Shown here: piece by piece, positions 1 through 64,000 of the stretch
How positions within the stretch are numbered: the stretch's first letter is position 1
Layout of the letters: every line of letters starts with the position of its first letter
Assembly: GCA_022447065.1 (NCBI GenBank)
Contig: JAKUUM010000006.1
Span: forward strand, 761-64,760
Origin: SAR86 cluster bacterium
GTDB lineage: Bacteria; Pseudomonadota; Gammaproteobacteria; Magnimaribacterales; Magnimaribacteraceae
Direction: 5' to 3'
Length of the DNA: 64,000 nt
The notes under the pieces: generated by a model
Database searches by the model: none
Seen by the model: the letters and a program-made list of their open reading frames with translations, nothing else
What the model was told of the DNA's origin: nothing
Made by a program: the position numbers and the translations under genes

Positions 1-183
1 TCCAAGGATCGCCTGGTTATTATCATTGCTCATCGTTTATCAACCATTGCTAATGCTGACAAAATTATTTTTCTTGAAGATGGGGTTATTCTTGAACAGG
101 GTTCACCTGGGGAACTAATGCGTAATGAAGACAGTCATTATAGAAATTATGTTAGGTTGCAGACAGATTTGTCTGAAGACTAA
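1..183 (+). CDS. ABC transporter ATP-binding domain, C-terminal fragment (MsbA-like exporter); 5' end lies outside the window
   Basis: Frame 1 reads [40 protein letters not shown]...LSED, then TAA at 181-183. AHRLST is the ABC H-loop region. Confidence 0.7.
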
Positions 184-236
184 CAAATTGATACAGCAAC
201 TTTGACTTTTGTAAATTAACTATTAATCTTTGATCT

Positions 237-1157
237 ATGGATTTTGGAGTTCAGGTTAATGTTTATCGAACCAGCTGGGAAGAAATAAGCGCTTCTGTAA
301 TGGCAATGGAAGCGGGTAATTGGGATAGTGTTTGGTTTGCTGATCATTACATTCCCCCCGGAGCAGACAGGGAACAAGAGGCCCTCACAGCTTTTGAAGG
401 GCTTTCAGCAATTGCGACTGTTGCAGGGATGACCAAAAAACTTCGTTTAGGCAACTTAGTCCTCGGCAATACTTATCGTAATCCTGCGCATGTGGCGAAA
501 ATTGCTGGGACTATTGATACCATGAGCGAAGGTCGTTTTACGCTGGCCATAGGGGCGGGATGGTATCAAAGAGAGCACGAAGCCTACGGTTGGGAATTCC
601 CATCAATGAAAACGCGTCAAGACAGATTCGAAGAAGCCTGTCAGTTAATTCGTGAGTTAATACACAGTAAAGAGCCTGTTGACTTCAAAGGAGAGCATTA
701 TCAAATCGTACAAGGTCAACTTTCGCCTGCTAGCTTTAAAGATCCTATTCCTATTATGGTGGGTGGAACCGGACCTAAAAGAACACTTAGAACCCTAGCA
801 CGTTATGGAGATGTTATGAACCTTGATGGATGGGCAGGTGGAGGAATGTCACTGGAGCACTATCAGAACAAATCATCTATCTTAGAAAAGCACTGTGAAG
901 ATTGGGGGCGTGATCCAAACGAAATCAGAAGAACTTTATTAATGCCCTGTTATCTCACCGACGATCAAAACTTAATTGATAGAGCAGTTAAAGGCTTAGG
1001 ACCTGGCACGGTGGCGGGATCAAAGGATTACATTATTGATCGGATTGGTGAATTTAAAGAGGCCGGCATTGCAGAGATTATGTTTGGGGGTATCCCGTCT
1101 GGAAACGTGAATTTGTTGGAGAAGTTTGATGCAGAAATTCTCAGTGCTTTTAACTAG
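237..1157 (+). CDS. Luciferase-like (LLM class) flavin/F420-dependent oxidoreductase
   Basis: 306-aa ORF. The N-terminal ...NWDSVWFADHY... segment and the overall layout resemble LLM-family oxidoreductases. Confidence 0.65.
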   Translation: MDFGVQVNVYRTSWEEISASVMAMEAGNWDSVWFADHYIPPGADREQEALTAFEGLSAIATVAGMTKKLRLGNLVLGNTYRNPAHVAKIAGTIDTMSEGRFTLAIGAGWYQREHEAYGWEFPSMKTRQDRFEEACQLIRELIHSKEPVDFKGEHYQIVQGQLSPASFKDPIPIMVGGTGPKRTLRTLARYGDVMNLDGWAGGGMSLEHYQNKSSILEKHCEDWGRDPNEIRRTLLMPCYLTDDQNLIDRAVKGLGPGTVAGSKDYIIDRIGEFKEAGIAEIMFGGIPSGNVNLLEKFDAEILSAFN

Positions 1158-1182
1158 TTCTAAACTAGTATTCTTTCAATTT

Positions 1183-2190
1183 TTAATCTAAGTCTAATCG
1201 AACTATACGGGTTCCTATATTCCCACCCGCGAGTAGATCAACAAATGCTGTTGGAGCTGCTTCTAATCCTTTGACTTCGTCAGTTAAAATTTTTAAATCT
1301 CCTAAATCCATCCAACTCATTATTTCTGAACGTGCACGCGCATACTCGCTTGCAAAGTCAAACACAAGAAAACCCTGCATTTGAAGACGTTTATTTATTA
1401 ACAACCCCGGGATCCCTTTGGGACCAGGTTCAGGTGAACTGGTATCGTATTGAGACACAACGCCACAGCAGGCAATACGACCACCCGTGTTCATTCGAAA
1501 TAAAGCCGAACCTAATATCATTCCGCCAGTATTATCAAAGTAGACATCGACCCCGTTTGGTGTTGACTCTTTCAGTGACTGACGAAAATTTGCTTCTTTG
1601 TAGTTTAAGGCACTATCAAATCCTAAATCTGATAGAAGCTTTTCACATTTAACATCAGTACCACAAATGCCCACAATATTACATCCCTTTATTTTAGCTA
1701 TTTGGCCTACCATATGTCCTACCGAACCTGCGGCGGCTGAAACCATTACCGTTTCCCCCTCCTTTGGCTGACCCACTTCCAATAATCCAAAATAAGCCGT
1801 TAATCCATTTATTCCAAGTGGTCCAAGGTAATGCAAAGGATCTCTTCCTTCTGGAATTACAGTTAATGCACCAGTTTTATGAACTGAATAAGATTGCCAA
1901 CCAGTTGGAGCCTGGACTTTCATGCCTACTGGAAAATTTGAATTGTCTCCAGCTATTACTTCGCCAACTCCTAGGCTATTCATGACAACCCCCGTTTGGG
2001 GAGCACCCGCATAACTAGCACTTCCTTGAAGTCCTGCTCTAGTACCTGCGGTAATAGCAAAAGCCATTGTTTTTACTAACACTTCACCCTCAGAAGCTTC
2101 TGGCATAGGTGATTCCACCAATTTATAGTTACTTTCTACCAACTTTCCTTCTGGCAGACTATCAATTAATACTTGTCTGTTTTCTGACAT
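1183..2190 (-). CDS. NADP-dependent oxidoreductase, medium-chain dehydrogenase/reductase family (YncB/CurA/enone-reductase-like)
   Basis: 335 aa with Rossmann motif AAAGSVGHMVGQIAK and an MDR layout without Zn-ligand cysteines. Confidence 0.7.
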   Translation of the reverse strand: MSENRQVLIDSLPEGKLVESNYKLVESPMPEASEGEVLVKTMAFAITAGTRAGLQGSASYAGAPQTGVVMNSLGVGEVIAGDNSNFPVGMKVQAPTGWQSYSVHKTGALTVIPEGRDPLHYLGPLGINGLTAYFGLLEVGQPKEGETVMVSAAAGSVGHMVGQIAKIKGCNIVGICGTDVKCEKLLSDLGFDSALNYKEANFRQSLKESTPNGVDVYFDNTGGMILGSALFRMNTGGRIACCGVVSQYDTSSPEPGPKGIPGLLINKRLQMQGFLVFDFASEYARARSEIMSWMDLGDLKILTDEVKGLEAAPTAFVDLLAGGNIGTRIVRLDLD

Positions 2191-2222
2191 CTTCTTTCCT
2201 TTTTTTAAAGATTTAGTTTTAT

Positions 2223-3683
2223 TTACGTTCCACAGAACGTTTGATGCACCACCTCATGTGGTTTCGGTGGTTTCATAAAATCACTGTACGAACTTTGTTC
2301 TTCATAAGGCCGATTTAATATTGCTAAGAGAGTTTTCATTTCTGAAAAGTCATTATTTTCGACGGCTGCTTCTATGGCTCTTTCTACGAGATGATTACGC
2401 GGAATAAAGACTGGATTTGAGCTTTCCATGGATAAAGCTATTTCTTTTTTACTTAGACTTTGATCTTTGATCAAATCCGTCCACTCTTTTAGCCAATTAG
2501 AAATTTGTTTATGTTCTAAGAACTGTTTCTTAAATAAAGTATTCCCTTTCCCTTTAATTATTTCACTTAAATAACGAAAGGTAAGGGTGTAGTCAGACTC
2601 ATTATCCAACATGATACTCAGTAATTTTTGTAATGTTTCTTGAGAGTTAGAGTTTGTTGACTTTAGACCTATTTTTTTACACATTACTGTCATCAGGGCG
2701 ACTTTCATTTTGTTTGGAAATTGATTTATAACTTCTTGTGCTTGTTCTTCTGCTTTATCTGAATCTTGGTCGATTAAAGGAGCAAGGCAGTTAGCAAAGC
2801 AAGCCATGTTCCAATGTGCTATTGAAGGTTGATTTCCAAATGCATATCTTCCATGAGCATCTATTGAACTAAAGACTGTGCTGGGATTGTAGCTGTCCAT
2901 AAATGCACAAGGGCCATAATCTATGGTCTCTCCTACGATAGAAGTGTTATCAGTATTCATGACCCCATGAATAAAACCAATTCCCATCCATTTTGCAATG
3001 AGTTCAATTTGTCTATCGCAAACGAGTTCCAGTAAAGAAAGATAGGAATTACGTGAATCTTTAAGAAGGGGGAAATGTCTCTTGATGGTGTACTCAGCAA
3101 GAGTTTTCAGGTTTTCAATCTTGTTTTGGGCTGCAAAATATTCAAAAGTCCCTACTCTAATATGGCTTTCAGCTATCCTTGTAAGGATCCCTCCAGGTAG
3201 GGCTGTTTCTCTATACACCTTCTCCCCTGTAGTAACTGCTGCCAATGAACGAGTTGAAGGAATACCTAAAGCATGCATAGCTTCACTGACTATATATTCT
3301 CGGATAACCGGCCCCAGCGGAGCCCTACCATCTCCTTGTCTCGAAAACTTTGTTTGTCCTGACCCTTTTAACTGAATATCATAATGTTTTTGTTCAGGGG
3401 TACTTATTTCCCCTAACAACACTGCTCTACCATCCCCTAATTGACTTACAAATTGTCCAAATTGGTGACCCGCATAGGCAAGGGCTATGGGGGAAGATCC
3501 TTTTGGAATGACATTCCCGGAGAATAATTCTGCAAGTTGTTTTCTAGTTTTGCTTTCATCAATTCCTAAAGTCTTTGCCAGATTATCATTAAATATTATT
3601 AGTTGGGGGTCTTGAACTGGAACGGGATTAATTCTTTCAAAGAATTCCTGAGGAAGACCATTGTAACTATTATCAAAAAGCAT
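2223..3683 (-). CDS. selO: Protein adenylyltransferase SelO (YdiU/UPF0061 family)
   Basis: 486 aa. Motifs GDGRAVLLGE, QLKGSGQTKFSR and GDGRAPLGPVIREY are characteristic of SelO/YdiU. Confidence 0.85.
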   Translation of the reverse strand: MLFDNSYNGLPQEFFERINPVPVQDPQLIIFNDNLAKTLGIDESKTRKQLAELFSGNVIPKGSSPIALAYAGHQFGQFVSQLGDGRAVLLGEISTPEQKHYDIQLKGSGQTKFSRQGDGRAPLGPVIREYIVSEAMHALGIPSTRSLAAVTTGEKVYRETALPGGILTRIAESHIRVGTFEYFAAQNKIENLKTLAEYTIKRHFPLLKDSRNSYLSLLELVCDRQIELIAKWMGIGFIHGVMNTDNTSIVGETIDYGPCAFMDSYNPSTVFSSIDAHGRYAFGNQPSIAHWNMACFANCLAPLIDQDSDKAEEQAQEVINQFPNKMKVALMTVMCKKIGLKSTNSNSQETLQKLLSIMLDNESDYTLTFRYLSEIIKGKGNTLFKKQFLEHKQISNWLKEWTDLIKDQSLSKKEIALSMESSNPVFIPRNHLVERAIEAAVENNDFSEMKTLLAILNRPYEEQSSYSDFMKPPKPHEVVHQTFCGT

Positions 3684-3690
3684 AGATTTA

Positions 3691-4845
3691 CTAGAAAGCT
3701 GATCCCATCAAATCTTCAAAATTTCTTCTGAAGAATTTATCTTGATCTGTTTCTGATAGTTCTTTGGTAGCTTTCTCAAATCTTGCCATTGGATTTCTTC
3801 CTCCTTCTACATGAGGATAATCAGAAGAAAACATAAAGATATCTGTACCTGCTTCATTGATAATCCAGTCAGTGGGTTCTGTTGGATAGGGAGTTACTCT
3901 GACTTGCCTTTCAATGTATTCACTAGGTTTTAATTCAAGTTTCTGCAATCTTTCTTCATGTCTCCCAAAGGCCTCAAAGGCAGAATCAAGTTGCCGCATA
4001 AATCCAGGAACCCAGACAGAACCAAGTTCTATAACTCCTATCTTCAATTTAGAAAAACGATCCAGTACTCCATCAAGAATAAGGAGCGAAAGTGCTTGCA
4101 TAGGCCCACTGGAGATAGCCATATAAGAAATTGAGCGGAAGTTTTCTTCACCGCCGTGGAAGTCCGTTACCGGAGGCATGCCATTATTTTTATGGGCTAG
4201 AGGTAAAACACGATCAGCTACCCCAACATGAAAAAGGATTGGAACTTCAGCTTCCTGAGCTTGAGCCCAAACTTTTTCTAGATCTACATGACTAGTTGAA
4301 TGATTTTTTGGACATGCCCAGGGAACCAATAAGGCCTTTGCACCAAATTCTAAAGCTTCATTTGCAGCTATAGGAGCCTTTTCTAGGTCAGCTAGAGGAA
4401 CATAACAAACTGGGAAGAGTCTTTCATCTTTATCACAAAAGGCAATTTGAGACCTATTTGTTGCACTAGCTATTTCGTATAAAAAGTCCATATCATCTCG
4501 ATGTTCTAGATCTTCAAGCCAAACATTTGGAGAAGTTGGAAAGACAAGTTGAGTTGCTACTCCCAGATAATCAATAGCTTCAGAGCGATCATGACCATCA
4601 AACGCTCCTAAAGCTTGGTAATTTTTTCGCAACATTATCTCTTTTTCATTCAATGTTCTGTATTCTTCTTGTTTATGGAGCTCAGCCATTGCTTCCAAAC
4701 TCTCTAAACTACCTACAAGAGACTTAGCAAAACGCTTCCTAAAAACCTTTTTTACTTTTTCAGTTCCGAATTCGTCATACCAATTAGGAAGTTCCATCGT
4801 ATGTGAATCGGCATCATGTACCACTCTGTTGTTTATATAAGGCAT
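3691..4845 (-). CDS. Amidohydrolase-2 family metal-dependent hydrolase/decarboxylase
   Basis: 384 aa. The C-terminal FSSDYPHVEG motif and the length are typical of the ACMSD-like amidohydrolase_2 family. Confidence 0.65.
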   Translation of the reverse strand: MPYINNRVVHDADSHTMELPNWYDEFGTEKVKKVFRKRFAKSLVGSLESLEAMAELHKQEEYRTLNEKEIMLRKNYQALGAFDGHDRSEAIDYLGVATQLVFPTSPNVWLEDLEHRDDMDFLYEIASATNRSQIAFCDKDERLFPVCYVPLADLEKAPIAANEALEFGAKALLVPWACPKNHSTSHVDLEKVWAQAQEAEVPILFHVGVADRVLPLAHKNNGMPPVTDFHGGEENFRSISYMAISSGPMQALSLLILDGVLDRFSKLKIGVIELGSVWVPGFMRQLDSAFEAFGRHEERLQKLELKPSEYIERQVRVTPYPTEPTDWIINEAGTDIFMFSSDYPHVEGGRNPMARFEKATKELSETDQDKFFRRNFEDLMGSAF

Positions 4846-4953
4846 TTTCTTTCCTTTGGAACTTTCCTAACTACTTGTTTAGTATATTAGAGGTTTTCTT
4901 AAGAAACCAATGATTTGGAGTAGTTTAGAAGTTTATAATTACCACCTTGCATT

Positions 4954-6066
4954 ATGAAGTACCTGCTTTCAGAAAAGTCTCTTCTAACTAATTTTAAAGG
5001 AAATTTAGGAGAGGATGATTACAGAGAACCTTTATCTTTTCTATTGGATTCTCTTAACCAAGAAGCCAAATTGAATCTAATAGGAAAATTTGCATTAAGG
5101 TACCAAATTTCCAACCATCTGAAGATCAGATCTAAAATATTTGAGTTTATAAATAACAAAGACTTAGAAAGGCCTGCCAAACCGGTTTTTGTTATTGGCC
5201 TTCCTAGATCTGGAACTACATATTTATTCAATTTATTAAGTTTAGATCAAAGCCACCGTAGCCCTTTGGTTTGGGAAATGTTTTTCCCTTTCCCATTAGT
5301 TCAGAAAGGTACAAGTCAACACAAATGGCGTATTAGAAAAACAAATTTATTAATGGCTTTCCAAAGACTAATAATGCCTGATTTAGACCCCGTGCACCCC
5401 ATTCAATCAACTGACCCGGAAGAAAGCCTTTTAGTAACTACTTTGAGTTTAAAAAGTATTCTTTACTCGTATATGGCTAGAGTTCCTAGTTATGAAGAAT
5501 ACTTAAAAAATACTGATCATACTTCTGCAATTCTCTGGCTTTCACGCTTTCTACAGGTTTTGGAGAGTTCTAACAGGCCTAAAAGATGGTTACTAAAAGA
5601 TCCTACTCATATTGGACATTTACCTGAAATATTGTCTATTTATCCTGAAGCATGTTTCATCCAAATTCATAGGGATCCTTTAGAAAGTATCCCTTCTATA
5701 TGTAGCCTTACAGAAAAGACTAGGTCTCCTTTTACAAAAAATCTGGATAAAAAAGAAATAGGAAAGAGAACTTTAGCTTATTGGGAAGATGCTTTAGCTA
5801 AAGGAGAGAAAGAAAGGAATAAGATTAATAAGAGTCAGTTTTTTGATGTGAAATTTGAAGAATTTATTAACCAGCCATTAGAGCAGATTAGATTAATTTA
5901 CTCTCACTTAGGTTTTAATCTTGAAGAAAAAACAGAGAGAAGCATGATCAATTATGTTGAAGAGTTTGAAGAAGAAGAAAAAATTAAACATTCATATGGG
6001 TTAAATGAATTTGGCTTGAGCGAAGAATCAGTTCAAAATGCTCTTTCTAAATACCTCAAATTTTAG
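4954..6066 (+). CDS. Sulfotransferase family protein (PAPS-dependent type)
   Basis: 370 aa with a 5'-phosphosulfate-binding-like loop GLPRSGTTYL and a downstream IHRDPLESIPS (3'-phosphate-binding-like) segment. Confidence 0.7.
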   Translation: MKYLLSEKSLLTNFKGNLGEDDYREPLSFLLDSLNQEAKLNLIGKFALRYQISNHLKIRSKIFEFINNKDLERPAKPVFVIGLPRSGTTYLFNLLSLDQSHRSPLVWEMFFPFPLVQKGTSQHKWRIRKTNLLMAFQRLIMPDLDPVHPIQSTDPEESLLVTTLSLKSILYSYMARVPSYEEYLKNTDHTSAILWLSRFLQVLESSNRPKRWLLKDPTHIGHLPEILSIYPEACFIQIHRDPLESIPSICSLTEKTRSPFTKNLDKKEIGKRTLAYWEDALAKGEKERNKINKSQFFDVKFEEFINQPLEQIRLIYSHLGFNLEEKTERSMINYVEEFEEEEKIKHSYGLNEFGLSEESVQNALSKYLKF

Positions 6067-6097
6067 TTATTAGTTAAATAGGACTTAAGAATTTAAG

Positions 6098-6508
6098 ATG
6101 AAAATATTAATAATGGGCCTACCTGGTAGCGGTAAAACTTACCTTGCTCAAAGACTTCAACCTCTCCTTGGTGCAGCCTGGTTCAATGCAGATAAAGTTA
6201 GAGAAATGGCATATGACTGGGATTTTAGTCCGGAAGGAAGAACCAGACAGAGCTTAAGAATGAAGGCTTTGGCAGATTTTGAATCTAAAAATAAGAGGGT
6301 AGTTATCTGTGACTTTATTTGTCCGACGGCAGAAACTAGGAAGTTGTTTGATCCTGATAAAGTTGTTTGGCTTGATACTATAGAAGAAGGGCGTTTTGAA
6401 GATACAAATGCTATGTTTGAAAAACCAAAAAAATTTGATTTTAGAGTTACAGAATGGAACGATAAAAATCATATCAATATAGCAGCTGAGATAAAGCAAG
6501 ATGTTTGA
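6098..6508 (+). CDS. Small P-loop kinase, adenylyl-sulfate (APS) kinase-like
   Basis: 136 aa with Walker A GLPGSGKT. By-eye colinearity with CysC blocks: LDGDNVR vs FNADKVR, DLGFS..DR..N.RR vs DWDFSPEGRTRQSLR, FISP....R vs FICPTAETR, FTGID..YE.P vs FEDTNAMFEKP. The RDPKGLYKKA lid segment is missing. Confidence 0.5.
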   Translation: MKILIMGLPGSGKTYLAQRLQPLLGAAWFNADKVREMAYDWDFSPEGRTRQSLRMKALADFESKNKRVVICDFICPTAETRKLFDPDKVVWLDTIEEGRFEDTNAMFEKPKKFDFRVTEWNDKNHINIAAEIKQDV

Positions 6509-6893
6509 TAGGAAGAAACCTACTGTTCAACTATTAGGCAGATGGCAACCTTGGCATGATGGTCATCAAGAATTGTTTAAAAGAGCTCTCCAAAAAACAG
6601 GTCAAGTCATCATTCAAGTAAGAGATGTTCAAGGAGTATCTGCAGGGATGGGTCACGATGATAACCCTTTCGATTGGGATCAAGTCTGTAACAACATCTC
6701 TGAGGGCTTAGCTAAAGATGGATACAAGAGAGGAATTGAGTACGAAATTATGTTAGTTCCTAACATCGTCAACATTACCTTTGGAAGAGGTGTTGGGTAC
6801 GTTTTTGAAGAGGAATCTTTCGAAGAAATTATTGAGGATATTAGTGCCACTAAAATAAGAAAGAAGATGAGAGAGAGCGGGGATCTCAAATAA
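6501..6893 (+). CDS. Cytidylyltransferase-superfamily nucleotidyltransferase, NadM/archaeal-NMNAT-like (short form)
   Basis: 130 aa. GRWQPWHDGH matches the GRFQPxHxGH (HxGH) motif and ISATKIR matches the ISGTxIR motif. Overlaps the upstream kinase gene by 8 nt. Confidence 0.55.
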   Translation: MFDRKKPTVQLLGRWQPWHDGHQELFKRALQKTGQVIIQVRDVQGVSAGMGHDDNPFDWDQVCNNISEGLAKDGYKRGIEYEIMLVPNIVNITFGRGVGYVFEEESFEEIIEDISATKIRKKMRESGDLK

Positions 6894-6903
6894 AATAATT
6901 TAA

Positions 6904-7860
6904 ATGAAGATTTGTATTAGCGAATTTACTTTTAATTCTTTCAAAGATACTTTCGATGAAGCCCTGAGTGAAGATGAAATCTTATTGCTTAACAGAGAGG
7001 GAAAATTGTCTCAAGGAACCGGTGTCCCAGAAGTTATTTTTGTTTCTTATGAGATTATGTTCAAAATGCTCAAAGACGACCTTTACAATAATAATTTCAT
7101 TAGATTAGTTGACGGATGTAAATTTATTCAAGCAAGTTGGGCCGGAATTGAAAGTAAAGCTGCGCAGGAATTGATAAAACGCTGTGGCCTCTACTCTCAT
7201 GGTGGGGGAATTCATGCGATTACGATAGCAACCTATGTTTTTGCTCAAATGCTTCGAAAAGTAAAAGATATTGATGCGCATATAGCTCTCCAGAAAAATA
7301 AAGAATGGAGGCAGATGACTTCTGTAGGGGAGTTAACCGATATGGTTCTTGGAATTGCAGGTTATGGAGGCATTGGTCAAGAGGTAGCAAGATTAGGAAA
7401 AGCTTTTCGAATGGAGATTTTGGCAACAAAGCGTACTCCAGTTTCATCCGATTATTTAGATAGGCTTTATAAACCTTCAGACCTAAATGAAATGCTGGGC
7501 CTTTGTGATTTTGTTGTTGATTGCTTGCCGGTAACCAATGAAACCTTAGGAACCTTTTCTTTAGATAAATTCAAAGTTATGAAACCATCTTCCATGTTTA
7601 TAAATGTGGGAAGAGGGGAAACAGTTATTGAAGAAGATCTTCATACAGCTTTACTATCTGGAGAAATTGAATGTGCTGCACTGGACGTAACAGACCCAGA
7701 GCCTTTAGATGAGAATTCACCTTTGTGGAATTTAGAAAATTGTTTTATAACTCCTCATGATTCTGCTTGGGGTCCAAGAGCACCTGACAGAGCTGTAGAA
7801 GTATTTTTGTCAAACCTAGAACGATATAAAAGAGGCGAGAAATTACATAATCTAGCCTAA
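6904..7860 (+). CDS. D-isomer-specific 2-hydroxyacid dehydrogenase, NAD-binding
   Basis: 318 aa with dinucleotide motif GIAGYGGIGQEVARLG, NVGRGE, and an acid/His catalytic region near ITPHDS. Confidence 0.75.
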   Translation: MKICISEFTFNSFKDTFDEALSEDEILLLNREGKLSQGTGVPEVIFVSYEIMFKMLKDDLYNNNFIRLVDGCKFIQASWAGIESKAAQELIKRCGLYSHGGGIHAITIATYVFAQMLRKVKDIDAHIALQKNKEWRQMTSVGELTDMVLGIAGYGGIGQEVARLGKAFRMEILATKRTPVSSDYLDRLYKPSDLNEMLGLCDFVVDCLPVTNETLGTFSLDKFKVMKPSSMFINVGRGETVIEEDLHTALLSGEIECAALDVTDPEPLDENSPLWNLENCFITPHDSAWGPRAPDRAVEVFLSNLERYKRGEKLHNLA

Positions 7861-7888
7861 AAAAAGGCCGCTTAGCGGCCTTTTTTTT
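7857..7888. terminator. Bidirectional rho-independent terminator between convergent genes
   Basis: An A-run, then stem GGCCGC (7866-7871), loop TTA, stem GCGGCC (7875-7880), then a T8 run (7881-7888). It lies between the stop at 7860 and the stop of the minus-strand gene at 7887-7889. Confidence 0.75.
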
Positions 7889-9314
7889 AACCTTCGTAAC
7901 CTACAACGGCTTTGGTTTCTAGAAACTCTTCAAAACCAAAAGGTCCCCATTCCCTGCCATTGCCTGACTGCTTGTAACCACCAAAAGGTGCTGTAAAGTC
8001 AGCTTGGGCACCGTTGATTGCGATGCTACCTGCTCTGATTCTATTTGCTATTTTCTTAGCATGTTCTGTTTCTCCAGATACGTAACCGTATAGACCGTAG
8101 TCGGTGTCATTGGCAATCCTTACCGCTTCTTCTTCGTCTTTATAAGGAAGAATTGCTAGCACTGGTCCAAAGATCTCTTCTCTTGCAATTGTCATATCAT
8201 TATTAACATTTGCAAATACTGTAGGTCTTACATAGTAACCCGCATTTAATCCGTCAGGTTTTCCAGGTCCTCCGGTAACAAGTTCAGCTCCTTCTGCTAT
8301 TCCTTTTTCAATCAAGCCTTGAATTTTGTTGAACTGGACTTCACTAACCACAGGTCCTATCGAAGTATCTTCACTAAAGGGGTCACCAACTTTAGTAGCT
8401 TCGGCAGCCTTTTTAGCTATTTCTTTTGCTTCATCGTGACGTCCTTCAGGGACTAGCATTCTAGTAGGTGCATTACAAGATTGTCCGCTATTTAAAAAAC
8501 AATGCCTAGTTCCACCTTCTATTGCAGATTGAAAATCTGCGTCATCTAGAATTATGTTAGCTGATTTTCCCCCTAGCTCTTGAGCGACTCTTTTAACTGT
8601 ATCAGCTGCTCCTTTAGCAACACGGATTCCAGCTCTAGTGGATCCAGTAAATGACATCATGTCTATCCCTGGATGGGAAGACATCGCTTCACCAACGGTA
8701 GGACCATCACCATTTACCAAATTGAAAACTCCAGCAGGAACTCCTGCAGCATCCATTACTTCAGCAAAAAGGATTGCATTTAACGGAGCTATTTCTGTAG
8801 GCTTTAATATCATCGTGCATCCTGCAGCTAAAGCTGGCGCAACTTTGCAGGAAATTTGATTTATTGGCCAGTTCCAAGGAGTGATCATACCAACTACTCC
8901 AATAGGTTCTTTTCTGATGACAGTTTTGCCATGAGTTTCTTCCCACTCATAGTTTTGAAGGATTTCTATTGCTTGAGCAAAATGTCCTAGACCCGTAGCT
9001 GCTTGTGCAGCTTTTGATAAAGACAAAGGCGCACCCATCTCCTTAGAAATAGTCTCTGCAACTTCATCATATCTAGATTGATAAATCTCAACAATTTTGC
9101 CTAGCAAAGCTAAACGTTCTTCCACTGAAGTTTGGCTGAAAGAATCAAATGCCTCTCGGGCTGCTGCAACAGCTTTATCAACATCTGCAGGACTCCCCAA
9201 GGCAATTTGCGCTATTACTTCTTCATTTGAAGGGTTGATGACATCAAAAGAATTCACTCCTTCTGCTGGATCCACCCATTCTCCATTTATATAAAACTGA
9301 TGATAAGTCTTCAT
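7887..9314 (-). CDS. NAD(P)-dependent aldehyde dehydrogenase
   Basis: 475 aa. ELGGKS (catalytic Glu motif) and FLNSGQSCNAPTR (catalytic Cys motif). Confidence 0.85.
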   Translation of the reverse strand: MKTYHQFYINGEWVDPAEGVNSFDVINPSNEEVIAQIALGSPADVDKAVAAAREAFDSFSQTSVEERLALLGKIVEIYQSRYDEVAETISKEMGAPLSLSKAAQAATGLGHFAQAIEILQNYEWEETHGKTVIRKEPIGVVGMITPWNWPINQISCKVAPALAAGCTMILKPTEIAPLNAILFAEVMDAAGVPAGVFNLVNGDGPTVGEAMSSHPGIDMMSFTGSTRAGIRVAKGAADTVKRVAQELGGKSANIILDDADFQSAIEGGTRHCFLNSGQSCNAPTRMLVPEGRHDEAKEIAKKAAEATKVGDPFSEDTSIGPVVSEVQFNKIQGLIEKGIAEGAELVTGGPGKPDGLNAGYYVRPTVFANVNNDMTIAREEIFGPVLAILPYKDEEEAVRIANDTDYGLYGYVSGETEHAKKIANRIRAGSIAINGAQADFTAPFGGYKQSGNGREWGPFGFEEFLETKAVVGYEG

Positions 9315-9378
9315 ATCTAATGCTCCTTAAAAAAAATTTTTTGGACAATAATTATAGCCATCTAAATATACTATGTCT

Positions 9379-10923
9379 CTACTTTAAACGTAAAAGTTTA
9401 GCCTTTAATTGGGGTTGAATTCTCTCAGCCCATTGAGACAAATACTTTCTAGTGTCTCTGGGGTCAATTATTTCGTGAACAGAGAAATTTTCGGCCCTTG
9501 GAAAAGGGTTTTGTTGCTTACTCATACTCTCTTCAATTTCCTTTCTTTTTGCTTCTGGGTCTTTAGCAGCAGCAATTTCTTTCTTAAATGCTACAGCTAC
9601 TCCTCCCTCTAAAGGCAAAGCCCCTGATTCAGCAGAAGGCCAAGCTAATACGTAACCTTCTGGTCCATAATGTGCTGCGGCTGCTACACCAAAAGATTTT
9701 CTTATCATCACTGATGACCATGGAACTGTGGACTCAGTTACAGCTAATACAGCTTCTGTTCCATGAAGAATTGTGGCCTGAACTTCAGCCTCCGGGCCAA
9801 TTAAAAAACCAGGCTCATCTACTAGGCTTACTATAGGGATATGAAACGTATCACATAGTTTTACAAACCTCGTTGTTTTTCTGGCCCCATCTGCAGACAT
9901 AGAGCCTGCATAAAAATTAGAATCGTTTGCCAAAATCCCAACACAAAACCCATTTATTCTCGAAAAGCCAGTGATTATTCCCCTTCCAAAAAATTTTGTC
10001 ATTTCAAAGAAAGAATCTTTATCAGAAACCATTGTTACTATATCTCTCATTTCATAAGATTTTTGACGATCTTTGGGAATAATAGAAAGCAGTTCTTCTT
10101 CCTTTCTATCTATAGGGTCTTCAGAATCTCTTCTTTCTGTTAACTCATAAATGCTTTGGGGCATGTAAGAAAGAAACTGCTTAATTTGAATAAAAGCTTC
10201 TTCTTCTGAATCTGCTACGTTGTCTGTAACTCCATTTAAACGATGAATATGTGAACCTCCTAGCTCTTCTTTAGTCATTTGTTTTCCAAAAGCTCTTTCC
10301 ACAACAGCAGGACCCGCTACAAGTAGTTGGGCTGTTTTCCGAGTCATCACTCTAAAATGAGAAGCAACAAACCTTGCTGCTGGTAAGCCAGCAACCGGCC
10401 CCAAGGCTGCAGAAATAACAGGTATTTCTTTCAAAGTGTCAGCTATGGACTTAAATCTTGATCTAGAAAATACAGGGTCTCCCCCGTAACCTCTATTTTT
10501 ACTCTTTGCTGGTCCTGCTACAGATCCACCACCCCCTTCATGCAACCTAACTAAAGGCATTTTGTAGGTTAATGCTAAGTCTTCTGTGTACACACTTTTT
10601 CTAAGTCCAGCTGGATTAGGAGACCCTCCTTTAACAGTGAAATCTTCTCCTCCTAAAACCACTGATCTGCCATCTATTTTGGCAAAGCCAAGAATAAAAT
10701 TAGCTGGAGTTAAGGATTGTATTTGACCTTTATCATTGGTTTCAGAGCTACCTGCGATCTCACCTTGTTCTTGAAAAGAACCTTTATCGATAAGTTTATC
10801 TATCCTTTCTCTAAGAGTTAATCTTCCTTTGGCATGTTGCAAATCAACTGCCTTAGATCCTCCTTGTTTTTTAGCAAGTTTCTTTCGAATCTTTATTTCG
10901 TCTGTTTCTTTTTTCCAATTCAT
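9379..10923 (-). CDS. Acyl-CoA carboxylase carboxyltransferase (beta) subunit family protein
   Basis: 514 aa. N-terminal GRLTLRERIDKLIDKGSFQE and the two-domain crotonase-like layout are typical of propionyl-/methylcrotonyl-CoA carboxylase beta chains. Confidence 0.8.
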   Translation of the reverse strand: MNWKKETDEIKIRKKLAKKQGGSKAVDLQHAKGRLTLRERIDKLIDKGSFQEQGEIAGSSETNDKGQIQSLTPANFILGFAKIDGRSVVLGGEDFTVKGGSPNPAGLRKSVYTEDLALTYKMPLVRLHEGGGGSVAGPAKSKNRGYGGDPVFSRSRFKSIADTLKEIPVISAALGPVAGLPAARFVASHFRVMTRKTAQLLVAGPAVVERAFGKQMTKEELGGSHIHRLNGVTDNVADSEEEAFIQIKQFLSYMPQSIYELTERRDSEDPIDRKEEELLSIIPKDRQKSYEMRDIVTMVSDKDSFFEMTKFFGRGIITGFSRINGFCVGILANDSNFYAGSMSADGARKTTRFVKLCDTFHIPIVSLVDEPGFLIGPEAEVQATILHGTEAVLAVTESTVPWSSVMIRKSFGVAAAAHYGPEGYVLAWPSAESGALPLEGGVAVAFKKEIAAAKDPEAKRKEIEESMSKQQNPFPRAENFSVHEIIDPRDTRKYLSQWAERIQPQLKAKLLRLK

Positions 10924-10930
10924 ATTCTTT

Positions 10931-11007
10931 TGGTGCCCCGTACAGGATTTGAACCTATGGCCTCCAGATTAGGAATCTGGCGCTCTATCCAACTGAGCTA
11001 ACGGGGC
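10931..11007 (-). tRNA. tRNA-Arg (anticodon CCT)
   Basis: Reverse complement reads GCCCCGTTAGCTCAGTTGGATAGAGCGCCAGATTCCTAATCTGGAGGCCATAGGTTCAAATCCTGTACGGGGCACCA. Cloverleaf with anticodon stem CCAGA/TCTGG, loop TTCCTAA and encoded CCA. Confidence 0.9.
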
Positions 11008-11224
11008 AATCTTTAATTATATTTTAATACATCCTCTTGATTTATATTAGGTCTCTGACTCCACAGTAATTTTTCTTTAGGTCAAAACTGCTTCCACTGT
11101 TAATTTTTAGGAATAAAATAAAGTAATTAATAACAATATACTAAATAAGACTGTACCTTTACATGTACCTTACATGTAGCATATTGTTTTGTTTTGATAA
11201 AATAACATTTTCAGAGTTAAAAGA

Positions 11225-11842
11225 GTGACGAACTTGCTTAAAATAGAAAATTTAACTTGCCAAAGGTCAAATAACCTTATTTTTAGTAATTTATCCTTCG
11301 AGGTGGAGAAGGGTAATAATGTTGAAATTATAGGCTCAAATGGTTCTGGTAAGACTTCTTTACTCAGATGCATTCTAGGATTAGTAGAAAAGAAGGAAGG
11401 GAAAATTTCATGGAAAAATCAACCGGTAGAAGAATCTAGGCATTCTTTTTTAAAATCTTGTTTATATCAAGGTCATGAACTTGCTCTTAAACCATCTTTC
11501 TCGGTACTAGAAAATTTAACCTATTCACATCTATCCTTTGGTCTGAAAGAAGATAAGATTTTGTTTACTTTAAAAGAAGTTGGATTGAATGACTTTATAA
11601 AGAGAACTGCTTCAGATTTATCTACAGGGCAACTGAAAAGATTGGCCCTAGCAAGATGGTTAATGTGTGACCAAGAGTTATATTTGATAGATGAACCTTT
11701 TTCTTCTCTAGATGAGGAAGGTGTTCGTCTCGTCCTTAGGATTATAAAAGAACTAAACTCGAGGGGCTGTTCATTTCTTTTTACGAGCCATAGAAGTACA
11801 GAGGCTGATTCAACAAAAATTCATTTGGATCATTATTCATGA
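11225..11842 (+). CDS. ccmA: Heme exporter ATP-binding protein CcmA
   Basis: 205 aa, GTG start. Walker A GSNGSGKT and signature LSTGQ. First gene of a contiguous ccm operon. Confidence 0.85.
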   Translation: MTNLLKIENLTCQRSNNLIFSNLSFEVEKGNNVEIIGSNGSGKTSLLRCILGLVEKKEGKISWKNQPVEESRHSFLKSCLYQGHELALKPSFSVLENLTYSHLSFGLKEDKILFTLKEVGLNDFIKRTASDLSTGQLKRLALARWLMCDQELYLIDEPFSSLDEEGVRLVLRIIKELNSRGCSFLFTSHRSTEADSTKIHLDHYS

Positions 11843-12519
11843 ATAACACGAGTACTTTATTTTCTTGGTTCAGGCTCATTCTCAAGAGAGATCTTGCTCT
11901 ATCTTTCAAGAAAATAGCCACTTTCCTTATACCTTTAGTTTTTTTTCTTATAGTTATTAGTCTTTTCCCCTTGGCATTGGGCACAGAGAATTCTTTTCTA
12001 AGTTCTCTTTCCCCTGGAGTCATCTGGGTTGCTGCATTGCTAGCCTCATTATTAGCAGTTGAAAGTATATTCAATGAGGACTTTAGAGATGGAACGTTAG
12101 ATCATTTTCTTTTAAGCGGAGAGCCTATTTTTATATTGGTATTCGCTAAGGTATTTGCTCATTGGTTAGTAACAGGTGTTCCCTTATTACTGGCTTCATT
12201 AATAAGTACATTCTTTCTATTTCTTCCAGAGGGGGTGGTTTTACCACTTTTAATTAGCCTTTTGATAGGAACTTTGTTGCTAAGCTTACTTGGTGCTTTA
12301 GGCAGTGCCCTAACCATCGGAAAGACAGCTATATTGAGCGCGGTTATTGTTCTACCACTTTCCATACCTATTTTAATTCTAGGGGTGGCTATAATTACTT
12401 CTGCTATTAATAATCAGGACTATCTTTCTTATCTTTATTTCTTGGGAGCAATGCTTGCAGTTGGAATACCAGGACTTTGTTTGGCGACAGTGGAAGCCAT
12501 ATCTATAAATTATGATTAG
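11839..12519 (+). CDS. ccmB: Heme exporter membrane protein CcmB
   Basis: 226-aa polytopic membrane protein. Overlaps ccmA by 4 nt and sits in the operon position between ccmA and ccmC. Confidence 0.85.
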   Translation: MNNTSTLFSWFRLILKRDLALSFKKIATFLIPLVFFLIVISLFPLALGTENSFLSSLSPGVIWVAALLASLLAVESIFNEDFRDGTLDHFLLSGEPIFILVFAKVFAHWLVTGVPLLLASLISTFFLFLPEGVVLPLLISLLIGTLLLSLLGALGSALTIGKTAILSAVIVLPLSIPILILGVAIITSAINNQDYLSYLYFLGAMLAVGIPGLCLATVEAISINYD

Positions 12520-13270
12520 TCTTTCAATTCTCAAAAAATGGTTAATATCCATGGGATCTCCACCTTTCTTTTTTAAATGGGCTTCCAGATTGTTACCATG
12601 GTTTTCTCCTATTTCCTTCTCGATATTGATAATAGGGTTGATTTGGGGAGTTGGCTTTGCCCCTTCAGACTATAAGCAAGGAGACGTATATAGGATTATT
12701 TTTGTACACGTTCCTTCAGCAATTTTGGGACAGTCTATATATTTAATGATGGCAATTTTTGGATCTATTTGTCTAATTTGGAGAGCGAAACTAGCTGGCA
12801 TGTTTCTGAGATCCGCAGCTCCACTTGGAGCTAGCTTCACCTTGATTGCTTTAATCAGTGGAGCAGTTTGGGGAAAGCCTACCTGGGGAACCTGGTGGGT
12901 GTGGGACGCCAGATTAACATCTACTCTAATCTTATTTTTTCTTTATGTTGGAATAATAGGACTTTACTCTTCAATAGATAATAAGCAAAAAGGAGACAGA
13001 GCGGCTTCTTTAATTTCAGTCGTTGGAGTAATCATTGTTCCCATAATAAAGAAATCTGTGGATTGGTGGCAAACGCTTCATCAGCCTTCTACTTTCAGTA
13101 TCACTTCTTCTCCCTCGATGACTTCAGATATGTATTTTCCACTTTTAATTTGTGTTATTGGCTTTTATTTCATATTTGTTTCTCTACTGTGTAATAGATT
13201 AAGAGTAGAAATATTAACTAGAGAAAGAAATACTACATGGGTTAAGGAATATTTAAATAACAAGGTTTAA
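12512..13270 (+). CDS. ccmC: Heme exporter protein CcmC
   Basis: 252 aa with the Trp-rich WGKPTWGTWWVWDARL (WWD) heme-handling motif. Confidence 0.9.
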   Translation: MISLSILKKWLISMGSPPFFFKWASRLLPWFSPISFSILIIGLIWGVGFAPSDYKQGDVYRIIFVHVPSAILGQSIYLMMAIFGSICLIWRAKLAGMFLRSAAPLGASFTLIALISGAVWGKPTWGTWWVWDARLTSTLILFFLYVGIIGLYSSIDNKQKGDRAASLISVVGVIIVPIIKKSVDWWQTLHQPSTFSITSSPSMTSDMYFPLLICVIGFYFIFVSLLCNRLRVEILTRERNTTWVKEYLNNKV

Positions 13271-13272
13271 GT

Positions 13273-13434
13273 ATGCTGGAATTTATTAGAGACTTATTTC
13301 TTATGGACGGACAGGGCAAGTACGTTTGGTTTGTTTTGTTAATTTTTTTTATTGTTATTTGCTTTAACTATTACTTGCCATATAGAGCAATCAGAAAAAT
13401 AAAAGAAGAGAACTCTCAACATACTGGGGAATAA
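13273..13434 (+). CDS. ccmD: Heme exporter protein CcmD (small ORF absent from the supplied track)
   Basis: 53 codons reading MLEFIRDLFLMDGQGKYVWFVLLIFFIVICFNYYLPYRAIRKIKEENSQHTGE, with a single TM plus a basic tail. It fills the ccmC-ccmE gap exactly where ccmD is expected. Confidence 0.65.
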   Translation: MLEFIRDLFLMDGQGKYVWFVLLIFFIVICFNYYLPYRAIRKIKEENSQHTGE

Positions 13435-13437
13435 GAT

Positions 13438-13863
13438 TTGAATCCTTTAAGAAAACAAAGACTTTATGTAGTTTTGTCTATATTTCTGGGCACTGCCATT
13501 GCTGTCCTATTAGTGTTTCAAGGACTTTCAAAAAGTATTAATCTATTTTATTCACCTTCCGAAATTCTAAAAGCGCAGATAGAGGCAGGTACAGAAATAA
13601 GAGTTGGTGGTATGGTTAAGAAAGGCTCAGTTTATAGAGAAACTAATTCATTAAAGCTTTCTTTCGAAATTACTGACTTTGAGGAGGATCTTGTTATTGA
13701 GTATGAAGGAATACTTCCTGATCTGTTTTCTGAAGAAGCAGGAGTTGTTCTTAAAGGCACAATAAACAGCAAAGGAGTTTTTGTAGCACATGAAGTGCTC
13801 GCAAAGCATGATGAAAATTATATGCCCCCAGAAGTCGCAAAGACGTTAAAACAAAAGAAATGA
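13438..13863 (+). CDS. ccmE: Cytochrome c-type biogenesis heme chaperone CcmE
   Basis: 141 aa, TTG start. N-terminal anchor and the heme-binding His region LAKHDENYMPPEV. Confidence 0.85.
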   Translation: MNPLRKQRLYVVLSIFLGTAIAVLLVFQGLSKSINLFYSPSEILKAQIEAGTEIRVGGMVKKGSVYRETNSLKLSFEITDFEEDLVIEYEGILPDLFSEEAGVVLKGTINSKGVFVAHEVLAKHDENYMPPEVAKTLKQKK

Positions 13864-15782
13864 TAGCGGAGATAGGTCACCTTCTATTAATCGGGGCTCT
13901 GGTAATAAGCTTTTTTGTGGGATTTTCTCCTTTATGCAGATTCATCACCAAAGATAATTTCTTTTACCGTGTCACAGGACCTTTAAATATTCTGGTCTTA
14001 TTTTTAGTTCTTTTTAGCTTTATTTCTCTAATTTACAGTTTCTTAAATGATGATTTTTCTCTTGCTTATGTAGCAAATAATTCAAATACTCTCTTACCTG
14101 TTTATTATAAATTAGCTGCTACATGGGGAGCACATGAAGGATCTTTGCTCTTATGGATATTCTGTCTTTGTTTATGGGCAACCAGTTATCTCTTTTTTAA
14201 CAGAAAAAAAGATGAGGAATTTGTAGCTTTAACGTTGGCTGTTTTAAACCAAATAATTTGTGCTTTTATAGCGTTTACTCTTTTCACTTCAAATCCCTTC
14301 GAAAGACTACTTCCAATTATGCCCATTCAAGGATCTGACCTTAACCCCCTACTTCAAGACTTTGCTTTTACCATTCATCCTCCTTTGCTCTATCTGGGGT
14401 ATTCTGGTTTAGCAGTTCCTTTTGCGCTTTCTATCGCAGCATTGATTTCTAGAAATATTGATTCTGTATGGGCCAGGGATACTAGACCTTGGTCTCTTTT
14501 GTCTTCAGGTTTCTTAACCTTAGGAATAGCTGTTGGTAGTTGGTGGGCTTATTATGAATTAGGCTGGGGAGGCTGGTGGTTTTGGGATCCAGTAGAAAAT
14601 GCTGCGTTTGTTCCTTGGTTAATCTCAATAGCTATGTTCCATTCATTAATTGTTACAGAAAGGCGAGGACTTTATAAAAACTGGTCCATACTTCTGACGA
14701 TTCTAGCTTTTGCTGCCAGCATTCTTGGGACATTCCTCGTAAGATCTGGTGTGCTTACCTCTGTTCATGTTTTCGCTTTGGATCCTGAAAGAGGAGTTTT
14801 TATATTGGTAATTTTTTCATATTTTATTTTAGGATCTTTGATCATTTACTCCCTGATGAACAATAAACTTCCTGGAAGAAGTACTTACAGTTTAATCTCT
14901 AGGGAATTTGGTTTCTTATTAAATAATCTGCTCTTAGTGATCTTGGCTATTTCAATAATGTTTGGAACTCTTTTCCCTTTAATTTATGAAGCTATATATG
15001 ATGGGAAACAAATTTCAGTTGGACCTCCTTATTATCAAGTCTTAATTCTCCCTTTTGCTATAGGTTTAAGTTTCTTGCAGGGAATAGGCTTATATCTTGG
15101 CTGGAATTCCACCAAGGAATTTAGTTTTTTAAAAAGGATTGCTATAGAAAGTTTTAGTTTATTTTTATTGATATGTCTTTTTGTTTTTTTAGTTTTTGGA
15201 AAGTTCTCCTGGGGAAGTGTGCTGGCCATTGCAATGTTTTGCTGGATAGTTTCAGGAAATTTTATCGAATTAATTTATAACTCTTCTCATCTTAGAGACT
15301 TGAAAGCAGTTTTATTTAAGAGGCTAGCTCTTATTAGTGCCCATTTGGGTATGGCCTTTTTAGTATTGGGAGTAGGGATGGTCACAACTTTCTCTTTGGA
15401 GAGAGAAGTTGTTTTGTCTGAAGGTGAGGGTTATCAATTAGGAGATGTAACTTTTACTTTCAAAGGAATCGAAGAATACAAAGATTTAAATTATTACGTT
15501 GACTCCGCAAGGATTGAAATTAAAAGAAATGACACTGTTAATGAAGTAAGAGCCGAAAAGAGAATTTATCTTAGTACAAATCAAACAATGACTGAAGCAG
15601 CTATCAAACCCACTCTTTTGCAAGATTATTATGTAACTCTTGGAGATCATCTAGGAGATAAAACTTGGTCTTTTAAGTTACAGATAAAGCCTTTCATTAG
15701 ATGGATTTGGTTTGGAGCAATACTAATAGCTTTCGGTACTTTCGTTTCAAGTTTCAATATTTTAAAAAAAAGCCATGAATAG
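13860..15782 (+). CDS. ccmF: Cytochrome c heme lyase subunit CcmF
   Basis: 640-aa polytopic protein with WWD-type motif WGGWWFWDPVENA. Confidence 0.9.
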   Translation: MIAEIGHLLLIGALVISFFVGFSPLCRFITKDNFFYRVTGPLNILVLFLVLFSFISLIYSFLNDDFSLAYVANNSNTLLPVYYKLAATWGAHEGSLLLWIFCLCLWATSYLFFNRKKDEEFVALTLAVLNQIICAFIAFTLFTSNPFERLLPIMPIQGSDLNPLLQDFAFTIHPPLLYLGYSGLAVPFALSIAALISRNIDSVWARDTRPWSLLSSGFLTLGIAVGSWWAYYELGWGGWWFWDPVENAAFVPWLISIAMFHSLIVTERRGLYKNWSILLTILAFAASILGTFLVRSGVLTSVHVFALDPERGVFILVIFSYFILGSLIIYSLMNNKLPGRSTYSLISREFGFLLNNLLLVILAISIMFGTLFPLIYEAIYDGKQISVGPPYYQVLILPFAIGLSFLQGIGLYLGWNSTKEFSFLKRIAIESFSLFLLICLFVFLVFGKFSWGSVLAIAMFCWIVSGNFIELIYNSSHLRDLKAVLFKRLALISAHLGMAFLVLGVGMVTTFSLEREVVLSEGEGYQLGDVTFTFKGIEEYKDLNYYVDSARIEIKRNDTVNEVRAEKRIYLSTNQTMTEAAIKPTLLQDYYVTLGDHLGDKTWSFKLQIKPFIRWIWFGAILIAFGTFVSSFNILKKSHE

Positions 15783-16293
15783 GGTCACACATTTCTTGCC
15801 ATTCATCTTCTTTATTTTTTTTATAATTGCGTTGTTTAGTTTTCTTGATAAAGATGAAGATCAATTACGTTCCGTTTTACTTGATAAGAATTTCCCTGAT
15901 TTCTCCTTGCCTAAGCTTGAATCTCAAGAAATAGTTACTGGTCAAGACCTTTCTGAACTTCCATCATTACTAAATGTATGGGCTACTTGGTGTATCGCTT
16001 GTAGGGTGGAACATCCATTCCTAATGAGATTAAAAGAAGAATCTACAGTCAAAATTTATGGATTAAATTATAAAGATCAAAGAGAAAAAGCCCTCAAGTT
16101 ATTGGATCAGATAGGCAATCCTTACGAATTTAGTATTTTTGATCAGAAAGGAAAGTTAGCATTAGATTTGGGCGTATACGGAGCACCTGAGACTTTCTTA
16201 ATTGACGAAAAAGGTGTTATTAGGGTTAGACATGTTGGTGTTTTAACCGAAGATGTTTGGGAAAAAAAGTTTAAGGTAATTTTAGATGAGTGA
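15775..16293 (+). CDS. ccmG: Thiol:disulfide oxidoreductase CcmG/DsbE
   Basis: 172 aa with an N-terminal anchor, thioredoxin motif WATWCIACR and GVYGAPETFLID. Confidence 0.85.
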   Translation: MNRVTHFLPFIFFIFFIIALFSFLDKDEDQLRSVLLDKNFPDFSLPKLESQEIVTGQDLSELPSLLNVWATWCIACRVEHPFLMRLKEESTVKIYGLNYKDQREKALKLLDQIGNPYEFSIFDQKGKLALDLGVYGAPETFLIDEKGVIRVRHVGVLTEDVWEKKFKVILDE

Positions 16294-16774
16294 ACAGAAG
16301 ATGGCGTATAAATTCTTAATATTTCTTTTATTTTTAGCTCCTATGGTTGCCCAATCAGATACATCAAAAGAGCTTTATTCTTTTACTGGCACTGAAGATC
16401 AAGAGAGGTTTTCTAACCTCTTAGAGACTTATAGATGTCCAAAATGCCAGAGTTCAAGCTTAGCAGGTTCTAATGCTCCGATAGCCAAAGATCTTAAGAC
16501 TGAAATACACAGATTGATTAAAGAAGGCAAATCAGATAAACAAATTGAGGACTTTTTAAGATCAAGATATGGAGATTTTATTATTTATAAACCTGCGTTT
16601 AGAATGAATACTTTGGTTCTATGGCTAGGACCTTTCTTGTTACTTTTAGTAATACTCATATTAGTTGTAAATTGGAACATCTCTTCCAAACGTAAGGTAA
16701 AAGACTTAGAAGCTGAGAACATAGTTAAGGCAGTAGAGAGAACGAGGTTAAAGAAGTTACTGGAAGAAGATTAG
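16286..16774 (+). CDS. ccmH: Cytochrome c-type biogenesis protein CcmH
   Basis: 162 aa. YRCPKCQSSSLAGSNAPIA (the LRCxxC motif) and RYGDFIIYKP. Confidence 0.85.
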   Translation: MSEQKMAYKFLIFLLFLAPMVAQSDTSKELYSFTGTEDQERFSNLLETYRCPKCQSSSLAGSNAPIAKDLKTEIHRLIKEGKSDKQIEDFLRSRYGDFIIYKPAFRMNTLVLWLGPFLLLLVILILVVNWNISSKRKVKDLEAENIVKAVERTRLKKLLEED

Positions 16775-17620
16775 ATGTTTTATATTGTAGGTACAGCATT
16801 TCTTATAGGAGTAAGTGTTTACATTACAACAACCTTTTTTGTAGACAAAAAGTCTTTTTACGACAGGCGATTAAAAAATATAGAGTTATTTAAAGAAGAA
16901 GAAGAAAACCTTAAATCAATTAAAAATTTGTCTAATGAATCTCTCACTTTGCTTATTAGAGAAAGAGAACAAAACTTGTTACAGGATGTTCCTAGAGAAA
17001 AGGAGCTGGCCACATCAATGTACAGAAATCCATTGATTCTTCCAATTCTTTTAGCTCTTTGTTCTTGTTTAGTTATTTTTGCCATTTACTTTCAACCTAT
17101 TTCTCTTGGATCTCTAAACGACCTCAGAACTCACGATATTATTTATGGTTTTATTCAGGGAGATGAGAAAGAAAGAAATAAAAAAAGGAACGCTCTAATT
17201 CTTGAACTAGAAGACCTGGTGGATTCGAAAATATCTACTGCATCAGAACTTTACTATTTATCTACTAAATTTAGAGAGATTGATGAGTACCTTTTTTCAA
17301 GTTTGTTGTTAGCTGAGCTAATAAATGCATATAAGAAAGAAATTCCTGCTTATGTTTATTCTGAGTATGCTCAAACCATTTTCTTTAAAGAAGGCAAGAT
17401 ATTTTCTGCAGCGGTCAATAAAGCTTTAGACGTCGCACTTGCTAAATCGCCCACTAATTCAATCGCATTAACACTTAAAGGAATTAACCAATTTGAAGCT
17501 GGAGATCTATCTTTAGCGAAGATCTCTTGGGAAGAGGCTATTAAATATAGTAATAATGAAACAGAAAAAAGATCGATCCAAACTGCCATAGACAGTATAA
17601 AGTCAATAAAAAATCAGTAG
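16775..17620 (+). CDS. ccmI: Cytochrome c biogenesis TPR protein CcmI/CycH-like
   Basis: 281 aa with two hydrophobic segments followed by a helical-repeat C-terminus. Last gene of the ccm operon. The call rests mainly on architecture and position. Confidence 0.55.
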   Translation: MFYIVGTAFLIGVSVYITTTFFVDKKSFYDRRLKNIELFKEEEENLKSIKNLSNESLTLLIREREQNLLQDVPREKELATSMYRNPLILPILLALCSCLVIFAIYFQPISLGSLNDLRTHDIIYGFIQGDEKERNKKRNALILELEDLVDSKISTASELYYLSTKFREIDEYLFSSLLLAELINAYKKEIPAYVYSEYAQTIFFKEGKIFSAAVNKALDVALAKSPTNSIALTLKGINQFEAGDLSLAKISWEEAIKYSNNETEKRSIQTAIDSIKSIKNQ

Positions 17621-17733
17621 TTTCATAGGGTCAAATAGACTAGAATTACCCCGTAAATGGAAAGATATTGTTGTCTTTCGATATCGTCCAATCTTAGGGC
17701 GAAGGGCTTCTTCCCCCCCAAATCAAGCAGAAA

Positions 17734-20217
17734 ATGAGACTCAAAACAGTAAAACTTGCTGGCTTCAAATCTTTTGTTGATCCTACTTCAATCTCATTTC
17801 CTTTTGAATTAACTGCAATAGTTGGACCCAATGGTTGTGGAAAGTCAAACATAATTGATGCCGTTAGGTGGGTATTGGGTGAAAGTTCTGCTAAAAGCTT
17901 AAGAAGCAAATTAATGTCGGAAGTTGTTTTTAATGGTTCCGCTACAAGAAAGCCTGTTTCTAGAGCCTCAGTAGAGCTCTTCTTTGATAATAAGGATGGA
18001 AGAATTGGGGGAGAATTTGCTGACTATAGTGAGATTTCTGTCCGCAGAACCCTAGACCTTGGTGGACATTCGAATTATTACCTCAATGGAACTAATTGTA
18101 GAAAAAGAGATATAACAGATCTTACCTTAGGAACAGGATTAGGTCCTAGAAGTTACGCGATAATCGAACAGGATATGATTTCGACTTTAGTCAGCTCCAA
18201 GCCAGAAGAGATGAGAGGATACATTGAAGAAGTAGCTGGTATATCGAGATATCTCGAAAGACGTAAGGAATCTGAGTCACGAATTAAAAGAACAAAAGAG
18301 AATCTAAGCAGGTTAGAGGATCTCAGACAGGAAATAGGAAGGCTCTTGTTCAAATTAAAGCAGCAGGCAAAGGCAGCAGAAAGATATGCTAATTTAAGAA
18401 AGGAAGAAAACCACTCCAAAGGCCTTTTGTGGTCTTCTCAGTGGCAGCTAAAAGCAGATGAAGTTGCCAAAAAAGATAAAAAAGTTAGGTTGCAAAAGAT
18501 TGAACTTGAAGAAATAAATTCCCTAAAAACTTCTTCGGACTCGGAGATAGATAAATTAAGAACTCAGCAAATGGAAATGCAGTCTGATATGGATAAGATT
18601 CAACAAGAATTTTACAGTTTAGGTGCCGATATTTCACGTTTGGAACAAGAAATAAAGGCACATAAAAACAATGCGTCGGAGATTACAAAAAACATAGATA
18701 ACAACAACTTAACTTTAGTTATTAAAAATAATGAACTGGAAAAATTATCGAAAGAGAAAGAAGAACTGAAAGCGTCCATTGCGGTAATAAGTTCTGAATT
18801 AGAGAAATTGAGAAAAAAACAATTAACCGATGTTAATTCAGACTCTCAAGTAGAAAGCCTTGAAGAAGAGTGGGGCGATTTTTCTAATAAACTTACTAAT
18901 CTCTCAAATAAACTTAAAGAAGTGGAAAAGAAGCTTTTATTTCAGGTAGCTAGCGGAAGAATTACAGAACAAGGCATACTCTCTGATTCGGGTTTAAAGC
19001 AAGTTGAAGCTTCCCTAAATACCCTTGCTAAGATTCCTCTAGTGTTATTTGAAAGGATAAAATTACTATTTAAAGGATCTAAGAAGGAAGAAAGGGAAGA
19101 TAGATTGGAACTTTTAGATAAGACTGGGAAATACGCTGACTTTCAAGCTAAGCTTGCAACGAATATTTCCTTAGCAAATCACCTAAAAGCTGAAATAGTA
19201 GCTTTGGAGTTGGAAATCAATTCTTTAGAAAGCCAGATTACTTCGAACAAAGAACCTTCAAAAAAGATGGAAGAGTCTTTGGGCCTATTACTTCAATCTA
19301 GGCTAACAGCTGAAGAGAACATGGCTTTAGTAAGAAAATCTATAGATGATGCTTCAGATAGAATTAGAAATATAGAAAAAGAAAGATTAGAAAAGGAACA
19401 GAAATCTATAACTTCCAGAGAAGCGCTAGAAACTTTTCGCTTAGAACACCAAGCTTCGATGATGGAAGCTGAGAATATTGAAAAACAGATTGAACAAAAT
19501 GGTTTAAATATTAATGAACTGTTGCCAGAGTTAGACGAGGAAAAGTCTATTGATTATTATCAGAGTGAACTGGAAAAACTCGAAACGAAGATTTCTAGAT
19601 TGGGTGCAATAAATTTAGCAGCCATGGAAGAATACTCCCAAGAAGAAAAAAGAAAAGAGTATCTAGATAAACAACATGAAGAACTTACGAGGGCTTTAGA
19701 GACTCTCCAAAAAGCAATTAAAAAAATAGATAAGGAAACGAGAACAACCTTTAAAGACACTTTTGACAATCTAAATAAGAATTTAGGGAAATCTTTTCCA
19801 AAATTATTTGGTGGTGGACACGCAGAATTAATCCTATTAGACGATGATTTGCTTACAGCTGGGGTAGGCATCTCTGCTAAACCGCCTGGGAAAAGAAACA
19901 CAAGTGTTTCTCAATTATCAGGAGGGGAAAAAGCCCTCACAGCAATTGCCTTGGTCTTTGCTTTCTTTGAACTAAATCCAGCTCCTTTTTGCTTGTTAGA
20001 TGAGGTAGATGCTCCGTTAGATGATCTTAATACCATGCGGTTTATTAGCTTAGTTGAAGATATGTCTGACAAAGTTCAATTTGTGTATATAACTCATAAT
20101 AAAATCTCGATGGAGAAAAGTAAGCATCTTATGGGTGTAACAATGCAAGAGCCAGGAGTTTCCAGAATGGTTTCTGTAGATGTAGATGAAGCTATTAAAC
20201 TAGCTGCAAGTGCATAA
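17734..20217 (+). CDS. smc: Chromosome segregation protein SMC, unusually short (827 aa) and apparently hinge-less
   Basis: N-terminal head FKSF...GPNGCGKSNIIDA and C-terminal head LSGGEKALTAIALVFA...LLDEVDAPLDD. Long heptad-rich arms. Sits in the smc-zipA-ligA order. Confidence 0.8.
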   Translation: MRLKTVKLAGFKSFVDPTSISFPFELTAIVGPNGCGKSNIIDAVRWVLGESSAKSLRSKLMSEVVFNGSATRKPVSRASVELFFDNKDGRIGGEFADYSEISVRRTLDLGGHSNYYLNGTNCRKRDITDLTLGTGLGPRSYAIIEQDMISTLVSSKPEEMRGYIEEVAGISRYLERRKESESRIKRTKENLSRLEDLRQEIGRLLFKLKQQAKAAERYANLRKEENHSKGLLWSSQWQLKADEVAKKDKKVRLQKIELEEINSLKTSSDSEIDKLRTQQMEMQSDMDKIQQEFYSLGADISRLEQEIKAHKNNASEITKNIDNNNLTLVIKNNELEKLSKEKEELKASIAVISSELEKLRKKQLTDVNSDSQVESLEEEWGDFSNKLTNLSNKLKEVEKKLLFQVASGRITEQGILSDSGLKQVEASLNTLAKIPLVLFERIKLLFKGSKKEEREDRLELLDKTGKYADFQAKLATNISLANHLKAEIVALELEINSLESQITSNKEPSKKMEESLGLLLQSRLTAEENMALVRKSIDDASDRIRNIEKERLEKEQKSITSREALETFRLEHQASMMEAENIEKQIEQNGLNINELLPELDEEKSIDYYQSELEKLETKISRLGAINLAAMEEYSQEEKRKEYLDKQHEELTRALETLQKAIKKIDKETRTTFKDTFDNLNKNLGKSFPKLFGGGHAELILLDDDLLTAGVGISAKPPGKRNTSVSQLSGGEKALTAIALVFAFFELNPAPFCLLDEVDAPLDDLNTMRFISLVEDMSDKVQFVYITHNKISMEKSKHLMGVTMQEPGVSRMVSVDVDEAIKLAASA

Positions 20218-20222
20218 CCTGT

Positions 20223-22915
<2,693 letters not shown>

Positions 22916-22920
22916 TTAGC

Positions 22921-23526
22921 ATGAAGGCTAAATTCAGTTTCTTCTTGTCTCTGTTTTTAATTACTGCCTGCGCTTCTTCGGGTCCCCCTTCTACATCAAA
23001 CGATGTTTGTAAAATTTTTAAGGAAAAGAGATCTTGGTATAAAGCAGCTAAAAGAACCGAAGATAGATGGGACATACCAGTCTCAGTGACTATGGCAATA
23101 GTTAAACAAGAATCTAGTTTTATAGCTGCTGCTAAACCTGGTAGAACTAAACTTTTAGGTTTTATCCCTTGGAAAAGGGAAAGTTCTGCTAAAGGTTTTG
23201 CTCAAGCTATAGACGGCACATGGGAGTTATACCTAAAAGACCGAGGTGGTTGGTTTAAATCTAGAAATGATTTTGACGATGCCGTTGATTTTATAGGTTG
23301 GTACAACTCTAAGACTGTTAATCAGCTTAAGATTGAAAAGCACAATGCAAGGGGCTTGTATCTTGCTTACCACGAAGGTAGGGGAGGTTATAAAAAAGGT
23401 AGCTACAGAACTAAACCTTGGTTGCTTGGTGTTGCTGACAAGGTACAGAGACAGTCTGACAGGTACCGCCTTCAATACGAGAAGTGCAAGAAAAAGCTGG
23501 GTAGAAGGTTTTTTAGGTTATTCTGA
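22921..23526 (+). CDS. Lipoprotein with SLT-like lytic transglycosylase domain (putative)
   Basis: 201 aa with a lipobox-like FLITAC signal. AIVKQESSF (catalytic Glu-Ser motif) and GFAQAIDGTW resemble SLT domains. Confidence 0.5.
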   Translation: MKAKFSFFLSLFLITACASSGPPSTSNDVCKIFKEKRSWYKAAKRTEDRWDIPVSVTMAIVKQESSFIAAAKPGRTKLLGFIPWKRESSAKGFAQAIDGTWELYLKDRGGWFKSRNDFDDAVDFIGWYNSKTVNQLKIEKHNARGLYLAYHEGRGGYKKGSYRTKPWLLGVADKVQRQSDRYRLQYEKCKKKLGRRFFRLF

Positions 23527-23563
23527 AAATTCCTTTTATTAGGGTTAAAATAAAGACTTTATT

Positions 23564-24085
23564 ATGAAAAGCATACTGTTACCTCTGGTATTACTATTTA
23601 TTGCAATAGGTTGTACAACGACGTTAAAAATAGATACCGATGCAGATAACACTTATAGACTTTCTTCTTATAAAAGTTTTACAGTAGAGACTCCTGATTT
23701 AAAGGAGCATCCTTCACAAATAAGCATTAACCCTATCCTCTTACAAAGGGTGTTTCGCTCAATAGAACAAAATCTTATTAACAGAGGGCTTCAAAAATCC
23801 TCTGAACCTGACATGGTTGTTAGATTTTTTATTGCTACACAGAGGGAAGTAGAGCGAAGCAGAAGTTACGGTTCATGGTATCGAAGAGGATATCTCGATG
23901 ACTTGGATCAAAGATTTTATAGAGTAGACAACGACGCCCTCACAATTAGATTCCATGATGCTAAAACCGATGACGTAATTTGGTATGCTTTTTCTAGATT
24001 TAAAAGATCCCAAAGCCCTAAAGCCCAAGAAGAAGTGGACTCTCTCATAGATGAAGCAATTTCTAGATTTAACTCTTTCCCTTAA
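23564..24085 (+). CDS. DUF4136-like lipoprotein
   Basis: 173 aa with lipobox FIAIGC. LTIRFHDAKTDDVIWYAF resembles the DUF4136 core. Function unknown. Confidence 0.45.
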   Translation: MKSILLPLVLLFIAIGCTTTLKIDTDADNTYRLSSYKSFTVETPDLKEHPSQISINPILLQRVFRSIEQNLINRGLQKSSEPDMVVRFFIATQREVERSRSYGSWYRRGYLDDLDQRFYRVDNDALTIRFHDAKTDDVIWYAFSRFKRSQSPKAQEEVDSLIDEAISRFNSFP

Positions 24086-25841
24086 ACCTTTCAGGATCTA
24101 AAGCTTCGCTAATTTTTTTCCCAAAAATAGGAGGGGAACCACTCATTAGATCGCAGACAAATTGTGCACCTATGGGCGCACTACTTGAACCCCTAGAGCC
24201 ATGCCCGATGTTAACGTATATATTATGTTTGGTTTTGCCTACAAGAGGAAGATGATCTTGAGTAGTAGCTCTATAACCATACTTTGCACCTTCAATTATT
24301 ACTTTTCTGTTTGTTATAAGCTTTAATTTCTCTAGATTTTCTTGATTTTCTTCTAAAGTAATATCTTTAATATTCTTATCATTATAAGTTGAGCCAATAA
24401 TTTTTAATTCTTCTGGAGCCGGTGAAATATAACCTTTAGCAAATATAGGAACTTTTAGGTTCTTAACTGATGTATTGTTTTGTAAATAAGTTACCTGGCC
24501 TCTTTTTTTAGAAATTCCCTTAAGATCTATTAGGCTACCATGCTCGTAGGAAGAGCATAAGCAAACCTGATCAAAATCGTATTCATGATTATTTGAAATA
24601 ACTTTAAATTTTGATGTTTTCTTAATATTAATCACTTCTTCACCTATGAATCTGATATTTGAGTTTTGAATCATTAAATCACAAGCCCCTTTTGGATCTA
24701 ACCAACCCGCTTCAGGGAAGAATAAACCTCCTTTTGTTAGCTTTATTCCTGCAATGCTACTGGCTTCCTCAGGAGAGACAGATTTAAATAACTTTGAGTC
24801 ATTTCGAGCTGCTAAGAGTTGTTGGAATCTCTTTTTGGTTTCCTTACTAAATTCTAGAAACAACGCTCCAGTCTTATTCCAATGTGGGCTTCCTATCTCA
24901 TCATAAAATCTGATTGAGTATAAATATGAATGTAAACAAAAGGACGAGTAAGGAGTATCAAAAGCAGATAATCTGGGATATAAAATCAGGGCCTTATTAC
25001 CAGAACCTCCGCTAACAATTTTCTTGTTCTTTTCAAACAAGGTAACTTCATAGCCTCTAGAACTTAGGATTTTAGCTGATGTACATCCTGCAATACCTGC
25101 ACCTACTATGGCGATCTTTTTTTTAAAGTCACTTTTTCTTTTTGTAAGCGTAGATTTAAATTCTGCCCTTAACATGTGGCGTTTGTTCCCAAACCCTTTG
25201 ATGATCTCTATTTTGAAATCGTTTTCTATCAGCCTTTCTTTAATTATCTTTGCTGCTGAGAAAGTGCTGTAAGTTGATCCCTTATGACTTAAGTTAGCTA
25301 ATGATTTAAATACCTGTGAAGACCACATTTTTAAATTTCTATCAGGAGAAAAACCATCATGATAACAAGCATCCAAATTGAAAATTCCCGGCTCTAGATC
25401 TTGTAAGCACTGACACACTTCTCCAAAATAGATGGTCAGACTCACCCTTTCTTTTAAAAATTCAATTCTTTGACATCCCTGACAGTTAAGAGGGAAAGTA
25501 TCCATCATCTTGTTTGAGAACAATTCTAATTCAGAATACTTCTCATGTATTTTTTGAAAATCTGCTAAAGATAGCGGGTTGTTTTCTATTGATAAATAAT
25601 TGAGCCAATTATGTGATTTAGGGTTCTTACTCCATTCCTTTAAGGTAGTCAAAAAATTAATTCCTGCACCAAATCCTAATTCTACAATGTTAAAGACCTC
25701 ATTTTTTTTAAGTCCTTCCCATCTTGATGGAAGATTATTACCTTGGATGTAGACGAAATTAGCTTCTTCTATGGCCTGATTTTTTGAGAAATATAGATCT
25801 TTGTAAGTGCTTGAGAATGGTTCATCCGATATCCATTCCAC
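24069..25841 (-). CDS. mnmC: Bifunctional tRNA 5-methylaminomethyl-2-thiouridine biosynthesis protein MnmC
   Basis: 590 aa. The N-terminal half is methyltransferase-like (ELGFGAGINF). The C-terminal half is an FAD oxidoreductase with IAIVGAGIAGCTSA. Confidence 0.8.
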   Translation of the reverse strand: MEWISDEPFSSTYKDLYFSKNQAIEEANFVYIQGNNLPSRWEGLKKNEVFNIVELGFGAGINFLTTLKEWSKNPKSHNWLNYLSIENNPLSLADFQKIHEKYSELELFSNKMMDTFPLNCQGCQRIEFLKERVSLTIYFGEVCQCLQDLEPGIFNLDACYHDGFSPDRNLKMWSSQVFKSLANLSHKGSTYSTFSAAKIIKERLIENDFKIEIIKGFGNKRHMLRAEFKSTLTKRKSDFKKKIAIVGAGIAGCTSAKILSSRGYEVTLFEKNKKIVSGGSGNKALILYPRLSAFDTPYSSFCLHSYLYSIRFYDEIGSPHWNKTGALFLEFSKETKKRFQQLLAARNDSKLFKSVSPEEASSIAGIKLTKGGLFFPEAGWLDPKGACDLMIQNSNIRFIGEEVINIKKTSKFKVISNNHEYDFDQVCLCSSYEHGSLIDLKGISKKRGQVTYLQNNTSVKNLKVPIFAKGYISPAPEELKIIGSTYNDKNIKDITLEENQENLEKLKLITNRKVIIEGAKYGYRATTQDHLPLVGKTKHNIYVNIGHGSRGSSSAPIGAQFVCDLMSGSPPIFGKKISEALDPERFKGKS

Positions 25842-25893
25842 TTCAGCTTCCTTTATGAATAAAGGAGAATCTTTTTGCGGATTTTGGGAGCCG

Positions 25894-27126
25894 CTATTTA
25901 TTGCTTGAAGGAATTTCGTTAAAAGGTATTCCTTTGTCAGCCCTCATATCTTGAGGAAGCCCCAGTACTCGCTCAGAAATGATATTTCTAAGAATCTCAT
26001 CAGTTCCTCCAGCAATTCTAATACCAGCAGCTCCAAAGAAACCCGCATGATACATGGTTTGTTCAGCCTCAGAAGAATCTGGTCTAAGTATTCCAGCTGC
26101 ATCCATCATATCCATGCCAAAATTTGCTATTTCCTGTAATTTATTACCACTGACAATCTTGGTTATTGAAGCCTCTGGACCAGGAGTCTCTCCCCTGGAA
26201 AGTGCAGATATGTTTCTGTATTTGGTATATTTCAATCCACTTGATTGGCAATACCAGTCAGCTAGTTTATCTCTTACATATCCATCTTTAATTGCTAATT
26301 CTCCATTTAAGTCATGTTCACATGCCAGATTGAATGCTTCTTGGAAGTCAGGACCAGAAGCATCACCTACAGCTAACCTTTCATTCATTAGCGTAGTTAG
26401 TGCTACTTTCCATCCATCACCCACTGCACCTAGTCTCTGTTCATCAGGTATCTTCACATCAGTGAAATAGACTTCATTAAAGTTGGCTCCTCCTGAGATC
26501 TGTTTAATTGGTCGGCATTCAACACCTGGACTTTTCATATCTATAAAAAAGTAGGTAAGACCTTTATGCTTTTGAGCAGAGGGATCACTTCTAGTTACCA
26601 GAATCCCATAATCGCAGTAATGTGCACCAGAAGTCCATATTTTTTGACCGTTAATAATCCAAGTATCTCCTTCAAGGACTGCTTTAGTTTTTAGTCCTGC
26701 TAAATCAGAACCAGCACCTGGTTCACTAAATAGTTGACACCAAACTTCTTCTCCTTTGGCCATAGGAGGAAGGTATCTCTTTTTTTGCTCCTCAGTCGCA
26801 TACATCATAAGCACAGGGCCCGCCATTCCTTGACCTATTTCAAAAAATCCACCAGGAATCCTATATTTTGATGCCTCTTGACCCCAGATCACCCTCTCTA
26901 TAGGAGTAGAACCTCGTCCTCCATATTCTTGCGGCCAGTGTAAGCAAGCCCAGCCACTGTCATATAACTTGGCAGCCCATTTTTTCGCAACAGTTAAAGC
27001 ATCTTCTTCACCCCTACCTGGATACCCACTGTCTGCAGAGCTATCTTTAAGAGTTGCATTAGCACTAAGCCAATCGTTTACTTCTTTTCTAAATGTTACT
27101 TCTTCAGGTGTATCGTTAAAGTCCAT
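25894..27126 (-). CDS. Acyl-CoA dehydrogenase family protein
   Basis: 410 aa with ACAD N, middle and C domain order. QLFSEPGAGSDL and a C-terminal IAGGTDEILRNIISE. Confidence 0.85.
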   Translation of the reverse strand: MDFNDTPEEVTFRKEVNDWLSANATLKDSSADSGYPGRGEEDALTVAKKWAAKLYDSGWACLHWPQEYGGRGSTPIERVIWGQEASKYRIPGGFFEIGQGMAGPVLMMYATEEQKKRYLPPMAKGEEVWCQLFSEPGAGSDLAGLKTKAVLEGDTWIINGQKIWTSGAHYCDYGILVTRSDPSAQKHKGLTYFFIDMKSPGVECRPIKQISGGANFNEVYFTDVKIPDEQRLGAVGDGWKVALTTLMNERLAVGDASGPDFQEAFNLACEHDLNGELAIKDGYVRDKLADWYCQSSGLKYTKYRNISALSRGETPGPEASITKIVSGNKLQEIANFGMDMMDAAGILRPDSSEAEQTMYHAGFFGAAGIRIAGGTDEILRNIISERVLGLPQDMRADKGIPFNEIPSSNK

Positions 27127-27134
27127 CGTTTCTC

Positions 27135-28271
27135 CTATATTTGATTAGCTCTCTCAAGAGAACTGATTAGTTTGTTTTTCCAGATTGCTTGACTCCCAAT
27201 ATTAGCAGCTAATTGTCTACATCTCCTGTAATAGAGATGGCAATCAAATTCCCAAGTAAATCCCATTCCACCGTGAGTTTGAATATTTTCTTTAGAACAT
27301 TCATTAAAGGCTTGACTCGCACTTACTCTGGCAGTGGCCGCTGCAGTAGAAAGCTCAGGAGCATTTGTACTTAGGGCCCAGGCACCAAAATAACAATTTG
27401 ACCTTGCAAGCTCTACGGCAATATACATATCTGCTATCTTATGCTTTATGGCTTGAAAAGAGGCTATAGGTCTTCCAAAAGCGAATCTTCCCATGGCATA
27501 TTCTTTTGCCATGTTCATGCAAGCTTCAGCTCCTCCTAGTTGTTCAAAAGCAAACAGAACTGCCGCTCTGTCCAGCACTTCCTGCAAGGCAGTCCATCCA
27601 TCTACTTTAGAGTCTAAGACTTCCACTTTTGCATTCTTAAAAACAATGGATGCATGCGATCTTGAAGGATCCAAAGTGTTTTCACTCTTAATTTCAGCAC
27701 CTTCTGCAGCCAGGTCTGCCAGGCAGAGAACGATTTTATTGCCATCCTTAGCAGAAACGACGGCAAAATTAGCTATGTCACCATCTGGGACTACTATTTT
27801 TGATCCATTAAGTAGATCTTTTTTGAGTTCGCAAGCTAGATTTTCTTGTGTGGGTGCAGTTGTAGTTTCTGTATGCGCTAGGGTACCTACTATTTCTCCC
27901 GCAGCTAATTTAGGTAAATAATTTTGTTTCTGCTCTTTTGTACCATGGTTAAGTATAGCTTCTGTGGCTAAGTAAATACTTGAAGAAAAGGGCGTGGGAG
28001 CTAAACTCCTTCCGAGTTCCTCAGCAATAACACACAACTCTAAGTAGCCCAGACCTAGACCGTCAAATTCCTCAGGAATGGTCGTGGCAGTCCAACCCAT
28101 TTCAATAACTGACTTCCAGAGAGTTTCGTCATAAGAATGATCTCCTTCTAAAACTTCTCTTGCTTTTTTGATTGATTCTTGCCCTTCTAAAAATTTTCGA
28201 GCTTGATCCCTTAGTAGCATCTGATCCGATGAAAATTCAAAATTCATTAACTCTCCTTTTTCAAACGTCAA
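27135..28271 (-). CDS. Acyl-CoA dehydrogenase family protein (possible partner subunit of 25894-27126)
   Basis: 378 aa with an ACAD fold (QTHGGMGFTWEFDCHLYYRR). It ends 8 nt upstream of the next ACAD gene. Confidence 0.8.
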   Translation of the reverse strand: MTFEKGELMNFEFSSDQMLLRDQARKFLEGQESIKKAREVLEGDHSYDETLWKSVIEMGWTATTIPEEFDGLGLGYLELCVIAEELGRSLAPTPFSSSIYLATEAILNHGTKEQKQNYLPKLAAGEIVGTLAHTETTTAPTQENLACELKKDLLNGSKIVVPDGDIANFAVVSAKDGNKIVLCLADLAAEGAEIKSENTLDPSRSHASIVFKNAKVEVLDSKVDGWTALQEVLDRAAVLFAFEQLGGAEACMNMAKEYAMGRFAFGRPIASFQAIKHKIADMYIAVELARSNCYFGAWALSTNAPELSTAAATARVSASQAFNECSKENIQTHGGMGFTWEFDCHLYYRRCRQLAANIGSQAIWKNKLISSLERANQI

Positions 28272-28367
28272 AAGTTTAAGTATTAAAAACCTATTAGTAT
28301 ATTGTAGCCACGAACAAATATAATGAAAGACTAAAAGCTAACTTTAAAACTATATTAAAACTTTATC

Positions 28368-29024
28368 TTGAATTCACCTGATATCAAACCGGTAAGGTCG
28401 GAAACCTTAGCCAATAAGAAAAACAGAAATATAGGTGGTAGCAGCCTATTGTTTGTTTCCCTATTAGGTTTATTAAACTTAGCTGGATTGGTAATTTTGG
28501 GACTGTGGTTTTTTAATACTTCGGGTTATCAACAGGAGACTGGACAGAGCTTTGTACAAAGGATCAGCTTCATCGAGGAGCAAATTAGTTCAATGAAGGA
28601 TTCCAATCAAGATTCTATAAGTTCATTAGAAGAACAAACGAGGTTTCTTAATAAAGAAGTTAGAAAGCTTTGGGATTTAAGTAATAAGAGGAATAGAAAG
28701 AGCATTGATTCTCTTACCAATCAACTGACAGAAATAAAAATAACTTCGGAGGAGATATCAAAAGCCAATAAATCACTGGCGGCCAAACAAAGGGCAAGTG
28801 GTTTAGAAATAGCTAAATTAGAGAAAATTCAAACAGATCTAAAACAAGAATTCTCAAACTTGGATTCCCTTACAGACAAGTCAGATATTGAAAAAAAGAT
28901 TGAATCTCAAGAAGAAGCAATTGTTGCTTTTGATGCTTATAGAAAGCAAGTGAATAGAGCTTTATTAGATCTTGAGGTGAGAATAGATGAGCTCCAGTTA
29001 AACATTGAGGGGGAGAATAAATGA
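28368..29024 (+). CDS. Membrane-anchored coiled-coil protein, function unknown
   Basis: 218 aa, TTG start. One TM (LLFVSLLGLLNLAGLVILGLWFF) followed by a long heptad-like, charged region. No family recognised. Confidence 0.4.
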   Translation: MNSPDIKPVRSETLANKKNRNIGGSSLLFVSLLGLLNLAGLVILGLWFFNTSGYQQETGQSFVQRISFIEEQISSMKDSNQDSISSLEEQTRFLNKEVRKLWDLSNKRNRKSIDSLTNQLTEIKITSEEISKANKSLAAKQRASGLEIAKLEKIQTDLKQEFSNLDSLTDKSDIEKKIESQEEAIVAFDAYRKQVNRALLDLEVRIDELQLNIEGENK

Positions 29025-29101
29025 GCTTCAGTCAAAAAATGAGGATTCTTTATGATCGTACAGGATTTTATTTTTTTAAGGCTTATAATGCTTTTCGCTT
29101 T

Positions 29102-29186
29102 GCGGATGTGGTGGAATTGGTAGACACGCCAGATTTAGGATCTGGTGCCGAAAGGCGTGGGGGTTCAAGTCCCTCCATCCGTACCA
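29102..29186 (+). tRNA. tRNA-Leu (anticodon TAG)
   Basis: GCGGATGTGGTGGAATTGGTAGACACGCCAGATTTAGGATCTGGTGCCGAAAGGCGTGGGGGTTCAAGTCCCTCCATCCGTACCA. Has the long variable arm, anticodon loop TTTAGGA and encoded CCA. Confidence 0.9.
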
Positions 29187-29192
29187 AAGTTC

Positions 29193-30104
29193 TTACTTTT
29201 TCTTACGCTGAATCCTTCCATAGGTAGTAAAAATAAGATCTCGCATCCACTTATTAGCAGGATCTTGATCTTTGTTCCCATGCCAATAGAGGTGTAATAC
29301 CAAAGGATCAATATCAAATGGAAGTTTTAAGATTTTAAAATCCCTGCCACTGGTGAAACTTTTAATTGTTGTTATAGCCAAATCAGATTGATCCATAACA
29401 TAAGGTGCAACCAAGTAGTGTTGCGCTCTCAATGCTATTCTTCTTGTTAACCCTAACCTTTGTAAGGTCATGTCAACATGACCCAACCCAGAAGGTCTTT
29501 TTGATATGTGTAGATGAGAAAGATTCAAATATTCATCAAGAGAGATTTTTTTCCTTTTTGCCATAGGATGTTTTTTGTTAACCACCAAAACATAATGATC
29601 TTCATAGATCATCTCATGTTTCAAGCTGAGATCAGTATGTATAGGGGGATCTATAGCAAAATCTATATTACCTGCTGCAAGTTCTTTTGGGGTTTCACTT
29701 CTTGGTGTTAGGTAACTTTCAATGCCTACCTCTGGGGCTGACTTAGATATATTCTTTATTAACTCTGGAAGTAGCCTATATTCTGAAGTATCTCCGATGG
29801 AAATCCTAAAAGTTATTTGTGCAGTTTTTGGATTAAAGGACTCAGACTCGGAAATGGAGTTTCTGATGAGATCTAAGGCTTGACGAATGTCCTTAACCAT
29901 ATTCTGGGCTACTGGAGTTGGAAGCATTCCTTTAGATGTTCTTACAAATAGCTCATCATTGAAATTTTTCCTAAGTCTAGATAATGCGTTGCTAACTGCA
30001 GGTTGAGTAATTCCTAGCACTTCTCCTGCCTTGGTTAAATTTCTCTCTGTGTAGATAACATCAAAAACCACAAATAAGTTCAGATCTTTATCGCTCAAAT
30101 TCAT
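29193..30104 (-). CDS. LysR family transcriptional regulator
   Basis: 303 aa with N-terminal w[26 protein letters not shown]. Divergent from an acyl-CoA dehydrogenase gene. Confidence 0.85.
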
Positions 30105-30218
30105 TCTTTTGTATGGTTATTCCTTGGGTTAAACTCGAATCTAGTTAAAGGAAGTATTATCATTTTAACTTATAATGCTTCAAAAAAAGAATTTATACTA
30201 TTTATTAGGAGAAAAAAA

Positions 30219-31439
30219 GTGCAGCTTGATAATTCAGAAAGATCTAAAGAATTAGGAATCAGAATTTCACAATTTATGGATGAACATGTCTTCCCTGCCG
30301 AAGCTATTTATGCAGAGCAAATGGAAGAATTTACGAAGCAAGGAAACAGATGGCAGGTCCCCCAGATAATTGAAGACAAGAAGAAGATTGCAAAAAGTGA
30401 AGGACTATGGAATTTATTCCTACCCGAAAACCCCATGGGCGAGAGTATGAGTAATCTCGACTATGCCCCACTATGCGAATTAATGGGTAGGTCCGGGATA
30501 GCTTCTGAAATATTTAACTGTTCTGCCCCTGATACCGGAAACATGGAAGTGTTAGCTCAATATGGTACGCCAGAACAGCTAGAGTTATGGTTAAAACCTT
30601 TATTGGACGGTGAGATCAGGTCGGCCTTTGGCATGACTGAACCAAATGTGGCTTCATCTGATGCTACTAACATAAGCAGTTCGATAGAACCGGATGGTGA
30701 TGAATACGTTATAAATGGAGAAAAATGGTGGACCTCTGGTGCCGGTGACCCCAGATGTAAGATCATAATTTTTATGGGAGTAACCAATCCTGATAATCCA
30801 AAGCACTCAAGGCAATCCCAAATCCTGGTTCCCATGGACACACCTGGCGTTGAAATAAAGAGAATGATGACCGTATTTGGTTCAGATGATGCTCCGCACG
30901 GACATGCCCATATGAAGTTTACCAACGTCAGAGTTCCTAAAGAAAATCTCCTTCTTGGTGAGGGCAGAGGTTTTGAAATAGCGCAAGGTAGACTCGGACC
31001 AGGCAGGATTCATCATTGCATGAGGACCATAGGAGTAGCAGAGAGGGCACTCGAATTATTATGTAAAAGATCTACTTCTAGAGTGGCCTTTGGTAAGCCT
31101 CTATCCGAATTGGGTGGAAACTACGACATCATAGCTGATTGTAGGACGGAAATAGAAATGTGCAGGCTATTAACTCTCAAAGCCGCTTACCTGATGGATA
31201 AGGTTGGAAATAAGGTAGCGAGGAGTGAAATAGCACAGATTAAAGTTGCTGTTCCTAATATGGCTTTAAGGGTTATTGATAAGGCGATACAAATTCATGG
31301 TGGAGCTGGGGTTTCTCAAGATACTCCATTGGCTAAGCTGTATGCTGGTATGAGAACACTTAGAATCGCAGATGGTCCTGATGAAGTTCATCGAAGAACT
31401 ATAGCTAGAATGGAGTTAGCAAAATATAGCGACAGTTAA
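30219..31439 (+). CDS. Acyl-CoA dehydrogenase (ACAD10/11-like type)
   Basis: 406 aa, GTG start. [14 protein letters not shown] and a C-terminal [15 protein letters not shown] motif. Confidence 0.85.
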
Positions 31440-31448
31440 ATTCGAGCT

Positions 31449-32306
31449 TTACTGACTTCTTTTTTCTACGAAGAAATCAAAGATTTTCTTTAGGTTTTCT
31501 TTGTTTTTAGAGATAAAGAAAGAATGGTCAGCACCTTCTATCTCATCGTAAATGTAATCCATTTCCAGATTTTCCATTTCAGCTACCCATTCTCTCGTCG
31601 GGTAGACCAATCTATCTTTAGTTCCTTGAAGAATAAACACGGGGATATGTTTAATGATTTTGAGGTCTTCCACGGTTCTTGTTTGAGGGGGTGCGGGAGC
31701 GGCCAGAGCTAGGGCATTCCATAGATCAGGATATTGCATGGCTAAATGATAAGTCCCTGAACCTCCCATGCTGTGACCCCAAAGGAAAATGTTCTCTGAG
31801 TCTATGGAATAGTTCTGCCTCACAAGATTTAAGACATTCATCACATCTTTTTCGCTGTATTTTCCCTCCCGCTCCAAAGATCTCTCATCGAGTCCTTGAG
31901 ACCAAGACCCAAACCATCCCCTTCGGGTATAGCCGAGAGGGGTGACCACTATAAAATTAAATTCTTCAGCAAAATCTAGTAGGCCCTCATAGCCCATTAA
32001 CCAGTCGTATGTTCTGGTCAAGCCGTGCAAAGATACAATCAGCGATATGGCTTCATCTTTATTGTATGAAGTCGGAACGAAAAGGGCATAAGGAATGGTT
32101 TCCCCGGTTTCCTCAAAAATATAATTTAGGTGTTGAACCCTTGGGTCATCGATAGCGCTCTCGTCATCCCATCCCGTCCGGATTAAATCTTGCATTTTTT
32201 TATCTTTTTTCCCCGATTCAGCATAACCGTTAAAAGACATTATAAGAACCGCCAACACAACAAAATGAAACAGTCTCACTGCATCATCTCCTTGAGGCTT
32301 GTGCAA
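31449..32306 (-). CDS. Alpha/beta hydrolase (secreted esterase/depolymerase-like)
   Basis: 285 aa with a hydrophobic N-terminal signal-like segment and nucleophile elbow GHSMGG. Confidence 0.65.
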   Translation of the reverse strand: MHKPQGDDAVRLFHFVVLAVLIMSFNGYAESGKKDKKMQDLIRTGWDDESAIDDPRVQHLNYIFEETGETIPYALFVPTSYNKDEAISLIVSLHGLTRTYDWLMGYEGLLDFAEEFNFIVVTPLGYTRRGWFGSWSQGLDERSLEREGKYSEKDVMNVLNLVRQNYSIDSENIFLWGHSMGGSGTYHLAMQYPDLWNALALAAPAPPQTRTVEDLKIIKHIPVFILQGTKDRLVYPTREWVAEMENLEMDYIYDEIEGADHSFFISKNKENLKKIFDFFVEKRSQ

Positions 32307-33280
32307 ATCTCATCCAAAACTTGAGGCACTCCAGGGATATAACCCATACTCGCAAAACCGTGAATAAAACCATGATTTTCCTGGTGAAAGACCTTATTGC
32401 CGGCCGCACTTAATTTTTTTGCGTATTCGTCGCCTTCATCACGTAAAGGGTCAAAACCAGCGGTAGAGACAACAGCGGGAGGAAGGTCAGATAAGTCCTC
32501 CGCCAATAAAGGGGAAACAAAGGGGTCCTCCATTTCATCCAATGAATTTAAGTAATGGTTTCTGAACCATTCCATGGCTGCTTTGGTAAGAAAAAACCCT
32601 TCTGCACATTCATCAATCGAATCTTTCTGAAGGTGAAGGTCCGTTACCGGATACAGCAGTAATTGTGCTTTTGGCAAAGCTTTGTTTTCTGTTTTCCTTC
32701 TCAAGCAAAGGGCGGCAGTTATGTTTCCCCCCGCACTATCACCTCCCGCTGCTACTCTGGTTTTGTCGATATCTAAGGAATCAGAATTGTTAAGTACCCA
32801 GTCAAAAGCTTGATCACAATCATCCAGCGGAACCGGGTATTTTGCTTCCGGAGATAAGCGATAATCGACAGAGAAAACTTTTGCCTCAAGGTTTTCACAC
32901 AGATAACCCGTCAGTTGGTGATGCGTTTCCAAGTCTCCAATAACCCATCCGCCTCCATGAAAATATACCAAAGCAGGAGCATTATTCTTTGTGACAGGGG
33001 AGCTGTATTCTCTTACTTGCATGGTTGCTCCTGACACGTCTAGTTGATGGTCTTTCCAGTCTACTGACGAAGGAAATTTGGCTGCAATTTTGTTCTGTTC
33101 TATGTAACCGGCTCTGAATTGTTCCGGAGTTAGTGTGTCAAAATCGGTAACCAAATTTTCAGTTAGTTTTAGCAAAAATTGAAAAGGAGGATGCAACTTA
33201 CGTTTTCCAATTTCAATTTGTTTTTTCCCGGATAGTTTTAGCAGCAGCCAATTAGGCAGCATCATCAATAGTTTAATCAT
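32276..33280 (-). CDS. Alpha/beta hydrolase fold-3 esterase/lipase (hormone-sensitive-lipase family)
   Basis: 334 aa with oxyanion motif HGGGW, nucleophile elbow GDSAGG and C-terminal HGF. Confidence 0.8.
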   Translation of the reverse strand: MIKLLMMLPNWLLLKLSGKKQIEIGKRKLHPPFQFLLKLTENLVTDFDTLTPEQFRAGYIEQNKIAAKFPSSVDWKDHQLDVSGATMQVREYSSPVTKNNAPALVYFHGGGWVIGDLETHHQLTGYLCENLEAKVFSVDYRLSPEAKYPVPLDDCDQAFDWVLNNSDSLDIDKTRVAAGGDSAGGNITAALCLRRKTENKALPKAQLLLYPVTDLHLQKDSIDECAEGFFLTKAAMEWFRNHYLNSLDEMEDPFVSPLLAEDLSDLPPAVVSTAGFDPLRDEGDEYAKKLSAAGNKVFHQENHGFIHGFASMGYIPGVPQVLDEICTSLKEMMQ

Positions 33281-33361
33281 CTTAAATCTCCTGATTTCAA
33301 CTATATCAAACTACATTAACTTCTTATAAAGAAAAGGCAGATGTCTTACAATTAATAGCAT

Positions 33362-33438
33362 AGACACGTAGCTCAGTTGGTTAGAGTACTTGCTTGACAT
33401 GCAAGGGGTCGGCGGTTCAAGTCCGCCCGTGTCTACCA
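33362..33438 (+). tRNA. tRNA-Val (anticodon GAC)
   Basis: AGACACGTAGCTCAGTTGGTTAGAGTACTTGCTTGACATGCAAGGGGTCGGCGGTTCAAGTCCGCCCGTGTCTACCA. Anticodon stem CTTGC/GCAAG, loop TTGACAT. Confidence 0.9.
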
Positions 33439-33492
33439 ATTTAACCAGGTTTTTTTAATTCGATATGGTATTGCTCTATCTTCACAGGTAAT

Positions 33493-34077
33493 TCAGGCTT
33501 CTTCGCGTCTTCTAATTCTATCCCAAGATTTATAACCTATTACGATAATGAAAAGATAGGTAAAAAACAGAAAAGAAGTTAAATAAAGGTCTCTTGACAG
33601 AAAGATGTAAATAGAAATTGAGTCTATTACAAACCAGTAAATCCAATTCTCAAGAACTTTCTTGGCAACCATATAAGTAGTGATAATTGCACCCCAAGTA
33701 GTCAAGGCATCCATGAACGGCAAAGCAGCTTCAGTATATTTTTCTAACATCCATCCAGATCCAAGGGCTAGGAATAGAATCACTGAAATAGCAGATAAAT
33801 GTTCTGAAAGATTCCATGTTTTAACTACCAGTCCTTGGCTGTCACTATTTAGCAGCCACTGCGACCATCCGTAAAATCCCATGACAATGTAAAAAATTTG
33901 TAAACTTGCTTCCATGTAAAGACCAGCCATATACATTACGAAGAGATATAAACAGGAACTCAATATCCAAGCAATCCAACACCAAATATTTTGTTTTACA
34001 GCTAAAACCAAATACAGAATAGCTAAAATCACAGCTGCAATCTCGAGAAGCTTCTCAAGAGAGAGATCAAAAGTCAT
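33493..34077 (-). CDS. PnuC-family transporter, probably thiamine-type (PnuT)
   Basis: 194 aa, polytopic and Trp-rich, with a PnuC-like pattern. Overlaps the stop of the TonB-dependent receptor by 11 nt, so it lies in the TPP-riboswitch operon. Confidence 0.65.
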   Translation of the reverse strand: MTFDLSLEKLLEIAAVILAILYLVLAVKQNIWCWIAWILSSCLYLFVMYMAGLYMEASLQIFYIVMGFYGWSQWLLNSDSQGLVVKTWNLSEHLSAISVILFLALGSGWMLEKYTEAALPFMDALTTWGAIITTYMVAKKVLENWIYWFVIDSISIYIFLSRDLYLTSFLFFTYLFIIVIGYKSWDRIRRREEA

Positions 34078-36187
34078 ATCGCACTAAAATACCCATATGC
34101 CTTGGATCCCCTTGTCTTTCGTAGAGAGCTGGGGAGAAATTAGGGGGTTCGTTACCGAAATAGAAGCCACGAACAGAGTAATAGTTATCGAACAGGTTTC
34201 TTAACCAAAATTCATAATTCCATTGTTCTTTTTTATAACCCAAAACAAGGTTCGATAAAAGGTAAGACTTTGATTTATTTGCATGAGAATCTGAGTAGTA
34301 AAAACTACTTTTACCTGTCATATCAAAGGACAGGTAAATATCGTTCCTTGGCTGCCAGTTTAGTCCAATGGCATAAGTTCGCTTAGGAGCATGGGCTTGG
34401 TCTCTTCCTTCAAGTTCTGGCCGTGATTCGTAACGATTTATTTTCGTTCTGAGAAACCCCACAAAAGAAAAGATGTTTAGATAATCGGTTAAAGCTGCAT
34501 TTAGATTCACTTCAATCCCATAGTTAACACCTTCTGCTGCATTTTGGGTCAGGAAGGAAAAAGTGTTTGGATCGTTAGGGTCAGTTTGAGTTGATATAAG
34601 CACCTGTTGATTTTCTCTATCTGAATAAAAAAGCACTGCGTCTAGACTCAAATTAGAGCTTGGATATCTCGTGTTTATACCAACTTCATAATTCATTAGG
34701 TATTCAGGATCATACATAAGATTCTCGTACGATGAGTTGGGCTGAAGCCCTAGTCCTAAATTGAAACCGCCTGATTTATAGCCTCTGCTAATACTTAAAT
34801 AAAAGTTGGTGTTTTCATGCCATGCTTTTAAAAGAGAGATTTTTCCACCCGACATCTGATTGGATAGCGAAAGGGATTCACCGTATGAATCACTATAATT
34901 TGACTCCCAATCTTCCCATCGAAGACCAAGGATCACCTTTGCTGAAGTCGAAATCAGATATTCAAAATGACCAAAAGCTGCAAGGTTTCTCGAGTCGTAA
35001 TAACTTGACGAAGAAAAGTCAACTTCGTATGGAGGGTAACCGCTAAAAGGGTCTTCGTAAATGCCTTCATCCTTCCTGTCATTTCTTTCTTTTATATCTA
35101 AATAATAAATACCAGTTACCCATTCATGTCTAACGCCTTGATCGAAGTCTGCTCGCTTGGATAAAACCCTAATTTCCTGATTAATAGATTTTCTTGATCT
35201 AATGGTTTCTGAAAAAAAATCATACACATAAGGTGCATTCGTCACAGGATTTCCCCAATCAGCATCGTAGCTAAATATGACGTCTGAATGCGAATAACTC
35301 GACAAACTCTGTAACTCAAATCCTTTTGCCCTATGAAAGATTTTTAAACCATAGGCATTGGTGTCTTGCGAGTCCATACCTGGTTTATCAGAAAGGGTAT
35401 TTAAACTTCCGTCGATGGTCCAAATATCAGCTGGGTCGTTTAGATCAATGTTCATTATCAAGAAATTTAGATCAGTTTTATCATTTACCTCCCAATTAAT
35501 TTTGAAACGTCCAGTGAATTCATCTTTTCTAGATGTATCAGAACGTTGTAGGTAGAGGTTCTTTCGAAATCCATCCATTTGATCTTTTCTTAAAGCAACT
35601 CTGTACTTGAAATTTTGATTTGAGTTAACAGGTCCGCCAAATGCCAGTCCAAGGCTAGCAATACCATAAGATCCAAGATTAACTTCACTATTTCCTTCAA
35701 AAACATCGGTAGGATCTTTACTTTTGATATAGATAAGACCTGCCAAGGCATTAGCACCCATTCTTGCTCCCTGTGGGCCCCGATATACCTCAATTTGCTC
35801 TAAATCAAAGGCAGTAGCTATACCTCCTTGTCCAGAAAAATCTATATCATCAATAATGAATCCGACCGAAGAATTAGGAGTTCCTTCGTAGCCAGATCTT
35901 TCACCAATTCCTCGAATTTGAAAATAGCGAGGTCGGGAGTCACTGCCAGCAAAATTTAAATTTGGTATCAAGAAAGAAAGCTGCTCAAAATGCTTGATTG
36001 GCTGACTCTCAAGCAGTTCTTGATCAAGAATTACAACGCTACCGTCCGTATCTTTAAGCTCAGCTTGTCTCCATGTACCTTTAACAACAATCTCTTCTAT
36101 CTCATCGGTCCTGGCATCAAGACTAAGCCACGAAACAGATAGGATTAAGAAAAAAAAAGTTAATTTAAAATTTAATAGATACGCCAT
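34067..36187 (-). CDS. TonB-dependent outer-membrane receptor (riboswitch context suggests thiamine or a thiamine precursor)
   Basis: 706 aa with a signal peptide and a plug region (EEIVVKGT...LDQELLESQP). Long beta-rich body and a C-terminal ...GILVRYDF with terminal Phe. Confidence 0.85.
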   Translation of the reverse strand: MAYLLNFKLTFFFLILSVSWLSLDARTDEIEEIVVKGTWRQAELKDTDGSVVILDQELLESQPIKHFEQLSFLIPNLNFAGSDSRPRYFQIRGIGERSGYEGTPNSSVGFIIDDIDFSGQGGIATAFDLEQIEVYRGPQGARMGANALAGLIYIKSKDPTDVFEGNSEVNLGSYGIASLGLAFGGPVNSNQNFKYRVALRKDQMDGFRKNLYLQRSDTSRKDEFTGRFKINWEVNDKTDLNFLIMNIDLNDPADIWTIDGSLNTLSDKPGMDSQDTNAYGLKIFHRAKGFELQSLSSYSHSDVIFSYDADWGNPVTNAPYVYDFFSETIRSRKSINQEIRVLSKRADFDQGVRHEWVTGIYYLDIKERNDRKDEGIYEDPFSGYPPYEVDFSSSSYYDSRNLAAFGHFEYLISTSAKVILGLRWEDWESNYSDSYGESLSLSNQMSGGKISLLKAWHENTNFYLSISRGYKSGGFNLGLGLQPNSSYENLMYDPEYLMNYEVGINTRYPSSNLSLDAVLFYSDRENQQVLISTQTDPNDPNTFSFLTQNAAEGVNYGIEVNLNAALTDYLNIFSFVGFLRTKINRYESRPELEGRDQAHAPKRTYAIGLNWQPRNDIYLSFDMTGKSSFYYSDSHANKSKSYLLSNLVLGYKKEQWNYEFWLRNLFDNYYSVRGFYFGNEPPNFSPALYERQGDPRHMGILVRYDF

Positions 36188-36262
36188 CCCTCCGCCATTA
36201 TTATATGGTTCAGGTTCAAAGGGTTCCCTTTAAGATCTCAGGTCAATGACCACCCCTTGTAC
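36188..36262 (-). promoter_or_regulatory. TPP (THI-box) riboswitch
   Basis: The minus strand reads GGGGTGGTCATTGACCTGAGATCTTAAAGGGAACCCTTTGAACCTGAACCATATAATAATGGCGGAGGGATG. It matches the conserved GGGGUG, CUGAGA, ACCCUUUGAACCUGA, AUAAU-loop hairpin and CG.AGGGA blocks. Its 3' GGAGGG abuts the receptor ATG. Confidence 0.85.
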
Positions 36263-36289
36263 TTAGTTGAAATGATAATATAAATTTCC

Positions 36290-37708
36290 CTACTTTTGTT
36301 GAATTTTACCTTTTGAAATAACAATATGAATATCCTGGGTATTCTTAATCTTCTCAAGTGGGCTACTATTCAAAATTACCAGATCCGCGTATTTCCCAGG
36401 ATCAATCGTTCCCATTTTATTGTCTAAATTGAAAAACTCAGCCGGAGTGATTGTTGCTGACCTCAATGCCTGTAAAGGGGTTAGGCCAGCTTCAACCAGC
36501 AACTCCAGTTCTTTGTGTAAACTATATCCAGGGGTGAGGAAACCAATAGGAGAATCAGTGCCAGCTATGATTTTGACGCCGTGTTCATTAAAGAGGCCCA
36601 CGATTTTCAGGCTCCAATCTTCAAAGATTTTATTGTTTTCCAGCACCGGTTGTTGAGCCAGACTAATAGAATCCGCTTGCCAACTTTCCTGAACTTTTTT
36701 GGGCAGAAATTGATAAGTTTCACGCCATTTACTATCGGCAAAAAATCTTTTTGAGCCAACGGTATTGATGGTTAAGGTTGGGGTTTGAAAAACATCATTT
36801 GCAGCCAAATATTTGATGATCCTAGTGCAGCGTGCTTCATCCACATTTTGTATAGCAATGTATCGCTGCGATTGATGAATCCTTGTTCTAAGCGCAGAGC
36901 CAGGAAGGGAATCTGAATTGTTTAACAACAATTTCCTTTGAGCTAAGATTTCTTCCGCATTTTTTGCACAAGCCAGGTCTAGATTTCTAATATGTTGCAT
37001 GCCATCCAGGCCGGCATCAATGGCTTCAATCAAACCGATGCTAAGAGGGATGTGGCTGGTAACCCGCAGATTTTTTTGTTTAGCAATTTCAAGTAAGTTG
37101 AGAAATGTTTTAGCAGACAACATTTCGTATGTTTTTAGGAAAGTAACGCCTTGCTTCACCAGATCATTGACAACAGCTGCAAGGTCAGTGGCTTCATTCA
37201 CGCCGATAGACAACTCAGGGAAGCCTGGTTCTTGTCCTTTGTACACCCTTAGGCTGCCATCGATTAATGGACCTGAATAAAATAGTCTTGGTGTTTTTTC
37301 TGGATTTTCGTTGGCGTAATCTATAGCAGGTTGCAATTTAGTGAGTACCGCCCCCGTATCACGGATACTGGTAATGCCGTTGGTCAGAAATAATGCATAA
37401 GCTGTTTTGTAATCAAGTTCAGGGATAAAAGTCAGATGCACATGCGCATCCCAAAGACCAGGGATCAGAAATTTACCCTTGGCATCAATAACCTTATCAT
37501 CCATTTTGATATCGATAATCTTAGTACTTGATTCTTCAATTGATTCAATGACACCACCCTGTAATACAACGGTCATGTTTTCTCTGACCGGATGGGCCGC
37601 ATCGATCAGTGTGACGTTTTCTATGATGATCCGGGGTGATGCTAAAGCTAGAGAACTGACTAAAAGAAAAGTGAGCATTAAAGAACGGCAAAAAAGACAG
37701 CCCTTCAT
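36290..37708 (-). CDS. Periplasmic amidohydrolase-family metallohydrolase
   Basis: 472 aa with a signal peptide (LMLTFLLVSSLALA), HxH metal motif WDAHVHL and a later GTDSP... region. Confidence 0.7.
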   Translation of the reverse strand: MKGCLFCRSLMLTFLLVSSLALASPRIIIENVTLIDAAHPVRENMTVVLQGGVIESIEESSTKIIDIKMDDKVIDAKGKFLIPGLWDAHVHLTFIPELDYKTAYALFLTNGITSIRDTGAVLTKLQPAIDYANENPEKTPRLFYSGPLIDGSLRVYKGQEPGFPELSIGVNEATDLAAVVNDLVKQGVTFLKTYEMLSAKTFLNLLEIAKQKNLRVTSHIPLSIGLIEAIDAGLDGMQHIRNLDLACAKNAEEILAQRKLLLNNSDSLPGSALRTRIHQSQRYIAIQNVDEARCTRIIKYLAANDVFQTPTLTINTVGSKRFFADSKWRETYQFLPKKVQESWQADSISLAQQPVLENNKIFEDWSLKIVGLFNEHGVKIIAGTDSPIGFLTPGYSLHKELELLVEAGLTPLQALRSATITPAEFFNLDNKMGTIDPGKYADLVILNSSPLEKIKNTQDIHIVISKGKIQQK

Positions 37709-38598
37709 GATCTCCTTCTGTTCAGATGTTTCAACAGCAACTGATCATAGCGACTCTTATCACTATCGTGACCAGGCCGCACGAAAGGCTCCCACTTAGG
37801 CGGTATCCCCTTAGGAGTGTCTCCCATTACGGTGACACGCTGTACCACCCTTTCTTCGTCAAAGTCATTCAGAACCTTGTGTTGGGTACAACGGTTGTCC
37901 CACATAGCTATGGTACCTGCCGCCCAGTGATAACGCATCGTGAAGCTTGGTGTTGCAATCCATTGAGTAAGGTAACCGAGCAAAGATTCACTCTCACTGT
38001 GACTTAGCTCTACGATACGGCGTGTGAAATGTTCGTTGACAAAGAGGGTTTTCTTCCCCGTTACAGGATGGGTGCGTACCACGGGGTGAATAGTCATATC
38101 ATCTGGGTGTCCATGAGGAGCCGCGTTGTGAAGAGCAGTGAGCCCTTGGCATAAGTCACGCAAGGGTGTGGAAAGTTTCTCTAAAGCGAGCTCTGGGTTG
38201 GCCCACAAAGTATCACCACCTATTTTAGGGCACTTAACCATATTGAGGATTGAAAAGAGTGCAGGGTTGGGTCGAAAAGTGATGTCTGAGTGCCACTCGT
38301 CCGCAACACCACCCCGACTGGCAACGAGTTCGAAGATCTTGTCATGCTCGGTGATCGGGTTCTCATAGTGGGGGTGTCCCTCAAGGTCCCCAAAAAGGGA
38401 ACCAAAAGCGACATGTTCATCAACACTGAGAGCCTGATCCGGAAACAAAAGTACTTTATGTTCGATCAGCAGATTTTCGATTGCAGAAGCTCCTTCAGCG
38501 TCCAGTATAGCGAGTTTGACGCCACGAATTTCAGCCCCCAGAGCCGAAGACAGGCGCTTTACCTCGAGGGATTGTGGGTCGAACTTCTGCGTCTTCAT
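37705..38598 (-). CDS. TauD/TfdA-family Fe(II)/2-oxoglutarate-dependent dioxygenase
   Basis: 297 aa. WHSDITF (HxD of the facial triad), the distal His in GTIAMWDNRCTQH, and N-terminal LGAEIRGV typical of TauD. The stop overlaps the next gene's start by 4 nt. Confidence 0.8.
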   Translation of the reverse strand: MKTQKFDPQSLEVKRLSSALGAEIRGVKLAILDAEGASAIENLLIEHKVLLFPDQALSVDEHVAFGSLFGDLEGHPHYENPITEHDKIFELVASRGGVADEWHSDITFRPNPALFSILNMVKCPKIGGDTLWANPELALEKLSTPLRDLCQGLTALHNAAPHGHPDDMTIHPVVRTHPVTGKKTLFVNEHFTRRIVELSHSESESLLGYLTQWIATPSFTMRYHWAAGTIAMWDNRCTQHKVLNDFDEERVVQRVTVMGDTPKGIPPKWEPFVRPGHDSDKSRYDQLLLKHLNRRRS

Positions 38599-38608
38599 TC
38601 AGCTTCTC

Positions 38609-38647
38609 CTATTCAAAACTCTTCTTCATGTACCTTAAAGTATAACT
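38609..38647 (-). promoter_or_regulatory. Conserved leader element, copy 1: TATACT -10-like hexamer plus a 6-codon mini-ORF (MKKSFE) upstream of the TauD-family gene
   Basis: The minus strand reads AGTTATACTTTAAGGTACATGAAGAAGAGTTTTGAATAG. The mini-ORF stop TAG overlaps the AGGAG SD of the main gene. 29/33 nt are identical to copy 2. Confidence 0.45.
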
Positions 38648-38695
38648 TCTATCTTGGTCTAAACTGCTTCTGTGTACCGCGTTAACCATTCGAAG

Positions 38696-39379
38696 CTATT
38701 TTGACGAGTGGTCGTGTTTGCTGTGATCATGTTTTTCTGGCTCTGGGCGCAAGTCTTCAGATTGTTCCGAATCATCGTTTTCATAATTGTCATCATAATG
38801 GCTTGGGATTTCGATGGCTTTACCATCATGTGATTGCTCACTATTTGTTGAATTATCAGTGTGATGCCCCATTCCTTTCGCTCTTGCCAATAAATCCTGG
38901 TACTGGGTTACACCAAGATCAGGCAATTTCTTTATGAACGCCACAACCGGCCAAATGGAGTCATCATCATGCGTTGCACCCCACGCAGGCATACCAGTCA
39001 TTTTGATACCATGCTTAGTTACCCAAAATAGTTCAGCAGATGACATTATCAATGCAGATTCCGAGAGATCAGGTGGAGGAGGATTCAACCCCAGGCCCAT
39101 TGCCTCAGGAGATTGGCCGGGAGCGCCGTGACATCCGAGACACATCTCACTGAAGTCATTAACACCGGCAAGGACCAAAGCGTCATCATGGAGATTTGGC
39201 ACGTTGATATCCTTAGCCGAGCGTTTTATCGAAGCATGAGAAGTCGTCGAAAATAACCAATTGGTGATACTGCTATGTGGTGAGCTTGCACTAATATCAT
39301 AGATACCCGAATACGCAAAACTGACAATAACTAATACACCGATGGTGACGACAATAATAAAAGATCTAATTTTTTTCAT
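38696..39379 (-). CDS. Membrane-anchored mono-heme c-type cytochrome with a His/Asp/Glu-rich C-terminal tail
   Basis: 227 aa with an N-terminal TM, heme motif CLGCH and HGIKMTGMPAWG (Met-ligand region). The tail reads GMGHHTDNST...EKHDHSKHDHSSK. Confidence 0.7.
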   Translation of the reverse strand: MKKIRSFIIVVTIGVLVIVSFAYSGIYDISASSPHSSITNWLFSTTSHASIKRSAKDINVPNLHDDALVLAGVNDFSEMCLGCHGAPGQSPEAMGLGLNPPPPDLSESALIMSSAELFWVTKHGIKMTGMPAWGATHDDDSIWPVVAFIKKLPDLGVTQYQDLLARAKGMGHHTDNSTNSEQSHDGKAIEIPSHYDDNYENDDSEQSEDLRPEPEKHDHSKHDHSSK

Positions 39380-39835
39380 AATTATCTCTGTATTTGTTTT
39401 CAGTTTAATATACCTTGTGTGGAGTCAGTATTCCTGTGTTTGATTACTTTGACAGTCCATAAAATTCAGCCATCAGAATAGATGCCTGTTCCGTGTGTAG
39501 CTGCTCTGATAAAACATTTCTCAACAGTTGAGTTTAAGTGCTTGTTTCTAGACTTACAGCTAGAGAGGGTAGAATAGAACAATTAATTGAGAGAATTATC
39601 CAGAAATGATTATGAACATATTATATTTGGTTGTGGGATTAATATTAATATCAATACCTACTACGATTTTTGCTGAGGGCATGTGCCTTTGCATTGTAAG
39701 GTCTTTCCTAGGCTTCTAAGACATATTAAAAGAAATCACATAGACCTCACCTGCATCAGTAAGTGTGTTGTGCTGCTGTTTGTATACTTTAAAGTGTAAT
39801 TTCCTTTTCGGTCTAATCTACTTTGCTTATAAGTC

Positions 39836-40063
39836 TCAAATCAATTCTTTTAATTTGTCTAGACCTCTTTTTATAGGATTTTCTTTCTTCTCTTCTTTTT
39901 CTTGCTTTTCTTTCTCTTCTTTCTCATCTTCTTTTTCATTAACGCCATGAGGGGGATCTAATGAAAAAGGAGTCGGGAATAGGGTTGCTAAAGCATTTTT
40001 AGATAGATCGTAAGTAGAAAGCAATCTTTCAACATCTATTGTTGTAGGATTTTCTTTTTTCAT
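39836..40063 (-). CDS. Small acidic protein with an E/K-rich low-complexity segment (75-aa model; the track's 108-aa model starts at 40162)
   Basis: MKKENPTTIDVERLLSTYDLSK...EKEDEKEEKEKQEKEEKKENPIKRGLDKLKELI. The ATG at 40063 lies 4 nt after the stop of the upstream 39-codon ORF. No family recognised. Confidence 0.3.
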   Translation of the reverse strand: MKKENPTTIDVERLLSTYDLSKNALATLFPTPFSLDPPHGVNEKEDEKEEKEKQEKEEKKENPIKRGLDKLKELI

Positions 40064-40067
40064 TGAT

Positions 40068-40187
40068 TTATTTCTGCCCCTTACGTCCTTGGTTTGGTGA
40101 TCTCGATTTACTTCCTTTCCCATCCCTACTACGATCTGTTTTTTCTCCGTGTTCAAAACCATATTTCTTTTTATTAAAGCCTTTCAT
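40068..40187 (-). CDS. 39-aa highly basic Gly/Lys/Arg-rich peptide (not in the track)
   Basis: MKGFNKKKYGFEHGEKTDRSRDGKGSKSRSPNQGRKGQK. GGAGAG lies 9 nt upstream of the ATG, and a degenerate copy of the leader element lies upstream. It is in a different frame from the track ORF. Confidence 0.25.
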   Translation of the reverse strand: MKGFNKKKYGFEHGEKTDRSRDGKGSKSRSPNQGRKGQK

Positions 40188-40315
40188 AAATCAAAACTCT
40201 CCAACACCAACTATAACAAACTACTGTGTATTAACGGTCAATTAACTTTAGGAAACGCTACTGGGATAGTGAAGCAAAGTGATTTGGTTAGGATTTAGAA
40301 CTAGTTATGATGAGG

Positions 40316-40573
40316 TTATTTATTGTTGTCCCTACTTTCTCTTTTTTTTAAATCTCTGGGTGTAAAATCTCTAGTAGGCGTAAAGTCTCTGGTAGGTGTA
40401 AAGTCTCTAGGTCTATACTCTTTTGGTCTAATTGCCACCAGCTGGTAAATAAGCTCTTCAAAACTATCCAGAGCCTTTCTAACAAAATTTTCTACTTTGG
40501 CAGATTTTTCTTTTACACTTTTTTCTACTTCGTCAGCCACTGAAGTAGAGAAATCTTTTTTTCTTTGTTTCAT
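40316..40573 (-). CDS. 85-aa charged protein with tandem RDFTP(T) repeats, function unknown
   Basis: MKQRKKDFSTSVADEVEKSVKEK...RPRDFTPTRDFTPTRDFTPRDLKKRESRDNNK. Preceded by leader element copy 2. Confidence 0.4.
   Translation of the reverse strand: MKQRKKDFSTSVADEVEKSVKEKSAKVENFVRKALDSFEELIYQLVAIRPKEYRPRDFTPTRDFTPTRDFTPRDLKKRESRDNNK
40351..40414 (-). repeat. About 3.5 tandem copies of an 18-nt coding repeat
   Basis: Plus-strand units are aatctctgggtgtaa, aatctctagtaggcgtaa, agtctctggtaggtgtaa and agtctctaggtct. They encode the RDFTPT units. Confidence 0.8.
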
Positions 40574-40612
40574 TCAGTTAAAACTCTTCATCATGGATTT
40601 TAAAGTATAACT
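40574..40612 (-). promoter_or_regulatory. Conserved leader element, copy 2: TATACT hexamer plus a 6-codon mini-ORF (MMKSFN) abutting the start of the 85-aa ORF
   Basis: The minus strand reads AGTTATACTTTAAAATCCATGATGAAGAGTTTTAACTGA, followed directly by the main ATG (TGAATG). Confidence 0.45.
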
Positions 40613-40692
40613 ACCTTCTCAGGCTTCCGATTGTAATTATGTTCAATTACTGTATAAACTTAAGTTGATTACATGTTTTTTTGGAGAGGATT

Positions 40693-41256
40693 ATGTACTT
40701 CAGATTTTTATTAACCTTAAGTCTTTTCTGTGCACCGTTATTATTTGGTGCTCATCATGAATCTTCTGCTAAGGCGGAATATTCGACGAACGAAATTATT
40801 GATATTGCAATGTCGGCTGCCCCGTCAAATGTGAGTTCTGTTGCTACCATTATTGATTCTACCGGTAAGGTACTGAGAGAGGGTTCCAATGACTGGACTT
40901 GTATGCCAGGAACACCGCCCAATGAAAATGTTAATCCAATGTGCGTGGACAAAGCCTGGCAAAAATGGTTGCAAGCCTTTATGGAACAAACTCCCTATAA
41001 CTCTGAAAATGAATCCTTAGGAACGTCTTACATGTTGATTGGAGATCAGGCTGTAGATAATGATGACCCATTTAATACTGATAGATCTAAGGGTACCTGG
41101 ATTACTGAGGGGCCACACCTTATGCTCTTACTTCCGGAAAGTTTGATGAGCAATCTACCCACCGATCCTTATGCAGGGGGGCCTTACGTAATGTTTAAGG
41201 GTAGTGATTTTGTGCACGTAATGGTGCCTTTAGAAACTACTAAACTTTCAAATTAA
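40693..41256 (+). CDS. Secreted protein of unknown function
   Basis: The ATG at 40693 is preceded by GGAGAGG (the track's TTG start is at 40681). Signal peptide MYFRFLLTLSLFCAPLLFGA. Two Cys (WTCMPG, PMCVD). No family recognised. Confidence 0.5.
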   Translation: MYFRFLLTLSLFCAPLLFGAHHESSAKAEYSTNEIIDIAMSAAPSNVSSVATIIDSTGKVLREGSNDWTCMPGTPPNENVNPMCVDKAWQKWLQAFMEQTPYNSENESLGTSYMLIGDQAVDNDDPFNTDRSKGTWITEGPHLMLLLPESLMSNLPTDPYAGGPYVMFKGSDFVHVMVPLETTKLSN

Positions 41257-41271
41257 ATTCAAGGAGAAATA

Positions 41272-41652
41272 ATGTCTGGAAAAATAGCCAAGTATGTAAC
41301 GGTAGGAACAAACAATTTAAACAAAGCCAAAGAATTTTACGACAAACTTTTTGAGGACTTGGGAGCAAGAAGTTTTGCTCCCAATGAAAGGAGCTTTTTT
41401 TATACCCTGAAGGATGACGATACTGTCTTTGCCATATTTATACCTTACGATGGTAATGAGGCCACCGTGGGCAATGGCAACATGACCGGCATCACTTTGG
41501 ATTCTACTGAAGAAGTTGATGCTATGTATGCTAAAGCGATGGAGTTAGGAGCTACAGATGAAGGTGCTCCGGGTGAACGAGTGCCAACCTTTTATGGCGC
41601 TTACGTTAGAGACCTGGATGGCAATAAGCTTGTCTTTTGTAAGATGGGTTAA
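41272..41652 (+). CDS. VOC (glyoxalase/bleomycin-resistance/dioxygenase) family protein
   Basis: 126 aa. Its size, the FYDKLF...LG pattern and the C-terminal YVRDLDGNKL are typical of the VOC fold. Confidence 0.6.
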   Translation: MSGKIAKYVTVGTNNLNKAKEFYDKLFEDLGARSFAPNERSFFYTLKDDDTVFAIFIPYDGNEATVGNGNMTGITLDSTEEVDAMYAKAMELGATDEGAPGERVPTFYGAYVRDLDGNKLVFCKMG

Positions 41653-42509
41653 GCATTAGCTTCTTTTTTTGCAGTAACAAGCCAAGCTGCACCGGGGAAA
41701 ATAAGCCCTTTGTCTGAATAATAAGGAGAAAAGACTTCCATTGTTGATTTTATAATCTCTTGTTTCACCTCATTGGACGAGTCTTTTAGCATTTCACTTA
41801 CCACAGGGTTGATTGCCATATAATCTTTTACTGAATCAGCAAGGCTTCTACCTGAGAACATATTGACTTCAGCTTCATGTCCTTCTATTTCTATACTCTC
41901 AAAATTACTATTTTCAAGAATGGAATTTACGTAATTAGATTCCATGAATGCAAATGGACCAGGGCTCCTCGGAGGAGGAGCCGGTAGGTCAATAAATTTT
42001 TTCACTTCCTGTACAAATAATGATTGCCACGGGTTTTGTATTGGAGACTGCCAGCAAACAAAAGATAAGGGAGATCCAGGTAGAAGACTTTTGTTGATAT
42101 TTCTAAAGGCAGCTACTGAATCTTCGAAAAACATAACTCCAAACCTGGAAAATGCTGCACTGAAGGTATCACTACCTATGTCCTCAGTTTGAACATCTAC
42201 GCACTGGAAAGAAATGTTGTCCAAAGATAGCTCTAGAGCAGATTCTGTAGCTCTTTGAAGCATTGGTTCTGAGATATCTAAACCGGTAACCCTCCCTCTA
42301 GGTTTTATTTTTCCTGCAATACTAAGAGTTGTATTACCACATCCACATCCTATGTCTAATACATTTGCATCTTCACTAAGTTCAAGCTTTTGGAGTGCTG
42401 CCTCGCCCAGAGGTTTTAACATAATATCCATGACATTTTGGCGTTGCACCCAAAGATCTCCGCCTTTGCCTGACCAGAAATCTTTTTGACCTTTATTTGC
42501 TTCCGACAT
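41649..42509 (-). CDS. Class I SAM-dependent methyltransferase
   Basis: 286 aa with motif I VLDIGCGCGNTT. Confidence 0.8.
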   Translation of the reverse strand: MSEANKGQKDFWSGKGGDLWVQRQNVMDIMLKPLGEAALQKLELSEDANVLDIGCGCGNTTLSIAGKIKPRGRVTGLDISEPMLQRATESALELSLDNISFQCVDVQTEDIGSDTFSAAFSRFGVMFFEDSVAAFRNINKSLLPGSPLSFVCWQSPIQNPWQSLFVQEVKKFIDLPAPPPRSPGPFAFMESNYVNSILENSNFESIEIEGHEAEVNMFSGRSLADSVKDYMAINPVVSEMLKDSSNEVKQEIIKSTMEVFSPYYSDKGLIFPGAAWLVTAKKEANA

Positions 42510-42592
42510 TAGATTTGCTCCTCTTAGGTTAGTATTAAACCAACAGTAGTAAAAACTTTATAATGTTAGTCTAACTTAATTCTTTTTAAACT

Positions 42593-43972
42593 GTGGACGC
42601 TGTTAACAACTCTATTTTAGATATTATTGGAAATACTCCAATGGTTAAGCTTACGGCCTTCGATACGGGACCGTGTGAACTTTTTGTAAAACTAGAGAAT
42701 CATAATCCTGGAGGTTCAATAAAAGACCGAATAGGTCTATCCATCATAGAAGAAGCAGAAAAATCGGGAGCCTTAAAGCCAGGAGGAACCATCATTGAAG
42801 CCACGGCAGGGAATACCGGCATAGGTTTAGCTTTGGTTGCTGCTATAAAAGGCTATAAGTTAGTACTTGTAATTCCCGACAAGATGAGCCGGGAGAAGAT
42901 CCTTCATCTAGAGGGCTTAGGTGCTGAGATTAAGATAACAAGATCTGATGTTACTGCGGGGCATCCAGAGTATTATCAGGATGTAGCTAGGAAATTAGCA
43001 ACCGAAATTCCAGGCTCTTTTTTAGCCGATCAATTTTCCAATCCGGCTAACCCATTGGCGCATAGGACAACTACCGGCCCGGAGATTTGGGAACAAATGG
43101 GAGGGAAATTAGATGCTCTTGTTGCCGGGGTGGGTTCAGGCGGAACTATAACTGGATTAGCTGAATTTTTTAAGGAAAAGAATCCTGACATTCAAATGGT
43201 AGTAGCCGATCCTGAAGGATCAGTAATAGCCGATGCAGTAACTAAAGGTACCTACAAGTATGAGGGAGGTTCATGGTTTGTTGAAGGAATAGGAGAAGAC
43301 TTCATTCCGACTAATCTGAACCTAGATTTATTAGATGATGCCGTGGTGGTTTCAGACAAAGAGGCTTTTGGAGTCCTTCAAAAATTACTCAGAGAAGAAG
43401 GTATTCTTGCAGGATCTTCAACAGGAACTTTGATAAGTGGAGCTATAAAATGGTGTCAAAAACAAGATTCTCCTAAAAAGGTTGTCACTTTAGTATGCGA
43501 CACTGGCAACAAATATTTATCTAAAGCTTTTAGTAGGTCTTGGCTTAAAGATAATGAATTAATTGAAGAAGAAGGGGAAGGCGACCTCTCCGATCTCATT
43601 AGCAGAAGGGCAGATAAAGCTGAAATGGTGAGTGTCAAATCCGACGACACTTTAATGACAGCTTATAACAGAATGAGGGCTTCAGATGTTTCTCAGCTAC
43701 CTGTCCTGGAAGAAGGCAAATTGGTGGGCATTGTTGATGAAGAAGATCTATTACTCAATGTCTACAGGGATGAAAATTTATTCTCTAAGTCAATTGGATC
43801 CATCATGATTACTAAACTAGAAACCTTAGATGTTAATTCTGATGAGAGCTCACTTTATGAGACCTTATCTCAAGGTAAAGTCGCTATTATCTATGATAAG
43901 GACCTATTTTTAGGATTCATAACTAAGGTAGATTTAATCAATAGATATAAAAGCTTATTTAAATTAAGTTAA
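42593..43972 (+). CDS. Cystathionine beta-synthase (PLP domain plus tandem CBS pair)
   Basis: 459 aa, GTG start. GGSIKDR, GNTGIGLA and GVGSGGTITG of fold-type II PLP enzymes, then a C-terminal pair of CBS modules. Confidence 0.85.
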   Translation: MDAVNNSILDIIGNTPMVKLTAFDTGPCELFVKLENHNPGGSIKDRIGLSIIEEAEKSGALKPGGTIIEATAGNTGIGLALVAAIKGYKLVLVIPDKMSREKILHLEGLGAEIKITRSDVTAGHPEYYQDVARKLATEIPGSFLADQFSNPANPLAHRTTTGPEIWEQMGGKLDALVAGVGSGGTITGLAEFFKEKNPDIQMVVADPEGSVIADAVTKGTYKYEGGSWFVEGIGEDFIPTNLNLDLLDDAVVVSDKEAFGVLQKLLREEGILAGSSTGTLISGAIKWCQKQDSPKKVVTLVCDTGNKYLSKAFSRSWLKDNELIEEEGEGDLSDLISRRADKAEMVSVKSDDTLMTAYNRMRASDVSQLPVLEEGKLVGIVDEEDLLLNVYRDENLFSKSIGSIMITKLETLDVNSDESSLYETLSQGKVAIIYDKDLFLGFITKVDLINRYKSLFKLS

Positions 43973-43977
43973 GTGTG

Positions 43978-45150
43978 ATGAAAGATAAAAAGAATACTCA
44001 AGGATTTTCCACAAAAGCAATTCACTCTGGTCAGGAACCAGATCCTACAACTGGAGCTATTATTGGACCAATTTATACCAGCTCTACTTATGTACAAGAT
44101 AGTCCTGGTGAGCACAAAGGTTACGACTACTCTCGAACTGTAAATCCAACGAGAAAGGCACTTGAAACCTGTATTGCTGATTTGGAACAGGGAGGATCTG
44201 GTTATGCCTACGCTTCCGGTATGGCAGCAACAGCAACCGTTTTGGAAATTTTAGATTCAGGCGATCATGTCATCAGCATGGATGATCTTTATGGAGGAAC
44301 TTACAGACTGTTTAAAAATGTTAGAGAAAGGTCTTCTGGGCTTGATTTTAGTTTTACTGACTTAAGGGTGTTGGACAACCTAGCATCTTCAGTTCAAGAA
44401 AATTCTAAAATGATTTGGGTGGAAAGCCCGTCAAATCCCCTTTTGAGGATAGTTGACCTTAAAGAAGTCAGTAAATTTGCTAAAAACCACGGCCTTATTA
44501 CCGTGTGTGATAATACTTTTTGTTCACCTTATTTGCAGAAACCCCTGACCCTAGGTTTTGATATCGTAGTCCATTCTGCAACTAAATACCTAAATGGTCA
44601 CTCTGACGTTATTGGGGGTATTGTTGTATGCTCTGAAGAGAGAAAAGACCTTAAGGAGAAATTAGATTTTTTGTCTAATTCCATAGGTTCAATTATGAGT
44701 CCTTTTGACAGTTACTTGGTGTTGAGGAGTCTTAAAACTTTAGCTGTTAGGATGGAGAAACACTGTAAAAATGCTTCTCAGGTTGCAGCTTTCCTTCAGG
44801 ACCATAATGCGGTTGAGAAAATCTACTACCCTGGATTATCAAGTCACCCACAACATGATCTCGCCAAGAATCAGATGAAAGGATTTGGAGGCATAATCAC
44901 TGTCGTGCTCAAGGGAGGTCTAGAAAGTGCTAAAAGTTTCTTGGGAAGAACAAAACTCTTTTCATTAGCTGAGAGTTTAGGTGGAGTAGAGAGTCTAATT
45001 GAACACCCAGCCATCATGACACATGCTTCTGTCCCCCCAAATATAAGAGAAAAGTTAGGGATAGAGGACGGTTTGGTTCGTCTTTCAGTAGGGATAGAAT
45101 CCATAGAAGATCTTTTGCAAGATCTTGAACAGGCTCTTAATGGCGCTTAG
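43978..45150 (+). CDS. Cystathionine gamma-lyase / Cys-Met-metabolism PLP enzyme
   Basis: About 390 aa (the track starts at GTG 43975). Schiff-base region VVHSATKYLNGHSDVIGG. Lies immediately downstream of the CBS gene. Confidence 0.85.
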   Translation: MKDKKNTQGFSTKAIHSGQEPDPTTGAIIGPIYTSSTYVQDSPGEHKGYDYSRTVNPTRKALETCIADLEQGGSGYAYASGMAATATVLEILDSGDHVISMDDLYGGTYRLFKNVRERSSGLDFSFTDLRVLDNLASSVQENSKMIWVESPSNPLLRIVDLKEVSKFAKNHGLITVCDNTFCSPYLQKPLTLGFDIVVHSATKYLNGHSDVIGGIVVCSEERKDLKEKLDFLSNSIGSIMSPFDSYLVLRSLKTLAVRMEKHCKNASQVAAFLQDHNAVEKIYYPGLSSHPQHDLAKNQMKGFGGIITVVLKGGLESAKSFLGRTKLFSLAESLGGVESLIEHPAIMTHASVPPNIREKLGIEDGLVRLSVGIESIEDLLQDLEQALNGA

Positions 45151-46150
45151 ATGTATGCCAATTGACCTCTCGAGAAGTCTTACCTATCTGTTCTACTACT
45201 CCTAAAACCAAAGCAAATAGAGCCATCCTAATCACTATGCCATTATCGGCTTGTCTAAAAATGGCCAAATTAGGATTTTTATATAAATCTGAGTCAAGTT
45301 CATTAGCCCCTTGACGCGAATCCCTAGGAAGAGGATGCATGATAACGGTATTTGGTTCGCAATTTGCCGTGTAGATCTTTTCATTAAGCCTTAAGAGTCC
45401 CCTGTATTTTTTGGCATCGGATTTGTTTTTGAATCTCTCTTCTTGAATTCTAGTCATATATATTATGTCTACTTCAATAATACCTTCTTCAATATTTTCA
45501 AATTCATTTATATTTACCCCTGACTCTGTTAGGAGTCTTAAATAAGAATCAGGCAATCTTAACTTTCTTGGAGAAATCAGATTAATTGTCACGTCTTTGT
45601 ACAGACAAAGCACTTTGCTAAGAGAATGTACAGCTCTTCCAAATTTTAAATCTCCAACCAGAGCTATTCTAAGACCTTGAATCGTTTTATGGTTTGCCTC
45701 TAATTCCTTTTTTATTGTGTATAAGTCAAGAAGAGCTTGCGTGGGGTGTTCGTTAGAACCATCACCTCCATTGATGACCGGTACTCGGCTGGCTTGAGAA
45801 AAGGATTCTACTGAACCCTCTTCAGGATGGCGCATAACTATGATATCGCTATAACCACTTAAAACCTGGGCTGTATCCATTAAAGATTCCCCTTTTGTTA
45901 AAGAAGAAGACTTAACTTCAGTTGTTTCTCTAACGGCTCCACCCAAAAGGTTAAAGGCGGCACCAAAACTTATTCTGGTTCTTGTGCTTGGTTCGAAGAA
46001 CATATTGCCGAGAATGGCACCTTCCAGAACACGTGTTACTTTTTTTCTTAATGAATAAGGCTCTAAGCTCTCAGCTACTGAAAAAAGGGTGTCTATATCT
46101 GAATGATCAAATTGGTCTATGGAGAGGATGTGACTACCGCTAAAATCCAC
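45137..46150 (-). CDS. pyrB: Aspartate carbamoyltransferase catalytic subunit
   Basis: 337 aa. FEPSTRTRISF, EHPTQALLD, GRAVHSL and HPLPR. HPLPR rather than HCLP argues for ATCase over OTCase. Confidence 0.85.
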   Translation of the reverse strand: MDFSGSHILSIDQFDHSDIDTLFSVAESLEPYSLRKKVTRVLEGAILGNMFFEPSTRTRISFGAAFNLLGGAVRETTEVKSSSLTKGESLMDTAQVLSGYSDIIVMRHPEEGSVESFSQASRVPVINGGDGSNEHPTQALLDLYTIKKELEANHKTIQGLRIALVGDLKFGRAVHSLSKVLCLYKDVTINLISPRKLRLPDSYLRLLTESGVNINEFENIEEGIIEVDIIYMTRIQEERFKNKSDAKKYRGLLRLNEKIYTANCEPNTVIMHPLPRDSRQGANELDSDLYKNPNLAIFRQADNGIVIRMALFALVLGVVEQIGKTSREVNWHTSKRH

Positions 46151-46184
46151 TTAAGTTTAAACCTGTTTCTTTATTCTACCATTC

Positions 46185-47087
46185 TTAAGTTGAATTTTTG
46201 TATGTTGTAGCCAATCCTTTCCCTCTAACGGAAATCCATTCGTTGGTGGGGCTATCTATGTCTCCAAATCTTGTACCCGTTTCGGCAAAGTGATAAACCA
46301 TGGCCGTCCTTCTTCTGTTTGATTTATTATCGTAGGATTTATGCATCAGAAAGCTATGAAAAAGAAGAAGGTCTCCCGTATCAAGTAACAAAGGTATTTC
46401 CTTCTCAAAATTGTGATCTTTAATTTCAGTATATCCATAATTTGAACCTGGTCTTTCATCGGGAAGGTGCTCGTGTATGGGTTCTTTCTGAGATCCAGGC
46501 AAGACGACCAAACAACCATTTTCTTTGGTTGCAGGACTGGTTGCTAACCAAGCCCCAACTTGTGGTGATCTATCAAAAGGAAAGTAAGAAGAATCTTGAT
46601 GCCAAGGTTGGCCCCATGCGCCTGGATTCTTAAAGATGAATTGGCTCAAAAAACAATCTATATTCTCACCTAGGATATCTTCTATCACGTTGAGTAAATC
46701 TTCACGTTTTATGAATTCATTAAATATACCCTTTTGATGAAGCCTGAAAACTTTTGACATTTCATCCTCTATATTTTCTACCTTTTCAGAGGGCTTCATT
46801 TCTCGAATCCCGATGTGACCTTGGTCGATGTAAGCATGGTTGAATTTTTCGGCTTTTTTGACCATAGATCGAACAATGTCTATTACGGTTTGATTTATCT
46901 CTTCACATTTATCATCAGAAGAAAAATGCGGAATCAGTATGAAACCGTTCTCATTCCAAGATTTCTCTTGATGTGCAGATAAATATTTTGATTTGGATAC
47001 AATCTGGGGAGAAGTCCTTCCTTTTTGCTTATTTATTCTGTTTATGAATTCCTCTGTTGAAGAATTATTTTGCTCTTCTTTACTCAC
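46185..47087 (-). CDS. Phytanoyl-CoA dioxygenase (PhyH) family Fe(II)/2OG oxygenase
   Basis: 300 aa. WHQDSSYFP (HxD) and a distal His in LLFHSFLMHKS. Confidence 0.75.
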   Translation of the reverse strand: MSKEEQNNSSTEEFINRINKQKGRTSPQIVSKSKYLSAHQEKSWNENGFILIPHFSSDDKCEEINQTVIDIVRSMVKKAEKFNHAYIDQGHIGIREMKPSEKVENIEDEMSKVFRLHQKGIFNEFIKREDLLNVIEDILGENIDCFLSQFIFKNPGAWGQPWHQDSSYFPFDRSPQVGAWLATSPATKENGCLVVLPGSQKEPIHEHLPDERPGSNYGYTEIKDHNFEKEIPLLLDTGDLLLFHSFLMHKSYDNKSNRRRTAMVYHFAETGTRFGDIDSPTNEWISVRGKGLATTYKNST

Positions 47088-47196
47088 TTCTTGTTTCTCT
47101 AACTGTTCTTTACATTATTATTTAACCAACTTAGTGGTTAAAAAGCATTTTTTTTGAGAAGATGAAAACTATAAATTACTTAATAAGGGAGGATGT

Positions 47197-47523
47197 ATGG
47201 CCAGTTTTGATGAACTAAAAGAGCAGGCAGAAAAATCTTTTGTGCCCGACGGTGCTAAGGGATTGCAAGCAACTGTCCAATTAAACATAGAAGGTTTAAC
47301 CAATATGTTTTACGAAATTAATGATGGAAGCCTTAGCGTCGGAGAAGGGGATCATGCGGACCCGGACCTAACCTTAACCTTTGATAGTATCGAAACCATG
47401 GAAAAAGTTTTTTCTGGTGATCAGGCAGCGGCGATGCAAGCTTTTATGACTGGTAAGGTCAAGTTTACTGGGGATATGGCATTAGGACAAAAACTAGGTT
47501 CAGTTTTTAAGCCACCAAAATGA
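47197..47523 (+). CDS. SCP2 sterol/lipid-binding domain protein
   Basis: 108 aa. The C-terminal MTGKVKFTGDMALGQKL is typical of SCP2. Confidence 0.7.
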   Translation: MASFDELKEQAEKSFVPDGAKGLQATVQLNIEGLTNMFYEINDGSLSVGEGDHADPDLTLTFDSIETMEKVFSGDQAAAMQAFMTGKVKFTGDMALGQKLGSVFKPPK

Positions 47524-47594
47524 AGGAGCTCTATGGTCCATGAGAGAATGTGGATGTGGACCGATCCGAAGTCTTTCAAGGGGTCCTAAAGAGA

Positions 47595-48488
47595 ATGGAA
47601 ATGTTGTTACGTTGGACAACTATTCTTTTCTGCACCACATTACTGTTGGGGACGGCTTGGGTGCAAGCTGAGGCACCGACACACCACTACTTTACAGCTT
47701 CCGATGGAGTGAACATCCACTATATGCGGTTGGGCGATTCGGGCTCGCACGTGGTTTTGATCCACGGCTATACTGGCAGTGCAGAGGGCAATTGGTTCCG
47801 CAATGGGATTGCTAAATCTTTATCTACGAATCACCGCGTCGTTGCTATTGATTGTCGTAATCACGGTCAAAGTGATAAACCTACCCCACGCGGATTTGGA
47901 ATCCCTTCTGACGTGTTGGAACTGATGGATCACCTCAAAATCGAAATGGCACATATTCACGGCTATTCAATGGGTGGCGCGATTACTGGACAGCTACTGG
48001 CGTCAAATCCCGAACGTTTCATCACTGCCGCTTTCGGAGGATCAGGTATCCGTGAGTCCGATCCATCTTGGGTGGCCAAAGTACCGGCGGATAAGGAGGG
48101 CAGGGATCCGCAGGAAAGCGAAGTAAGTCGTGCACTCAGGATCAGAAGTGCTATGGACAACGGCATGACCCGTACGGAGGCAGAAGAAGCAGCGAGTGTT
48201 CCGCGTCGACCGATCATGGACTCAATCACCAGCAGTCAACTAACTGCTTTAAGGCGGAGATGGGTTCTTGAGATCGATCTAACAAAGGTCATGATTCCTG
48301 TACTCGCGATCAACGGCGAATACGACAGTCCCTTATCCAAGACACACCGTATGTCTCGAGAGTTACCAAATTTCACCAACGTCGTGCTTCCCGGCAAGTC
48401 TCACCTGACGGCCATTGTCGGAGGCTATATGCCCGATCAGTATCGCGAGAGCCTAGTTGATTTTATCAACTCGAATGACCTGGAATAA
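47595..48488 (+). CDS. Secreted alpha/beta hydrolase, encoded in a G+C-rich block
   Basis: The track ORF starts at GTG 47550. The ATG at 47595 gives signal peptide MEMLLRWTTILFCTTLLLGTAWVQA. HGYTGS oxyanion region and nucleophile elbow GYSMGG. Confidence 0.75.
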   Translation: MEMLLRWTTILFCTTLLLGTAWVQAEAPTHHYFTASDGVNIHYMRLGDSGSHVVLIHGYTGSAEGNWFRNGIAKSLSTNHRVVAIDCRNHGQSDKPTPRGFGIPSDVLELMDHLKIEMAHIHGYSMGGAITGQLLASNPERFITAAFGGSGIRESDPSWVAKVPADKEGRDPQESEVSRALRIRSAMDNGMTRTEAEEAASVPRRPIMDSITSSQLTALRRRWVLEIDLTKVMIPVLAINGEYDSPLSKTHRMSRELPNFTNVVLPGKSHLTAIVGGYMPDQYRESLVDFINSNDLE

Positions 48489-48521
48489 TCCTTCGGCTTA
48501 AGTACTCAGGAGGGTTTTTAG

Positions 48522-48641
48522 TTAAAGTCTTAGGGCATCAGCCGTGGTAAGAGCCGGACTTCGCTGGATATCTTCCGCGGTAATTGTGGCCACAACCGCA
48601 GCCGAGTTAATTGTATCTCTCTTCATCCTTGATCCGGTTAC
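48522..48641 (-). pseudogene. Fragment resembling the start of a TonB-dependent receptor plug domain, read through from the thioredoxin-like gene
   Basis: The extension reads VTGSRMKRDTINSAAVVATITAEDIQRSPALTTADALRL. It resembles the plug consensus (..vsvITaedIqrs.a.tladaLR..). Nothing TBDR-like follows the stop. Confidence 0.35.
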
Positions 48642-49241
48642 TTTGTACTTAACGGAGCAACCGTAAGGTTTGCTTACCTTGGTTGTGACTACTTGATTGC
48701 TCTGAATTTCTTTGAGAGCATTTTTAACGTAATTATCTGCTTCTAACAGATTCTTAAAATTGAATCCTCTGCCGCCAGCATCATCAATTGCACCTTGGTA
48801 TCGAAGAATTCCGCTAGCGTCAATAACGTACATATGGGGAGTGGTTTTAGCTCCGTACATTAATCCCACATCTCCCTCAGGATCAAATAGGACATGCTGA
48901 GGTAAAGCATTTCTAGAGGTGGTTAATTCATTGGCGGTATCGGGGAGAACATAACCTTGGGTGCCTGGTGCCGAAGAAATTATGGTTAGCCAAATGGCAC
49001 CACCTTCTTTAGCGTATTCTTGGGTACTCTGCATATTTCCAGTTTTATAATGTTTAGCGACAAATGGACAGTCGTGATTTGTCCACTCAAGGACCACGGT
49101 ACTTCCAGAAAAGTCTGATAAGGAAACGGTCTTCCCAAAGGAATCCACTAAAGAAAAGTCAGGCGCTTCCGCATCTGTTATCACAGAAGCTTGAACGAAG
49201 CTAACACAAAGTGAAATCAATGCTGTGAATAAATATCTCAT
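48522..49241 (-). CDS. Periplasmic thioredoxin-fold (redoxin-like) protein with an aberrant 39-aa C-terminal extension
   Basis: Signal peptide MRYLFTALISLCVSFVQA. VLEWTNHDCPFVAKHY and KPYGCSVKYK, where members of this family that I recall end. The ORF then continues a further 39 codons into G+C-rich DNA. Confidence 0.7.
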   Translation of the reverse strand: MRYLFTALISLCVSFVQASVITDAEAPDFSLVDSFGKTVSLSDFSGSTVVLEWTNHDCPFVAKHYKTGNMQSTQEYAKEGGAIWLTIISSAPGTQGYVLPDTANELTTSRNALPQHVLFDPEGDVGLMYGAKTTPHMYVIDASGILRYQGAIDDAGGRGFNFKNLLEADNYVKNALKEIQSNQVVTTKVSKPYGCSVKYKVTGSRMKRDTINSAAVVATITAEDIQRSPALTTADALRL

Positions 49242-49253
49242 CGGCCTGTTTCT

Positions 49254-51311
49254 TTAATTAATTTCAGTAATAAACCCTACTAACATGTCCTCAGTTAATA
49301 ACTCAGGTAATATTATGGGCTCTCCTTGAGAGGGAAACAATAGGTAAAGCGGTACGCCTGTTCTTCCATAGCGGGCAAGCATCAGAGCTATTTCAGGATC
49401 TTTGCGTGTCCAGTCTGCCTTTAAGTAGACTATGTTCTTATCGGCTAAAATTTTCTTAACCGATTCTCTATTAAGCGCTATAGCTTCATTTACCTTACAA
49501 GTGATGCACCAATCGGCAGTAAAATTTAGAAAGACCGCCCGTTGATTCAATCTCAGATTTTCTAGTCTTTCTGCACTAAACGCATATTCATTTCCTTCTA
49601 TTTCTGCAGGGCTTGCCTTGTAAGAAGTAGGGATAAGCCAAAGTGAAAATGCCAGTAGAATGACAGAAATAAAAAGCGCAAAGCTTCTTGAGAGTCCTTG
49701 CGAATTTTGTGTCTTTTCCAGTAGCCAAAGACCTGCAGCAACAAGCAATGCACCGATAAGAACTGCAAAAACGGATTGGAGCTCTACTTGGCTGCTTAAG
49801 ACCCAGGTAAGCCATAATGCAGATCCCCACATAGGAAAAGCCATGATTTGTTTTAGGGTTTCCATCCACTCTCCAGGTTTGGGTAGTTTAGACAAGAGCT
49901 GAGGAAAAATACTTAACGTCAAGTAAGGAAGTGAAAAGCCTATCCCCAAGGCCAAAAAGATAAATAACGACCCTAAGCCGGGTTGAAGAAAAGCCATCCC
50001 TAAGGCCGGACCCATGAAAGGAGCTGTGCAAGGTGAAGCTACCACTACAGCCAGGGCGCCTGTTAAAAAAGAACCTGCGAGGTCTCTTTGGCCTTGAGCT
50101 AGGACACCAAATTTTGCCAACTGGCCACCCAAAACTAAATTGCCCATAAAAACTATTCCGACTGCTACGAACAAATAAATAAGAAGTGAAATTATCAGTG
50201 GAGATTGCATTTGGTAACCCCAACCTATCGAATCTCCAGTTGACCTTAAAAAGAGAAGGAGACCCGCCACAATAAGGAAGGTTGTTAAGACACCCGCAGA
50301 AAAAACAAATCCATGTTGCATCATCTTTTCTCTAGAGCCTTGGCTTTGCTCAATAAAGCCCAGTATTTTTATAGACAATATAGGGAAAACGCAGGGCATT
50401 GCGTTTAATATCAGACCGCCCAAGAAAGCAAAGAGGAGGGCAGTAATTAAATTCAAACCCAGAGGAGAATGATCAGCCTTGTCACCTAGAGGTAAATCTA
50501 AATTATAGTATTCTGAATCACCATCAGAATTGAGTTTTAAAACTCCCTTCAGGTTTAGTGTTTTAACTTGAACTTCTGCTGGAGTAAGTTCAAGGCTGAA
50601 GCTTCTATCATTCCTTTCTAATTTTTGATTGGCGACATAGCTAATGAATCCATATTCAGCAGGAAAGAAGTAGGCACTTGATATTTGTTGAGCCTCCTCT
50701 CTTTCAAACTGCAAGAATATCTTGTTATCTAGGATGCTAACACGATGAGGAGAAGATAAATCTGTTGGAACTGTTCTTTCCATTTCCCTTAACAGCGAAG
50801 TGGATTGATTTTCAGATTTCAAGCCTTGATAAAGTTTTATAGATACTTCTCCCTCTTGGGGTAGGCAAACATCTTTGCATGTAAACCAAGAAACTTTTGC
50901 TCCAATATTTACTGGATAAGAAATGGTTCTAGGACTTGTAATCTTGGTCAATAACAAGGCTTCGTCTTCATAACCATAGGTCATTAAAGGCTCTACCGGA
51001 ATTTTTGTAGGTCCAGGCCACAGAATCTCTGAAGCTTTAAATCCTGGAGGCAATTCCCATACAACAGAGGCACCTGCACCAGCATCTCCTGGATTTTCCC
51101 AGTAAGTGTGCCATCCTGGGTTAAGCTCAAACTTAAGCCCGACCAGTATTGTTTCACCAGTGCTTATCTCATCAGATTCTGCAATAAGGGACAAACTTGA
51201 TTCTCCAGCATCAAAAAAAGACTCGGCTGTAATAGAATTAGAGAGCAAACTGAAAAACAATAAGAAAAGGCTTACCCTAAGGTAACTTCTATTCGTATAT
51301 AATTTTTTCAC
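49254..51311 (-). CDS. DsbD/ScsB-family protein-disulfide reductase
   Basis: 685 aa. N-terminal periplasmic domain (WFTCKDVCLP), a TM core with CVFPILS and SPCTAPF, and a C-terminal thioredoxin domain DWCITCK. Confidence 0.8.
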   Translation of the reverse strand: MKKLYTNRSYLRVSLFLLFFSLLSNSITAESFFDAGESSLSLIAESDEISTGETILVGLKFELNPGWHTYWENPGDAGAGASVVWELPPGFKASEILWPGPTKIPVEPLMTYGYEDEALLLTKITSPRTISYPVNIGAKVSWFTCKDVCLPQEGEVSIKLYQGLKSENQSTSLLREMERTVPTDLSSPHRVSILDNKIFLQFEREEAQQISSAYFFPAEYGFISYVANQKLERNDRSFSLELTPAEVQVKTLNLKGVLKLNSDGDSEYYNLDLPLGDKADHSPLGLNLITALLFAFLGGLILNAMPCVFPILSIKILGFIEQSQGSREKMMQHGFVFSAGVLTTFLIVAGLLLFLRSTGDSIGWGYQMQSPLIISLLIYLFVAVGIVFMGNLVLGGQLAKFGVLAQGQRDLAGSFLTGALAVVVASPCTAPFMGPALGMAFLQPGLGSLFIFLALGIGFSLPYLTLSIFPQLLSKLPKPGEWMETLKQIMAFPMWGSALWLTWVLSSQVELQSVFAVLIGALLVAAGLWLLEKTQNSQGLSRSFALFISVILLAFSLWLIPTSYKASPAEIEGNEYAFSAERLENLRLNQRAVFLNFTADWCITCKVNEAIALNRESVKKILADKNIVYLKADWTRKDPEIALMLARYGRTGVPLYLLFPSQGEPIILPELLTEDMLVGFITEIN

Positions 51312-51324
51312 TAGTAAAAATGTT

Positions 51325-52176
51325 ATGGAAGAAAGTTTAATCGATCATTTTAACGAAAAGGGTTTCGTAATAGCAGAGAAACTTTTAGAGGTTTCTGAAA
51401 TTAAGCATTACAGAAAAGTTTTGGACGAGGCTGTTAGATTGCGCAAACAGCTTGATAAAAGGAAATTATCTGAGAAGACAGAGTACGAACAATCGTTCAT
51501 TCAATGCCAAAATCTTTGGGAAGATAATCCTGAAATAAGAGAATTAGCTTTCGATCAAAGAATTGCTGCTACAGCTGCTAAATTGTTGGGTGTTGATAGG
51601 TTAAGAATTTGGCACGACCAAGCTTTAGTTAAAGAAAGTGGGGGAAGAGAAACAGATGCTCACCACGACCAACCTTATTGGCCTATTAAAGAAAGTAATA
51701 CTATTACGGCTTGGATTCCTTTGGTACCCATCTCAGAAAATAATGGTCAAATGGGTTTTTTTCCAGGTTCGCACAAGATTAAAGAAGCAAAGTTTATTAA
51801 TATTTTCCAAGGCAAGGTAGATCAACAGGAATTAAATAAACTTCCCCAAGTTGAGGGAAAGGAACCTGAGTATGTTGAGTTGAGAGAAGGTGATGTTTCT
51901 TTTCATCATGGACTAACATTCCACCTAGCCAAACCCAATAAGACAAAAGAAGATAGGCCTGTTTTTACGGTCATTTACTTCGCTGATGGTTCTACCAGAA
52001 GAGATGATCGGTTTCATTTTAGCGTTGATAGAGCCGGGATAGGAGTCGGAGAAATTATTGATAGTGACGTAACTCCTTTGGCTTTTCCAGTTAGTAGCCC
52101 TCCACCTCGTCCCAAAGAACCTATTTCAGAAAAATTCGTGTTTCCAAAGGCATTAGGTCTATTGCCTACAAATTAG
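51325..52176 (+). CDS. Phytanoyl-CoA dioxygenase (PhyH) family Fe(II)/2OG oxygenase
   Basis: 283 aa. AHHDQPYWP (HxD) and a distal His in DVSFHHGLTFH. Confidence 0.75.
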   Translation: MEESLIDHFNEKGFVIAEKLLEVSEIKHYRKVLDEAVRLRKQLDKRKLSEKTEYEQSFIQCQNLWEDNPEIRELAFDQRIAATAAKLLGVDRLRIWHDQALVKESGGRETDAHHDQPYWPIKESNTITAWIPLVPISENNGQMGFFPGSHKIKEAKFINIFQGKVDQQELNKLPQVEGKEPEYVELREGDVSFHHGLTFHLAKPNKTKEDRPVFTVIYFADGSTRRDDRFHFSVDRAGIGVGEIIDSDVTPLAFPVSSPPPRPKEPISEKFVFPKALGLLPTN

Positions 52177-52975
52177 TTTTATCGGGTTTGAAATTAGATT
52201 CTAAATAAGGTTTTAACAATTTAGTCCAAATGGCATAGCCTTTTGAATTCATGTGTAATCCATCTTCAACAAATAAATCTGGATTTGGTTTACCATTTTC
52301 TAAAAGCATAGTGGGTCTAACATCTATAAAAAATAAATTCTCATTTTTATCAGATAATTTTGCTACTGAATCATTCCATTGAATATGCTTTACTTTCTGG
52401 TACTCCCTGGCAGCAGAAGGTTTAATTCCTATAACAAAGACTTTTACTTCTGGAAGGTTAGCCTTAATGGTTTTATAGAAATGGAGAAAATCTTGTAATA
52501 CTTCTTCCGGAGTTTTAAGCCCAAAGATATCATTACCTCCGCAATAGAAAACAATCCCCCTAGGGTTGTAAGGCAGAACAATTTCTTCTAAGTAATTATT
52601 TACATGTGCTATATGTGAGCCACCAAACCCTCGATTTATAACTCGGAAAGGATGCATATCAGTCTCAAGTGTTTTCCAGAAAACTATGCTAGAACTTCCG
52701 ATAAACAAAATAGCATTTCTTGGAGGAGGGTTAGCCTTGTCTTGATCAAGAAATTTTTGTATATCCTTTTCAAAGTAATCAAGAGAACTCCATTTTGTTA
52801 GCCTAAGGGCTCTTTTTTTAATTTCTATTGAGGATAGGTCCTGATTAAAACTTTCAGCTTCTTTTTTTATTTTATTTTCATAGGAAGATAATTCTGAAGA
52901 ACAAGCAGAGAAAGCGGCAAATCCAACTATGAAGGTAGAAATTAAAAATTTTCTTTTCATATTAAGCATTACCAA
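52166..52975 (-). CDS. SGNH/GDSL-type hydrolase lipoprotein
   Basis: 269 aa with lipobox-like AAFSAC. Block I FIGSSSI, GGNDI, and a C-terminal DGLHMN (DxxH). Confidence 0.65.
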   Translation of the reverse strand: MVMLNMKRKFLISTFIVGFAAFSACSSELSSYENKIKKEAESFNQDLSSIEIKKRALRLTKWSSLDYFEKDIQKFLDQDKANPPPRNAILFIGSSSIVFWKTLETDMHPFRVINRGFGGSHIAHVNNYLEEIVLPYNPRGIVFYCGGNDIFGLKTPEEVLQDFLHFYKTIKANLPEVKVFVIGIKPSAAREYQKVKHIQWNDSVAKLSDKNENLFFIDVRPTMLLENGKPNPDLFVEDGLHMNSKGYAIWTKLLKPYLESNFKPDKTNL

Positions 52976-53531
52976 AGTCTGGACTTACCATCCTAAGATT
53001 GAAACCAACTGTTTTTGATAAAGCGTCAACTTGATTTTTTGCAGGTGTATTGAAGATGATATTAAAGTCTGACTGGTTTTGTATCCAAACATTTTCTGAT
53101 AATTCTTCATCCAACTGCCCTGGATTCCAACCCGCATACCCTAGAGCTATTAAATAATTTTCAGGTCCACTGCCTTCAGCTATGGCTTGAAGAATGTCAC
53201 TAGACGTTGTTAAAGCGATTTCGTCGTTTACAAGGACAGTACTATCCCAATTTAGAGGTTTACCATGCAAAACGAATACTGCGTCTGGATTGACAGGACC
53301 GCCTAATAGTAGATTTTCTTGAACTAAGCTTTTTGTGACCTTTAATTTTAGGCTGTTAAAAAGATCTATGGTTTTGATGTTTGTTGCTCTATTGACAACC
53401 ATTCCCATGGATCCATTTACATTATGATCACAGATATATATCAAACTATCAGTAAAGTAAGAGAAATGTTTCTCACTGGGAGAAAAGTAAAGAAGTTTAT
53501 TTTTGCAACTTTCTGTATTCTCAGTAGGCAT
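52962..53531 (-). CDS. YqgE/AlgH family protein (UPF0301)
   Basis: 189 aa. GSMGMVVNR, VLHG and GYAGWNPGQLDEEL are typical of YqgE/AlgH. Confidence 0.8.
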   Translation of the reverse strand: MPTENTESCKNKLLYFSPSEKHFSYFTDSLIYICDHNVNGSMGMVVNRATNIKTIDLFNSLKLKVTKSLVQENLLLGGPVNPDAVFVLHGKPLNWDSTVLVNDEIALTTSSDILQAIAEGSGPENYLIALGYAGWNPGQLDEELSENVWIQNQSDFNIIFNTPAKNQVDALSKTVGFNLRMVSPDFGNA

Positions 53532-53545
53532 AGTAATTTTAAATT

Positions 53546-54124
53546 TTACCTTTTGAACTTTTCAAAGAAATAGAAGGCTGAAATTACCAAAGAATGATCG
53601 ATCTCTCCTTTTTCTATAAGACTAGGAATTTTTTCCAGATCTATTTCTAATACTTCTATATCTTCCATATCATCAAGTTTTTGCTCATCGGTTTTTTCAA
53701 CACCTAAGGCAACGTAAGAATAAGTGCTATTAGTCATGAGAGCAGGATTAGGTGAAACCCTTCCAATTTTAAAAACCTCAGAAGAATCATACCCAGTTTC
53801 CTCTTTCATTTCGCGTGTAGCTGCAGATTTAGTATCCTCTTCAGCATTAACCATTCCACCAGGGATTTCTAATGAGATCTCCTTACTTCCAAATCTATAT
53901 TGCTTAATCATAACCACTTTTTTGTCTCTTGTGATTGGGATGATATTTACCCAAGTAGGGGCATCCATAACCCAAACTGGATGACTATTGTTTGTTTTTG
54001 GAGAAACAACCGTGTCTTCTCTGAAACCAAAGATTCTATTTCCAAAGATTCGTTTTGTCTCTAGGGTTTTCCATTTCTTGGGCATCAATCTTTCTTTTTT
54101 TATTTTCCAAAGGGATAATATCAT
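53546..54124 (-). CDS. NUDIX hydrolase (ADP-ribose pyrophosphatase-like)
   Basis: Nudix box GGMVNAEEDTKSAATREMKEETGY. The true start may be the internal MPKKWKTLE at 54085. Confidence 0.8.
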   Translation of the reverse strand: MILSLWKIKKERLMPKKWKTLETKRIFGNRIFGFREDTVVSPKTNNSHPVWVMDAPTWVNIIPITRDKKVVMIKQYRFGSKEISLEIPGGMVNAEEDTKSAATREMKEETGYDSSEVFKIGRVSPNPALMTNSTYSYVALGVEKTDEQKLDDMEDIEVLEIDLEKIPSLIEKGEIDHSLVISAFYFFEKFKR

Positions 54125-54148
54125 TACTTTTTTAACTCAGGAGAGACT

Positions 54149-54937
54149 ATGTCCAGACATGGAGCTTTAAATACTTTTGGTAGATCTGGAAACCCTATAA
54201 TTAGATCGGACGTTTTTACTTCTAAAGCTTCTAGTTCCGAAGATCGCATGACCTTGAATGGAGCCGTTAATAAAACCGGTATTCTACTGTTTCTTACGGT
54301 TCTAGCAGCAACTATTAGCTGGAATTTTCAAGGTCCTTTTATGCTTTTGGTTTCAATCATAGGTATGTTTACGGCCTTCATTGTCGGTATTGCTACTTTT
54401 GGTTTTTGGTTTTTCTTTGTTGGTTGGTTGGTAAAACCACGTCCATATTTAGCACCTAAAACAGCTCCTATATATGCCTTGGGAATGGGATTCTTGATAG
54501 GGTTAATATCAGAACAAATGGAAAGTCAATTTCCTGGGATAGTTATTCAAGCGGTTTCGTTAACTTTCTTTGTGGCCGCATCTCTTTTACTAGCTTATAA
54601 AACAGGTTTAATTAAACCAACTCAAAATTTCTGGCTCATAGTTTTCTCTGCTACGGTAGGGATATTATTGACGTATATAGTTAATATTTTTTACTCCATG
54701 TTTACTGGGGCATCTTTCTCTTTCTTAACCGGTAATGGAATGTTTGGAATCGGAATAAGTCTTTTTGTGGTTGCAATCGCGTCACTTAATTTAGTTCTTG
54801 ATTTTGACATAATTGAGCAAGCAGATGAACAAGGAGCACCAAAATACGTTGAATGGTTTGGAGCCATGGCATTGGTAGCTACACTAATTTGGCTATACAT
54901 AGAGATACTAAGACTGCTATCTAAGCTACGTAGGTAA
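54149..54937 (+). CDS. Bax inhibitor-1/YccA-like integral membrane protein
   Basis: 262 aa with N-terminal GRSGNPIIRS and about 7 TM segments. The C-terminal LIWLYIEILRLLSKL resembles the BI-1 family tail. Confidence 0.5.
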   Translation: MSRHGALNTFGRSGNPIIRSDVFTSKASSSEDRMTLNGAVNKTGILLFLTVLAATISWNFQGPFMLLVSIIGMFTAFIVGIATFGFWFFFVGWLVKPRPYLAPKTAPIYALGMGFLIGLISEQMESQFPGIVIQAVSLTFFVAASLLLAYKTGLIKPTQNFWLIVFSATVGILLTYIVNIFYSMFTGASFSFLTGNGMFGIGISLFVVAIASLNLVLDFDIIEQADEQGAPKYVEWFGAMALVATLIWLYIEILRLLSKLRR

Positions 54938-54939
54938 TT

Positions 54940-55146
54940 ATGTCTTTGAGTACCATCCTTACTATTGTTATTGGAATCTTTTCATTTTTTATCTTCTTTT
55001 ATTTCCTTAGATTCAAAGCTTCCTCAAAACAGACAGATAGAAGTGATCGGTTAAAGTGGTCTTCTTATTTTACTTACAAAGATAGAGAAAAAAATCTGAA
55101 AGGAAAAAATCCTGACCCTGAAGAAGACGCTCAATTTAAAGATTGA
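54940..55146 (+). CDS. Small single-TM protein, function unknown
   Basis: 68 aa with one N-terminal TM and a charged tail. Starts 3 nt after the previous stop. Confidence 0.3.
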   Translation: MSLSTILTIVIGIFSFFIFFYFLRFKASSKQTDRSDRLKWSSYFTYKDREKNLKGKNPDPEEDAQFKD

Positions 55147-55168
55147 TCTAAATCTAGTTTAGAAAGTA

Positions 55169-56305
55169 TTATCCTATAGCTTCGACAAAGAGTTTTTCAT
55201 AGTCTTCTAAAGTAGGAATCACTGGATTGGTAAAAGAACATACATCAACTACAGAATGTTGAGAGAGTTCAGGGATCATATCTTCTACAATGTTCATTTC
55301 ACCAAGGTTTTTAGGCAACCCTATCTCACTGTTTAAATTCTCTATGATTTCAGCTAAATCAGAAGATTCTGGAAGACCCATACTTCTAGCTATTCTTTCG
55401 TACTTATCTCCAACATGAGCTTTATTGAATCTTATTATGGTTGGAAGAATAACTCCATTTAAGGTGCCATGATGAAGTTTCAATTCTTGCTTAGCTCCAC
55501 AGGCATGACTCATGGAATGGACGGCTCCTAATCCTTTTGTAAAGGCCATAGCTCCTTCTGTAGCAGCCATCATCATATTCCACCTAGCCTCCTTGTTAGT
55601 ACCATCTTTGACCGCCTTAATTAAATTTTCACCCCTATAAATTCTTTCAATGCCATCTAACCCAACGGCCTCAGCTGGCGGATCTATGGTTGGAGACAAA
55701 ACTGCTTCAACACAATGAGTAAAAGCATCCATGCCTGCTCCTGCTGTCATGGTAGGAGGTAGTCCAAGAGTTAAGTCCGGGTCGCAAATGGCAGCATCAG
55801 GGATTAAGTGGGCGCTGGCTAAAATTAATTTTCTTCCATCATTCATGATAATAACGGATCCAGAGGAAACTTCACTGCCAGTTCCAGAAGTAGTTGGTAT
55901 GGCTAGAAGAGGGGCTGTTTCAGAAATCTTTTCTACTCCTCCTTCATTTACAGAATAATCTAATATTGTTCCTTCGTGCGTGGCCAAAATTGATACGGCT
56001 TTGCCAAGATCTATACTGGATCCGCCTCCAAAACCTATAATGCCGTCACAACCCTCAGCCATATAGATTTCGAGAGCTTTTTCTACAGCTTCCTGGGTGG
56101 GATTTGCGGGAGTTTGATCAAAAATTATCGGTGTAAATTCATTTGATATTAGATTCCTTAGTTGATCTAACATTCCTAATTGAACCAATTCAGGATCGGT
56201 GCATATCAGAGGTTTTTTTATACCTATTCCCCCAAGAACTTCAGAAATTTGCTCTATAGCCCCATGGTCAAATACTGGCTTATTAATATAATTTAATTGA
56301 GTCAT
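55169..56305 (-). CDS. Iron-containing (group III) alcohol dehydrogenase
   Basis: 378 aa. GFGGGSSIDLGKA and the His-rich metal site (DAFTHCVEA ... HSMSHACG). Confidence 0.85.
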   Translation of the reverse strand: MTQLNYINKPVFDHGAIEQISEVLGGIGIKKPLICTDPELVQLGMLDQLRNLISNEFTPIIFDQTPANPTQEAVEKALEIYMAEGCDGIIGFGGGSSIDLGKAVSILATHEGTILDYSVNEGGVEKISETAPLLAIPTTSGTGSEVSSGSVIIMNDGRKLILASAHLIPDAAICDPDLTLGLPPTMTAGAGMDAFTHCVEAVLSPTIDPPAEAVGLDGIERIYRGENLIKAVKDGTNKEARWNMMMAATEGAMAFTKGLGAVHSMSHACGAKQELKLHHGTLNGVILPTIIRFNKAHVGDKYERIARSMGLPESSDLAEIIENLNSEIGLPKNLGEMNIVEDMIPELSQHSVVDVCSFTNPVIPTLEDYEKLFVEAIG

Positions 56306-56396
56306 GAAACTCCACCATTTTGGTTACACCTTGAACTCTCAATTTAGTTTACACTTTAGCTTCTCTAAAAGCATTTAGACAACAAAAGGTGAATAA

Positions 56397-56849
56397 GTGG
56401 ATCTAGATAATTCAAAATCGGTAAGGTTAAAAATAATGGATTTTCTGGCAAGGAGAGAACATACAACTAAGGAAATCTATAAAAAACTAGAAAAGAGAGT
56501 TGAGTCTTTAGATGTATTAGAAGACGAGATTAATAAACTTGTAGAAGAAGGTCTTATAGATAATGAAAGATTTGCGGAACAGTATATACATTCAAGATCT
56601 TTCAAAGGCTATGGGCCTTTGAGGATAAAGCAAGAGTTAAAACAAAAAGGAGTAGAAGAAAATATCAGTCATTCTTTAATGACTGATAGAGATTGGACTA
56701 GCTTAGCTCATCAAGTATTGAAGAAGAAGGCAGGTAATAAACTTCCTGAAGAAACTAAAGAATTACTAAAAATTAAAAAATTTTTAAGCTATAGGGGTTT
56801 CGACTTTTCTCACATAGAGAAAGCTCTTATCTTATACAAAGAATCTTAA
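56397..56849 (+). CDS. recX: Recombination regulator RecX
   Basis: 150 aa, GTG start. Three-helical-repeat pattern with DNERFAEQYIHSR and GYGPLRIKQELKQKG. Confidence 0.75.
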   Translation: MDLDNSKSVRLKIMDFLARREHTTKEIYKKLEKRVESLDVLEDEINKLVEEGLIDNERFAEQYIHSRSFKGYGPLRIKQELKQKGVEENISHSLMTDRDWTSLAHQVLKKKAGNKLPEETKELLKIKKFLSYRGFDFSHIEKALILYKES

Positions 56850-56909
56850 AAAATAGACAGTGGACTTAGTAAATATCAAATCATATGATTACATCCTAAT
56901 TCTAAAGAA

Positions 56910-58529
56910 ATGAGTTATCAGGTTTTAGCAAGAAAATGGCGCCCAAATAGTTTCTCAGAAGTTGTTGGTCAAGAACATGTAATCAAAGCTTTATCCAACG
57001 CTTTAGATAGCAACAAAATACACCAAGCGTATTTGTTAAGTGGTACTAGGGGAGTAGGAAAAACCACTCTTGGAAGAATACTAACTAAATGCTTAAACTG
57101 TGAAGAGGGTCTGAAATCTTCTCCGTGTAACAAATGTCTTTCTTGTGAAGCTATAAATGAGGGGCGTTTTATGGACTTTCAAGAAGTTGATGCTGCTTCG
57201 CGGAGAGGTGTAGAGGAAACTCAACAACTGCTTGAAACAGTAATGCATATGCCAAGTTCTTCTAGATATAAAGTTTATCTTATTGACGAAGTGCATATGC
57301 TATCCAAACATAGCTTTAATGCCTTACTCAAAACTTTAGAAGAACCTCCTCCACATGTTGTTTTTATTCTTGCTACAACAGAACCAGAAAGCGTTCCAGC
57401 CACGGTGCTTTCAAGGTGTTTACAATTTCATTTAAAGAATTTAACTCCAGCTCAATTGAGTGAAAGATTGAAAGAAATTTTAAAGGAGGAAGGCATAAAA
57501 TTTGACTCAGAGAGTATCAATCAGATTTCAAGAGCAGGGCGGGGAAGTCTAAGGGATTGCCTAACTATCGCTGACCAGGCCATAGCTTTTTGTAATGGAA
57601 AACTAACTGATTCAAATGTTTCGGAGATGCTTGGTACTTTACCCTACGATCATGTTTACAGCTTGATCGATTGTGTTATTAATGAGAAATCTAACGATTT
57701 GGTTCAGAAGTTAAAAATTATTTCTGATTTAAATGTTGACTATCAAAGGTTGATGGATCTTCTTTTAGAAGCCCTGCAACATATGGCAATAGTGCAAATT
57801 TCTCCTGAGAGTGTTTCTGATCTAAATCTTCCTTCAGAGGAAGTAGTTTCTTTAGCCAATTCTATGGAAGCTGAAGAAATACAAATTCTTTATCAAATAG
57901 GACTAATTGCAAAGAGAGACTTAGACTTAGCTCCTAATATTGGTGATGGGTTTGAAATGGCTTTATTAAGGATGATGTCTTTTCTTCCAGAGAATAAAAT
58001 TACAAAAGAATCTAAAAAAAAAGAAGAAAAAGATGAAGTCTTAGTTAAGAAGGATTTAAAACCAAAGAAAGAAATTAAAGCAAGTGACCCAGAAGAAAAG
58101 AAAAAGTCCATAAAATCGGATATTTCCCTAGAGTTTTTAGATCAAAAAGAATGGAATACTCTTTTCAATTCCCTGCCACTTGATTCTGGAACTAAGCAAT
58201 TAATTTCTCATTGCTCCTTTTTAAGAACAGAAGATGCAGTCGTATATTTTTCTATGCCTAAAGATAAATTAGAGATTCTTAACGGATCTCATAGAGAAAA
58301 ATTCCAAGATAGTCTGAGTGAAATTTTAGACCAAGAATGCCATATCTTCTTTGAGGAAGGAGAAGTAAATGATACCTCTCCAAATAAAACCAAGGAGAAG
58401 AAAAAAACTAAAAAATTAAATAAAGCTACTAAATCAATAAAAAATGATCCAAGGATTAAAACCATCATAAGTTCTTTAGGAGGCAAGATAGTAGAGTCTT
58501 CTATAACTCCTAACGATTCTAATGAGTAA
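56910..58529 (+). CDS. dnaX: DNA polymerase III subunit tau (and possibly gamma)
   Basis: 539 aa. Walker A GTRGVGKTT, zinc module CLNCEEGLKSSPCNKCLSC, DEVHML and SRC. A9 run at 58014-58022. Confidence 0.9.
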   Translation: MSYQVLARKWRPNSFSEVVGQEHVIKALSNALDSNKIHQAYLLSGTRGVGKTTLGRILTKCLNCEEGLKSSPCNKCLSCEAINEGRFMDFQEVDAASRRGVEETQQLLETVMHMPSSSRYKVYLIDEVHMLSKHSFNALLKTLEEPPPHVVFILATTEPESVPATVLSRCLQFHLKNLTPAQLSERLKEILKEEGIKFDSESINQISRAGRGSLRDCLTIADQAIAFCNGKLTDSNVSEMLGTLPYDHVYSLIDCVINEKSNDLVQKLKIISDLNVDYQRLMDLLLEALQHMAIVQISPESVSDLNLPSEEVVSLANSMEAEEIQILYQIGLIAKRDLDLAPNIGDGFEMALLRMMSFLPENKITKESKKKEEKDEVLVKKDLKPKKEIKASDPEEKKKSIKSDISLEFLDQKEWNTLFNSLPLDSGTKQLISHCSFLRTEDAVVYFSMPKDKLEILNGSHREKFQDSLSEILDQECHIFFEEGEVNDTSPNKTKEKKKTKKLNKATKSIKNDPRIKTIISSLGGKIVESSITPNDSNE

Positions 58530-59127
58530 AATAAGTCCACTTGTTGACAGCTTAATTGAAGCATTTCAATGCTTGCCTGGCGTAGGTCCAAAATCAGCCA
58601 GAAGGATGGTCCTACACTTATTGGAGAAAGATAGAGAAGGGGGTAAGGTTTTAGCAGAATCCTTAACCCAGACCTTGAGTTATGTAGGGAAATGCAATGA
58701 ATGCAGGATATTCACAGAAACAGAAACTTGTATTATTTGTAACGACAAAAAAAGAGACGCTAATACCCTTTGTGTTGTTGCATCTGTATCAGATGTTTTT
58801 GCAATAGAAGAAAGCCATCAATATAGGGGTAAATATTTTATATTACATGGTCATCTATCGCCTATAGATAACATGGGACCTCAAGAGCTTGGATTAGACC
58901 AACTTTTTCATATTGTCAAAGATAAGCAACTTTCAGAAGTCATATTAGCTACCAATTCAACTTTGGAAGGCGAAGCAACTGCCCACTTTATTTTTGAAGG
59001 CCTAAAGAAGATAAATTCTTTAACAATTAGCAGATTGGCCAGAGGGGTACCTTTGGGAGGCGAATTAGAATATGTTGACGGGGGGACAATTTTGCACGCC
59101 CTGAGTGGAAGAACTAGTTTGAAATAG
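58522..59127 (+). CDS. recR: Recombination protein RecR
   Basis: 201 aa. HhH LPGVGPKSA, C4 zinc finger CNECRIFTETETCIIC, and a Toprim domain. Confidence 0.9.
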   Translation: MSKISPLVDSLIEAFQCLPGVGPKSARRMVLHLLEKDREGGKVLAESLTQTLSYVGKCNECRIFTETETCIICNDKKRDANTLCVVASVSDVFAIEESHQYRGKYFILHGHLSPIDNMGPQELGLDQLFHIVKDKQLSEVILATNSTLEGEATAHFIFEGLKKINSLTISRLARGVPLGGELEYVDGGTILHALSGRTSLK

Positions 59128-59156
59128 ATAATTATTAACTCAGTGGTTAACTGAAT

Positions 59157-60443
59157 CTAATTTTTATATAAGTCTAAAACTGCCGCTGTCATCGCTTTAA
59201 TCCCAGTCGAAATAGTGGGCTCGGGGTCTGGTAAAAAGAAGGCAGAGTGAAGAGAAGGAAGGCTTATATTATCTCTTAAAGATTTATCGTAAACACTCTT
59301 ATTAACAGCTCCTAACCAAAATAAGACAGTGGGAATTATGGGTTCTACCCTACCGTACATACCAAAATCCTCACCTCCCATTACAGGGGAGAGTTTTAAA
59401 ACTTTATCTTCTCCCAGGGCATTCTCAAAACTAATTCTGAGTTTCTCTGTTAAATCCAGGTTATTAAAAAGTGCAGGCGTGTATTCATCTTTTAACGTAA
59501 CTTCTGGGTATAAATCTTTCGGAAGTCCATTAGCTTCTGCTAGCCCTCTAGCCATTCTTCTTATTGCAGAAATTATTTGGTTCCTTACGTCATCTGTATA
59601 AGAGCGCACTGTTAACTGCAGCCTTACTTCACTAGGAATTACATTATGTTTGGTTCCTCCGTGAATAGAACCAACAGTAACAACTGCTGCATCTATGGGC
59701 GCTATCTCTCTACTTACTATAGTTTGAAGACTGTTAATTAACTGTGATGCCATAACAATAGGGTCTTTGGTGGTATGCGGGTAAGCTCCGTGTCCTCCTA
59801 CTCCTTTCAAGGTGATATCAACAGAATCAACGTTTGCCATTGCCCAACCCGGTACATAACCTACCTTTCCTGCAGGCAGGTCTGCACTTACGTGTAAAGC
59901 TAGATTAAAATCAGGTCTGGGAAATTTCTCAAATATACCTTCTTTAATCATATTTCTAGCACCGCCACTAACTTCTTCAGCCGGTTGAAGAATGAGTAAT
60001 AGGTTTCCTCTCCATTCGTCTTTTCTCTCCATCAGATTAATAGCTGTGCCTATGAGGGAGGTCATATGTATATCGTGACCACAAGCGTGCATTGTGAAAA
60101 CTTCATCTCCTACTTGGTTGAAAGATTTAGTTTTACTAGCGTAACTTGACCCAGTTAATTCTCTCACAGGCAGACCATCCATATCGGCTCTTATCATCAC
60201 TGTTTTACCTTCGCCGTTTTCTAGCAGAGCAACTACTCCATAACCAGCAAAATTCTCAGTAACTTCAAACCCTAGATCGATTAGCATGCTGGCCAGTTTT
60301 TTTGAGGTTTTTTCTTCTTTAAAAGAAAGTTCAGGATATGAGTGAAGTTGCTTATATAAAGTTAACAGATCGAGACTATTATTTGCTTTCAAACCTGAGG
60401 AAGAAAGGATAAAAATAAATATAATAGGGAGTATAATTTTCAT
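59157..60443 (-). CDS. M20-family amidohydrolase (hippurate-hydrolase/aminoacylase-like), secreted
   Basis: 428 aa with a signal peptide. MHACGHDIHMT metal-binding motif. Confidence 0.8.
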   Translation of the reverse strand: MKIILPIIFIFILSSSGLKANNSLDLLTLYKQLHSYPELSFKEEKTSKKLASMLIDLGFEVTENFAGYGVVALLENGEGKTVMIRADMDGLPVRELTGSSYASKTKSFNQVGDEVFTMHACGHDIHMTSLIGTAINLMERKDEWRGNLLLILQPAEEVSGGARNMIKEGIFEKFPRPDFNLALHVSADLPAGKVGYVPGWAMANVDSVDITLKGVGGHGAYPHTTKDPIVMASQLINSLQTIVSREIAPIDAAVVTVGSIHGGTKHNVIPSEVRLQLTVRSYTDDVRNQIISAIRRMARGLAEANGLPKDLYPEVTLKDEYTPALFNNLDLTEKLRISFENALGEDKVLKLSPVMGGEDFGMYGRVEPIIPTVLFWLGAVNKSVYDKSLRDNISLPSLHSAFFLPDPEPTISTGIKAMTAAVLDLYKN

Positions 60444-60514
60444 AATATTTGCAGTAATGCCTTTTTGTGTGGTATCAAAATAGCATATAACTGTTCAACA
60501 GGAAATTATTGTTT

Positions 60515-61081
60515 ATGACCATAAAATCAGATAAATGGATTAGAAAAATGGTCCAAGAAAAAGGGATGATAGACCCTTTTGAACCAAATCAAATAAGAAC
60601 GAATAATGGTAAAAGATTAATTTCTTATGGGACCTCTTCATATGGCTACGATGTTAGATGCTCCAATGAATTCAAAGTTTTTACTAATATAAATTCAGCA
60701 ACTGTAGATCCAAAGAACTTTGATGAAAGCAGCTTTGTAAATTTCGTGGGTGAGGAGTGTGTCATTCCTCCAAACTCCTTTGCATTAGCAAGTACAGTAG
60801 AATATTTCAAAATTCCTAGAAATGTGCTTACGATTTGTCTTGGAAAATCAACATATGCCCGCTGTGGAATAATTGTTAACGTAACTCCTTTAGAACCAGA
60901 GTGGGAAGGCCATGTAACTCTGGAATTTTCTAATACCACTAGTTTACCGGCGAAAATATACGCCAATGAAGGTGTCGCGCAGATGATATTTTTAGAATCT
61001 GATGAAGAGTGTGAAACCAGTTATAAAGACAGAGGAGGGAAATACCAAGGACAAACTGGAGTAACTCTCCCTAAAGCCTAA
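60515..61081 (+). CDS. dcd: dCTP deaminase
   Basis: The ATG at 60515 gives [12 protein letters not shown]..., the usual Dcd N-terminus (the track's TTG is at 60509). GYDVR and the LEFSN region are present. Confidence 0.9.
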
Positions 61082-61773
61082 TCAATAATTTCCAAGCTTT
61101 TTAAGAGAAAGTCCGATTGTCTCCTATCCTTGTTTAAAATTCTCACTACTGCAAAGTCTAATTCAGGAGCGAACCAGTACACTTGTTCTCTCTCTTCATC
61201 CGGTGCGAATTCTCGGCTTAACTTTAAAGCTTTAAAATTACCTAAAGGCGTTTTGATATCCTCAAATCCTTCTAATAGATAAGTTCTTTGCTTTATTTCA
61301 CCTCTGAAAAAGATTAAATATTTTATTTTTTCAGGCAAAGAATTTAGGTCCAGTCTTCTTAAATCTAATCTCATTTGTAGTTGAGCTGTTGCAGGACCTA
61401 AAGTTCCTTCGATTAATGGAATGGATTTCTTATCTTTACCTTCTTGGTAGTTTGCTTTGAGATTTTCCCAATCAAAAGAAGTAGAGCTTCTAATCTTTTT
61501 AAATAGGATTCTCATTCTTATTTTATGACTTAAAGGAATTAGATTTTCTTTGCTTAATTTAAAGATAGAAATTTCTTCTCTTTCGAAGACTCTACCTCCA
61601 TCAACAAAAGATCTCATTTCCCATAAGTTATCTTCTTTTTTTGTTATCAAAAACTCCATCTCACCACTATCCATAGACAATATGGTTCTAGAGGCTTTTA
61701 TACCAGAGAGATCCTTACTTATAAGATTAAAAGAAAATACGGTTAACAAAATAAGAAGGAAATTAATTTTCAT
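61078..61773 (-). CDS. DUF3108-like secreted protein
   Basis: 231 aa with a signal peptide. Located immediately downstream of purN, as DUF3108 genes are in pseudomonad-type gammaproteobacteria. The call is mainly positional. Confidence 0.5.
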
Positions 61774-62404
61774 CTTTACCCTTAATTATTAATTCTTTTC
61801 CGTCAAAATAAACTTTATCTCCAGATAGTTTTAGCAGACCTTCCCCAAACCAATTAATTACTTTTGGGTATAGTTCGTGTTCAAGTTTATGAATTTGATC
61901 TTCCAATTCTACAACTGAAGACGTATTAATTTTTAAGGATGATTGAGCGCAAATTGGCCCTCCATCTATGCTGTCATCAACAAAGTGAATAGTAATTCCA
62001 TGGACCTTATCTGAAGACTCTAAAACTCTTTCATGAGTATTTAACCCTGGGTACTTTGGTAATAGAGAAGGGTGTATATTTAAAAGTTTTCCATTATAGA
62101 CTTTAACAAATAGGGGACTTAAAATTCTCATGAATCCTGCTAAGACAATCAGATCTGGTTCATATTTTGCTAGGACTTTGATCATCTCGTTATCAAAGTC
62201 TTCTCTATTATCAAAGTCATCATTATTAATGACCTCGGTTGGGATACCTGCTTTTTTAGCTCTTATCAATCCATAGGCTTCTTCGTTATTACTTAAGACG
62301 CAACATATCTTGCCGGAGACTTTCTTTTCTTTCACTGCATTAATCATAGCTTGTAAATTTGATCCATTTCCAGATATGAATACAGCAAACAAAAAATCAG
62401 TCAT
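61763..62404 (-). CDS. purN: Phosphoribosylglycinamide formyltransferase
   Basis: 213 aa. ISGNGSNLQA, NIHPSLLPKYPG and HFVDDSIDGGPI. Confidence 0.9.
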   Translation of the reverse strand: MTDFLFAVFISGNGSNLQAMINAVKEKKVSGKICCVLSNNEEAYGLIRAKKAGIPTEVINNDDFDNREDFDNEMIKVLAKYEPDLIVLAGFMRILSPLFVKVYNGKLLNIHPSLLPKYPGLNTHERVLESSDKVHGITIHFVDDSIDGGPICAQSSLKINTSSVVELEDQIHKLEHELYPKVINWFGEGLLKLSGDKVYFDGKELIIKGKDEN

Positions 62405-63469
62405 TTAATTTAAGGTAATATCTAAAGAAGCTTCCTCTTTTTTCTTAAACTCAACAGTACCTATAATTTTAGAAGGAATTGTTAACTTCTCTAGTAAATC
62501 CAAAGCATTATTAACGTCATTTTCTTTAATAGACAAAACCATACCGATACCACAGTTAAAAGTTGAGAGCATTTCTTTTTGTTGAATTTCCCCTTTAGAC
62601 CTGATCCATTCAAAAAGTTTAAAAGCTGGCCATTCAGTTTCATTGAAAGAAAGTATAGCTTTCGAATCAGAATTTAAAATTCTTGGGATATTTTCGTAAA
62701 ACCCACCACCCGCAATATGCGAAATAGCAGAGATTTCAATTTTTTCTTTTAATTCAAGAATCTCTTTAACGTAAATTTTGGTTGGAGTTAAAAGTCTTGA
62801 GCCAACAGTTTCACCTTGAATATTGGATAAGAGTAATTGTGGGTCTTTATTAATTATCTTTCTAATTAAAGAGAATCCATTTGAATGTACTCCGTTAGAA
62901 GCCAAACCAATTAAAACGTCTCCCTTCTCAGCTAAATTCTGACCAATTATTTTTTTTTGATCCACTATTCCTAATGCAAAGCCTGCAAGGTCAAAACTTT
63001 GATAAGGAAAACTATCAGGGTGTTCAGCTGTCTCTCCTCCAACCAGAGAACAATTTGCCTGTTTGCAACCCTCCGCAATGCCTGAAATAACTTCTGTAGC
63101 TAAATCGACATTTAATTTATCAGTTACGTAATAATCTAGAAATAACAGGGGCTCTGCTCCACAAGTAATAAGATCATTGACGCACATTGCTACTAGATCT
63201 ATTCCAATAGTGTTGAATTGTTTCATGGCCTTGGCTATTTCTATTTTGGTGCCTACTCCATCTGTACAAGTTACTAAAATAGGATTATCAATATGACTGG
63301 GAAGTTTACTTAAGGCTGAGAAAGAACCTAATCCTGAAATTATTTCAGGTCTCTTTGTTTCTTTAACTAACGGTTTTATTTTATTTACCAGTTTATAGCC
63401 AGCTTCAACGTTAACTCCAGAATTTTTATAACTGAGTGATTTGTTTTCTTTTGGAACTTTGGTGTTCAT
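62405..63469 (-). CDS. purM: Phosphoribosylformylglycinamidine cyclo-ligase
   Basis: 354 aa. DGVGTK, GGETAEHP and SNGVHSNGFSL. Confidence 0.9.
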   Translation of the reverse strand: MNTKVPKENKSLSYKNSGVNVEAGYKLVNKIKPLVKETKRPEIISGLGSFSALSKLPSHIDNPILVTCTDGVGTKIEIAKAMKQFNTIGIDLVAMCVNDLITCGAEPLLFLDYYVTDKLNVDLATEVISGIAEGCKQANCSLVGGETAEHPDSFPYQSFDLAGFALGIVDQKKIIGQNLAEKGDVLIGLASNGVHSNGFSLIRKIINKDPQLLLSNIQGETVGSRLLTPTKIYVKEILELKEKIEISAISHIAGGGFYENIPRILNSDSKAILSFNETEWPAFKLFEWIRSKGEIQQKEMLSTFNCGIGMVLSIKENDVNNALDLLEKLTIPSKIIGTVEFKKKEEASLDITLN

Positions 63470-63535
63470 AGAATTAGAATTACTTTAAGTATTTTAACAA
63501 TCATCTTAAATTAGTTCTGCTTGTTATTTTTTGAA

Positions 63536-64000
63536 ATGAAGAAAATTTGTTTATCAGTATTATTTCTCATTAGTTTCTCCGCTTCTTTTTACGGAGAAGA
63601 AGGTTATGCATTTAAAAAGTTTTATGAAATAGAGGTGGAACTAGATGGAACAGATAGAGATTCTGTGACCGAAGGCATGGGAAGAGCTTTGAAGAATTTA
63701 ATGATTAGTTTGTCCGGAGTTTCTGATATTAATAACCAAGCCATTGTAGAAAAAGCCATTGAAGATTCAGAAAGATACGTAACTGAATATAGATTATCAT
63801 CTGAGGCTGAAAATATTTTAGGCACTTTTTCTTTTAATGGCGAAGAGGTCAGAAAACTACTTTCTAGTAATAATCTCCCTTTGTGGATAGGTATAAAACC
63901 CAAGATACTTACTTTCCTTCCTTGTAAATCCCAATCTTTTCTGATCCTTGATGAGCAAGATGTTTTTATGCAGCGGAATAAACTATGTACCGAGGTTGAA
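63536..64000 (+). CDS. DUF2066-like secreted protein, 3' end outside the window (not in the track)
   Basis: Open frame from the ATG at 63536 to the window end: MKKICLSVLFLISFSASFYGEEGYAFKKFYEIEVELDG... It has a signal peptide and is divergent from purM, as in pseudomonad-type synteny. Confidence 0.5.
   Translation, partial: MKKICLSVLFLISFSASFYGEEGYAFKKFYEIEVELDGTDRDSVTEGMGRALKNLMISLSGVSDINNQAIVEKAIEDSERYVTEYRLSSEAENILGTFSFNGEEVRKLLSSNNLPLWIGIKPKILTFLPCKSQSFLILDEQDVFMQRNKLCTEVE

Follow-up and report, generated by a model that had tools for sequence, protein, structure and literature searches.

The question raised by this locus is what two very small enzymes, a kinase and a nucleotidyltransferase encoded side by side next to a sulfotransferase, might act upon. 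An earlier note had offered two readings: a minimal sulfate-activation or PAPS-related module that feeds the sulfotransferase, or a split NadR-like salvage pair lying beside it by chance. The window, a 64,000-nucleotide stretch from a SAR86 cluster bacterium, contains four co-directional open reading frames between 4954 and 7860, all on the + strand:

ST, 4954-6066, +: PAPS-type sulfotransferase, 370 aa (PF13469, 1.2e-45; PF00685, 3.2e-6)
KIN, 6098-6508, +: lid-less miniature APS kinase, 136 aa (PF01583, model fold, invariant residues)
NT, 6501-6893, +: 130-aa HxGH nucleotidyltransferase, derived from NadM-type NMNATs; putative ATP sulfurylase analogue, a role suggested by context
KIN/NT overlap, 6501-6508, +: 8 nt, ATGTTTGA, the ATG of NT lying within the last codons and stop region of KIN
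DH, 6904-7860, +: D-isomer-specific 2-hydroxyacid dehydrogenase, 318 aa (PF02826, 7.2e-47)

Gene order and the flanking genes

The tight spacing of the four genes and the 8-nt overlap, both described in the earlier note, are borne out by the sequence. ST and KIN are separated by 31 nt and NT and DH by 10 nt, no terminator-like site was found between the four genes, and the KIN/NT overlap is read here as translational coupling. The geometry of this overlap is kept across SAR86 families, in all SAR86 loci examined, and it is common to most genome and viral loci. In SAR86 family f1, every locus examined conserves ST, KIN, NT and DH together with a convergent aldehyde dehydrogenase gene. Because this order is kept in every f1 locus, and the overlap geometry across families, the four genes have not come together by chance, and the suggestion that the sulfotransferase adjoins the pair fortuitously finds no support.

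ST scores 156.8 bits against PF13469 (cut-off 27) in a Pfam profile search, and its translation contains both the 5'-phosphosulfate loop, GLPRSGTTYL (PRSGTT), and the 3'-phosphate motif, HRDPLES; it thus has the profile match and the two motifs that define a PAPS-dependent sulfotransferase. ST is the genome's only PF13469 match; the f1 loci examined all carry it upstream of KIN-NT, and it is presumed to consume the PAPS that the pair would supply. DH matches NF041369 at 1.9e-45, far under the cut-off of that model. It is found downstream of NT in f1 alone among SAR86 families, and was absent from beside KIN-NT in the loci examined from families f91 and f93, Alphaproteobacteria and phages; since it accompanies the pair in one SAR86 family only, its grouping with KIN and NT into one functional unit is unsupported.

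A lid-less APS kinase and a shortened nucleotidyltransferase

KIN is a member of the APS-kinase family by profile, by fold and by its intact catalytic and APS-binding residues. It scores 30.1 bits against PF01583 (APS_kinase; cut-off 21.1), the match covering the N-terminal half only, and 21.5 bits against the NCBIfam equivalog TIGR00455, for which the cut-off is 138.7. Profile searches might have assigned it to some other family, but a KIN family profile compared with solved structures retrieves approximately 25 APS kinases at E-values of 4e-15 to 8e-7, while the next kinase family appears only at >5e-5. The best PDB matches of its AlphaFold model (pLDDT 95.2) are likewise APS kinases, with TM-scores (query) of 0.78-0.86 over the whole protein.

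The colinearity with CysC blocks that had been noticed by eye is upheld by these searches, and the motifs quoted for it (GLPGSGKT, FNADKVR, FICP and FEKP) are all present. Scored over 74 homologues, the invariant residues are G7, L8, G12, K13, D32, R35, F43, R48, Q51, R54, F73 and P76. GLPGSGKT, at residues 7-14, is a Walker A P-loop, GxxGxGK(S/T). FNADKVR corresponds to the LDGDxxR motif, with its first Asp replaced (N30-A31) and with D32 and R35 invariant; their counterparts in human PAPSS1 are D89 and R92, within LDGDNIR. DFSPEGRTRQ corresponds to the APS-binding block GFSxEDRxEN, in which F43 and R48 are invariant and Q51 replaces Asn, and FICP is the FISP motif, with F73 and P76 invariant.

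In canonical APS kinases a mobile lid, RDxKGLYKKAR, helps to close the active site. The earlier note had KIN without some 20 aa at RDPKGLYKKA, and alignment with four canonical CysC sequences confirms a deletion of approximately 20-27 aa around RDPKGLYKKAR; KIN is also without a 5-aa segment, a 4-aa segment and the N-terminal extension. SAR11 homologues of KIN carry an unrelated insert where the lid would be. The missing lid sits uneasily with the function that we propose below.

For NT, Pfam and NCBIfam matches are sub-threshold only, to PF01467 and to the archaeal NMNAT model TIGR01527 (27 bits, cut-off 181.2). Among solved structures it comes nearest to archaeal NMNATs, which a profile of 7 sequences (A1) matches at E 1.6e-8 and one of 70 (A2) at 1.3e-7. 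The two motifs attributed to it, GRFQPxHxGH and ISxTxIR, are there as GRWQPWHDGH (residues 13-22) and ISATKIR (114-120), invariant or nearly so; G13, R14, P17, H19, H22, R41, P87, G95, R96, V98, G99, Y100, I114 and R120 are invariant, and position 94 is nearly always aromatic. The conserved R14, H19, H22 and R120 correspond to R11, H19 and R136 of the M. thermautotrophicum NMNAT, residues addressed by the mutant structures 1m8f/1m8g, 1m8k and 1m8j. NT therefore has the NadM signature, GRxQPxHxGH with ISxTxxR, but it does not match NadM over its full length: HMM and Foldseek alignments with NMNATs end at about residue 83-88, only residues about 8-88 align by profile, some 83 residues of the model (pLDDT 89.4) superpose on NMNAT/PPAT, and the NMN-binding segment after strand 4 goes unmatched. 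By sequence and model, NT descends from NadM-type NMNATs, having kept the ATP-handling motifs and lost the NMN-binding part. With NadM enzymes (1f9a, 1hyb, 4yp7; TIGR01527) it shares both motifs, an NPF motif and the first three strand-helix units; it differs in being approximately 40-50 residues shorter, in having a loop with an invariant PN...GR(G/D)VGY in place of the post-strand-4 segment, and in its contexts, all of which are sulfur-related and none NAD-related. Its length of 130 aa, previously considered anomalous, is indeed short against NadM NMNATs (168-181 aa in the PDB), but it is normal for the HxGH superfamily, where the TagD chain 2b7l has 132 aa.

The canonical ATP sulfurylase Sat (PF01747; 8a8g, 1i2d, and a PK-PUA-Sat fusion in genome G401) also belongs to the HxGH superfamily and catalyses the reaction that we propose for NT. 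The order of motifs is colinear (HxxH ... GRD-type loop ... ISG(T/S)xxR), the G401 Sat having FHTRNPAHGVHEH, IIGRDHTG and ISGSDVR where NT has GRWQPWHDGH, GRGVGY and ISATKIR, and the GRD-type loops may be equivalent. However, NT has no significant sequence similarity to Sat (E 0.086; 12.7 bits, cut-off 24.3), the HxGH stretch alone matching and QxRNPxHxxH being absent; it is a single 130-residue domain without the N-terminal PUA-like domain, and ATP sulfurylase ranks only 39th among its Foldseek matches (TM 0.41), which include HldC and TagD. CysD (PF01507) was not found among its Pfam matches at E up to 1. In sequence and fold NT is nearest to NMN adenylyltransferases and resembles ATP sulfurylases at the superfamily level only, which tells against our proposal.

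Genomic context and displacement of CysD-CysN/C

Elsewhere in this genome, profile search found no Sat (PF01747), and CysD and CysH were not found, the best PF01507 match being a 448-aa ORF at E 0.004. Neither CysN nor AprAB was found in the genome, and KIN is its sole APS-kinase-like match, with no other CysC. A bona fide CysQ is present (252.9 bits on TIGR01331, cut-off 228.8). The genome consequently has a PAPS consumer (ST) and a PAP recycler (CysQ), and no known source of PAPS. Other pathways that combine a kinase with an adenylyltransferase are already covered, since NadD, CoaD, HldE, RibF and CoaE are all present.

Across 201 genomes of the SAR86 order, NT and sulfotransferases of PF13469 have the same family distribution: NT occurs in 35/46 genomes of f1, 67/74 of f91, 0/50 of f92 and 2/30 of f93, and PF13469 in 45/46, 72/74, 0/50 and 2/30 respectively. 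This co-occurrence, which the earlier note had made a touchstone of its sulfate reading, therefore extends family by family, but the genomes are related rather than independent and co-distribution at this level reflects few evolutionary events. CysD occurs in four of the 201 genomes (G524, G412, G466 and G547), all of them NT-negative, and in 0/105 of those with NT. Genus g215 runs against the proposal, in that KIN, NT, Sat and CysD were not found in its three genomes (83-94% complete), though sulfotransferases, including an ST ortholog, are present. Both G401 and one single-cell genome of SAR116 contain a canonical Sat alongside NT, so that exclusion between NT and ATP sulfurylase is not absolute; this too is unfavourable to the proposal.

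At least two independent pairs of lineages show CysD-CysN/C in precisely the slot of the chromosome where relatives carry KIN-NT. In genus g221, the order in G432 is ahcY, 2OG oxygenase, KIN, NT, DUF2061, CysQ, sulfotransferase, and that in G412 is ahcY, CysD, CysN/C, DUF2061, CysQ. In family f91, G586 has uvrC, pgsA, one gene (a cytidylyltransferase-like/cupin protein), KIN, NT, Wzz, and G466 has uvrC, pgsA, CysD, CysN/C, Ugd, Wzz, sulfotransferase; G524 and G547 carry CysD-CysN/C at the same place as G466. KIN and NT are genetically coupled or fused, and they replace CysD-CysN/C both in position and in phyletic pattern.

Fusion is widespread. KIN and NT are joined in the phage family phrog_10255, which includes gp35 of Xylella phage Sano, and in many proteins of 245-290 aa; in P0166, NT is joined to an APS kinase of canonical type and full length (PF01583, 5.7e-63), and NT-CysC fusions of approximately 310 aa make up at least 120 clusters, with many ocean proteins among them. 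Unfused copies lie in similar company: the order CysQ-KIN-NT is seen in alphaproteobacterial single-cell genomes, in SAR11 the neighbours of KIN-NT are AprA, AprB and an AprM-like gene, and a single SAR116 cluster holds NT, aprMBA and canonical CysC. Cytophagales MAGs have a lone NT and a CysC-CysQ operon, and no Sat or CysD was found in them. DUF2061 accompanies KIN-NT in phages, as it does in G432; it is no general marker of sulfate activation (0/30 loci in other Pseudomonadota), which lends the proposal no help.

A candidate sulfate-activation pair

We propose, with a probability of roughly three in four, that NT is an NMNAT-derived analogue of ATP sulfurylase which forms a sulfate-activation module with the miniature APS kinase KIN. 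NT would adenylylate sulfate in the ATP sulfurylase reaction (ATP + sulfate <-> APS + PPi), KIN, despite having no lid of the usual kind, would turn APS into PAPS by phosphorylating its 3'-OH, ST would use PAPS to sulfate an acceptor, and the CysQ of the genome would clear the by-product PAP. Where the pair lies beside aprBA in SAR11, the NT reaction may proceed towards ATP. For catalysis by NT, the displacement of CysD-CysN/C, the fusions and the genomic context offer indirect support; sulfate would be its second substrate, bound by the invariant GR(G/D)VGY loop, and ST would be the consumer of the PAPS. The earlier note's first reading, a minimal module feeding the sulfotransferase, is favoured by the lack of any other ATP sulfurylase or APS kinase, by the shared slot with CysD-CysN/C and the exclusion of CysD, by fusions of NT with KIN and with CysC, and by cysQ, aprBA and sulfotransferase neighbours.

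Its second reading, in which KIN would phosphorylate nicotinamide riboside and NT adenylylate NMN, draws on the closeness of NT to NadM-type NMNATs, its nearest characterised relatives, on the shared GRxQPxHxGH and ISxTxIR motifs and the near-invariant aromatic at position 94, and on the existence of NAD-restoring genes in phages. We reject it as highly improbable: KIN is of APS-kinase type, with no ribosylnicotinamide kinase or NadR among its matches listed, NT lacks the NMN-binding segment and falls far below the NMNAT cut-off, NadD is already present, and the genes that recurrently adjoin the pair or are fused with its members are all sulfur genes (sulfotransferase, CysQ, AprBA, canonical CysC, or CysDN/C in the slot). 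NadR chains themselves match the NT profile at E 0.23-3.1 only, and NadR 6gzo ranks 38th among its fold matches (TM 0.45). We regard it as equally improbable that the pair activates a phosphorylated sugar or polyol for the synthesis of surface polysaccharide, in the manner of HldE or TagD-type pathways. The pair does lie at the edge of O-antigen/capsule-type clusters (Wzz, Ugd, epimerases, flippase) in f91 and f93, and HldC and TagD resemble NT in fold, but the kinase is not a sugar kinase, the alternative occupant of the same clusters is CysD-CysN/C with sulfotransferases, which points to polysaccharide sulfation, and the aprBA and cysQ contexts in Alphaproteobacteria are without polysaccharide genes.

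A less remote, though still improbable, alternative accepts KIN as an APS kinase, takes APS from another source, and gives NT some other APS- or adenylate-linked reaction: that of an APS:phosphate adenylyltransferase (ADP sulfurylase), ATP-forming breakdown of APS only, or adenylylation of some other small anion, for example selenate, sulfite or a phosphonate. The position of NT beside aprBA in SAR11 and SAR116 would suit this, AprBA being itself able to make APS from sulfite and AMP, as would a canonical Sat alongside NT in G401 and G604 and the want of any specific similarity between NT and Sat. Yet no AprAB or other source of APS was found in this SAR86 genome, the pair replaces in situ the CysD-CysN/C that makes APS from sulfate, HxGH enzymes characteristically take an NTP and release PPi, and neither Sat nor CysD was found in the Cytophagales MAGs that combine CysC-CysQ with a lone NT.

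The proposed sulfate-activation pair would parallel two known systems. Bifunctional PAPS synthases (metazoan PAPSS1/2; fungal and Aquifex Sat-CysC; 1x6v, 1i2d, 2gks) likewise couple or fuse an APS-making adenylyltransferase to an APS kinase; their kinase half is homologous to KIN, and the natural NT-CysC and KIN-NT fusions mirror their architecture. They differ in an adenylyltransferase of approximately 350-400 residues rather than 130, with the PF01747 match, PUA-like domain and QxRNP that NT, of NMNAT-type descent, does not have, and in a kinase with lid and N-terminal extension. The heterodimeric, GTP-coupled CysD/CysN system of Proteobacteria, with CysC, has the same slot and phyletic place within SAR86, and the same neighbours (DUF2061, CysQ, sulfotransferases, polysaccharide genes). 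NT has no relationship to CysD, a PAPS-reductase-like ATP pyrophosphatase, or to CysN, a GTPase, and gives no sign of GTP coupling.

SAR11 and SAR86, which rank with the most abundant bacteria of the sea, are textbook cases of lost sulfate assimilation, and our proposal addresses what becomes of APS in such cells and where their PAPS comes from. Cultured SAR11 have cysC, cysQ and aprA, no sat and mostly no cysD/N (PMC5069961), ATP sulfurylase is missing from most SAR11 (PMC10356861), and SAR11/SAR86 are listed with orphan 'cysC', cysQ and aprBA and without ATP sulfurylase (PMC5069961, PMC10356861). We found no paper describing KIN-NT as a sulfate-activation pair. On balance NT is probably a third class of ATP sulfurylase, of independent, NMNAT-derived origin and approximately 130 residues, which with the lid-less kinase would form the sulfate-activation or APS-turnover system of SAR11, SAR86, SAR116 relatives and hundreds of their phages, and, in SAR11, would fill the place of the 'missing Sat' downstream of AprBA. 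If so, these cells could make PAPS for sulfated lipids, polysaccharides and metabolites without sulfate assimilation, SAR11 could draw ATP from sulfite oxidation via APS, and a new marker would be needed where annotation pipelines call sulfur pathways 'incomplete'. NT would then also illustrate clearly how an enzyme can exchange one substrate for another, here NMN for sulfate, by shedding a binding domain, and KIN-NT would be a very common auxiliary gene pair of marine phages. In coding length the pair takes up approximately 0.8 kb (793 nt here), against approximately 2.8 kb for CysD and CysN/C.

The conserved gene pair

Our ORF listing bears out the four co-directional genes that the earlier note had described at this locus, together with the 8-nt overlap between its kinase and nucleotidyltransferase genes (ATGTTTGA):

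4954-6066, + strand: ST, a sulfotransferase of 370 aa (PF13469, 1.2e-45)
6098-6508, + strand: KIN, a lid-less APS-kinase-like protein of 136 aa that passes the Pfam APS_kinase threshold by its N-terminal half only
6501-6893, + strand: NT, an HxGH nucleotidyltransferase of 130 aa with sub-threshold matches only (archaeal NMNAT and cytidylyltransferase-like models)
6904-7860, + strand: DH, a D-isomer 2-hydroxyacid dehydrogenase of 318 aa (7.2e-47)

The remaining intergenic gaps are 31 nt and 10 nt, and no terminator-like sites were found between the four genes. The block and a convergent aldehyde dehydrogenase gene are kept in all loci examined of the same SAR86 family (f1), and the KIN-NT pair, with an identical overlap but without the rest of the block, is kept amid other neighbours in a second SAR86 family. 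The observation is therefore real and non-random. The compact cluster of the earlier note holds for one family, but the unit kept across families is the KIN-NT pair and not the four genes; DH lies beside the pair in one SAR86 family only.

The aldehyde dehydrogenase gene (7887-9314, - strand) is 85-96% identical across all f1 loci, far above ST (44-70%) and DH (60-82%). At two loci of family f91 (L045, 8925-10028; L046, 6647-7798) the gene directly 5' of KIN-NT encodes a protein of 367-383 aa without a Pfam match, and its stop overlaps the KIN start.

KIN and NT as enzymes

A profile of KIN built from 74 homologues matched about 25 solved APS kinases before anything else (E 4e-15 to 8e-7), the next kinase family having E above 5e-5, and the AlphaFold model (pLDDT 95.2) superposes over its whole length on APS kinases with TM up to 0.86. 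The residues that are invariant among SAR86, alphaproteobacterial and viral homologues (the P-loop, D32, R35, F43, R48, Q51, R54, F73 and P76) line up with the APS-kinase blocks LDGDxxR, GFSxEDRxEN and FISP, as seen in human PAPSS1 among others. Besides the lid (RDPKGLYKKAR and its flanks), KIN has lost the N-terminal extension and two short stretches. Taken together, profile, fold, invariant residues and deletions therefore make KIN very probably a minimal, lid-less APS kinase; this confirms the colinearity with CysC, the canonical APS kinase, and the missing lid that had been noticed by eye. SAR11-type KIN (L119, 9514-10002; other Pelagibacteraceae loci, L097 and L113) is longer, at about 161-163 aa, and has in exactly the canonical lid position a charged, unrelated insert of about 27 residues.

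Among solved structures NT is closest to NMN adenylyltransferases of the NadM type (two profiles gave E 1.6e-8 and 1.3e-7), but the profile alignment stops near residue 88, and the structural model (pLDDT 89.4) superposes on NMNAT, PPAT, HldC and TagD over about 83 residues only. The ATP-handling residues G13, R14, P17, H19, H22, I114 and R120 are invariant, S115, A116 and T117 nearly so; R41, P87 and a family-specific loop, G95-R96-x-V98-G99-Y100, are invariant too. Given this ATP-handling set and the limits of alignment and fold, NT is an HxGH nucleotidyltransferase in which the machinery for adenylyl transfer survives but the region that in its relatives binds NMN has been replaced. NT failed membership tests for NMNAT and for the known ATP sulfurylases Sat (PF01747) and CysD. 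Profile searches of the PDB gave no direct link to Sat, and among the Foldseek matches an ATP sulfurylase appears no higher than rank 39. The order of motifs is nevertheless colinear between NT (HxGH ... GR(G/D)VGY ... ISATxIR) and the Sat of genome G401 (HxxH ... GRDHxG ... ISGxxxR), which is only suggestive.

Genomic context in SAR86 and other lineages

The genome holding the window (1.55 Mb, 93% complete) encodes a single PAPS-type sulfotransferase, ST, which bears PRSGTT and RDP motifs, and a bona fide CysQ that exceeds the TIGR01331 cut-off. Sat, CysD, CysH, AprAB and any APS kinase besides KIN were not found there. Enzymes to consume PAPS, recycle PAP and phosphorylate APS are then present, yet no source of APS is, which leaves NT, translationally coupled to KIN, as the sole candidate. 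Since NadD, CoaD, HldE, RibF and CoaE are all present, the other pathways that employ a kinase and an adenylyltransferase are already served.

Among 201 sampled genomes of the order, the family distribution of NT matches that of PF13469 sulfotransferases: NT occurs in 35/46, 67/74, 0/50 and 2/30 genomes of families f1, f91, f92 and f93, and the sulfotransferases in 45/46, 72/74, 0/50 and 2/30. Canonical CysD is confined to four genomes of four different genera, all without NT, and occurs in 0/105 NT-positive genomes; Sat occurs once in the sample. Five additional NT-positive SAR86 genomes have neither Sat nor CysD.

Gene order indicates replacement in place. Genome G432 has ahcY, a 2OG oxygenase, KIN, NT, DUF2061, CysQ and a sulfotransferase, where G412, of the same genus, has ahcY, CysD, CysN/C (a CysN-CysC fusion), DUF2061 and CysQ. 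G586 has uvrC, pgsA, one cytidylyltransferase-like/cupin gene, KIN, NT and Wzz, where G466, the one sampled member of its genus that lacks NT, has uvrC, pgsA, CysD, CysN/C, Ugd, Wzz and a sulfotransferase; CysD-CysN/C likewise follows uvrC-pgsA in G524 and G547. KIN-NT and CysD-CysN/C have thus displaced one another in situ in two independent settings, one within a genus and one in another family. The site 3' of uvrC-pgsA in these last four genomes (L043, L294, L295 and L297) is a conserved hot spot occupied by either KIN-NT or CysD-CysN/C, with Wzz/Ugd/epimerase polysaccharide genes and small sulfotransferases after them, which suggests sulfated surface polysaccharides in SAR86; in G524 it additionally carries a TauE/SafE gene.

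Beyond SAR86, KIN and NT form one chain in phages of Xylella, Xanthomonas and Stenotrophomonas (phrog_10255) and in many proteins of 245-290 aa. In a protein family of about 310 aa (at least 120 clusters, ocean metagenomes) NT is joined to a canonical APS kinase that is full-length and retains the lid. One alphaproteobacterial single-cell-genome lineage has CysQ-KIN-NT, in Pelagibacteraceae the pair adjoins aprA, aprB and an aprM-like gene, a SAR116 genome combines NT, aprMBA and canonical CysC in a single cluster, and small MAGs of Cytophagales carry NT on its own plus a CysC-CysQ operon, with no Sat or CysD. These recurrent partners all make, use or clear APS, PAPS or PAP. SAR11 has been reported to carry aprBA, 'cysC' and cysQ and to lack sat and cysDN (PMC5069961, PMC10356861, PMC12636525). 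NT was found in none of 400 genomes sampled phylum-wide, which marks the family as restricted to certain lineages within Pseudomonadota.

On contigs L289-L293 the gene for the NT-CysC fusion always has the same neighbours: a divergent MFS/PTR2 transporter gene, a protein of about 655 aa without Pfam match and a 1660-aa RTX protein (HemolysinCabind). No sulfur link was found for the latter two or for a flanking TPR/2OG oxygenase. A 395-aa metagenomic protein (P0178) joins a DUF4118 membrane domain, mini-KIN and NT. Apparent fusions of NT to chorismate synthase, DHQS and UCH fragments (P0138, P0164, P0154) were disregarded, being probably run-on artefacts of gene calling or assembly. No sulfotransferase was found near KIN-NT in phage contigs, where replication and nucleotide genes surround the pair. 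At viral loci including L196-L197, KdsA-like and KdsB-like genes (judged by eye from their sequences) also lie nearby, as do ThyX, peptide deformylase and a UDP-glucose-dehydrogenase-like gene. Such contigs indicate large AMG-rich marine phages.

DUF2061, a small membrane protein of 67-86 aa, lies directly 5' of NT in 17/80 viral loci and between KIN and NT in 14 (L145, L161, L166, L169, L171, L189, L194, L198, L202, L203, L210, L212, L214, L217), and likewise in one SAR86-like genome (L080). It adjoins NT in G432 and CysN/C in G412 (L048, 7483-7710; L059, 6464-6685). It does not mark sulfate activation in general: it occurs in 62/301 Pseudomonadota genomes, and CysD, CysN/C, CysQ, KIN or NT lay within 1.5 kb in 0/30 Pseudomonadota loci.

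A putative ATP-sulfurylase analogue

We propose that NT is a putative NMNAT-derived analogue of ATP sulfurylase, a reading to which we give a probability of about 75%. NT would form APS and PPi reversibly from ATP and sulfate, KIN would convert APS and ATP to PAPS and ADP, ST, probably the consumer of PAPS, would yield a sulfated product and PAP, and CysQ would cleave PAP to AMP and Pi. APS formation by ATP sulfurylase is strongly unfavourable and the kinase must pull the reaction, a plausible reason for NT and KIN to be so closely coupled or fused. The GR(G/D)VGY loop may bind sulfate, NT may make up for the lid missing from KIN, and beside AprBA in SAR11 it might run in the direction of ATP.

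The earlier note had weighed a sulfate-activation or PAPS module against a NadR-like salvage pair lying beside a sulfotransferase by chance. The NadM-type ancestry of NT is what the salvage pair would predict, but KIN is of APS-kinase type by profile and fold, NT falls below the NMNAT cut-off and NadD is already in the genome, and we reject the salvage reading. A CoA-synthase-like pair of PPAT and dephospho-CoA kinase fares no better: CoaD (a 159-aa ORF) and CoaE (1.2e-63) are present and KIN is not CoaE-type. Sulfate activation is favoured by the genome inventory, the mutual exclusion of CysD and NT, the in-situ displacement and the fusions, and the neighbourhood comparison agrees, NT and sulfotransferases being linked at SAR86 loci as well as in family distribution. 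KIN-NT would represent a known reaction in a new enzyme variant, with high ecological reach; no prior description of the small nucleotidyltransferase was found in the literature searched, which excluded most subscription journals.

Several observations fit this reading poorly. Sulfotransferases, the ST ortholog among them, persist in genus g215, but KIN, NT, Sat and CysD were not found in it, so that its genomes have no recognisable PAPS route; at its loci L055 and L056 a protein of about 400 aa, and not KIN-NT-DH, comes after the ST ortholog. The phage contigs with no sulfotransferase near the pair, the failure of DUF2061 as a sulfur marker and the restriction of DH to one family also sit awkwardly with it. 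NT also occurs together with Sat in the SAR86 genome G401 and in one SAR116 genome. In G401 a pyruvate-kinase barrel, a PUA-like domain and ATP sulfurylase are joined in one 717-aa protein (L296, contig G401:C7, 6451-8604), and a PK-like gene adjoins Sat in a SAR116 genome (L287).

Follow-up and report, generated by a model that had tools for sequence, protein, structure and literature searches.

A conserved Smc protein without a hinge in the SAR86 order of marine Gammaproteobacteria

What does an SMC protein need its hinge for? The textbook SMC protein is defined by three parts, among them the hinge, which is invoked for dimerisation, for DNA binding and, in some models, for DNA entry. In Bacillus subtilis, work with engineered Smc proteins found the fold of the dimerisation domain to be irrelevant (Buermann et al. 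2017, PMC5344682), and variants with arms of 253-267 aa were functional (PMC5344682). A clade of hinge-less SMC proteins from marine Actinobacteria was described in 2025 from ocean metagenomes (PMC12153180). Here, we describe an Smc of the gammaproteobacterial SAR86 lineage that lacks the hinge, is encoded in the usual smc neighbourhood and co-occurs in the genome with the Smc partners ScpA and ScpB.

The gene lies in a 64,000-nucleotide stretch of DNA from a SAR86 cluster bacterium (the whole of which is called the window here). It forms an uninterrupted open reading frame of 827 aa at 17734-20217 on the plus strand, with an ATG start and zero internal stops, bearing out the description of an intact but short SMC in an earlier note on this DNA. 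From upstream to downstream, open reading frames and Pfam domains give the gene order ccmF-ccmG-ccmH-ccmI, smc, zipA, ligA, and hence the smc-zipA-ligA order that the note had also read; we take this to be the usual gammaproteobacterial arrangement, as in Pseudomonas. The zipA product is short and scores only 47 bits against TIGR02205 (cut-off 120).

17734..20217, plus strand: smc, encoding the hinge-less 827-aa Smc, a gammaproteobacterial Smc orthologue (open reading frame, TIGR02168, tree)
20223..20876, plus strand: zipA, the downstream neighbour, 217 aa, short form (PF04354 ZipA_C, E=3e-19)
20888..22915, plus strand: ligA, NAD-dependent DNA ligase with the full Pfam ligase domain set, completing smc-zipA-ligA

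Within the protein, the following parts can be told apart, the boundaries of arms, joint and apex coming from AlphaFold models:

17734..18240, plus strand: ATPase head, N-terminal half (residues 1-169), with Walker A GPNGCGKS, R57 and Q-loop Q146
18241..18954, plus strand: N-terminal arm helix (residues 170-407; AlphaFold DSSP), with a short break at 364-370
18955..19032, plus strand: apex cap (residues 408-433), a loop and two short helices (AlphaFold apex model, pLDDT 80)
19033..19809, plus strand: C-terminal arm helices (residues 434-692; AlphaFold DSSP), including the joint interruption
19084..19173, plus strand: conserved island just below the apex (residues 451-480, R..R..L..KT...A..QA..A...S), defined by entropy
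19498-19548, plus strand: joint interruption (residues 589-605; AlphaFold DSSP)
19810..20214, plus strand: ATPase head, C-terminal half (residues 693-827), with signature LSGGEK, Walker B LLDEVD, D-loop and H-loop H788

Both halves of the head carry the canonical motifs previously claimed for them, with GPNGCGKSN at residues 31-39, LSGGEKALTAIALVFA at 728-743 and LLDEVDAPLDD at 754-764, and the columns of GPNGCGKS, R57, Q146, LSGGEK, LLDEVD, APLD and H788 are invariant across 21 aligned SAR86 sequences. Foldseek matches the N-terminal half to the Smc head structures 5xei, 5h67 and 3zgx and the C-terminal half to B. subtilis Smc head-ScpA complexes; for head plus joint, the top PDB match is again 5xei, which comprises an Smc head, coiled coil and joint. 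Pfam assigns SMC_N to residues 3-810, and the whole protein scores 835.3 bits against TIGR02168 (SMC_prok_B; equivalog cut-off 567.35), in two stretches. The best of these aligns residues 2-401 with model positions 1-402, and TIGR02169 aligns residues 456-816 with positions 813-1164. Of the SMC model's 1181 positions, the 827-aa protein skips 403-812, and the distal arms and the hinge are therefore absent; since the alignments lack precisely these parts, the claim that both arms are shortened was correct. Direct alignment to a canonical 1171-aa SMC agrees: the N-terminal part is colinear with canonical residues 1-388 and residues 473-825 are colinear with 797-1170, with 88 aa replacing canonical residues 389-796. 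Each arm measures ~240-260 aa, or ~70% of the canonical length.

The earlier note had left two readings of the central segment that it quoted (residues ~402-454), namely a minimal SMC that dimerises in another way (RecN-like or through a coiled-coil apex) or a hinge too divergent to be recognised by eye. Absence of the hinge is borne out by profile searches, as the SMC_hinge family (PF06470) gives no match in the 827-aa protein even at E<=1 in a Pfam scan, and a six-frame HMM search of the 1.55-Mb, 93%-complete assembly detects no hinge anywhere. A match to the hinge profile, looked for specifically, was thus not found, and five further hinge-less representatives (four from SAR86 and one from genome G218) likewise give no hinge HMM signal. 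Among the related genomes, 0/61 yield a hinge match, compared with 10-11 of 14 control genomes. The AlphaFold model of the monomer predicts an all-helical hairpin instead of a globular hinge, in which ~26 residues at the tip are the only part outside the coiled coil, leaving no room for a mixed alpha/beta domain of ~150 aa. A divergent hinge is thereby refuted, and we rejected it on the Pfam and NCBIfam scans of the six hinge-less proteins together with the six-frame genome searches. Nor would a zinc hook take its place: the centre of the protein contains zero cysteines, so that no hook can be formed, and all SAR86 families as well as G218 are devoid of a CxxC hook and of a conserved apex cysteine. 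We also rejected a hinge supplied in trans, a second SMC and MukB, none of which was found in this genome.

Is the short form real? The relatives comprise 61 genomes, drawn from four families of the order (named SAR86 in the databases). The survey of SMC lengths that the note had proposed shows the hinge-less form to be common to 58 of these 61 genomes, in which the orthologue is intact and measures 728-827 aa (995 aa in one genus). NCBI labels the short SAR86 Smc proteins 'AAA family ATPase' only. Between closely related pairs of family f1, dN/dS ranges from 0.01 to 0.05 over the heads, from 0.05 to 0.2 along the arms and from 0.07 to 0.29 at the apex, and the SAR86 smc gene is clearly under purifying selection. 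That a hinge is present but over-diverged, or that the short form reflects an assembly deletion or a decaying pseudogene, is thus extremely improbable. Such readings draw on the prior expectation that SMCs have hinges, and run counter to the all-helical centre with its ~26 non-coiled-coil residues, the lack of HMM signal at E<=1, and the same architecture in 58 independently assembled genomes, closed single-contig ones included, where the frames are intact and dN/dS lies well below 1. On the strength of the 58 independent intact orthologues and the dN/dS values we rejected both deletion and pseudogene; the former is ruled out by the independent assemblies, and none of the relatives searched carries a full-length copy beside a degraded one.

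In the SAR86 lineage, the 827-aa protein represents the true Smc orthologue. In a search of 1.84 billion representatives, the next-best matches after SAR86 are SMCs of 1150-1190 aa with 40-50% identity, and in the gammaproteobacterial SMC tree the SAR86 proteins group together as a single clade with 99-100% support. Most other sampled Gammaproteobacteria encode an SMC of ~1170 aa that aligns with the model over its whole length, some genomes of 1.4-1.6 Mb included. Genome streamlining alone is insufficient as a cause, because at least seven other gammaproteobacterial genomes of 1.4-1.6 Mb keep SMCs of ~1170-1217 aa. The hinge was lost independently in one unrelated gammaproteobacterial lineage with a 1.1-Mb genome. 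Hinge-bearing SMCs of 990-1003 aa (P0171, P0269) were considered as evolutionary intermediates and rejected, since their place in the tree is among full-length outgroups rather than next to SAR86. Within SAR86, both arms have grown longer again in two sublineages through matched tandem duplications of 100-140 aa, detected by a diagonal BLOSUM scan, with one set adding 107/102 aa and the other 120/143 aa. P0033 and P0044 carry duplicated alleles in which a putative duplication affects one arm. The SAR86 forms of 995 and 1035 aa were likewise rejected as ancestral intermediates, their extra length being internal tandem duplication, and the 995-aa form nests within the 730-aa forms in the tree. 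In these 730-aa forms the arms measure ~195-205 aa, missing the modes at 163, 238 and 341 aa that have been reported for canonical Smc.

Does a protein of this kind still act as Smc? The check for scpA/scpB as opposed to mukBEF, suggested earlier, returned both ScpA (118 bits) and ScpB (177 bits), encoded by adjacent intact frames on contig C8 of this genome, and no match to the MukB N-terminal domain (PF04310) at E<=1. ScpA is present in 59/61 relatives and in 33/33 high-quality genomes, and ParB is present in the genome. No second SMC was found in this genome, and neither a hinge-bearing second SMC nor MukBEF was seen in closed single-contig relatives. A change of function, to some other ATPase role such as a repair clamp working as a monomer or a transient head dimer, could be argued from the hinge being the family hallmark and a DNA-binding site, from the bare database name of these proteins, and from the same speculation about the actinobacterial hinge-less SMCs (PMC12153180). 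We consider it unlikely: the genome encodes no other SMC, the gene occupies the smc-zipA-ligA position with all head motifs and the joint kept, ScpA, ScpB and ParB are co-retained across the order, and the TIGR02168 score is far above the equivalog cut-off.

How, then, might two such hairpins be held together? The suggestion that this is a minimal SMC dimerising in another way stands as a probable reading and is reinforced by order-wide conservation and purifying selection, and by the retention of ScpAB. We lean, with modest confidence, towards an Smc orthologue shaped by a matched deletion whose Smc-ScpAB dimer would be held by contacts of arms, heads and ScpAB. A matched internal deletion, in an ancestor of the families sampled, would have taken out the hinge together with the distal third of both arms, and the remaining protein presumably still functions as an Smc-ScpAB chromosome organiser. 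Two hairpin monomers would be joined by side-by-side arm-arm ('rod') contacts rather than by a dedicated distal domain, and also by juxtaposed or ATP-engaged heads. ScpA, with a ScpB dimer bound, would connect one Smc's neck to the other's cap, and the engaged heads would clamp DNA, which would be kept in the head-kleisin compartment. Several points count against this explanation. The B. subtilis hinge holds the arms at high local concentration; without distal closure the classical tripartite ring would be topologically open at the top, which conflicts with simple ring-entrapment models; the arms of the 730-aa forms miss the canonical length modes; and the island at residues 451-480 might itself serve as a specific dimer interface close to the apex.

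The main rival to dimerisation through arms, heads and ScpAB invokes a new dimerisation module at the helical apex or in the segment below it (the W380 region plus residues 451-480), where a four-helix bundle would keep the Smc-Smc-ScpA ring closed, much as the RecN distal coiled coil or an engineered Rad50 hook. We regard this as possible but doubtful. Residues 451-480 form an island of conservation adjoining the apex, with an entropy of 0.9 bits compared with 1.6-2.5 bits in the flanking arm; the apex dN/dS of 0.07-0.29 indicates purifying selection there; and in B. subtilis the hinge can be swapped for an unrelated dimerisation domain with function retained (PMC5344682). The tip itself, however, is less conserved than any other part of the protein in family f1 (residues 391-435, with entropies of 1.8-2.5 bits), and it contains the apex cap; when the four families are compared, no column of the centre is invariant and indels of 13-95 aa occur there. 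The island motif, moreover, is present in both copies of the duplicated C-terminal arm (P0026, P0022), and because it was duplicated together with the arm, one copy lies ~100 aa from the apex in the long forms. The apex model also resembles no known dimerisation module: Foldseek yields no PDB match at E<=0.001, only generic helical hairpins, and a phmmer search of the apex sequence against the PDB gives nothing below E=0.77, on which grounds we rejected a known module at this site. We therefore treat the island as a candidate distal arm-arm or partner contact; in a dimer held by arms, heads and ScpAB, it may pair with the W380 region as the most distal arm-arm contact.

A more radical reading, which we put forward tentatively, is that SAR86 Smc-ScpAB has no distal dimerisation at all and that two free-ended hairpins on a head-kleisin module suffice in one of the most abundant groups of ocean bacteria. 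If true, ParB-dependent loading and chromosome-arm organisation would need neither a closed Smc-Smc-kleisin ring nor hinge-DNA contacts, and the arm would be the essential mechanical element, its length tunable by matched duplications in steps of ~100 aa. Here is an abundant, free-living marine order that keeps Smc, ScpAB and ParB with neither hinge nor substitute hook, making the purpose of the hinge testable with natural instead of engineered proteins. The matched arm duplications likewise offer a natural counterpart of the laboratory finding that Smc arms work in discrete length classes only. Our search of the literature on SAR86 combined with the SMC hinge found nothing relevant.

How does the SAR86 protein compare with the systems already described? 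RecN and Rad50/SbcC share with it an ABC-type head and a hairpin of antiparallel coiled coil, as well as the lack of an SMC hinge. The scores set it apart: 24.3 bits for RecN (TIGR00634, cut-off 407.85), 21 bits for the SbcC model (478.5) and at most 58 bits for the Rad50 models (cut-offs of at least 700, one of them 1087 bits). In addition, its apex model resembles no RecN structure, and unlike Rad50/SbcC it has no CxxC hook and is partnered by ScpAB rather than by Mre11/SbcD.

The actinobacterial hinge-less SMCs (PMC12153180), like the SAR86 protein, have SMC-type heads and a coiled coil that is antiparallel, and lack a CXXC hook; abundance in the ocean is another shared trait, as is detection solely in uncultured plankton. 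As the two belong to different phyla, the actinobacterial hinge loss is independent. That study presents its proteins without host genomes with ScpAB context, arm-length analysis or mention of SAR86, and its 80% mutual coverage would exclude proteins of 730-830 aa when seeded from SMCs of ~1170 aa. Because coverage-filtered surveys miss the short SAR86 Smc, annotated as it is under a generic ATPase label, studies of SMC distribution undercount.

Among laboratory proteins, the SAR86 cut points at ~388 and ~797 fall near the positions paired in the B. subtilis construct smc(1-398, Zn hook, 773-1186) (PMC5344682), and the shortened arms belong to the length class (253-267 aa) that works in B. subtilis. 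Nevertheless, the Mini-Smc and Smc(Zn-hook) constructs always keep a dimerisation domain, be it the hinge or the Rad50 zinc hook, whereas SAR86 Smc has neither. Compared with canonical Smc, its arms are ~240-260 instead of ~340 aa, its length is 827 instead of ~1170 aa, and a plain helical hairpin stands where the hinge would be. Over the heads and proximal arms it retains 40-50% identity to the gammaproteobacterial SMCs of ~1170 aa. With the Smc-ScpAB type known from B. subtilis and Pseudomonas it shares head motifs and head/joint fold, the partners ScpA and ScpB, to which ParB is added, and the smc-zipA-ligA position.

Does the Smc protein of this SAR86 genome truly lack a hinge? In the window, smc is flanked by ccmFGHI on one side and by zipA-ligA on the other:

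17734-20217, + strand: smc, an uninterrupted ORF encoding an 827-aa Smc
20223-20876, + strand: zipA, encoding a short ZipA of 217 aa

The earlier note had read the sequence as an intact 827-aa Smc in the smc-zipA-ligA position, with both arms shortened and apparently no hinge dimerisation domain; its description proved correct throughout, and its main reading is supported by the data below. Pfam's SMC_N covers residues 3-810, together with several P-loop families. TIGR02168, the bacterial SMC equivalog model of 1181 positions, scores 835 bits (cut-off 567) in two stretches: Smc residues 2-401 cover model positions 1-402, and for the C-terminal part the alignment restarts at ~813. The alignment therefore leaps over ~410 model positions, namely the hinge and the distal part of both arms. 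The neighbouring ZipA has a well-scoring C-terminal FtsZ-binding domain (PF04354, E=3e-19) and reaches 47 bits against the full-length model (cut-off 120); a much shortened linker region is suggested for this streamlined genome.

The extent of the deletion can be read from related proteins. When 1.84 billion representative proteins were searched with Smc, the nearest relatives outside SAR86 were SMCs of 1150-1190 aa with 40-50% identity, each aligned in two stretches. Against one of these, P0122 (1171 aa), Smc 1-384 matches 1-388 and Smc 473-825 matches 797-1170, so that canonical residues 389-796 are replaced by 88 residues. These break points are close to positions paired in the engineered B. 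subtilis constructs of Buermann et al., such as smc(1-398, Zn hook, 773-1186) (PMC5344682); the loss was thus register-matched on both coiled-coil strands. What remains is an N strand of ~238 aa (170-407) and a C strand of ~259 aa (434-692, joint included), close to the natural arm-length mode of 238 aa and to the 253-267 aa at which shortened B. subtilis arms are functional (PMC5344682).

The earlier note had also considered a hinge too divergent to recognise, and proposed a search with the hinge profile. SMC_hinge (PF06470) is absent from the 827-aa protein even at E<=1, and a six-frame search of the whole assembly (1.55 Mb, 50 contigs, 93% complete) gave no match to the hinge model; the same search matched 11 of 14 control genomes. 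In an AlphaFold2 model built from 21 orthologues (mean pLDDT 74), the centre of the protein is helical throughout: a break separates the N-arm helix (170-363) from a helix at 371-406, three short helices lie within 412-446, and the C-arm helix, which has a joint-like interruption at 589-605, starts at 451. A second model, of residues 340-520 alone (36 sequences, pLDDT 80), refines this: two helices (341-365 and 368-407) lead into a loop (408-411), after which come two more helices (412-418, 421-432) and a single unbroken one spanning 434-519. Since only ~26 residues of the centre are not coiled coil and beta strands are absent from these models, a hinge of ~150 aa cannot be hidden there; together with the missing HMM signal, the all-helical centre rules out the divergent-hinge alternative. 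Cysteines are absent from the centre, which excludes a Rad50-type zinc hook, and glycines are few.

Relatives bear out this picture. The 61 genomes surveyed (60 relatives and the window's own) span four families of one order; identical or near-identical proteins in databases carry the name 'SAR86 cluster bacterium'. An intact Smc orthologue is found in 58 of them (32/33 high-quality genomes), and its lengths, a survey of which had been proposed as a check, are as follows:

Smc lengths across the order
Family f1 (this genome's): 821-827 aa
Family f3: 810 aa
Family f2: 728-732 aa
Family f4: 732-736 aa
One genus of family f2: 995 aa (L040:2501-5485, L041:2501-5485)

A hinge match is missing from all 61 genomes, and representatives of each family are hinge-negative by Pfam. 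As several of these genomes are closed, single-contig assemblies, an assembly gap does not account for the absence, and intact hinge-less orthologues in independent assemblies counter an artefact. We thus give next to no credence to an undetected hinge or an artefact. Closely related pairs, aligned by codon, gave dN/dS values of 0.01-0.05 for the heads, 0.05-0.2 for the arms and 0.07-0.29 for the region around the apex. Walker A K37/S38, R57, Q146, the signature SGG, Walker B D756/E757, D-loop D759 and H788 are invariant order-wide. Judged by this low dN/dS and these invariant catalytic residues, the gene is functional.

Two observations concern the records themselves. NCBI names the SAR86 orthologues P0038 and P0039 'AAA family ATPase' rather than chromosome segregation protein SMC, so name-based surveys would score SAR86 as devoid of SMC. 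P0020 (721 aa, NCBI source), from a genus-level relative, lacks ~105 aa of the C-terminal arm only, its apex running directly into '...IEKQRLDKEQKAISS', which would leave the arm strands unequal; this gap may be an assembly or gene-call artefact, the cluster having a single member.

With which partners might this Smc work? A search for scpA/scpB or mukBEF elsewhere in the genome, likewise suggested at the outset, found ScpA (118 bits) and ScpB (177 bits) side by side on another contig, both intact; MukB had no match in the genome. ParB is present, and no second SMC was found. The cell hence keeps the full Smc-ScpAB-ParB toolkit, with the hinge-less Smc as its sole SMC. ScpA occurs in 59 of the 61 genomes, including 33/33 of high quality. 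The whole Smc model resembles Smc head, joint and ScpA complexes (e.g. 5xei, 5h67, 3zgx) by Foldseek. That Smc has changed function we consider improbable.

Maximum-likelihood trees unite the SAR86 proteins in one clade (SH-aLRT 99-100), implying that the hinge was lost once, in an ancestor of the sampled families. SMC is present in 182 of 201 gammaproteobacterial genomes, and all 150 matches listed extend over the whole model, with frames of ~1162-1457 aa (mostly 1165-1250 aa). Genomes of 1.4-1.6 Mb are among these, so that a small genome cannot by itself account for the loss. Split matches occurred in 17 gammaproteobacterial genomes, ten of which were examined (G068, G150, G170, G185 and G225 were left out); apart from G218, the examined cases were explained by breaks between contigs, a frameshift or hinges that had diverged. 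G122, a high-GC gammaproteobacterium, has its SMC split over two frames (702-aa and 372-aa pieces; L057, contig C5) with hinge-like sequence recognisable by eye, pointing to a frameshift or assembly error rather than hinge loss. G218 (1.1 Mb, 3 contigs, 99% complete) carries an intact 944-aa SMC (L055:157-2991, - strand) without model positions 499-738; neither this protein nor the genome has a hinge match, and ScpA is retained. On a long branch, it groups not with SAR86 but with the hinge-bearing 1160-aa SMC of G251, the nearest sampled, which suggests an independent loss in an unrelated lineage. Two further gammaproteobacterial SMCs, P0171 (990 aa) and P0269 (1003 aa), have short arms and keep the hinge (PF06470 at 436-532 and 444-540, respectively); not sister to the SAR86 clade, they are natural members of the short-arm class.

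Arm length has continued to change within SAR86. Judging from their internal repeats, the extra length of the longer SMCs is due to matched tandem duplications in both arms:

Arm duplications in long SAR86 SMCs
P0026 / P0022 (metagenome homologues, 1035 / 1063 aa): N-arm offset 107 aa, 50-55% identity; C-arm offset 102 aa, 36-39% identity
995-aa form (one genus of f2): N-arm offset 120 aa, 30% identity; C-arm offset 143 aa, 35% identity

The 995-aa form nests within the 730-aa forms and is thus derived, its arms re-lengthened secondarily; at least two lineages have extended both strands in parallel, each strand by some 100-140 aa. In the 730-aa forms, the arms come to ~195-205 aa by subtraction, matching no reported mode. 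Natural arm-length classes are spaced ~100 aa apart (PMC5344682), steps that the SAR86 duplications resemble, as a parallel and not a test. The metagenomic proteins P0033 (931 aa) and P0044 (927 aa) are 99.4% identical once one repeat copy is removed from each; one has a near-exact ~106-aa duplication of the N-arm only, the other a ~102-aa duplication of the C-arm only. Either alleles with mismatched arms really exist, or each assembly has half-collapsed an allele that was duplicated in both arms.

How, then, might two monomers be held together? B. subtilis Smc can do without the hinge fold, given another dimeriser (PMC5344682). Within f1, no stretch of Smc is less conserved than the apex tip (391-435; 1.8-2.5 bits), and across families the centre has no invariant columns and carries indels of 13-95 aa. 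The apex model had no PDB match at E<=0.001 (Foldseek), weaker matches being generic helical hairpins (from periplasmic adaptor proteins, arms of Smc5/6 and a coiled-coil fragment of Pyrococcus Smc), and its sequence matched PDB sequences no better than E=0.77 (phmmer). Because of this poorly conserved tip, the variable centre and an apex like no dimerisation module, we lean, with slightly better than even confidence, towards a protein without a dedicated distal domain. The dimer would instead be held by arm-arm rod contacts, and also by juxtaposed or ATP-engaged heads and by an asymmetric ScpA bridge with the ScpB dimer. The main rival is a specific four-helix contact near the tip, formed by an island at 451-480 and the W380 region. 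This island is more conserved than its flanks (0.9 versus 1.6-2.5 bits), but its motif was duplicated along with the arm in the long forms, leaving one copy far from the apex; we regard such a contact as possible, if doubtful.

The hinge-less Smc is real: a known kind of protein in a new form that extends across the order. A RecN or Rad50/SbcC identity is rejected by HMM scores far below cut-offs, the lack of CxxC and partners that are ScpAB. We found nothing in the literature on SAR86 SMC. A 2025 metagenomic study assigned an abundant 'hinge-less SMC' clade to marine Actinobacteria (PMC12153180); SAR86, the ScpAB context and arm analysis do not feature there. Novelty is tempered by this account of a comparable loss in a different phylum, and by a dimerisation mode that is here inferred only. 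Of clear interest for SMC mechanism, the SAR86 protein is orthologous to bacterial Smc but lacks one of its defining features, the hinge; albeit without a replacement dimeriser, it would work in the manner closest to that of the engineered Mini-Smc and Smc(Zn-hook) proteins.

Follow-up and report, generated by a model that had tools for sequence, protein, structure and literature searches.

A pair of 33-nt repeats in a SAR86 genome and a dispersed intergenic module with features of a portable expression signal

Two 33-nt repeats that lie upstream of unrelated genes in a SAR86 genome are best explained, with a probability we put at roughly 0.55, as diverged long-form copies of a dispersed intergenic module carrying a promoter, 5′ UTR and ribosome-binding site in a strain-variable cassette region. 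The module would most likely express whichever gene stands behind it. It is predicted to contain an extended −10 promoter for which a −35 box is unnecessary, transcription starting about 7 nt past the −10, at or near GGAGAG, and a 5′ UTR of about 25–30 nt with a strong Shine-Dalgarno (SD) sequence ahead of the start codon. It is set in one orientation between small genes, in strain-variable, cassette-like regions, and probably doubles as a homology patch where genes are exchanged. In the window, the 64,000-nt stretch of DNA analysed here, a canonical copy precedes a 39-aa ORF, and long-form copies precede an 85-aa ORF and a compositionally foreign TauD-family gene; relatives of the 85-aa gene have a canonical copy in the corresponding position. 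The promoter assignment is inferred from matches to consensus patterns. Coordinates are collected in Table 1.

Table 1. Positions of genes, repeat copies and sequence signals in the window
Feature	Position	Strand	Remarks
TauD/TfdA-family dioxygenase gene	37705..38598	−	GC 0.50, GC3 0.50
Mini-ORF 1	38609..38629	−	ATG AAG AAG AGT TTT GAA TAG (MKKSFE*)
Long-form copy 1 with 5′ flank	38615..38669	−	TTTAGACCAAGATAGA + AGTTATACTTTAAGGTACATGAAGAAGAGTTTT; 33-mer at 38615-38647
TATACT, −10-like hexamer of copy 1	38639..38644	−	preceded by AGT, not TGn
Cytochrome c gene (PF13442)	38696..39379	−	upstream of copy 1; C-terminal tail rich in His
Partial fourth copy	39785..39823	−	AAGTAGATTAGACCGAAAAGGAAATTACACTTTAAAGTA; near-perfect palindrome TACACTTTAAAGTATA inside
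Two small ORFs	39836..40187	−	39 aa, 40068-40187; 75 aa, 39836-40063 (108 aa from 40162)
Canonical module, full unit	40189..40299	−	nhmmer E = 4e-10 at 40179-40234
Extended −10 of canonical unit	40210-40218	−	TGTTATAGT
85-aa ORF	40316..40573	−	family of 26 clusters
Mini-ORF 2	40574..40594	−	ATG ATG AAG AGT TTT AAC TGA (MMKSFN*)
Long-form copy 2	40580..40619	−	33-mer at 40580-40612; TATACT at 40604-40609
Sigma-70-like TTTATA-17-TACAAT, upstream of copy 2	40630..40658	−	consensus match only

An earlier note on this DNA had reported that the two 33-mers agree at 29 of 33 positions, and we confirmed this on the minus strand, where copy 1 (38647→38615) reads AGTTATACTTTAAGGTACATGAAGAAGAGTTTT and copy 2 (40612→40580) reads AGTTATACTTTAAAATCCATGATGAAGAGTTTT. 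Extending the alignment to 38615-38654 and 40580-40619 gave 33 of 40 identical positions. The copies, which are direct repeats 1965 nt apart, form the sole direct pair in the 64-kb window with at least 29/33 identities; the analytic chance expectation for such pairs is 4.8e-4, the top matches in dinucleotide shuffles (n = 8) reached just 25–27/33, and a Smith-Waterman alignment between the two intergenic regions reached a score of 46, whereas no shuffle exceeded 25 (0/2000). The best-conserved block between them (13/13) is upstream of the mini-ORF ATG. Copy 1 occupies the 97-nt gap between the cytochrome c and TauD genes; copy 2 lies between the 85-aa ORF and the divergently oriented gene for a 187-aa secreted protein. 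As described, each stands immediately in front of a start codon, and the two genes are unrelated. A partial fourth copy, at the end of the small-ORF block nearest cytochrome c, agrees at 29 of 39 positions with copy 1, over its 5′ flank and 5′ half (1/2000 shuffles). No further long-form copies were found in the window, in the other SAR86-like loci compared or in IMG/VR viral contigs. Neither of the two long-form copies folds better than shuffled sequence or has an Rfam match, and no 5′ arm was found upstream of either.

The shorter sequence at 40188-40217, GTTATAGTTGGTGTTGGAGAGTTTTGATTTATG, precedes the 39-codon ORF; it had been described as related to the long copies, which it is, and it proved to be a canonical member of a dispersed family. 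The family consensus is (T/A)GAGTT-TGnTATAGT-(T)GGTGTT-GGAGAGTTTTGATT-AGGGGGAGATT-ATG, and the unit in the window consists of a 5′ arm beginning TCTAAATCCTAACCAAATC, the core TGT TATAGT TGGTGTT GGAGAGTTTTGATT and the T-ATG of the 39-aa ORF. Scanning metagenomes with this third copy's 20-nt core, whose positions are conserved by construction, returned 74 loci, about 26 of which (marine, GC 0.32–0.40) keep the whole module well past the queried 20 nt. The orientation of the core relative to the following ORF is constant and the distance from GATT to the start codon is 10–11 nt in most copies, while the ORFs behind the module have at least 14 unrelated N-termini and mostly lack a Pfam match. Full units are about 110 nt long, beginning 5–20 nt past the upstream stop and ending about 10 nt short of the following ATG; many copies lack the 5′ arm and comprise just the 3′ 45 nt. 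Arrays are present in L150, L132 and L166, and in L133 a tRNA gene adjoins a copy. A canonical copy also occurs in L130, which encodes MCH2264677; this protein falls in the accession series of the window's own proteins (SAR86 MAG accessions MCH2263965-89), so L130 and the window probably belong to one MAG.

The case for a promoter comes from positions outside the search pattern. TG is kept in 27 of 27 canonical copies, the n of TGn is mostly G (23 copies, with A in 2 and one each with C and T), and the hexamer is TATAGT in 25, with A2 and T6 retained in both deviants. Constancy of TG beside a variable n is as expected of an extended −10 promoter. The proposal that TATACT of the long form is a −10 fits the family, canonical relatives having the conserved TGnTATAGT at the corresponding place. 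In the long form TATACT follows AGT where canonical copies have TGn, and a usable −35 is missing; as a promoter it may be weak or dead. A better sigma-70 match than the TATACT of copy 2 lies 20 nt upstream; were TTTATA-17-TACAAT an alternative promoter, the whole of copy 2 would fall within the 5′ UTR. Near-identity over about 40 nt across unrelated contexts exceeds what a promoter needs and is a sign of recent spread, of gene conversion or of a role in recombination. The 5′ halves of full units, moreover, are of two sequence types, both complementary to the conserved 3′ half, and a plain promoter model leaves this unexplained.

What ties the long form to the family is the half containing GAAGAGTTTTGA, the SD and the ATG, which it shares with the canonical module. 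Copy 1 (AGAGTTTTGAATAGG) matches the consensus AGAGTTTTGATTAGG at 14 of 15 positions (8/2000 shuffles). Copy 2, from GAAGAG to the gene, is collinear with GGAGAGTTTGGATTGAATGG (L106), GGATAGATTTGATTGAATGG (L182) and GGAGAGTTTTGACTGAATGG (L194), modules that all precede homologues of the 85-aa gene; its 3′ half is orthologous to them. The spacer between the TATACT-like −10 and GAAGAG is 13 nt in the long form versus 6 in the canonical form, and the mini-ORF ATG is located within the 7 extra nucleotides. A profile built from the canonical core misses the long forms in nhmmer searches, homology of the 5′ halves (GTTATACTT versus GGTATAGTT plus a 7-nt gap) lacks statistical support, and MAFFT favoured an ungapped alignment.

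Both mini-ORFs read as the earlier note had given them. The TAG of mini-ORF 1 overlaps AGGAG (38610-38606), 7 nt before the TauD ATG, and the TGA of mini-ORF 2 directly adjoins the ATG of the 85-aa ORF. The repeat, its placement and the shorter related copy all stood, and the −10 reading fitted the family, but the central idea, that a conserved six-codon peptide serves the block as a common sensory leader, was not supported. The element belongs to a repeat family found before many unrelated genes, and homologous loci lack it or have a short form without the ATG: the relatives of TauD and of cytochrome c have unrelated flanks and no element, some 85-aa homologues follow a hydrolase gene with no element, one (L181) is behind a different TATAAT promoter, and those in L106 and L182 are behind the short form without ATG. 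Since its ATG sits in the extra spacer, the mini-ORF is most likely a by-product of the long-form variant.

On the leader model, the short frame would be translated from ATG (long forms, L194) or GTG/TTG (canonical copies), possibly on a near-leaderless mRNA, and would couple or tune translation of the main gene by terminating at its SD or ATG. The frame (start)-(G/A)AG-AGT-TTT-(GAT/GAA/GAC/AAC)-stop is indeed open in every variant and terminates 0–9 nt from the main ATG in all of them (TAG GGG GAG ATT ATG, TAG|ATG, TGA|ATG, TGATG, or TTA TGA overlapping ATG A). The independent variant L194 has an ATG start (ATG GAG AGT TTT GAC TGA|ATG), no optimally spaced SD is present where the module adjoins the ATG (85-aa family, 39-aa ORF), and a transcript starting 7 nt past the −10 would put the ATG at +1 to +6. 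An open frame is trivial, however, because the 20-nt stretch is near-identical throughout, with TAG or TGA lying within the conserved GATTAG/GATTGA. An ATG occurs in just 3 of about 32 distinct members of the family, canonical copies offering TTG or GTG alone, without an SD; the differences between the window copies are all non-synonymous (K→M, E→N; 0 synonymous), and homologues of the TauD, cytochrome c and 85-aa genes manage without the mini-ORF. Known leader peptides and uORF attenuators (trpL, pheL, ermCL, stop–start coupled uORFs) resemble the module in having a tiny ORF that lies just upstream of the main gene's initiation region and terminates on it, but in the module neither peptide nor ATG is conserved across relatives, and there is no ribosome-binding site for the short frame, no regulatory codon run and no alternative terminator/antiterminator structure. 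We regard a translated leader as quite improbable.

A strain variant, L010, supports the strain-variable setting of the favoured module and also bears on a different alternative. L010 encodes an identical TauD protein and lacks the 85-, 39- and 75-aa ORFs; there GAGTTTTGATT runs straight into the sequence upstream of cytochrome c, a different ORF and two units are present, and homology returns right after the module. The indel between the window and L010 begins exactly past GAGTTTTGATT, with GTAGATT at the end of the inserted block. Such boundaries would suit a module that is mainly a recombination or mobility element, an attC-, MITE- or REPIN-like imperfect palindrome for cassette insertion and excision, with secondary promoter and RBS features; the 33-mers would then be the right-hand arms of sites, now decayed, on either side of the cytochrome c and small-ORF segment, in keeping with their direct-repeat arrangement. 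Full units span nearly the entire intergenic gap, their 5′-arm types AAACCCTAACCAAACCTCCC and CCAATGAAACTCTCCTTAGCCCTATCCA both complement one conserved 3′ arm with single-base bulges, and the arms pair in the consensus fold and in the DNA minimum-free-energy folds of several units (z = −3.9 for L166, −2.3 for L146, −1.7 for L153). Arrays spaced at 700–1300 nt, very high identity between copies and the tRNA neighbour in L133 are also consistent with it. Yet for most units folding does not improve on that of shuffles (z −0.3 to +1.3; +0.27 for the window unit), the consensus fold, at −9.3 kcal/mol, is weak and without real covariation, no target-site duplications were seen, and the 5′ arm is missing from the many 45-nt copies and undetectable upstream of the long forms. 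The 3′ arm reads GATT or ATTAGG in place of the attC triplet GTT, and no integrase is among the Pfam-annotated genes in about 20 kb around TauD. Conservation that continues through the SD to the ATG suits an expression signal more than a crossover site, and we consider a chiefly recombinational role rather unlikely.

Two further readings concern the long form itself. Its copies could be functionless scars of illegitimate or homologous recombination that joined acquired genes into the region, with expression by read-through and from the genes' own SDs. The patchwork of differences from L010 (an ACACTT-flanked 30-nt indel, a 95-nt indel and the cassette indel), the missing TG and −35, and the lack of a terminator between cytochrome c and TauD agree with this, but both copies end equally close to a start codon and copy 1 supplies TauD's only SD, making the scar reading very improbable; both copies are also identical in all 10 examined contigs encoding identical TauD, although these contigs are such close relatives that the agreement says little. 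A little less probable still is that the 5′ half is an operator, an imperfect palindrome TATACTTTAAAGTATA overlapping the −10-like box, at which a dimeric regulator would co-control the 85-aa gene, the cytochrome c leader and TauD. Three sites within 2 kb (38629-38644, 39783-39798 and 40594-40609) have 1–3 mismatches to the 16-nt palindrome, with 1.2 matches expected across the entire window, and the identical 13/13 block AGTTATACTTTAA spans one half-site. These sites are homologous copies and not independent, however; copy 2 retains one half-site only (10/16 self-complementary), canonical copies lack the palindrome, no other long-form copy was found, and the nearest regulator gene, of LysR type, is about 9 kb away.

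For an expression module of the kind we favour, the closest match in way of working is PeSL (promoter-early stem-loop), a promoter-bearing repeat between small, strain-variable, unrelated ORFs in the hyperplastic regions of T4-type phages, thought to mediate cassette shuffling through recombination. The SAR86 module differs in lying on a bacterial chromosome, with no match in IMG/VR or GenBank phages, and in having an extended −10, a fixed 5′ UTR with SD and an unconvincing stem-loop. Integron cassette arrays and attC sites (including CALINs) share small promoter-proximal ORFs in one orientation, intervening repeats of about 110 nt with imperfectly complementary, bulged ends, and strain presence/absence bounded by the repeat; the absence of the invariant GTT of the R′ core, the lack of an integrase among the annotated genes in about 20 kb around TauD, conservation past the core site to the SD and ATG, and the mostly shuffle-level hairpins set the module apart. 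Correia/NEMIS (Neisseria) and similar MITE-like repeats (ERIC, RUP) are imperfect palindromes of about 100–150 nt, dispersed between genes and often co-transcribed, with −10-like boxes toward the ends from which an adjacent gene can be driven. Full SAR86 units resemble these in length, in their complementary arms and in having TGnTATAGT near the 3′ end, but they keep a single orientation at a fixed 10–11 nt from the start codon, include an SD, lack a target-site duplication, cluster in variable gene blocks and often occur as the 3′ 45 nt alone.

A foreign payload also fits the favoured module. GC3 is 0.50 in TauD versus about 0.30 in neighbouring genes, so TauD was probably acquired horizontally. 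The 85-aa ORF is a real protein family, in which the N-terminal 55 aa are conserved and the number of RDFTPT repeats varies. The closest non-identical relatives of the cytochrome c (63–74%) include genomes of 53–55% GC.

The 33-nt element duplicated upstream of the TauD gene and of the 85-aa ORF is not a sensory leader specific to TauD or to its block, but a variant, now diverged, of a junction module dispersed in SAR86. The repeat itself is real, as the earlier note had proposed, and non-random. Its two long-form copies, of pattern TATACTTTAANNNNCATGANGAAGAGTTTT, agree at 29 of 33 positions and, on extension, at 33 of 40. They form the only direct pair at ≥29/33 within the 64-kb window, against an expectation from base composition of ~5e-4 pairs. 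The best match in eight dinucleotide shuffles reached only 25–27/33, and local alignment of the two intergenic regions scored above all 2000 shuffles; a chance match of 33-mers was ruled out on these statistics. The window also contains the shorter third copy noted earlier ahead of a 39-codon ORF, and a partial fourth copy that matches copy 1 and its 5′ flank at 29 of 39 positions (1/2000 shuffles). The 5′ half of the long form, which the partial copy shares, forms an imperfect palindrome, TATACTTTAAAGTATA, present at three sites in 2 kb where 1.2 would be expected in the whole window.

Features of the repeat-bearing region, in minus-strand order
Feature	Position	Strand	Details
187-aa secreted protein gene		divergent	
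Copy 2 (long form)	40612-40580	-	AGTTATACTTTAAAATCCATGATGAAGAGTTTT
Mini-ORF 2	40594-40574	-	ATG ATG AAG AGT TTT AAC TGA; abuts ATG of 85-aa ORF
85-aa ORF	40316-40573	-	
Full repeat unit		-	
Canonical-core profile match (third copy)	40179-40234	-	
Extended -10 of canonical copy	40210-40218	-	TGTTATAGT
39-aa ORF	40068-40187	-	
75-aa ORF		-	
39-nt internal direct repeat	39852-39890 and 40023-40061		77% identity; AAAGAAAATCCTA twice; in 75/108-aa ORF region
Partial fourth copy	39785-39823	-	
Non-coding DNA, ~450 nt	39380-39835	-	5′ of cytochrome c
Sigma-70 match	39648-39620	-	TTAATA-17-TATAAT; good match, in the non-coding DNA
Cytochrome c	38696-39379	-	His/Asp-rich C-terminal tail (HDHSKHDHSSK)
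Copy 1 (long form)	38647-38615	-	AGTTATACTTTAAGGTACATGAAGAAGAGTTTT
Mini-ORF 1	38629-38609	-	ATG AAG AAG AGT TTT GAA TAG; TAG lies inside TAGGAG, which supplies the Shine-Dalgarno of TauD
TauD	37705-38598	-	
Amidohydrolase		-	
TPP riboswitch	36170-36267	-	Rfam RF00059, 60 bits
TonB-dependent receptor	34067-36187	-	
PnuC-family transporter	33493-34077	-	

The window derives from a SAR86 cluster bacterium MAG, in which the TauD, amidohydrolase, TonB-dependent receptor, methyltransferase and other proteins correspond to NCBI MCH2263965-89. TauD is a compositional outlier (GC 0.50, GC3 0.50, versus a GC3 of ~0.30 in neighbouring genes) and cytochrome c is intermediate (GC3 0.40). The nearest relatives of both are found in genomes of 47–55% GC, and the two genes were probably acquired horizontally, and recently, by the SAR86 genome. 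The sigma-70 match in the non-coding DNA 5′ of cytochrome c would mean either that the leader is unusually long or that a small RNA lies there unannotated. The TPP riboswitch, the only riboswitch nearby, stands directly 5′ of the TonB-dependent receptor and PnuC genes, and this arrangement suggests an operon for uptake of thiamine or a thiamine precursor.

If the repeat were a sensory leader shared by the block, it should accompany these genes elsewhere. An identical TauD protein is encoded on at least 22 marine contigs; the ten that were read are uninformative because copy 1 is identical in all of them. For TauD relatives in GTDB genomes (≤77% identity, GC 47–68%) the upstream DNA is unrelated. 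The nearest non-identical relative of cytochrome c is at 74%, and on the two contigs read, from relatives at 68% and 63% identity (53–55% GC), the gene has other neighbours. With flanks unrelated in the relatives, an element travelling with TauD or cytochrome c was ruled out, and since homologues of the 85-aa ORF occur without the element or without its ATG, the proposal of a shared sensory leader was not borne out.

The 85-aa ORF belongs to a genuine protein family of 26 clusters that neither Pfam nor NCBIfam recognises. Conservation covers the N-terminal 55 residues, with variable extreme N-termini (MKQRKK, MEERKK, MNEEKK, MNQEKK), and a C-terminal RDFTPT/KDFTPT repeat ranges from 2 to 4 units. 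Members are found 7–8 nt after an alpha/beta-hydrolase gene with no element (metagenome loci L091-L105 and L183), after an unrelated TATAAT box (L181), after the short form of the repeat (L106, L182, L194) and, only in the window's own clade (L102), after the long form. The gene has at least four genomic contexts and so resembles a mobile cassette in its own behaviour. In L181 (~215-250) the homologue is preceded by CATTATAATGTACTTATAA-ATG, in which a consensus TATAAT lies 11 nt ahead of the ATG and an SD is missing, which suggests a leaderless or near-leaderless mRNA in that strain.

One of the contigs with the identical TauD protein, L010, is a strain variant. It lacks the 85-, 39- and 75-aa ORFs and carries a different 109-aa ORF with two repeat units; ...GGAGAGTTTTGATT is joined directly to the region 5′ of cytochrome c, and homology with the window picks up again at ACACTT(A/G)CTGATGCAGG. 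The stretch is therefore strain-variable, with the repeat at its breakpoints. The non-coding DNA 5′ of cytochrome c is ~95% conserved in L010, with the exception of a 95-nt indel and a 30-nt indel that has ACACTT flanks.

The dispersed nature of the module became apparent in a metagenome scan with GGTNTTGGAGAGTTTNGATT, the core common to the window's third copy, L010 and L106. Of the 74 loci obtained, ~26, all marine and of 32–40% GC, share sequence far beyond the 20 bases searched; the remainder are chance matches in high-GC or coding DNA. The shared module reads (T/A)GAGTT TGG TATAGT (T)GGTGTT GGAGAGTTTTGATT AGGGGGAGATT ATG, in which the search itself fixes the 20 core positions and only the flanks are informative, and many true members share ~60 nt more upstream of it. 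In all copies the ORF that follows is on the same strand, starting 10–11 nt after GATT in most and 1–2 nt after it in a few. These ORFs are mutually unrelated (zinc-ribbon/YbjQ, tail-anchored membrane and several signal-peptide proteins, among others), and for most of them Pfam gives no match. On L150, L132 and L166 a profile of the core picks out two or three copies, 700–1300 nt apart. The protein adjoining the copy in L130, MCH2264677, shares its accession series with the proteins of the window and probably comes from the same SAR86 MAG, in which case the family would be dispersed within this genome.

The relationship of the long form to this canonical form is clearest in its 3′ half. In copy 1, 14 of 15 positions of AGAGTTTTGAATAGG(AG) agree with the consensus, AGAGTTTTGATTAGG(GG) (8/2000 shuffles), and copy 2, GAAGAGTTTTAACTGAATGAAACAAAGAAAAAAAGATTTC, is collinear with the DNA ahead of homologues of the same gene in L106 (GGAGAGTTTGGATTGAATGGAAGAAAG...), L182 (GGATAGATTTGATTGAATGG) and L194 (GGAGAGTTTTGACTGAATGG). 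The 5′ half, (A)GTTATACTT, resembles GGTATAGTT, with 13 nt to GAAGAG instead of 6; MAFFT preferred an ungapped alignment of the two forms, and homology of the 5′ halves is plausible, not statistically established. An nhmmer profile of the canonical core detected only the third copy in the window and missed the long forms, so what ties the two forms together is the 3′ half and the orthology of copy 2.

What the module might do is suggested by the flanks of its core. A scan for a sigma-70 -35/-10 pair belonging to the element itself found none, no -35 being present, and this led us to consider an extended -10 promoter. The search pattern covered neither the hexamer nor the bases just ahead of it. 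All 27 canonical copies have TG three bases ahead of the hexamer, while the base in between is not fixed (G, 23; A, 2; C, 1; T, 1). In 25 of the 27 the hexamer reads TATAGT, and A2 and T6 are retained in the two exceptions, GATAGT and TACACT. Canonical copies thus carry the extended -10 sigma-70 pattern (TG at -15/-14, any base at -13, TAnnnT), and the flank pattern is what marks an extended -10 promoter (TGnTATAAT), a type that works without a -35. Transcription would start ~7 nt downstream of the hexamer, at GGAGAG, giving a predicted 5′ UTR of ~25–30 nt that ends in a strong SD, AGGGGGAG. Both long-form copies read AGT-TATACT and match the pattern only in part: the TATACT that the earlier note took for a -10 is present, and the TGn before it is replaced by AGT. 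From these sequence signals, the junction module most likely supplies a promoter, 5′ UTR and RBS to genes of strain-variable cassette regions, including the horizontally acquired TauD.

An alternative is that the six-codon frame within the repeat is a translated leader that couples translation of the main gene. Both mini-ORFs read as described in the earlier note, including the overlap of the first stop with the SD of TauD and the abutment of the second on the ATG of the 85-aa ORF. In every junction type the frame ends 0–9 nt from the main ATG (TAG GGG GAG ATT ATG, TAGATG, TGAATG, TGATG, TTATGA), and there is no well-spaced SD where the module directly abuts the ATG. Conservation argues against a leader peptide, in that the short ORF as a whole (start, frame and peptide) is not preserved at orthologous loci. 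An ATG start occurs in only 3 of ~32 distinct family members, the two window copies and L194 (ATG GAG AGT TTT GAC TGA); among homologues of the 85-aa gene behind the short form it is absent from L106 and L182; canonical copies read TAG followed by TTG GTG TTG GAG AGT TTT GAT TAG in the same frame, and the mini-ORF ATG falls in the extra spacer of the long form. The two window mini-ORFs differ by non-synonymous changes, their best-conserved block (13/13) lies upstream of the ATG, and the short frame has no SD, no regulatory codon run and no alternative structure. Leaderless initiation at its ATG would hinge on the position of the transcription start. Folds of both long-form copies gave z of -1.5 to +1.1 versus shuffles, ruling out a stable RNA structure in either leader, and no terminator-like site was found on the minus strand at 38400-40900. 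Much of the frame's ending follows trivially from the conserved GATTAG/GATTGA, so we regard translational coupling as highly improbable.

A role in recombination or mobility, which would be compatible with one in expression, is live but secondary, and we consider it unlikely. It is raised by the architecture of the full units, reminiscent of attC sites, MITEs or REPINs. These units are ~110 nt long, start 5–20 nt after the upstream stop codon and have one of two unrelated 5′ arms (types i and ii; AAACCCTAACCAAACCTCCC... or CCAATGAAACTCTCCTTAGCCCTATCCA...), both complementary, with single-base bulges, to the conserved 3′ part (GGAGAGTTTTGATTAGGG; TGGTATAGTGG...GGAGAGTTT) over ~16–35 nt. The ends pair, with bulges, in MFE folds of L131, L150, L153, L178, L146 and L166, but only L166 (z = -3.9) and L146 (z = -2.3) fold clearly better than shuffles; the window unit gave z = +0.27, and the alifold consensus of -9.3 kcal/mol is weak and without covariation, in sequences too similar to inform a covariation test. 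Moreover, many copies consist of the 3′ 45 nt alone, and the 5′ arm is also absent from the long forms. Where attC sites have R″ RYYYAAC and R′ GTTRRRY cores, the type-i 5′ arm has CCCTAAC, the type-ii arm CCAATG, and the 3′ arm reads TTTTGATTAGGG, with ATT in place of GTT. No integrase or recombinase is present among the Pfam families of genes called in the ~20 kb around TauD (L001); module-bearing contigs are mostly too short to judge. Without a GTT core, and with no integrase in that annotated interval, a canonical integron attC was ruled out. MITE and REPIN insertions show target-site duplications, either orientation and variable distance to genes, whereas the module has no duplicated flanks that we could see, a single orientation relative to the downstream ORF and an ATG at 10–11 nt (or 1–2 nt) after GATT. 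Comparison by eye with the dif consensus gave no Xer/dif-like site. At the edge of the variable block in L010 (~540-680), a short frame, ...ERQKIGIKRALDNGAKFGRKTIIDD..., is similar, judged by eye, to the junction region of a serine recombinase/resolvase; Pfam gave no hit on the 47-aa fragment, and it was dropped as evidence.

A more specific version, which we hold to be quite improbable, is that SAR86 has a cassette-exchange system of its own. The ~110-nt imperfect palindromes would be its junction units, analogous to attC with a different core and a putative recombinase; the complementary arms would act as recombination sites, and the right arm would carry the extended -10 promoter, 5′ UTR and SD. 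A captured gene, such as the foreign TauD, would then be expressed on arrival, with the short frame ending at the main start codon possibly part of the expression device. If recombination does occur, cassette indels should be bounded exactly by GAGTTTTGATT in many strains, with a linked recombinase, and the module would amount to a new cassette system.

To return to the module as a source of expression signals, in working principle it comes closest to the PeSL modules of T4-type phages and to MITE-like repeats that carry promoters, for example Correia elements; architecturally it partly resembles integron cassettes, whose defining attC core it lacks. A phage origin (a T7/SP6-like promoter or PeSL proper), to which a few resemblances by eye had pointed, was rejected: IMG/VR holds five chance core matches in apparently coding DNA without module flanks, no true copy and no match to the long form, and GenBank phages and PLSDB plasmids have no module match. 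Rfam returned nothing relevant at E ≤ 5 for 38300-41000 of the window or at E ≤ 1 for six canonical loci, ruling out a known RNA family or riboswitch as the element's identity. Literature on SAR86 repeats, islands, integrons, MITEs and promoters yielded no relevant description, and, as far as we have found, this nearly invariant expression module is apparently undescribed. A sensory leader peptide, as proposed, would have established a new class of regulation, which the evidence does not support; what the evidence reveals is a module ahead of numerous small genes, unrelated to one another, in the flexible part of the SAR86 genome. These streamlined bacteria are among the most abundant uncultured marine heterotrophs. 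A portable promoter/RBS would explain how newly acquired genes are expressed in a streamlined genome with few regulators, and would provide a sequence tag with which to locate the hypervariable cassette regions of metagenomes, as well as a promoter that might serve in genetic tools for the lineage.

Two further observations concern the module's surroundings. A family of small tail-anchored membrane proteins directly follows canonical modules in L118, L121, L139, L150, L154, L164 and L177. Its C-terminus is conserved (...KSKGMVLTDIDLPFGRVFWVTVQFFVAGL...) and its N-terminal domains are very different (CxxC zinc-ribbon-like, or acidic and EELTPRE-rich). In each case a secreted protein comes next, its signal peptide being near-identical (MKKTSLTLSILLLFAGG or ...LLATNAWA), and the pair looks like a polymorphic two-gene system. 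In L133 a tRNA gene (1120-1192, minus strand) lies ~180 nt upstream of a canonical module, and near position 2700 of L166 a tRNA-like 5′ fragment (GGTCCGGTAGCTCAGCTGGAT), not called as a tRNA by ARAGORN, precedes a module; the variable regions may lie at tRNA-linked island hotspots.
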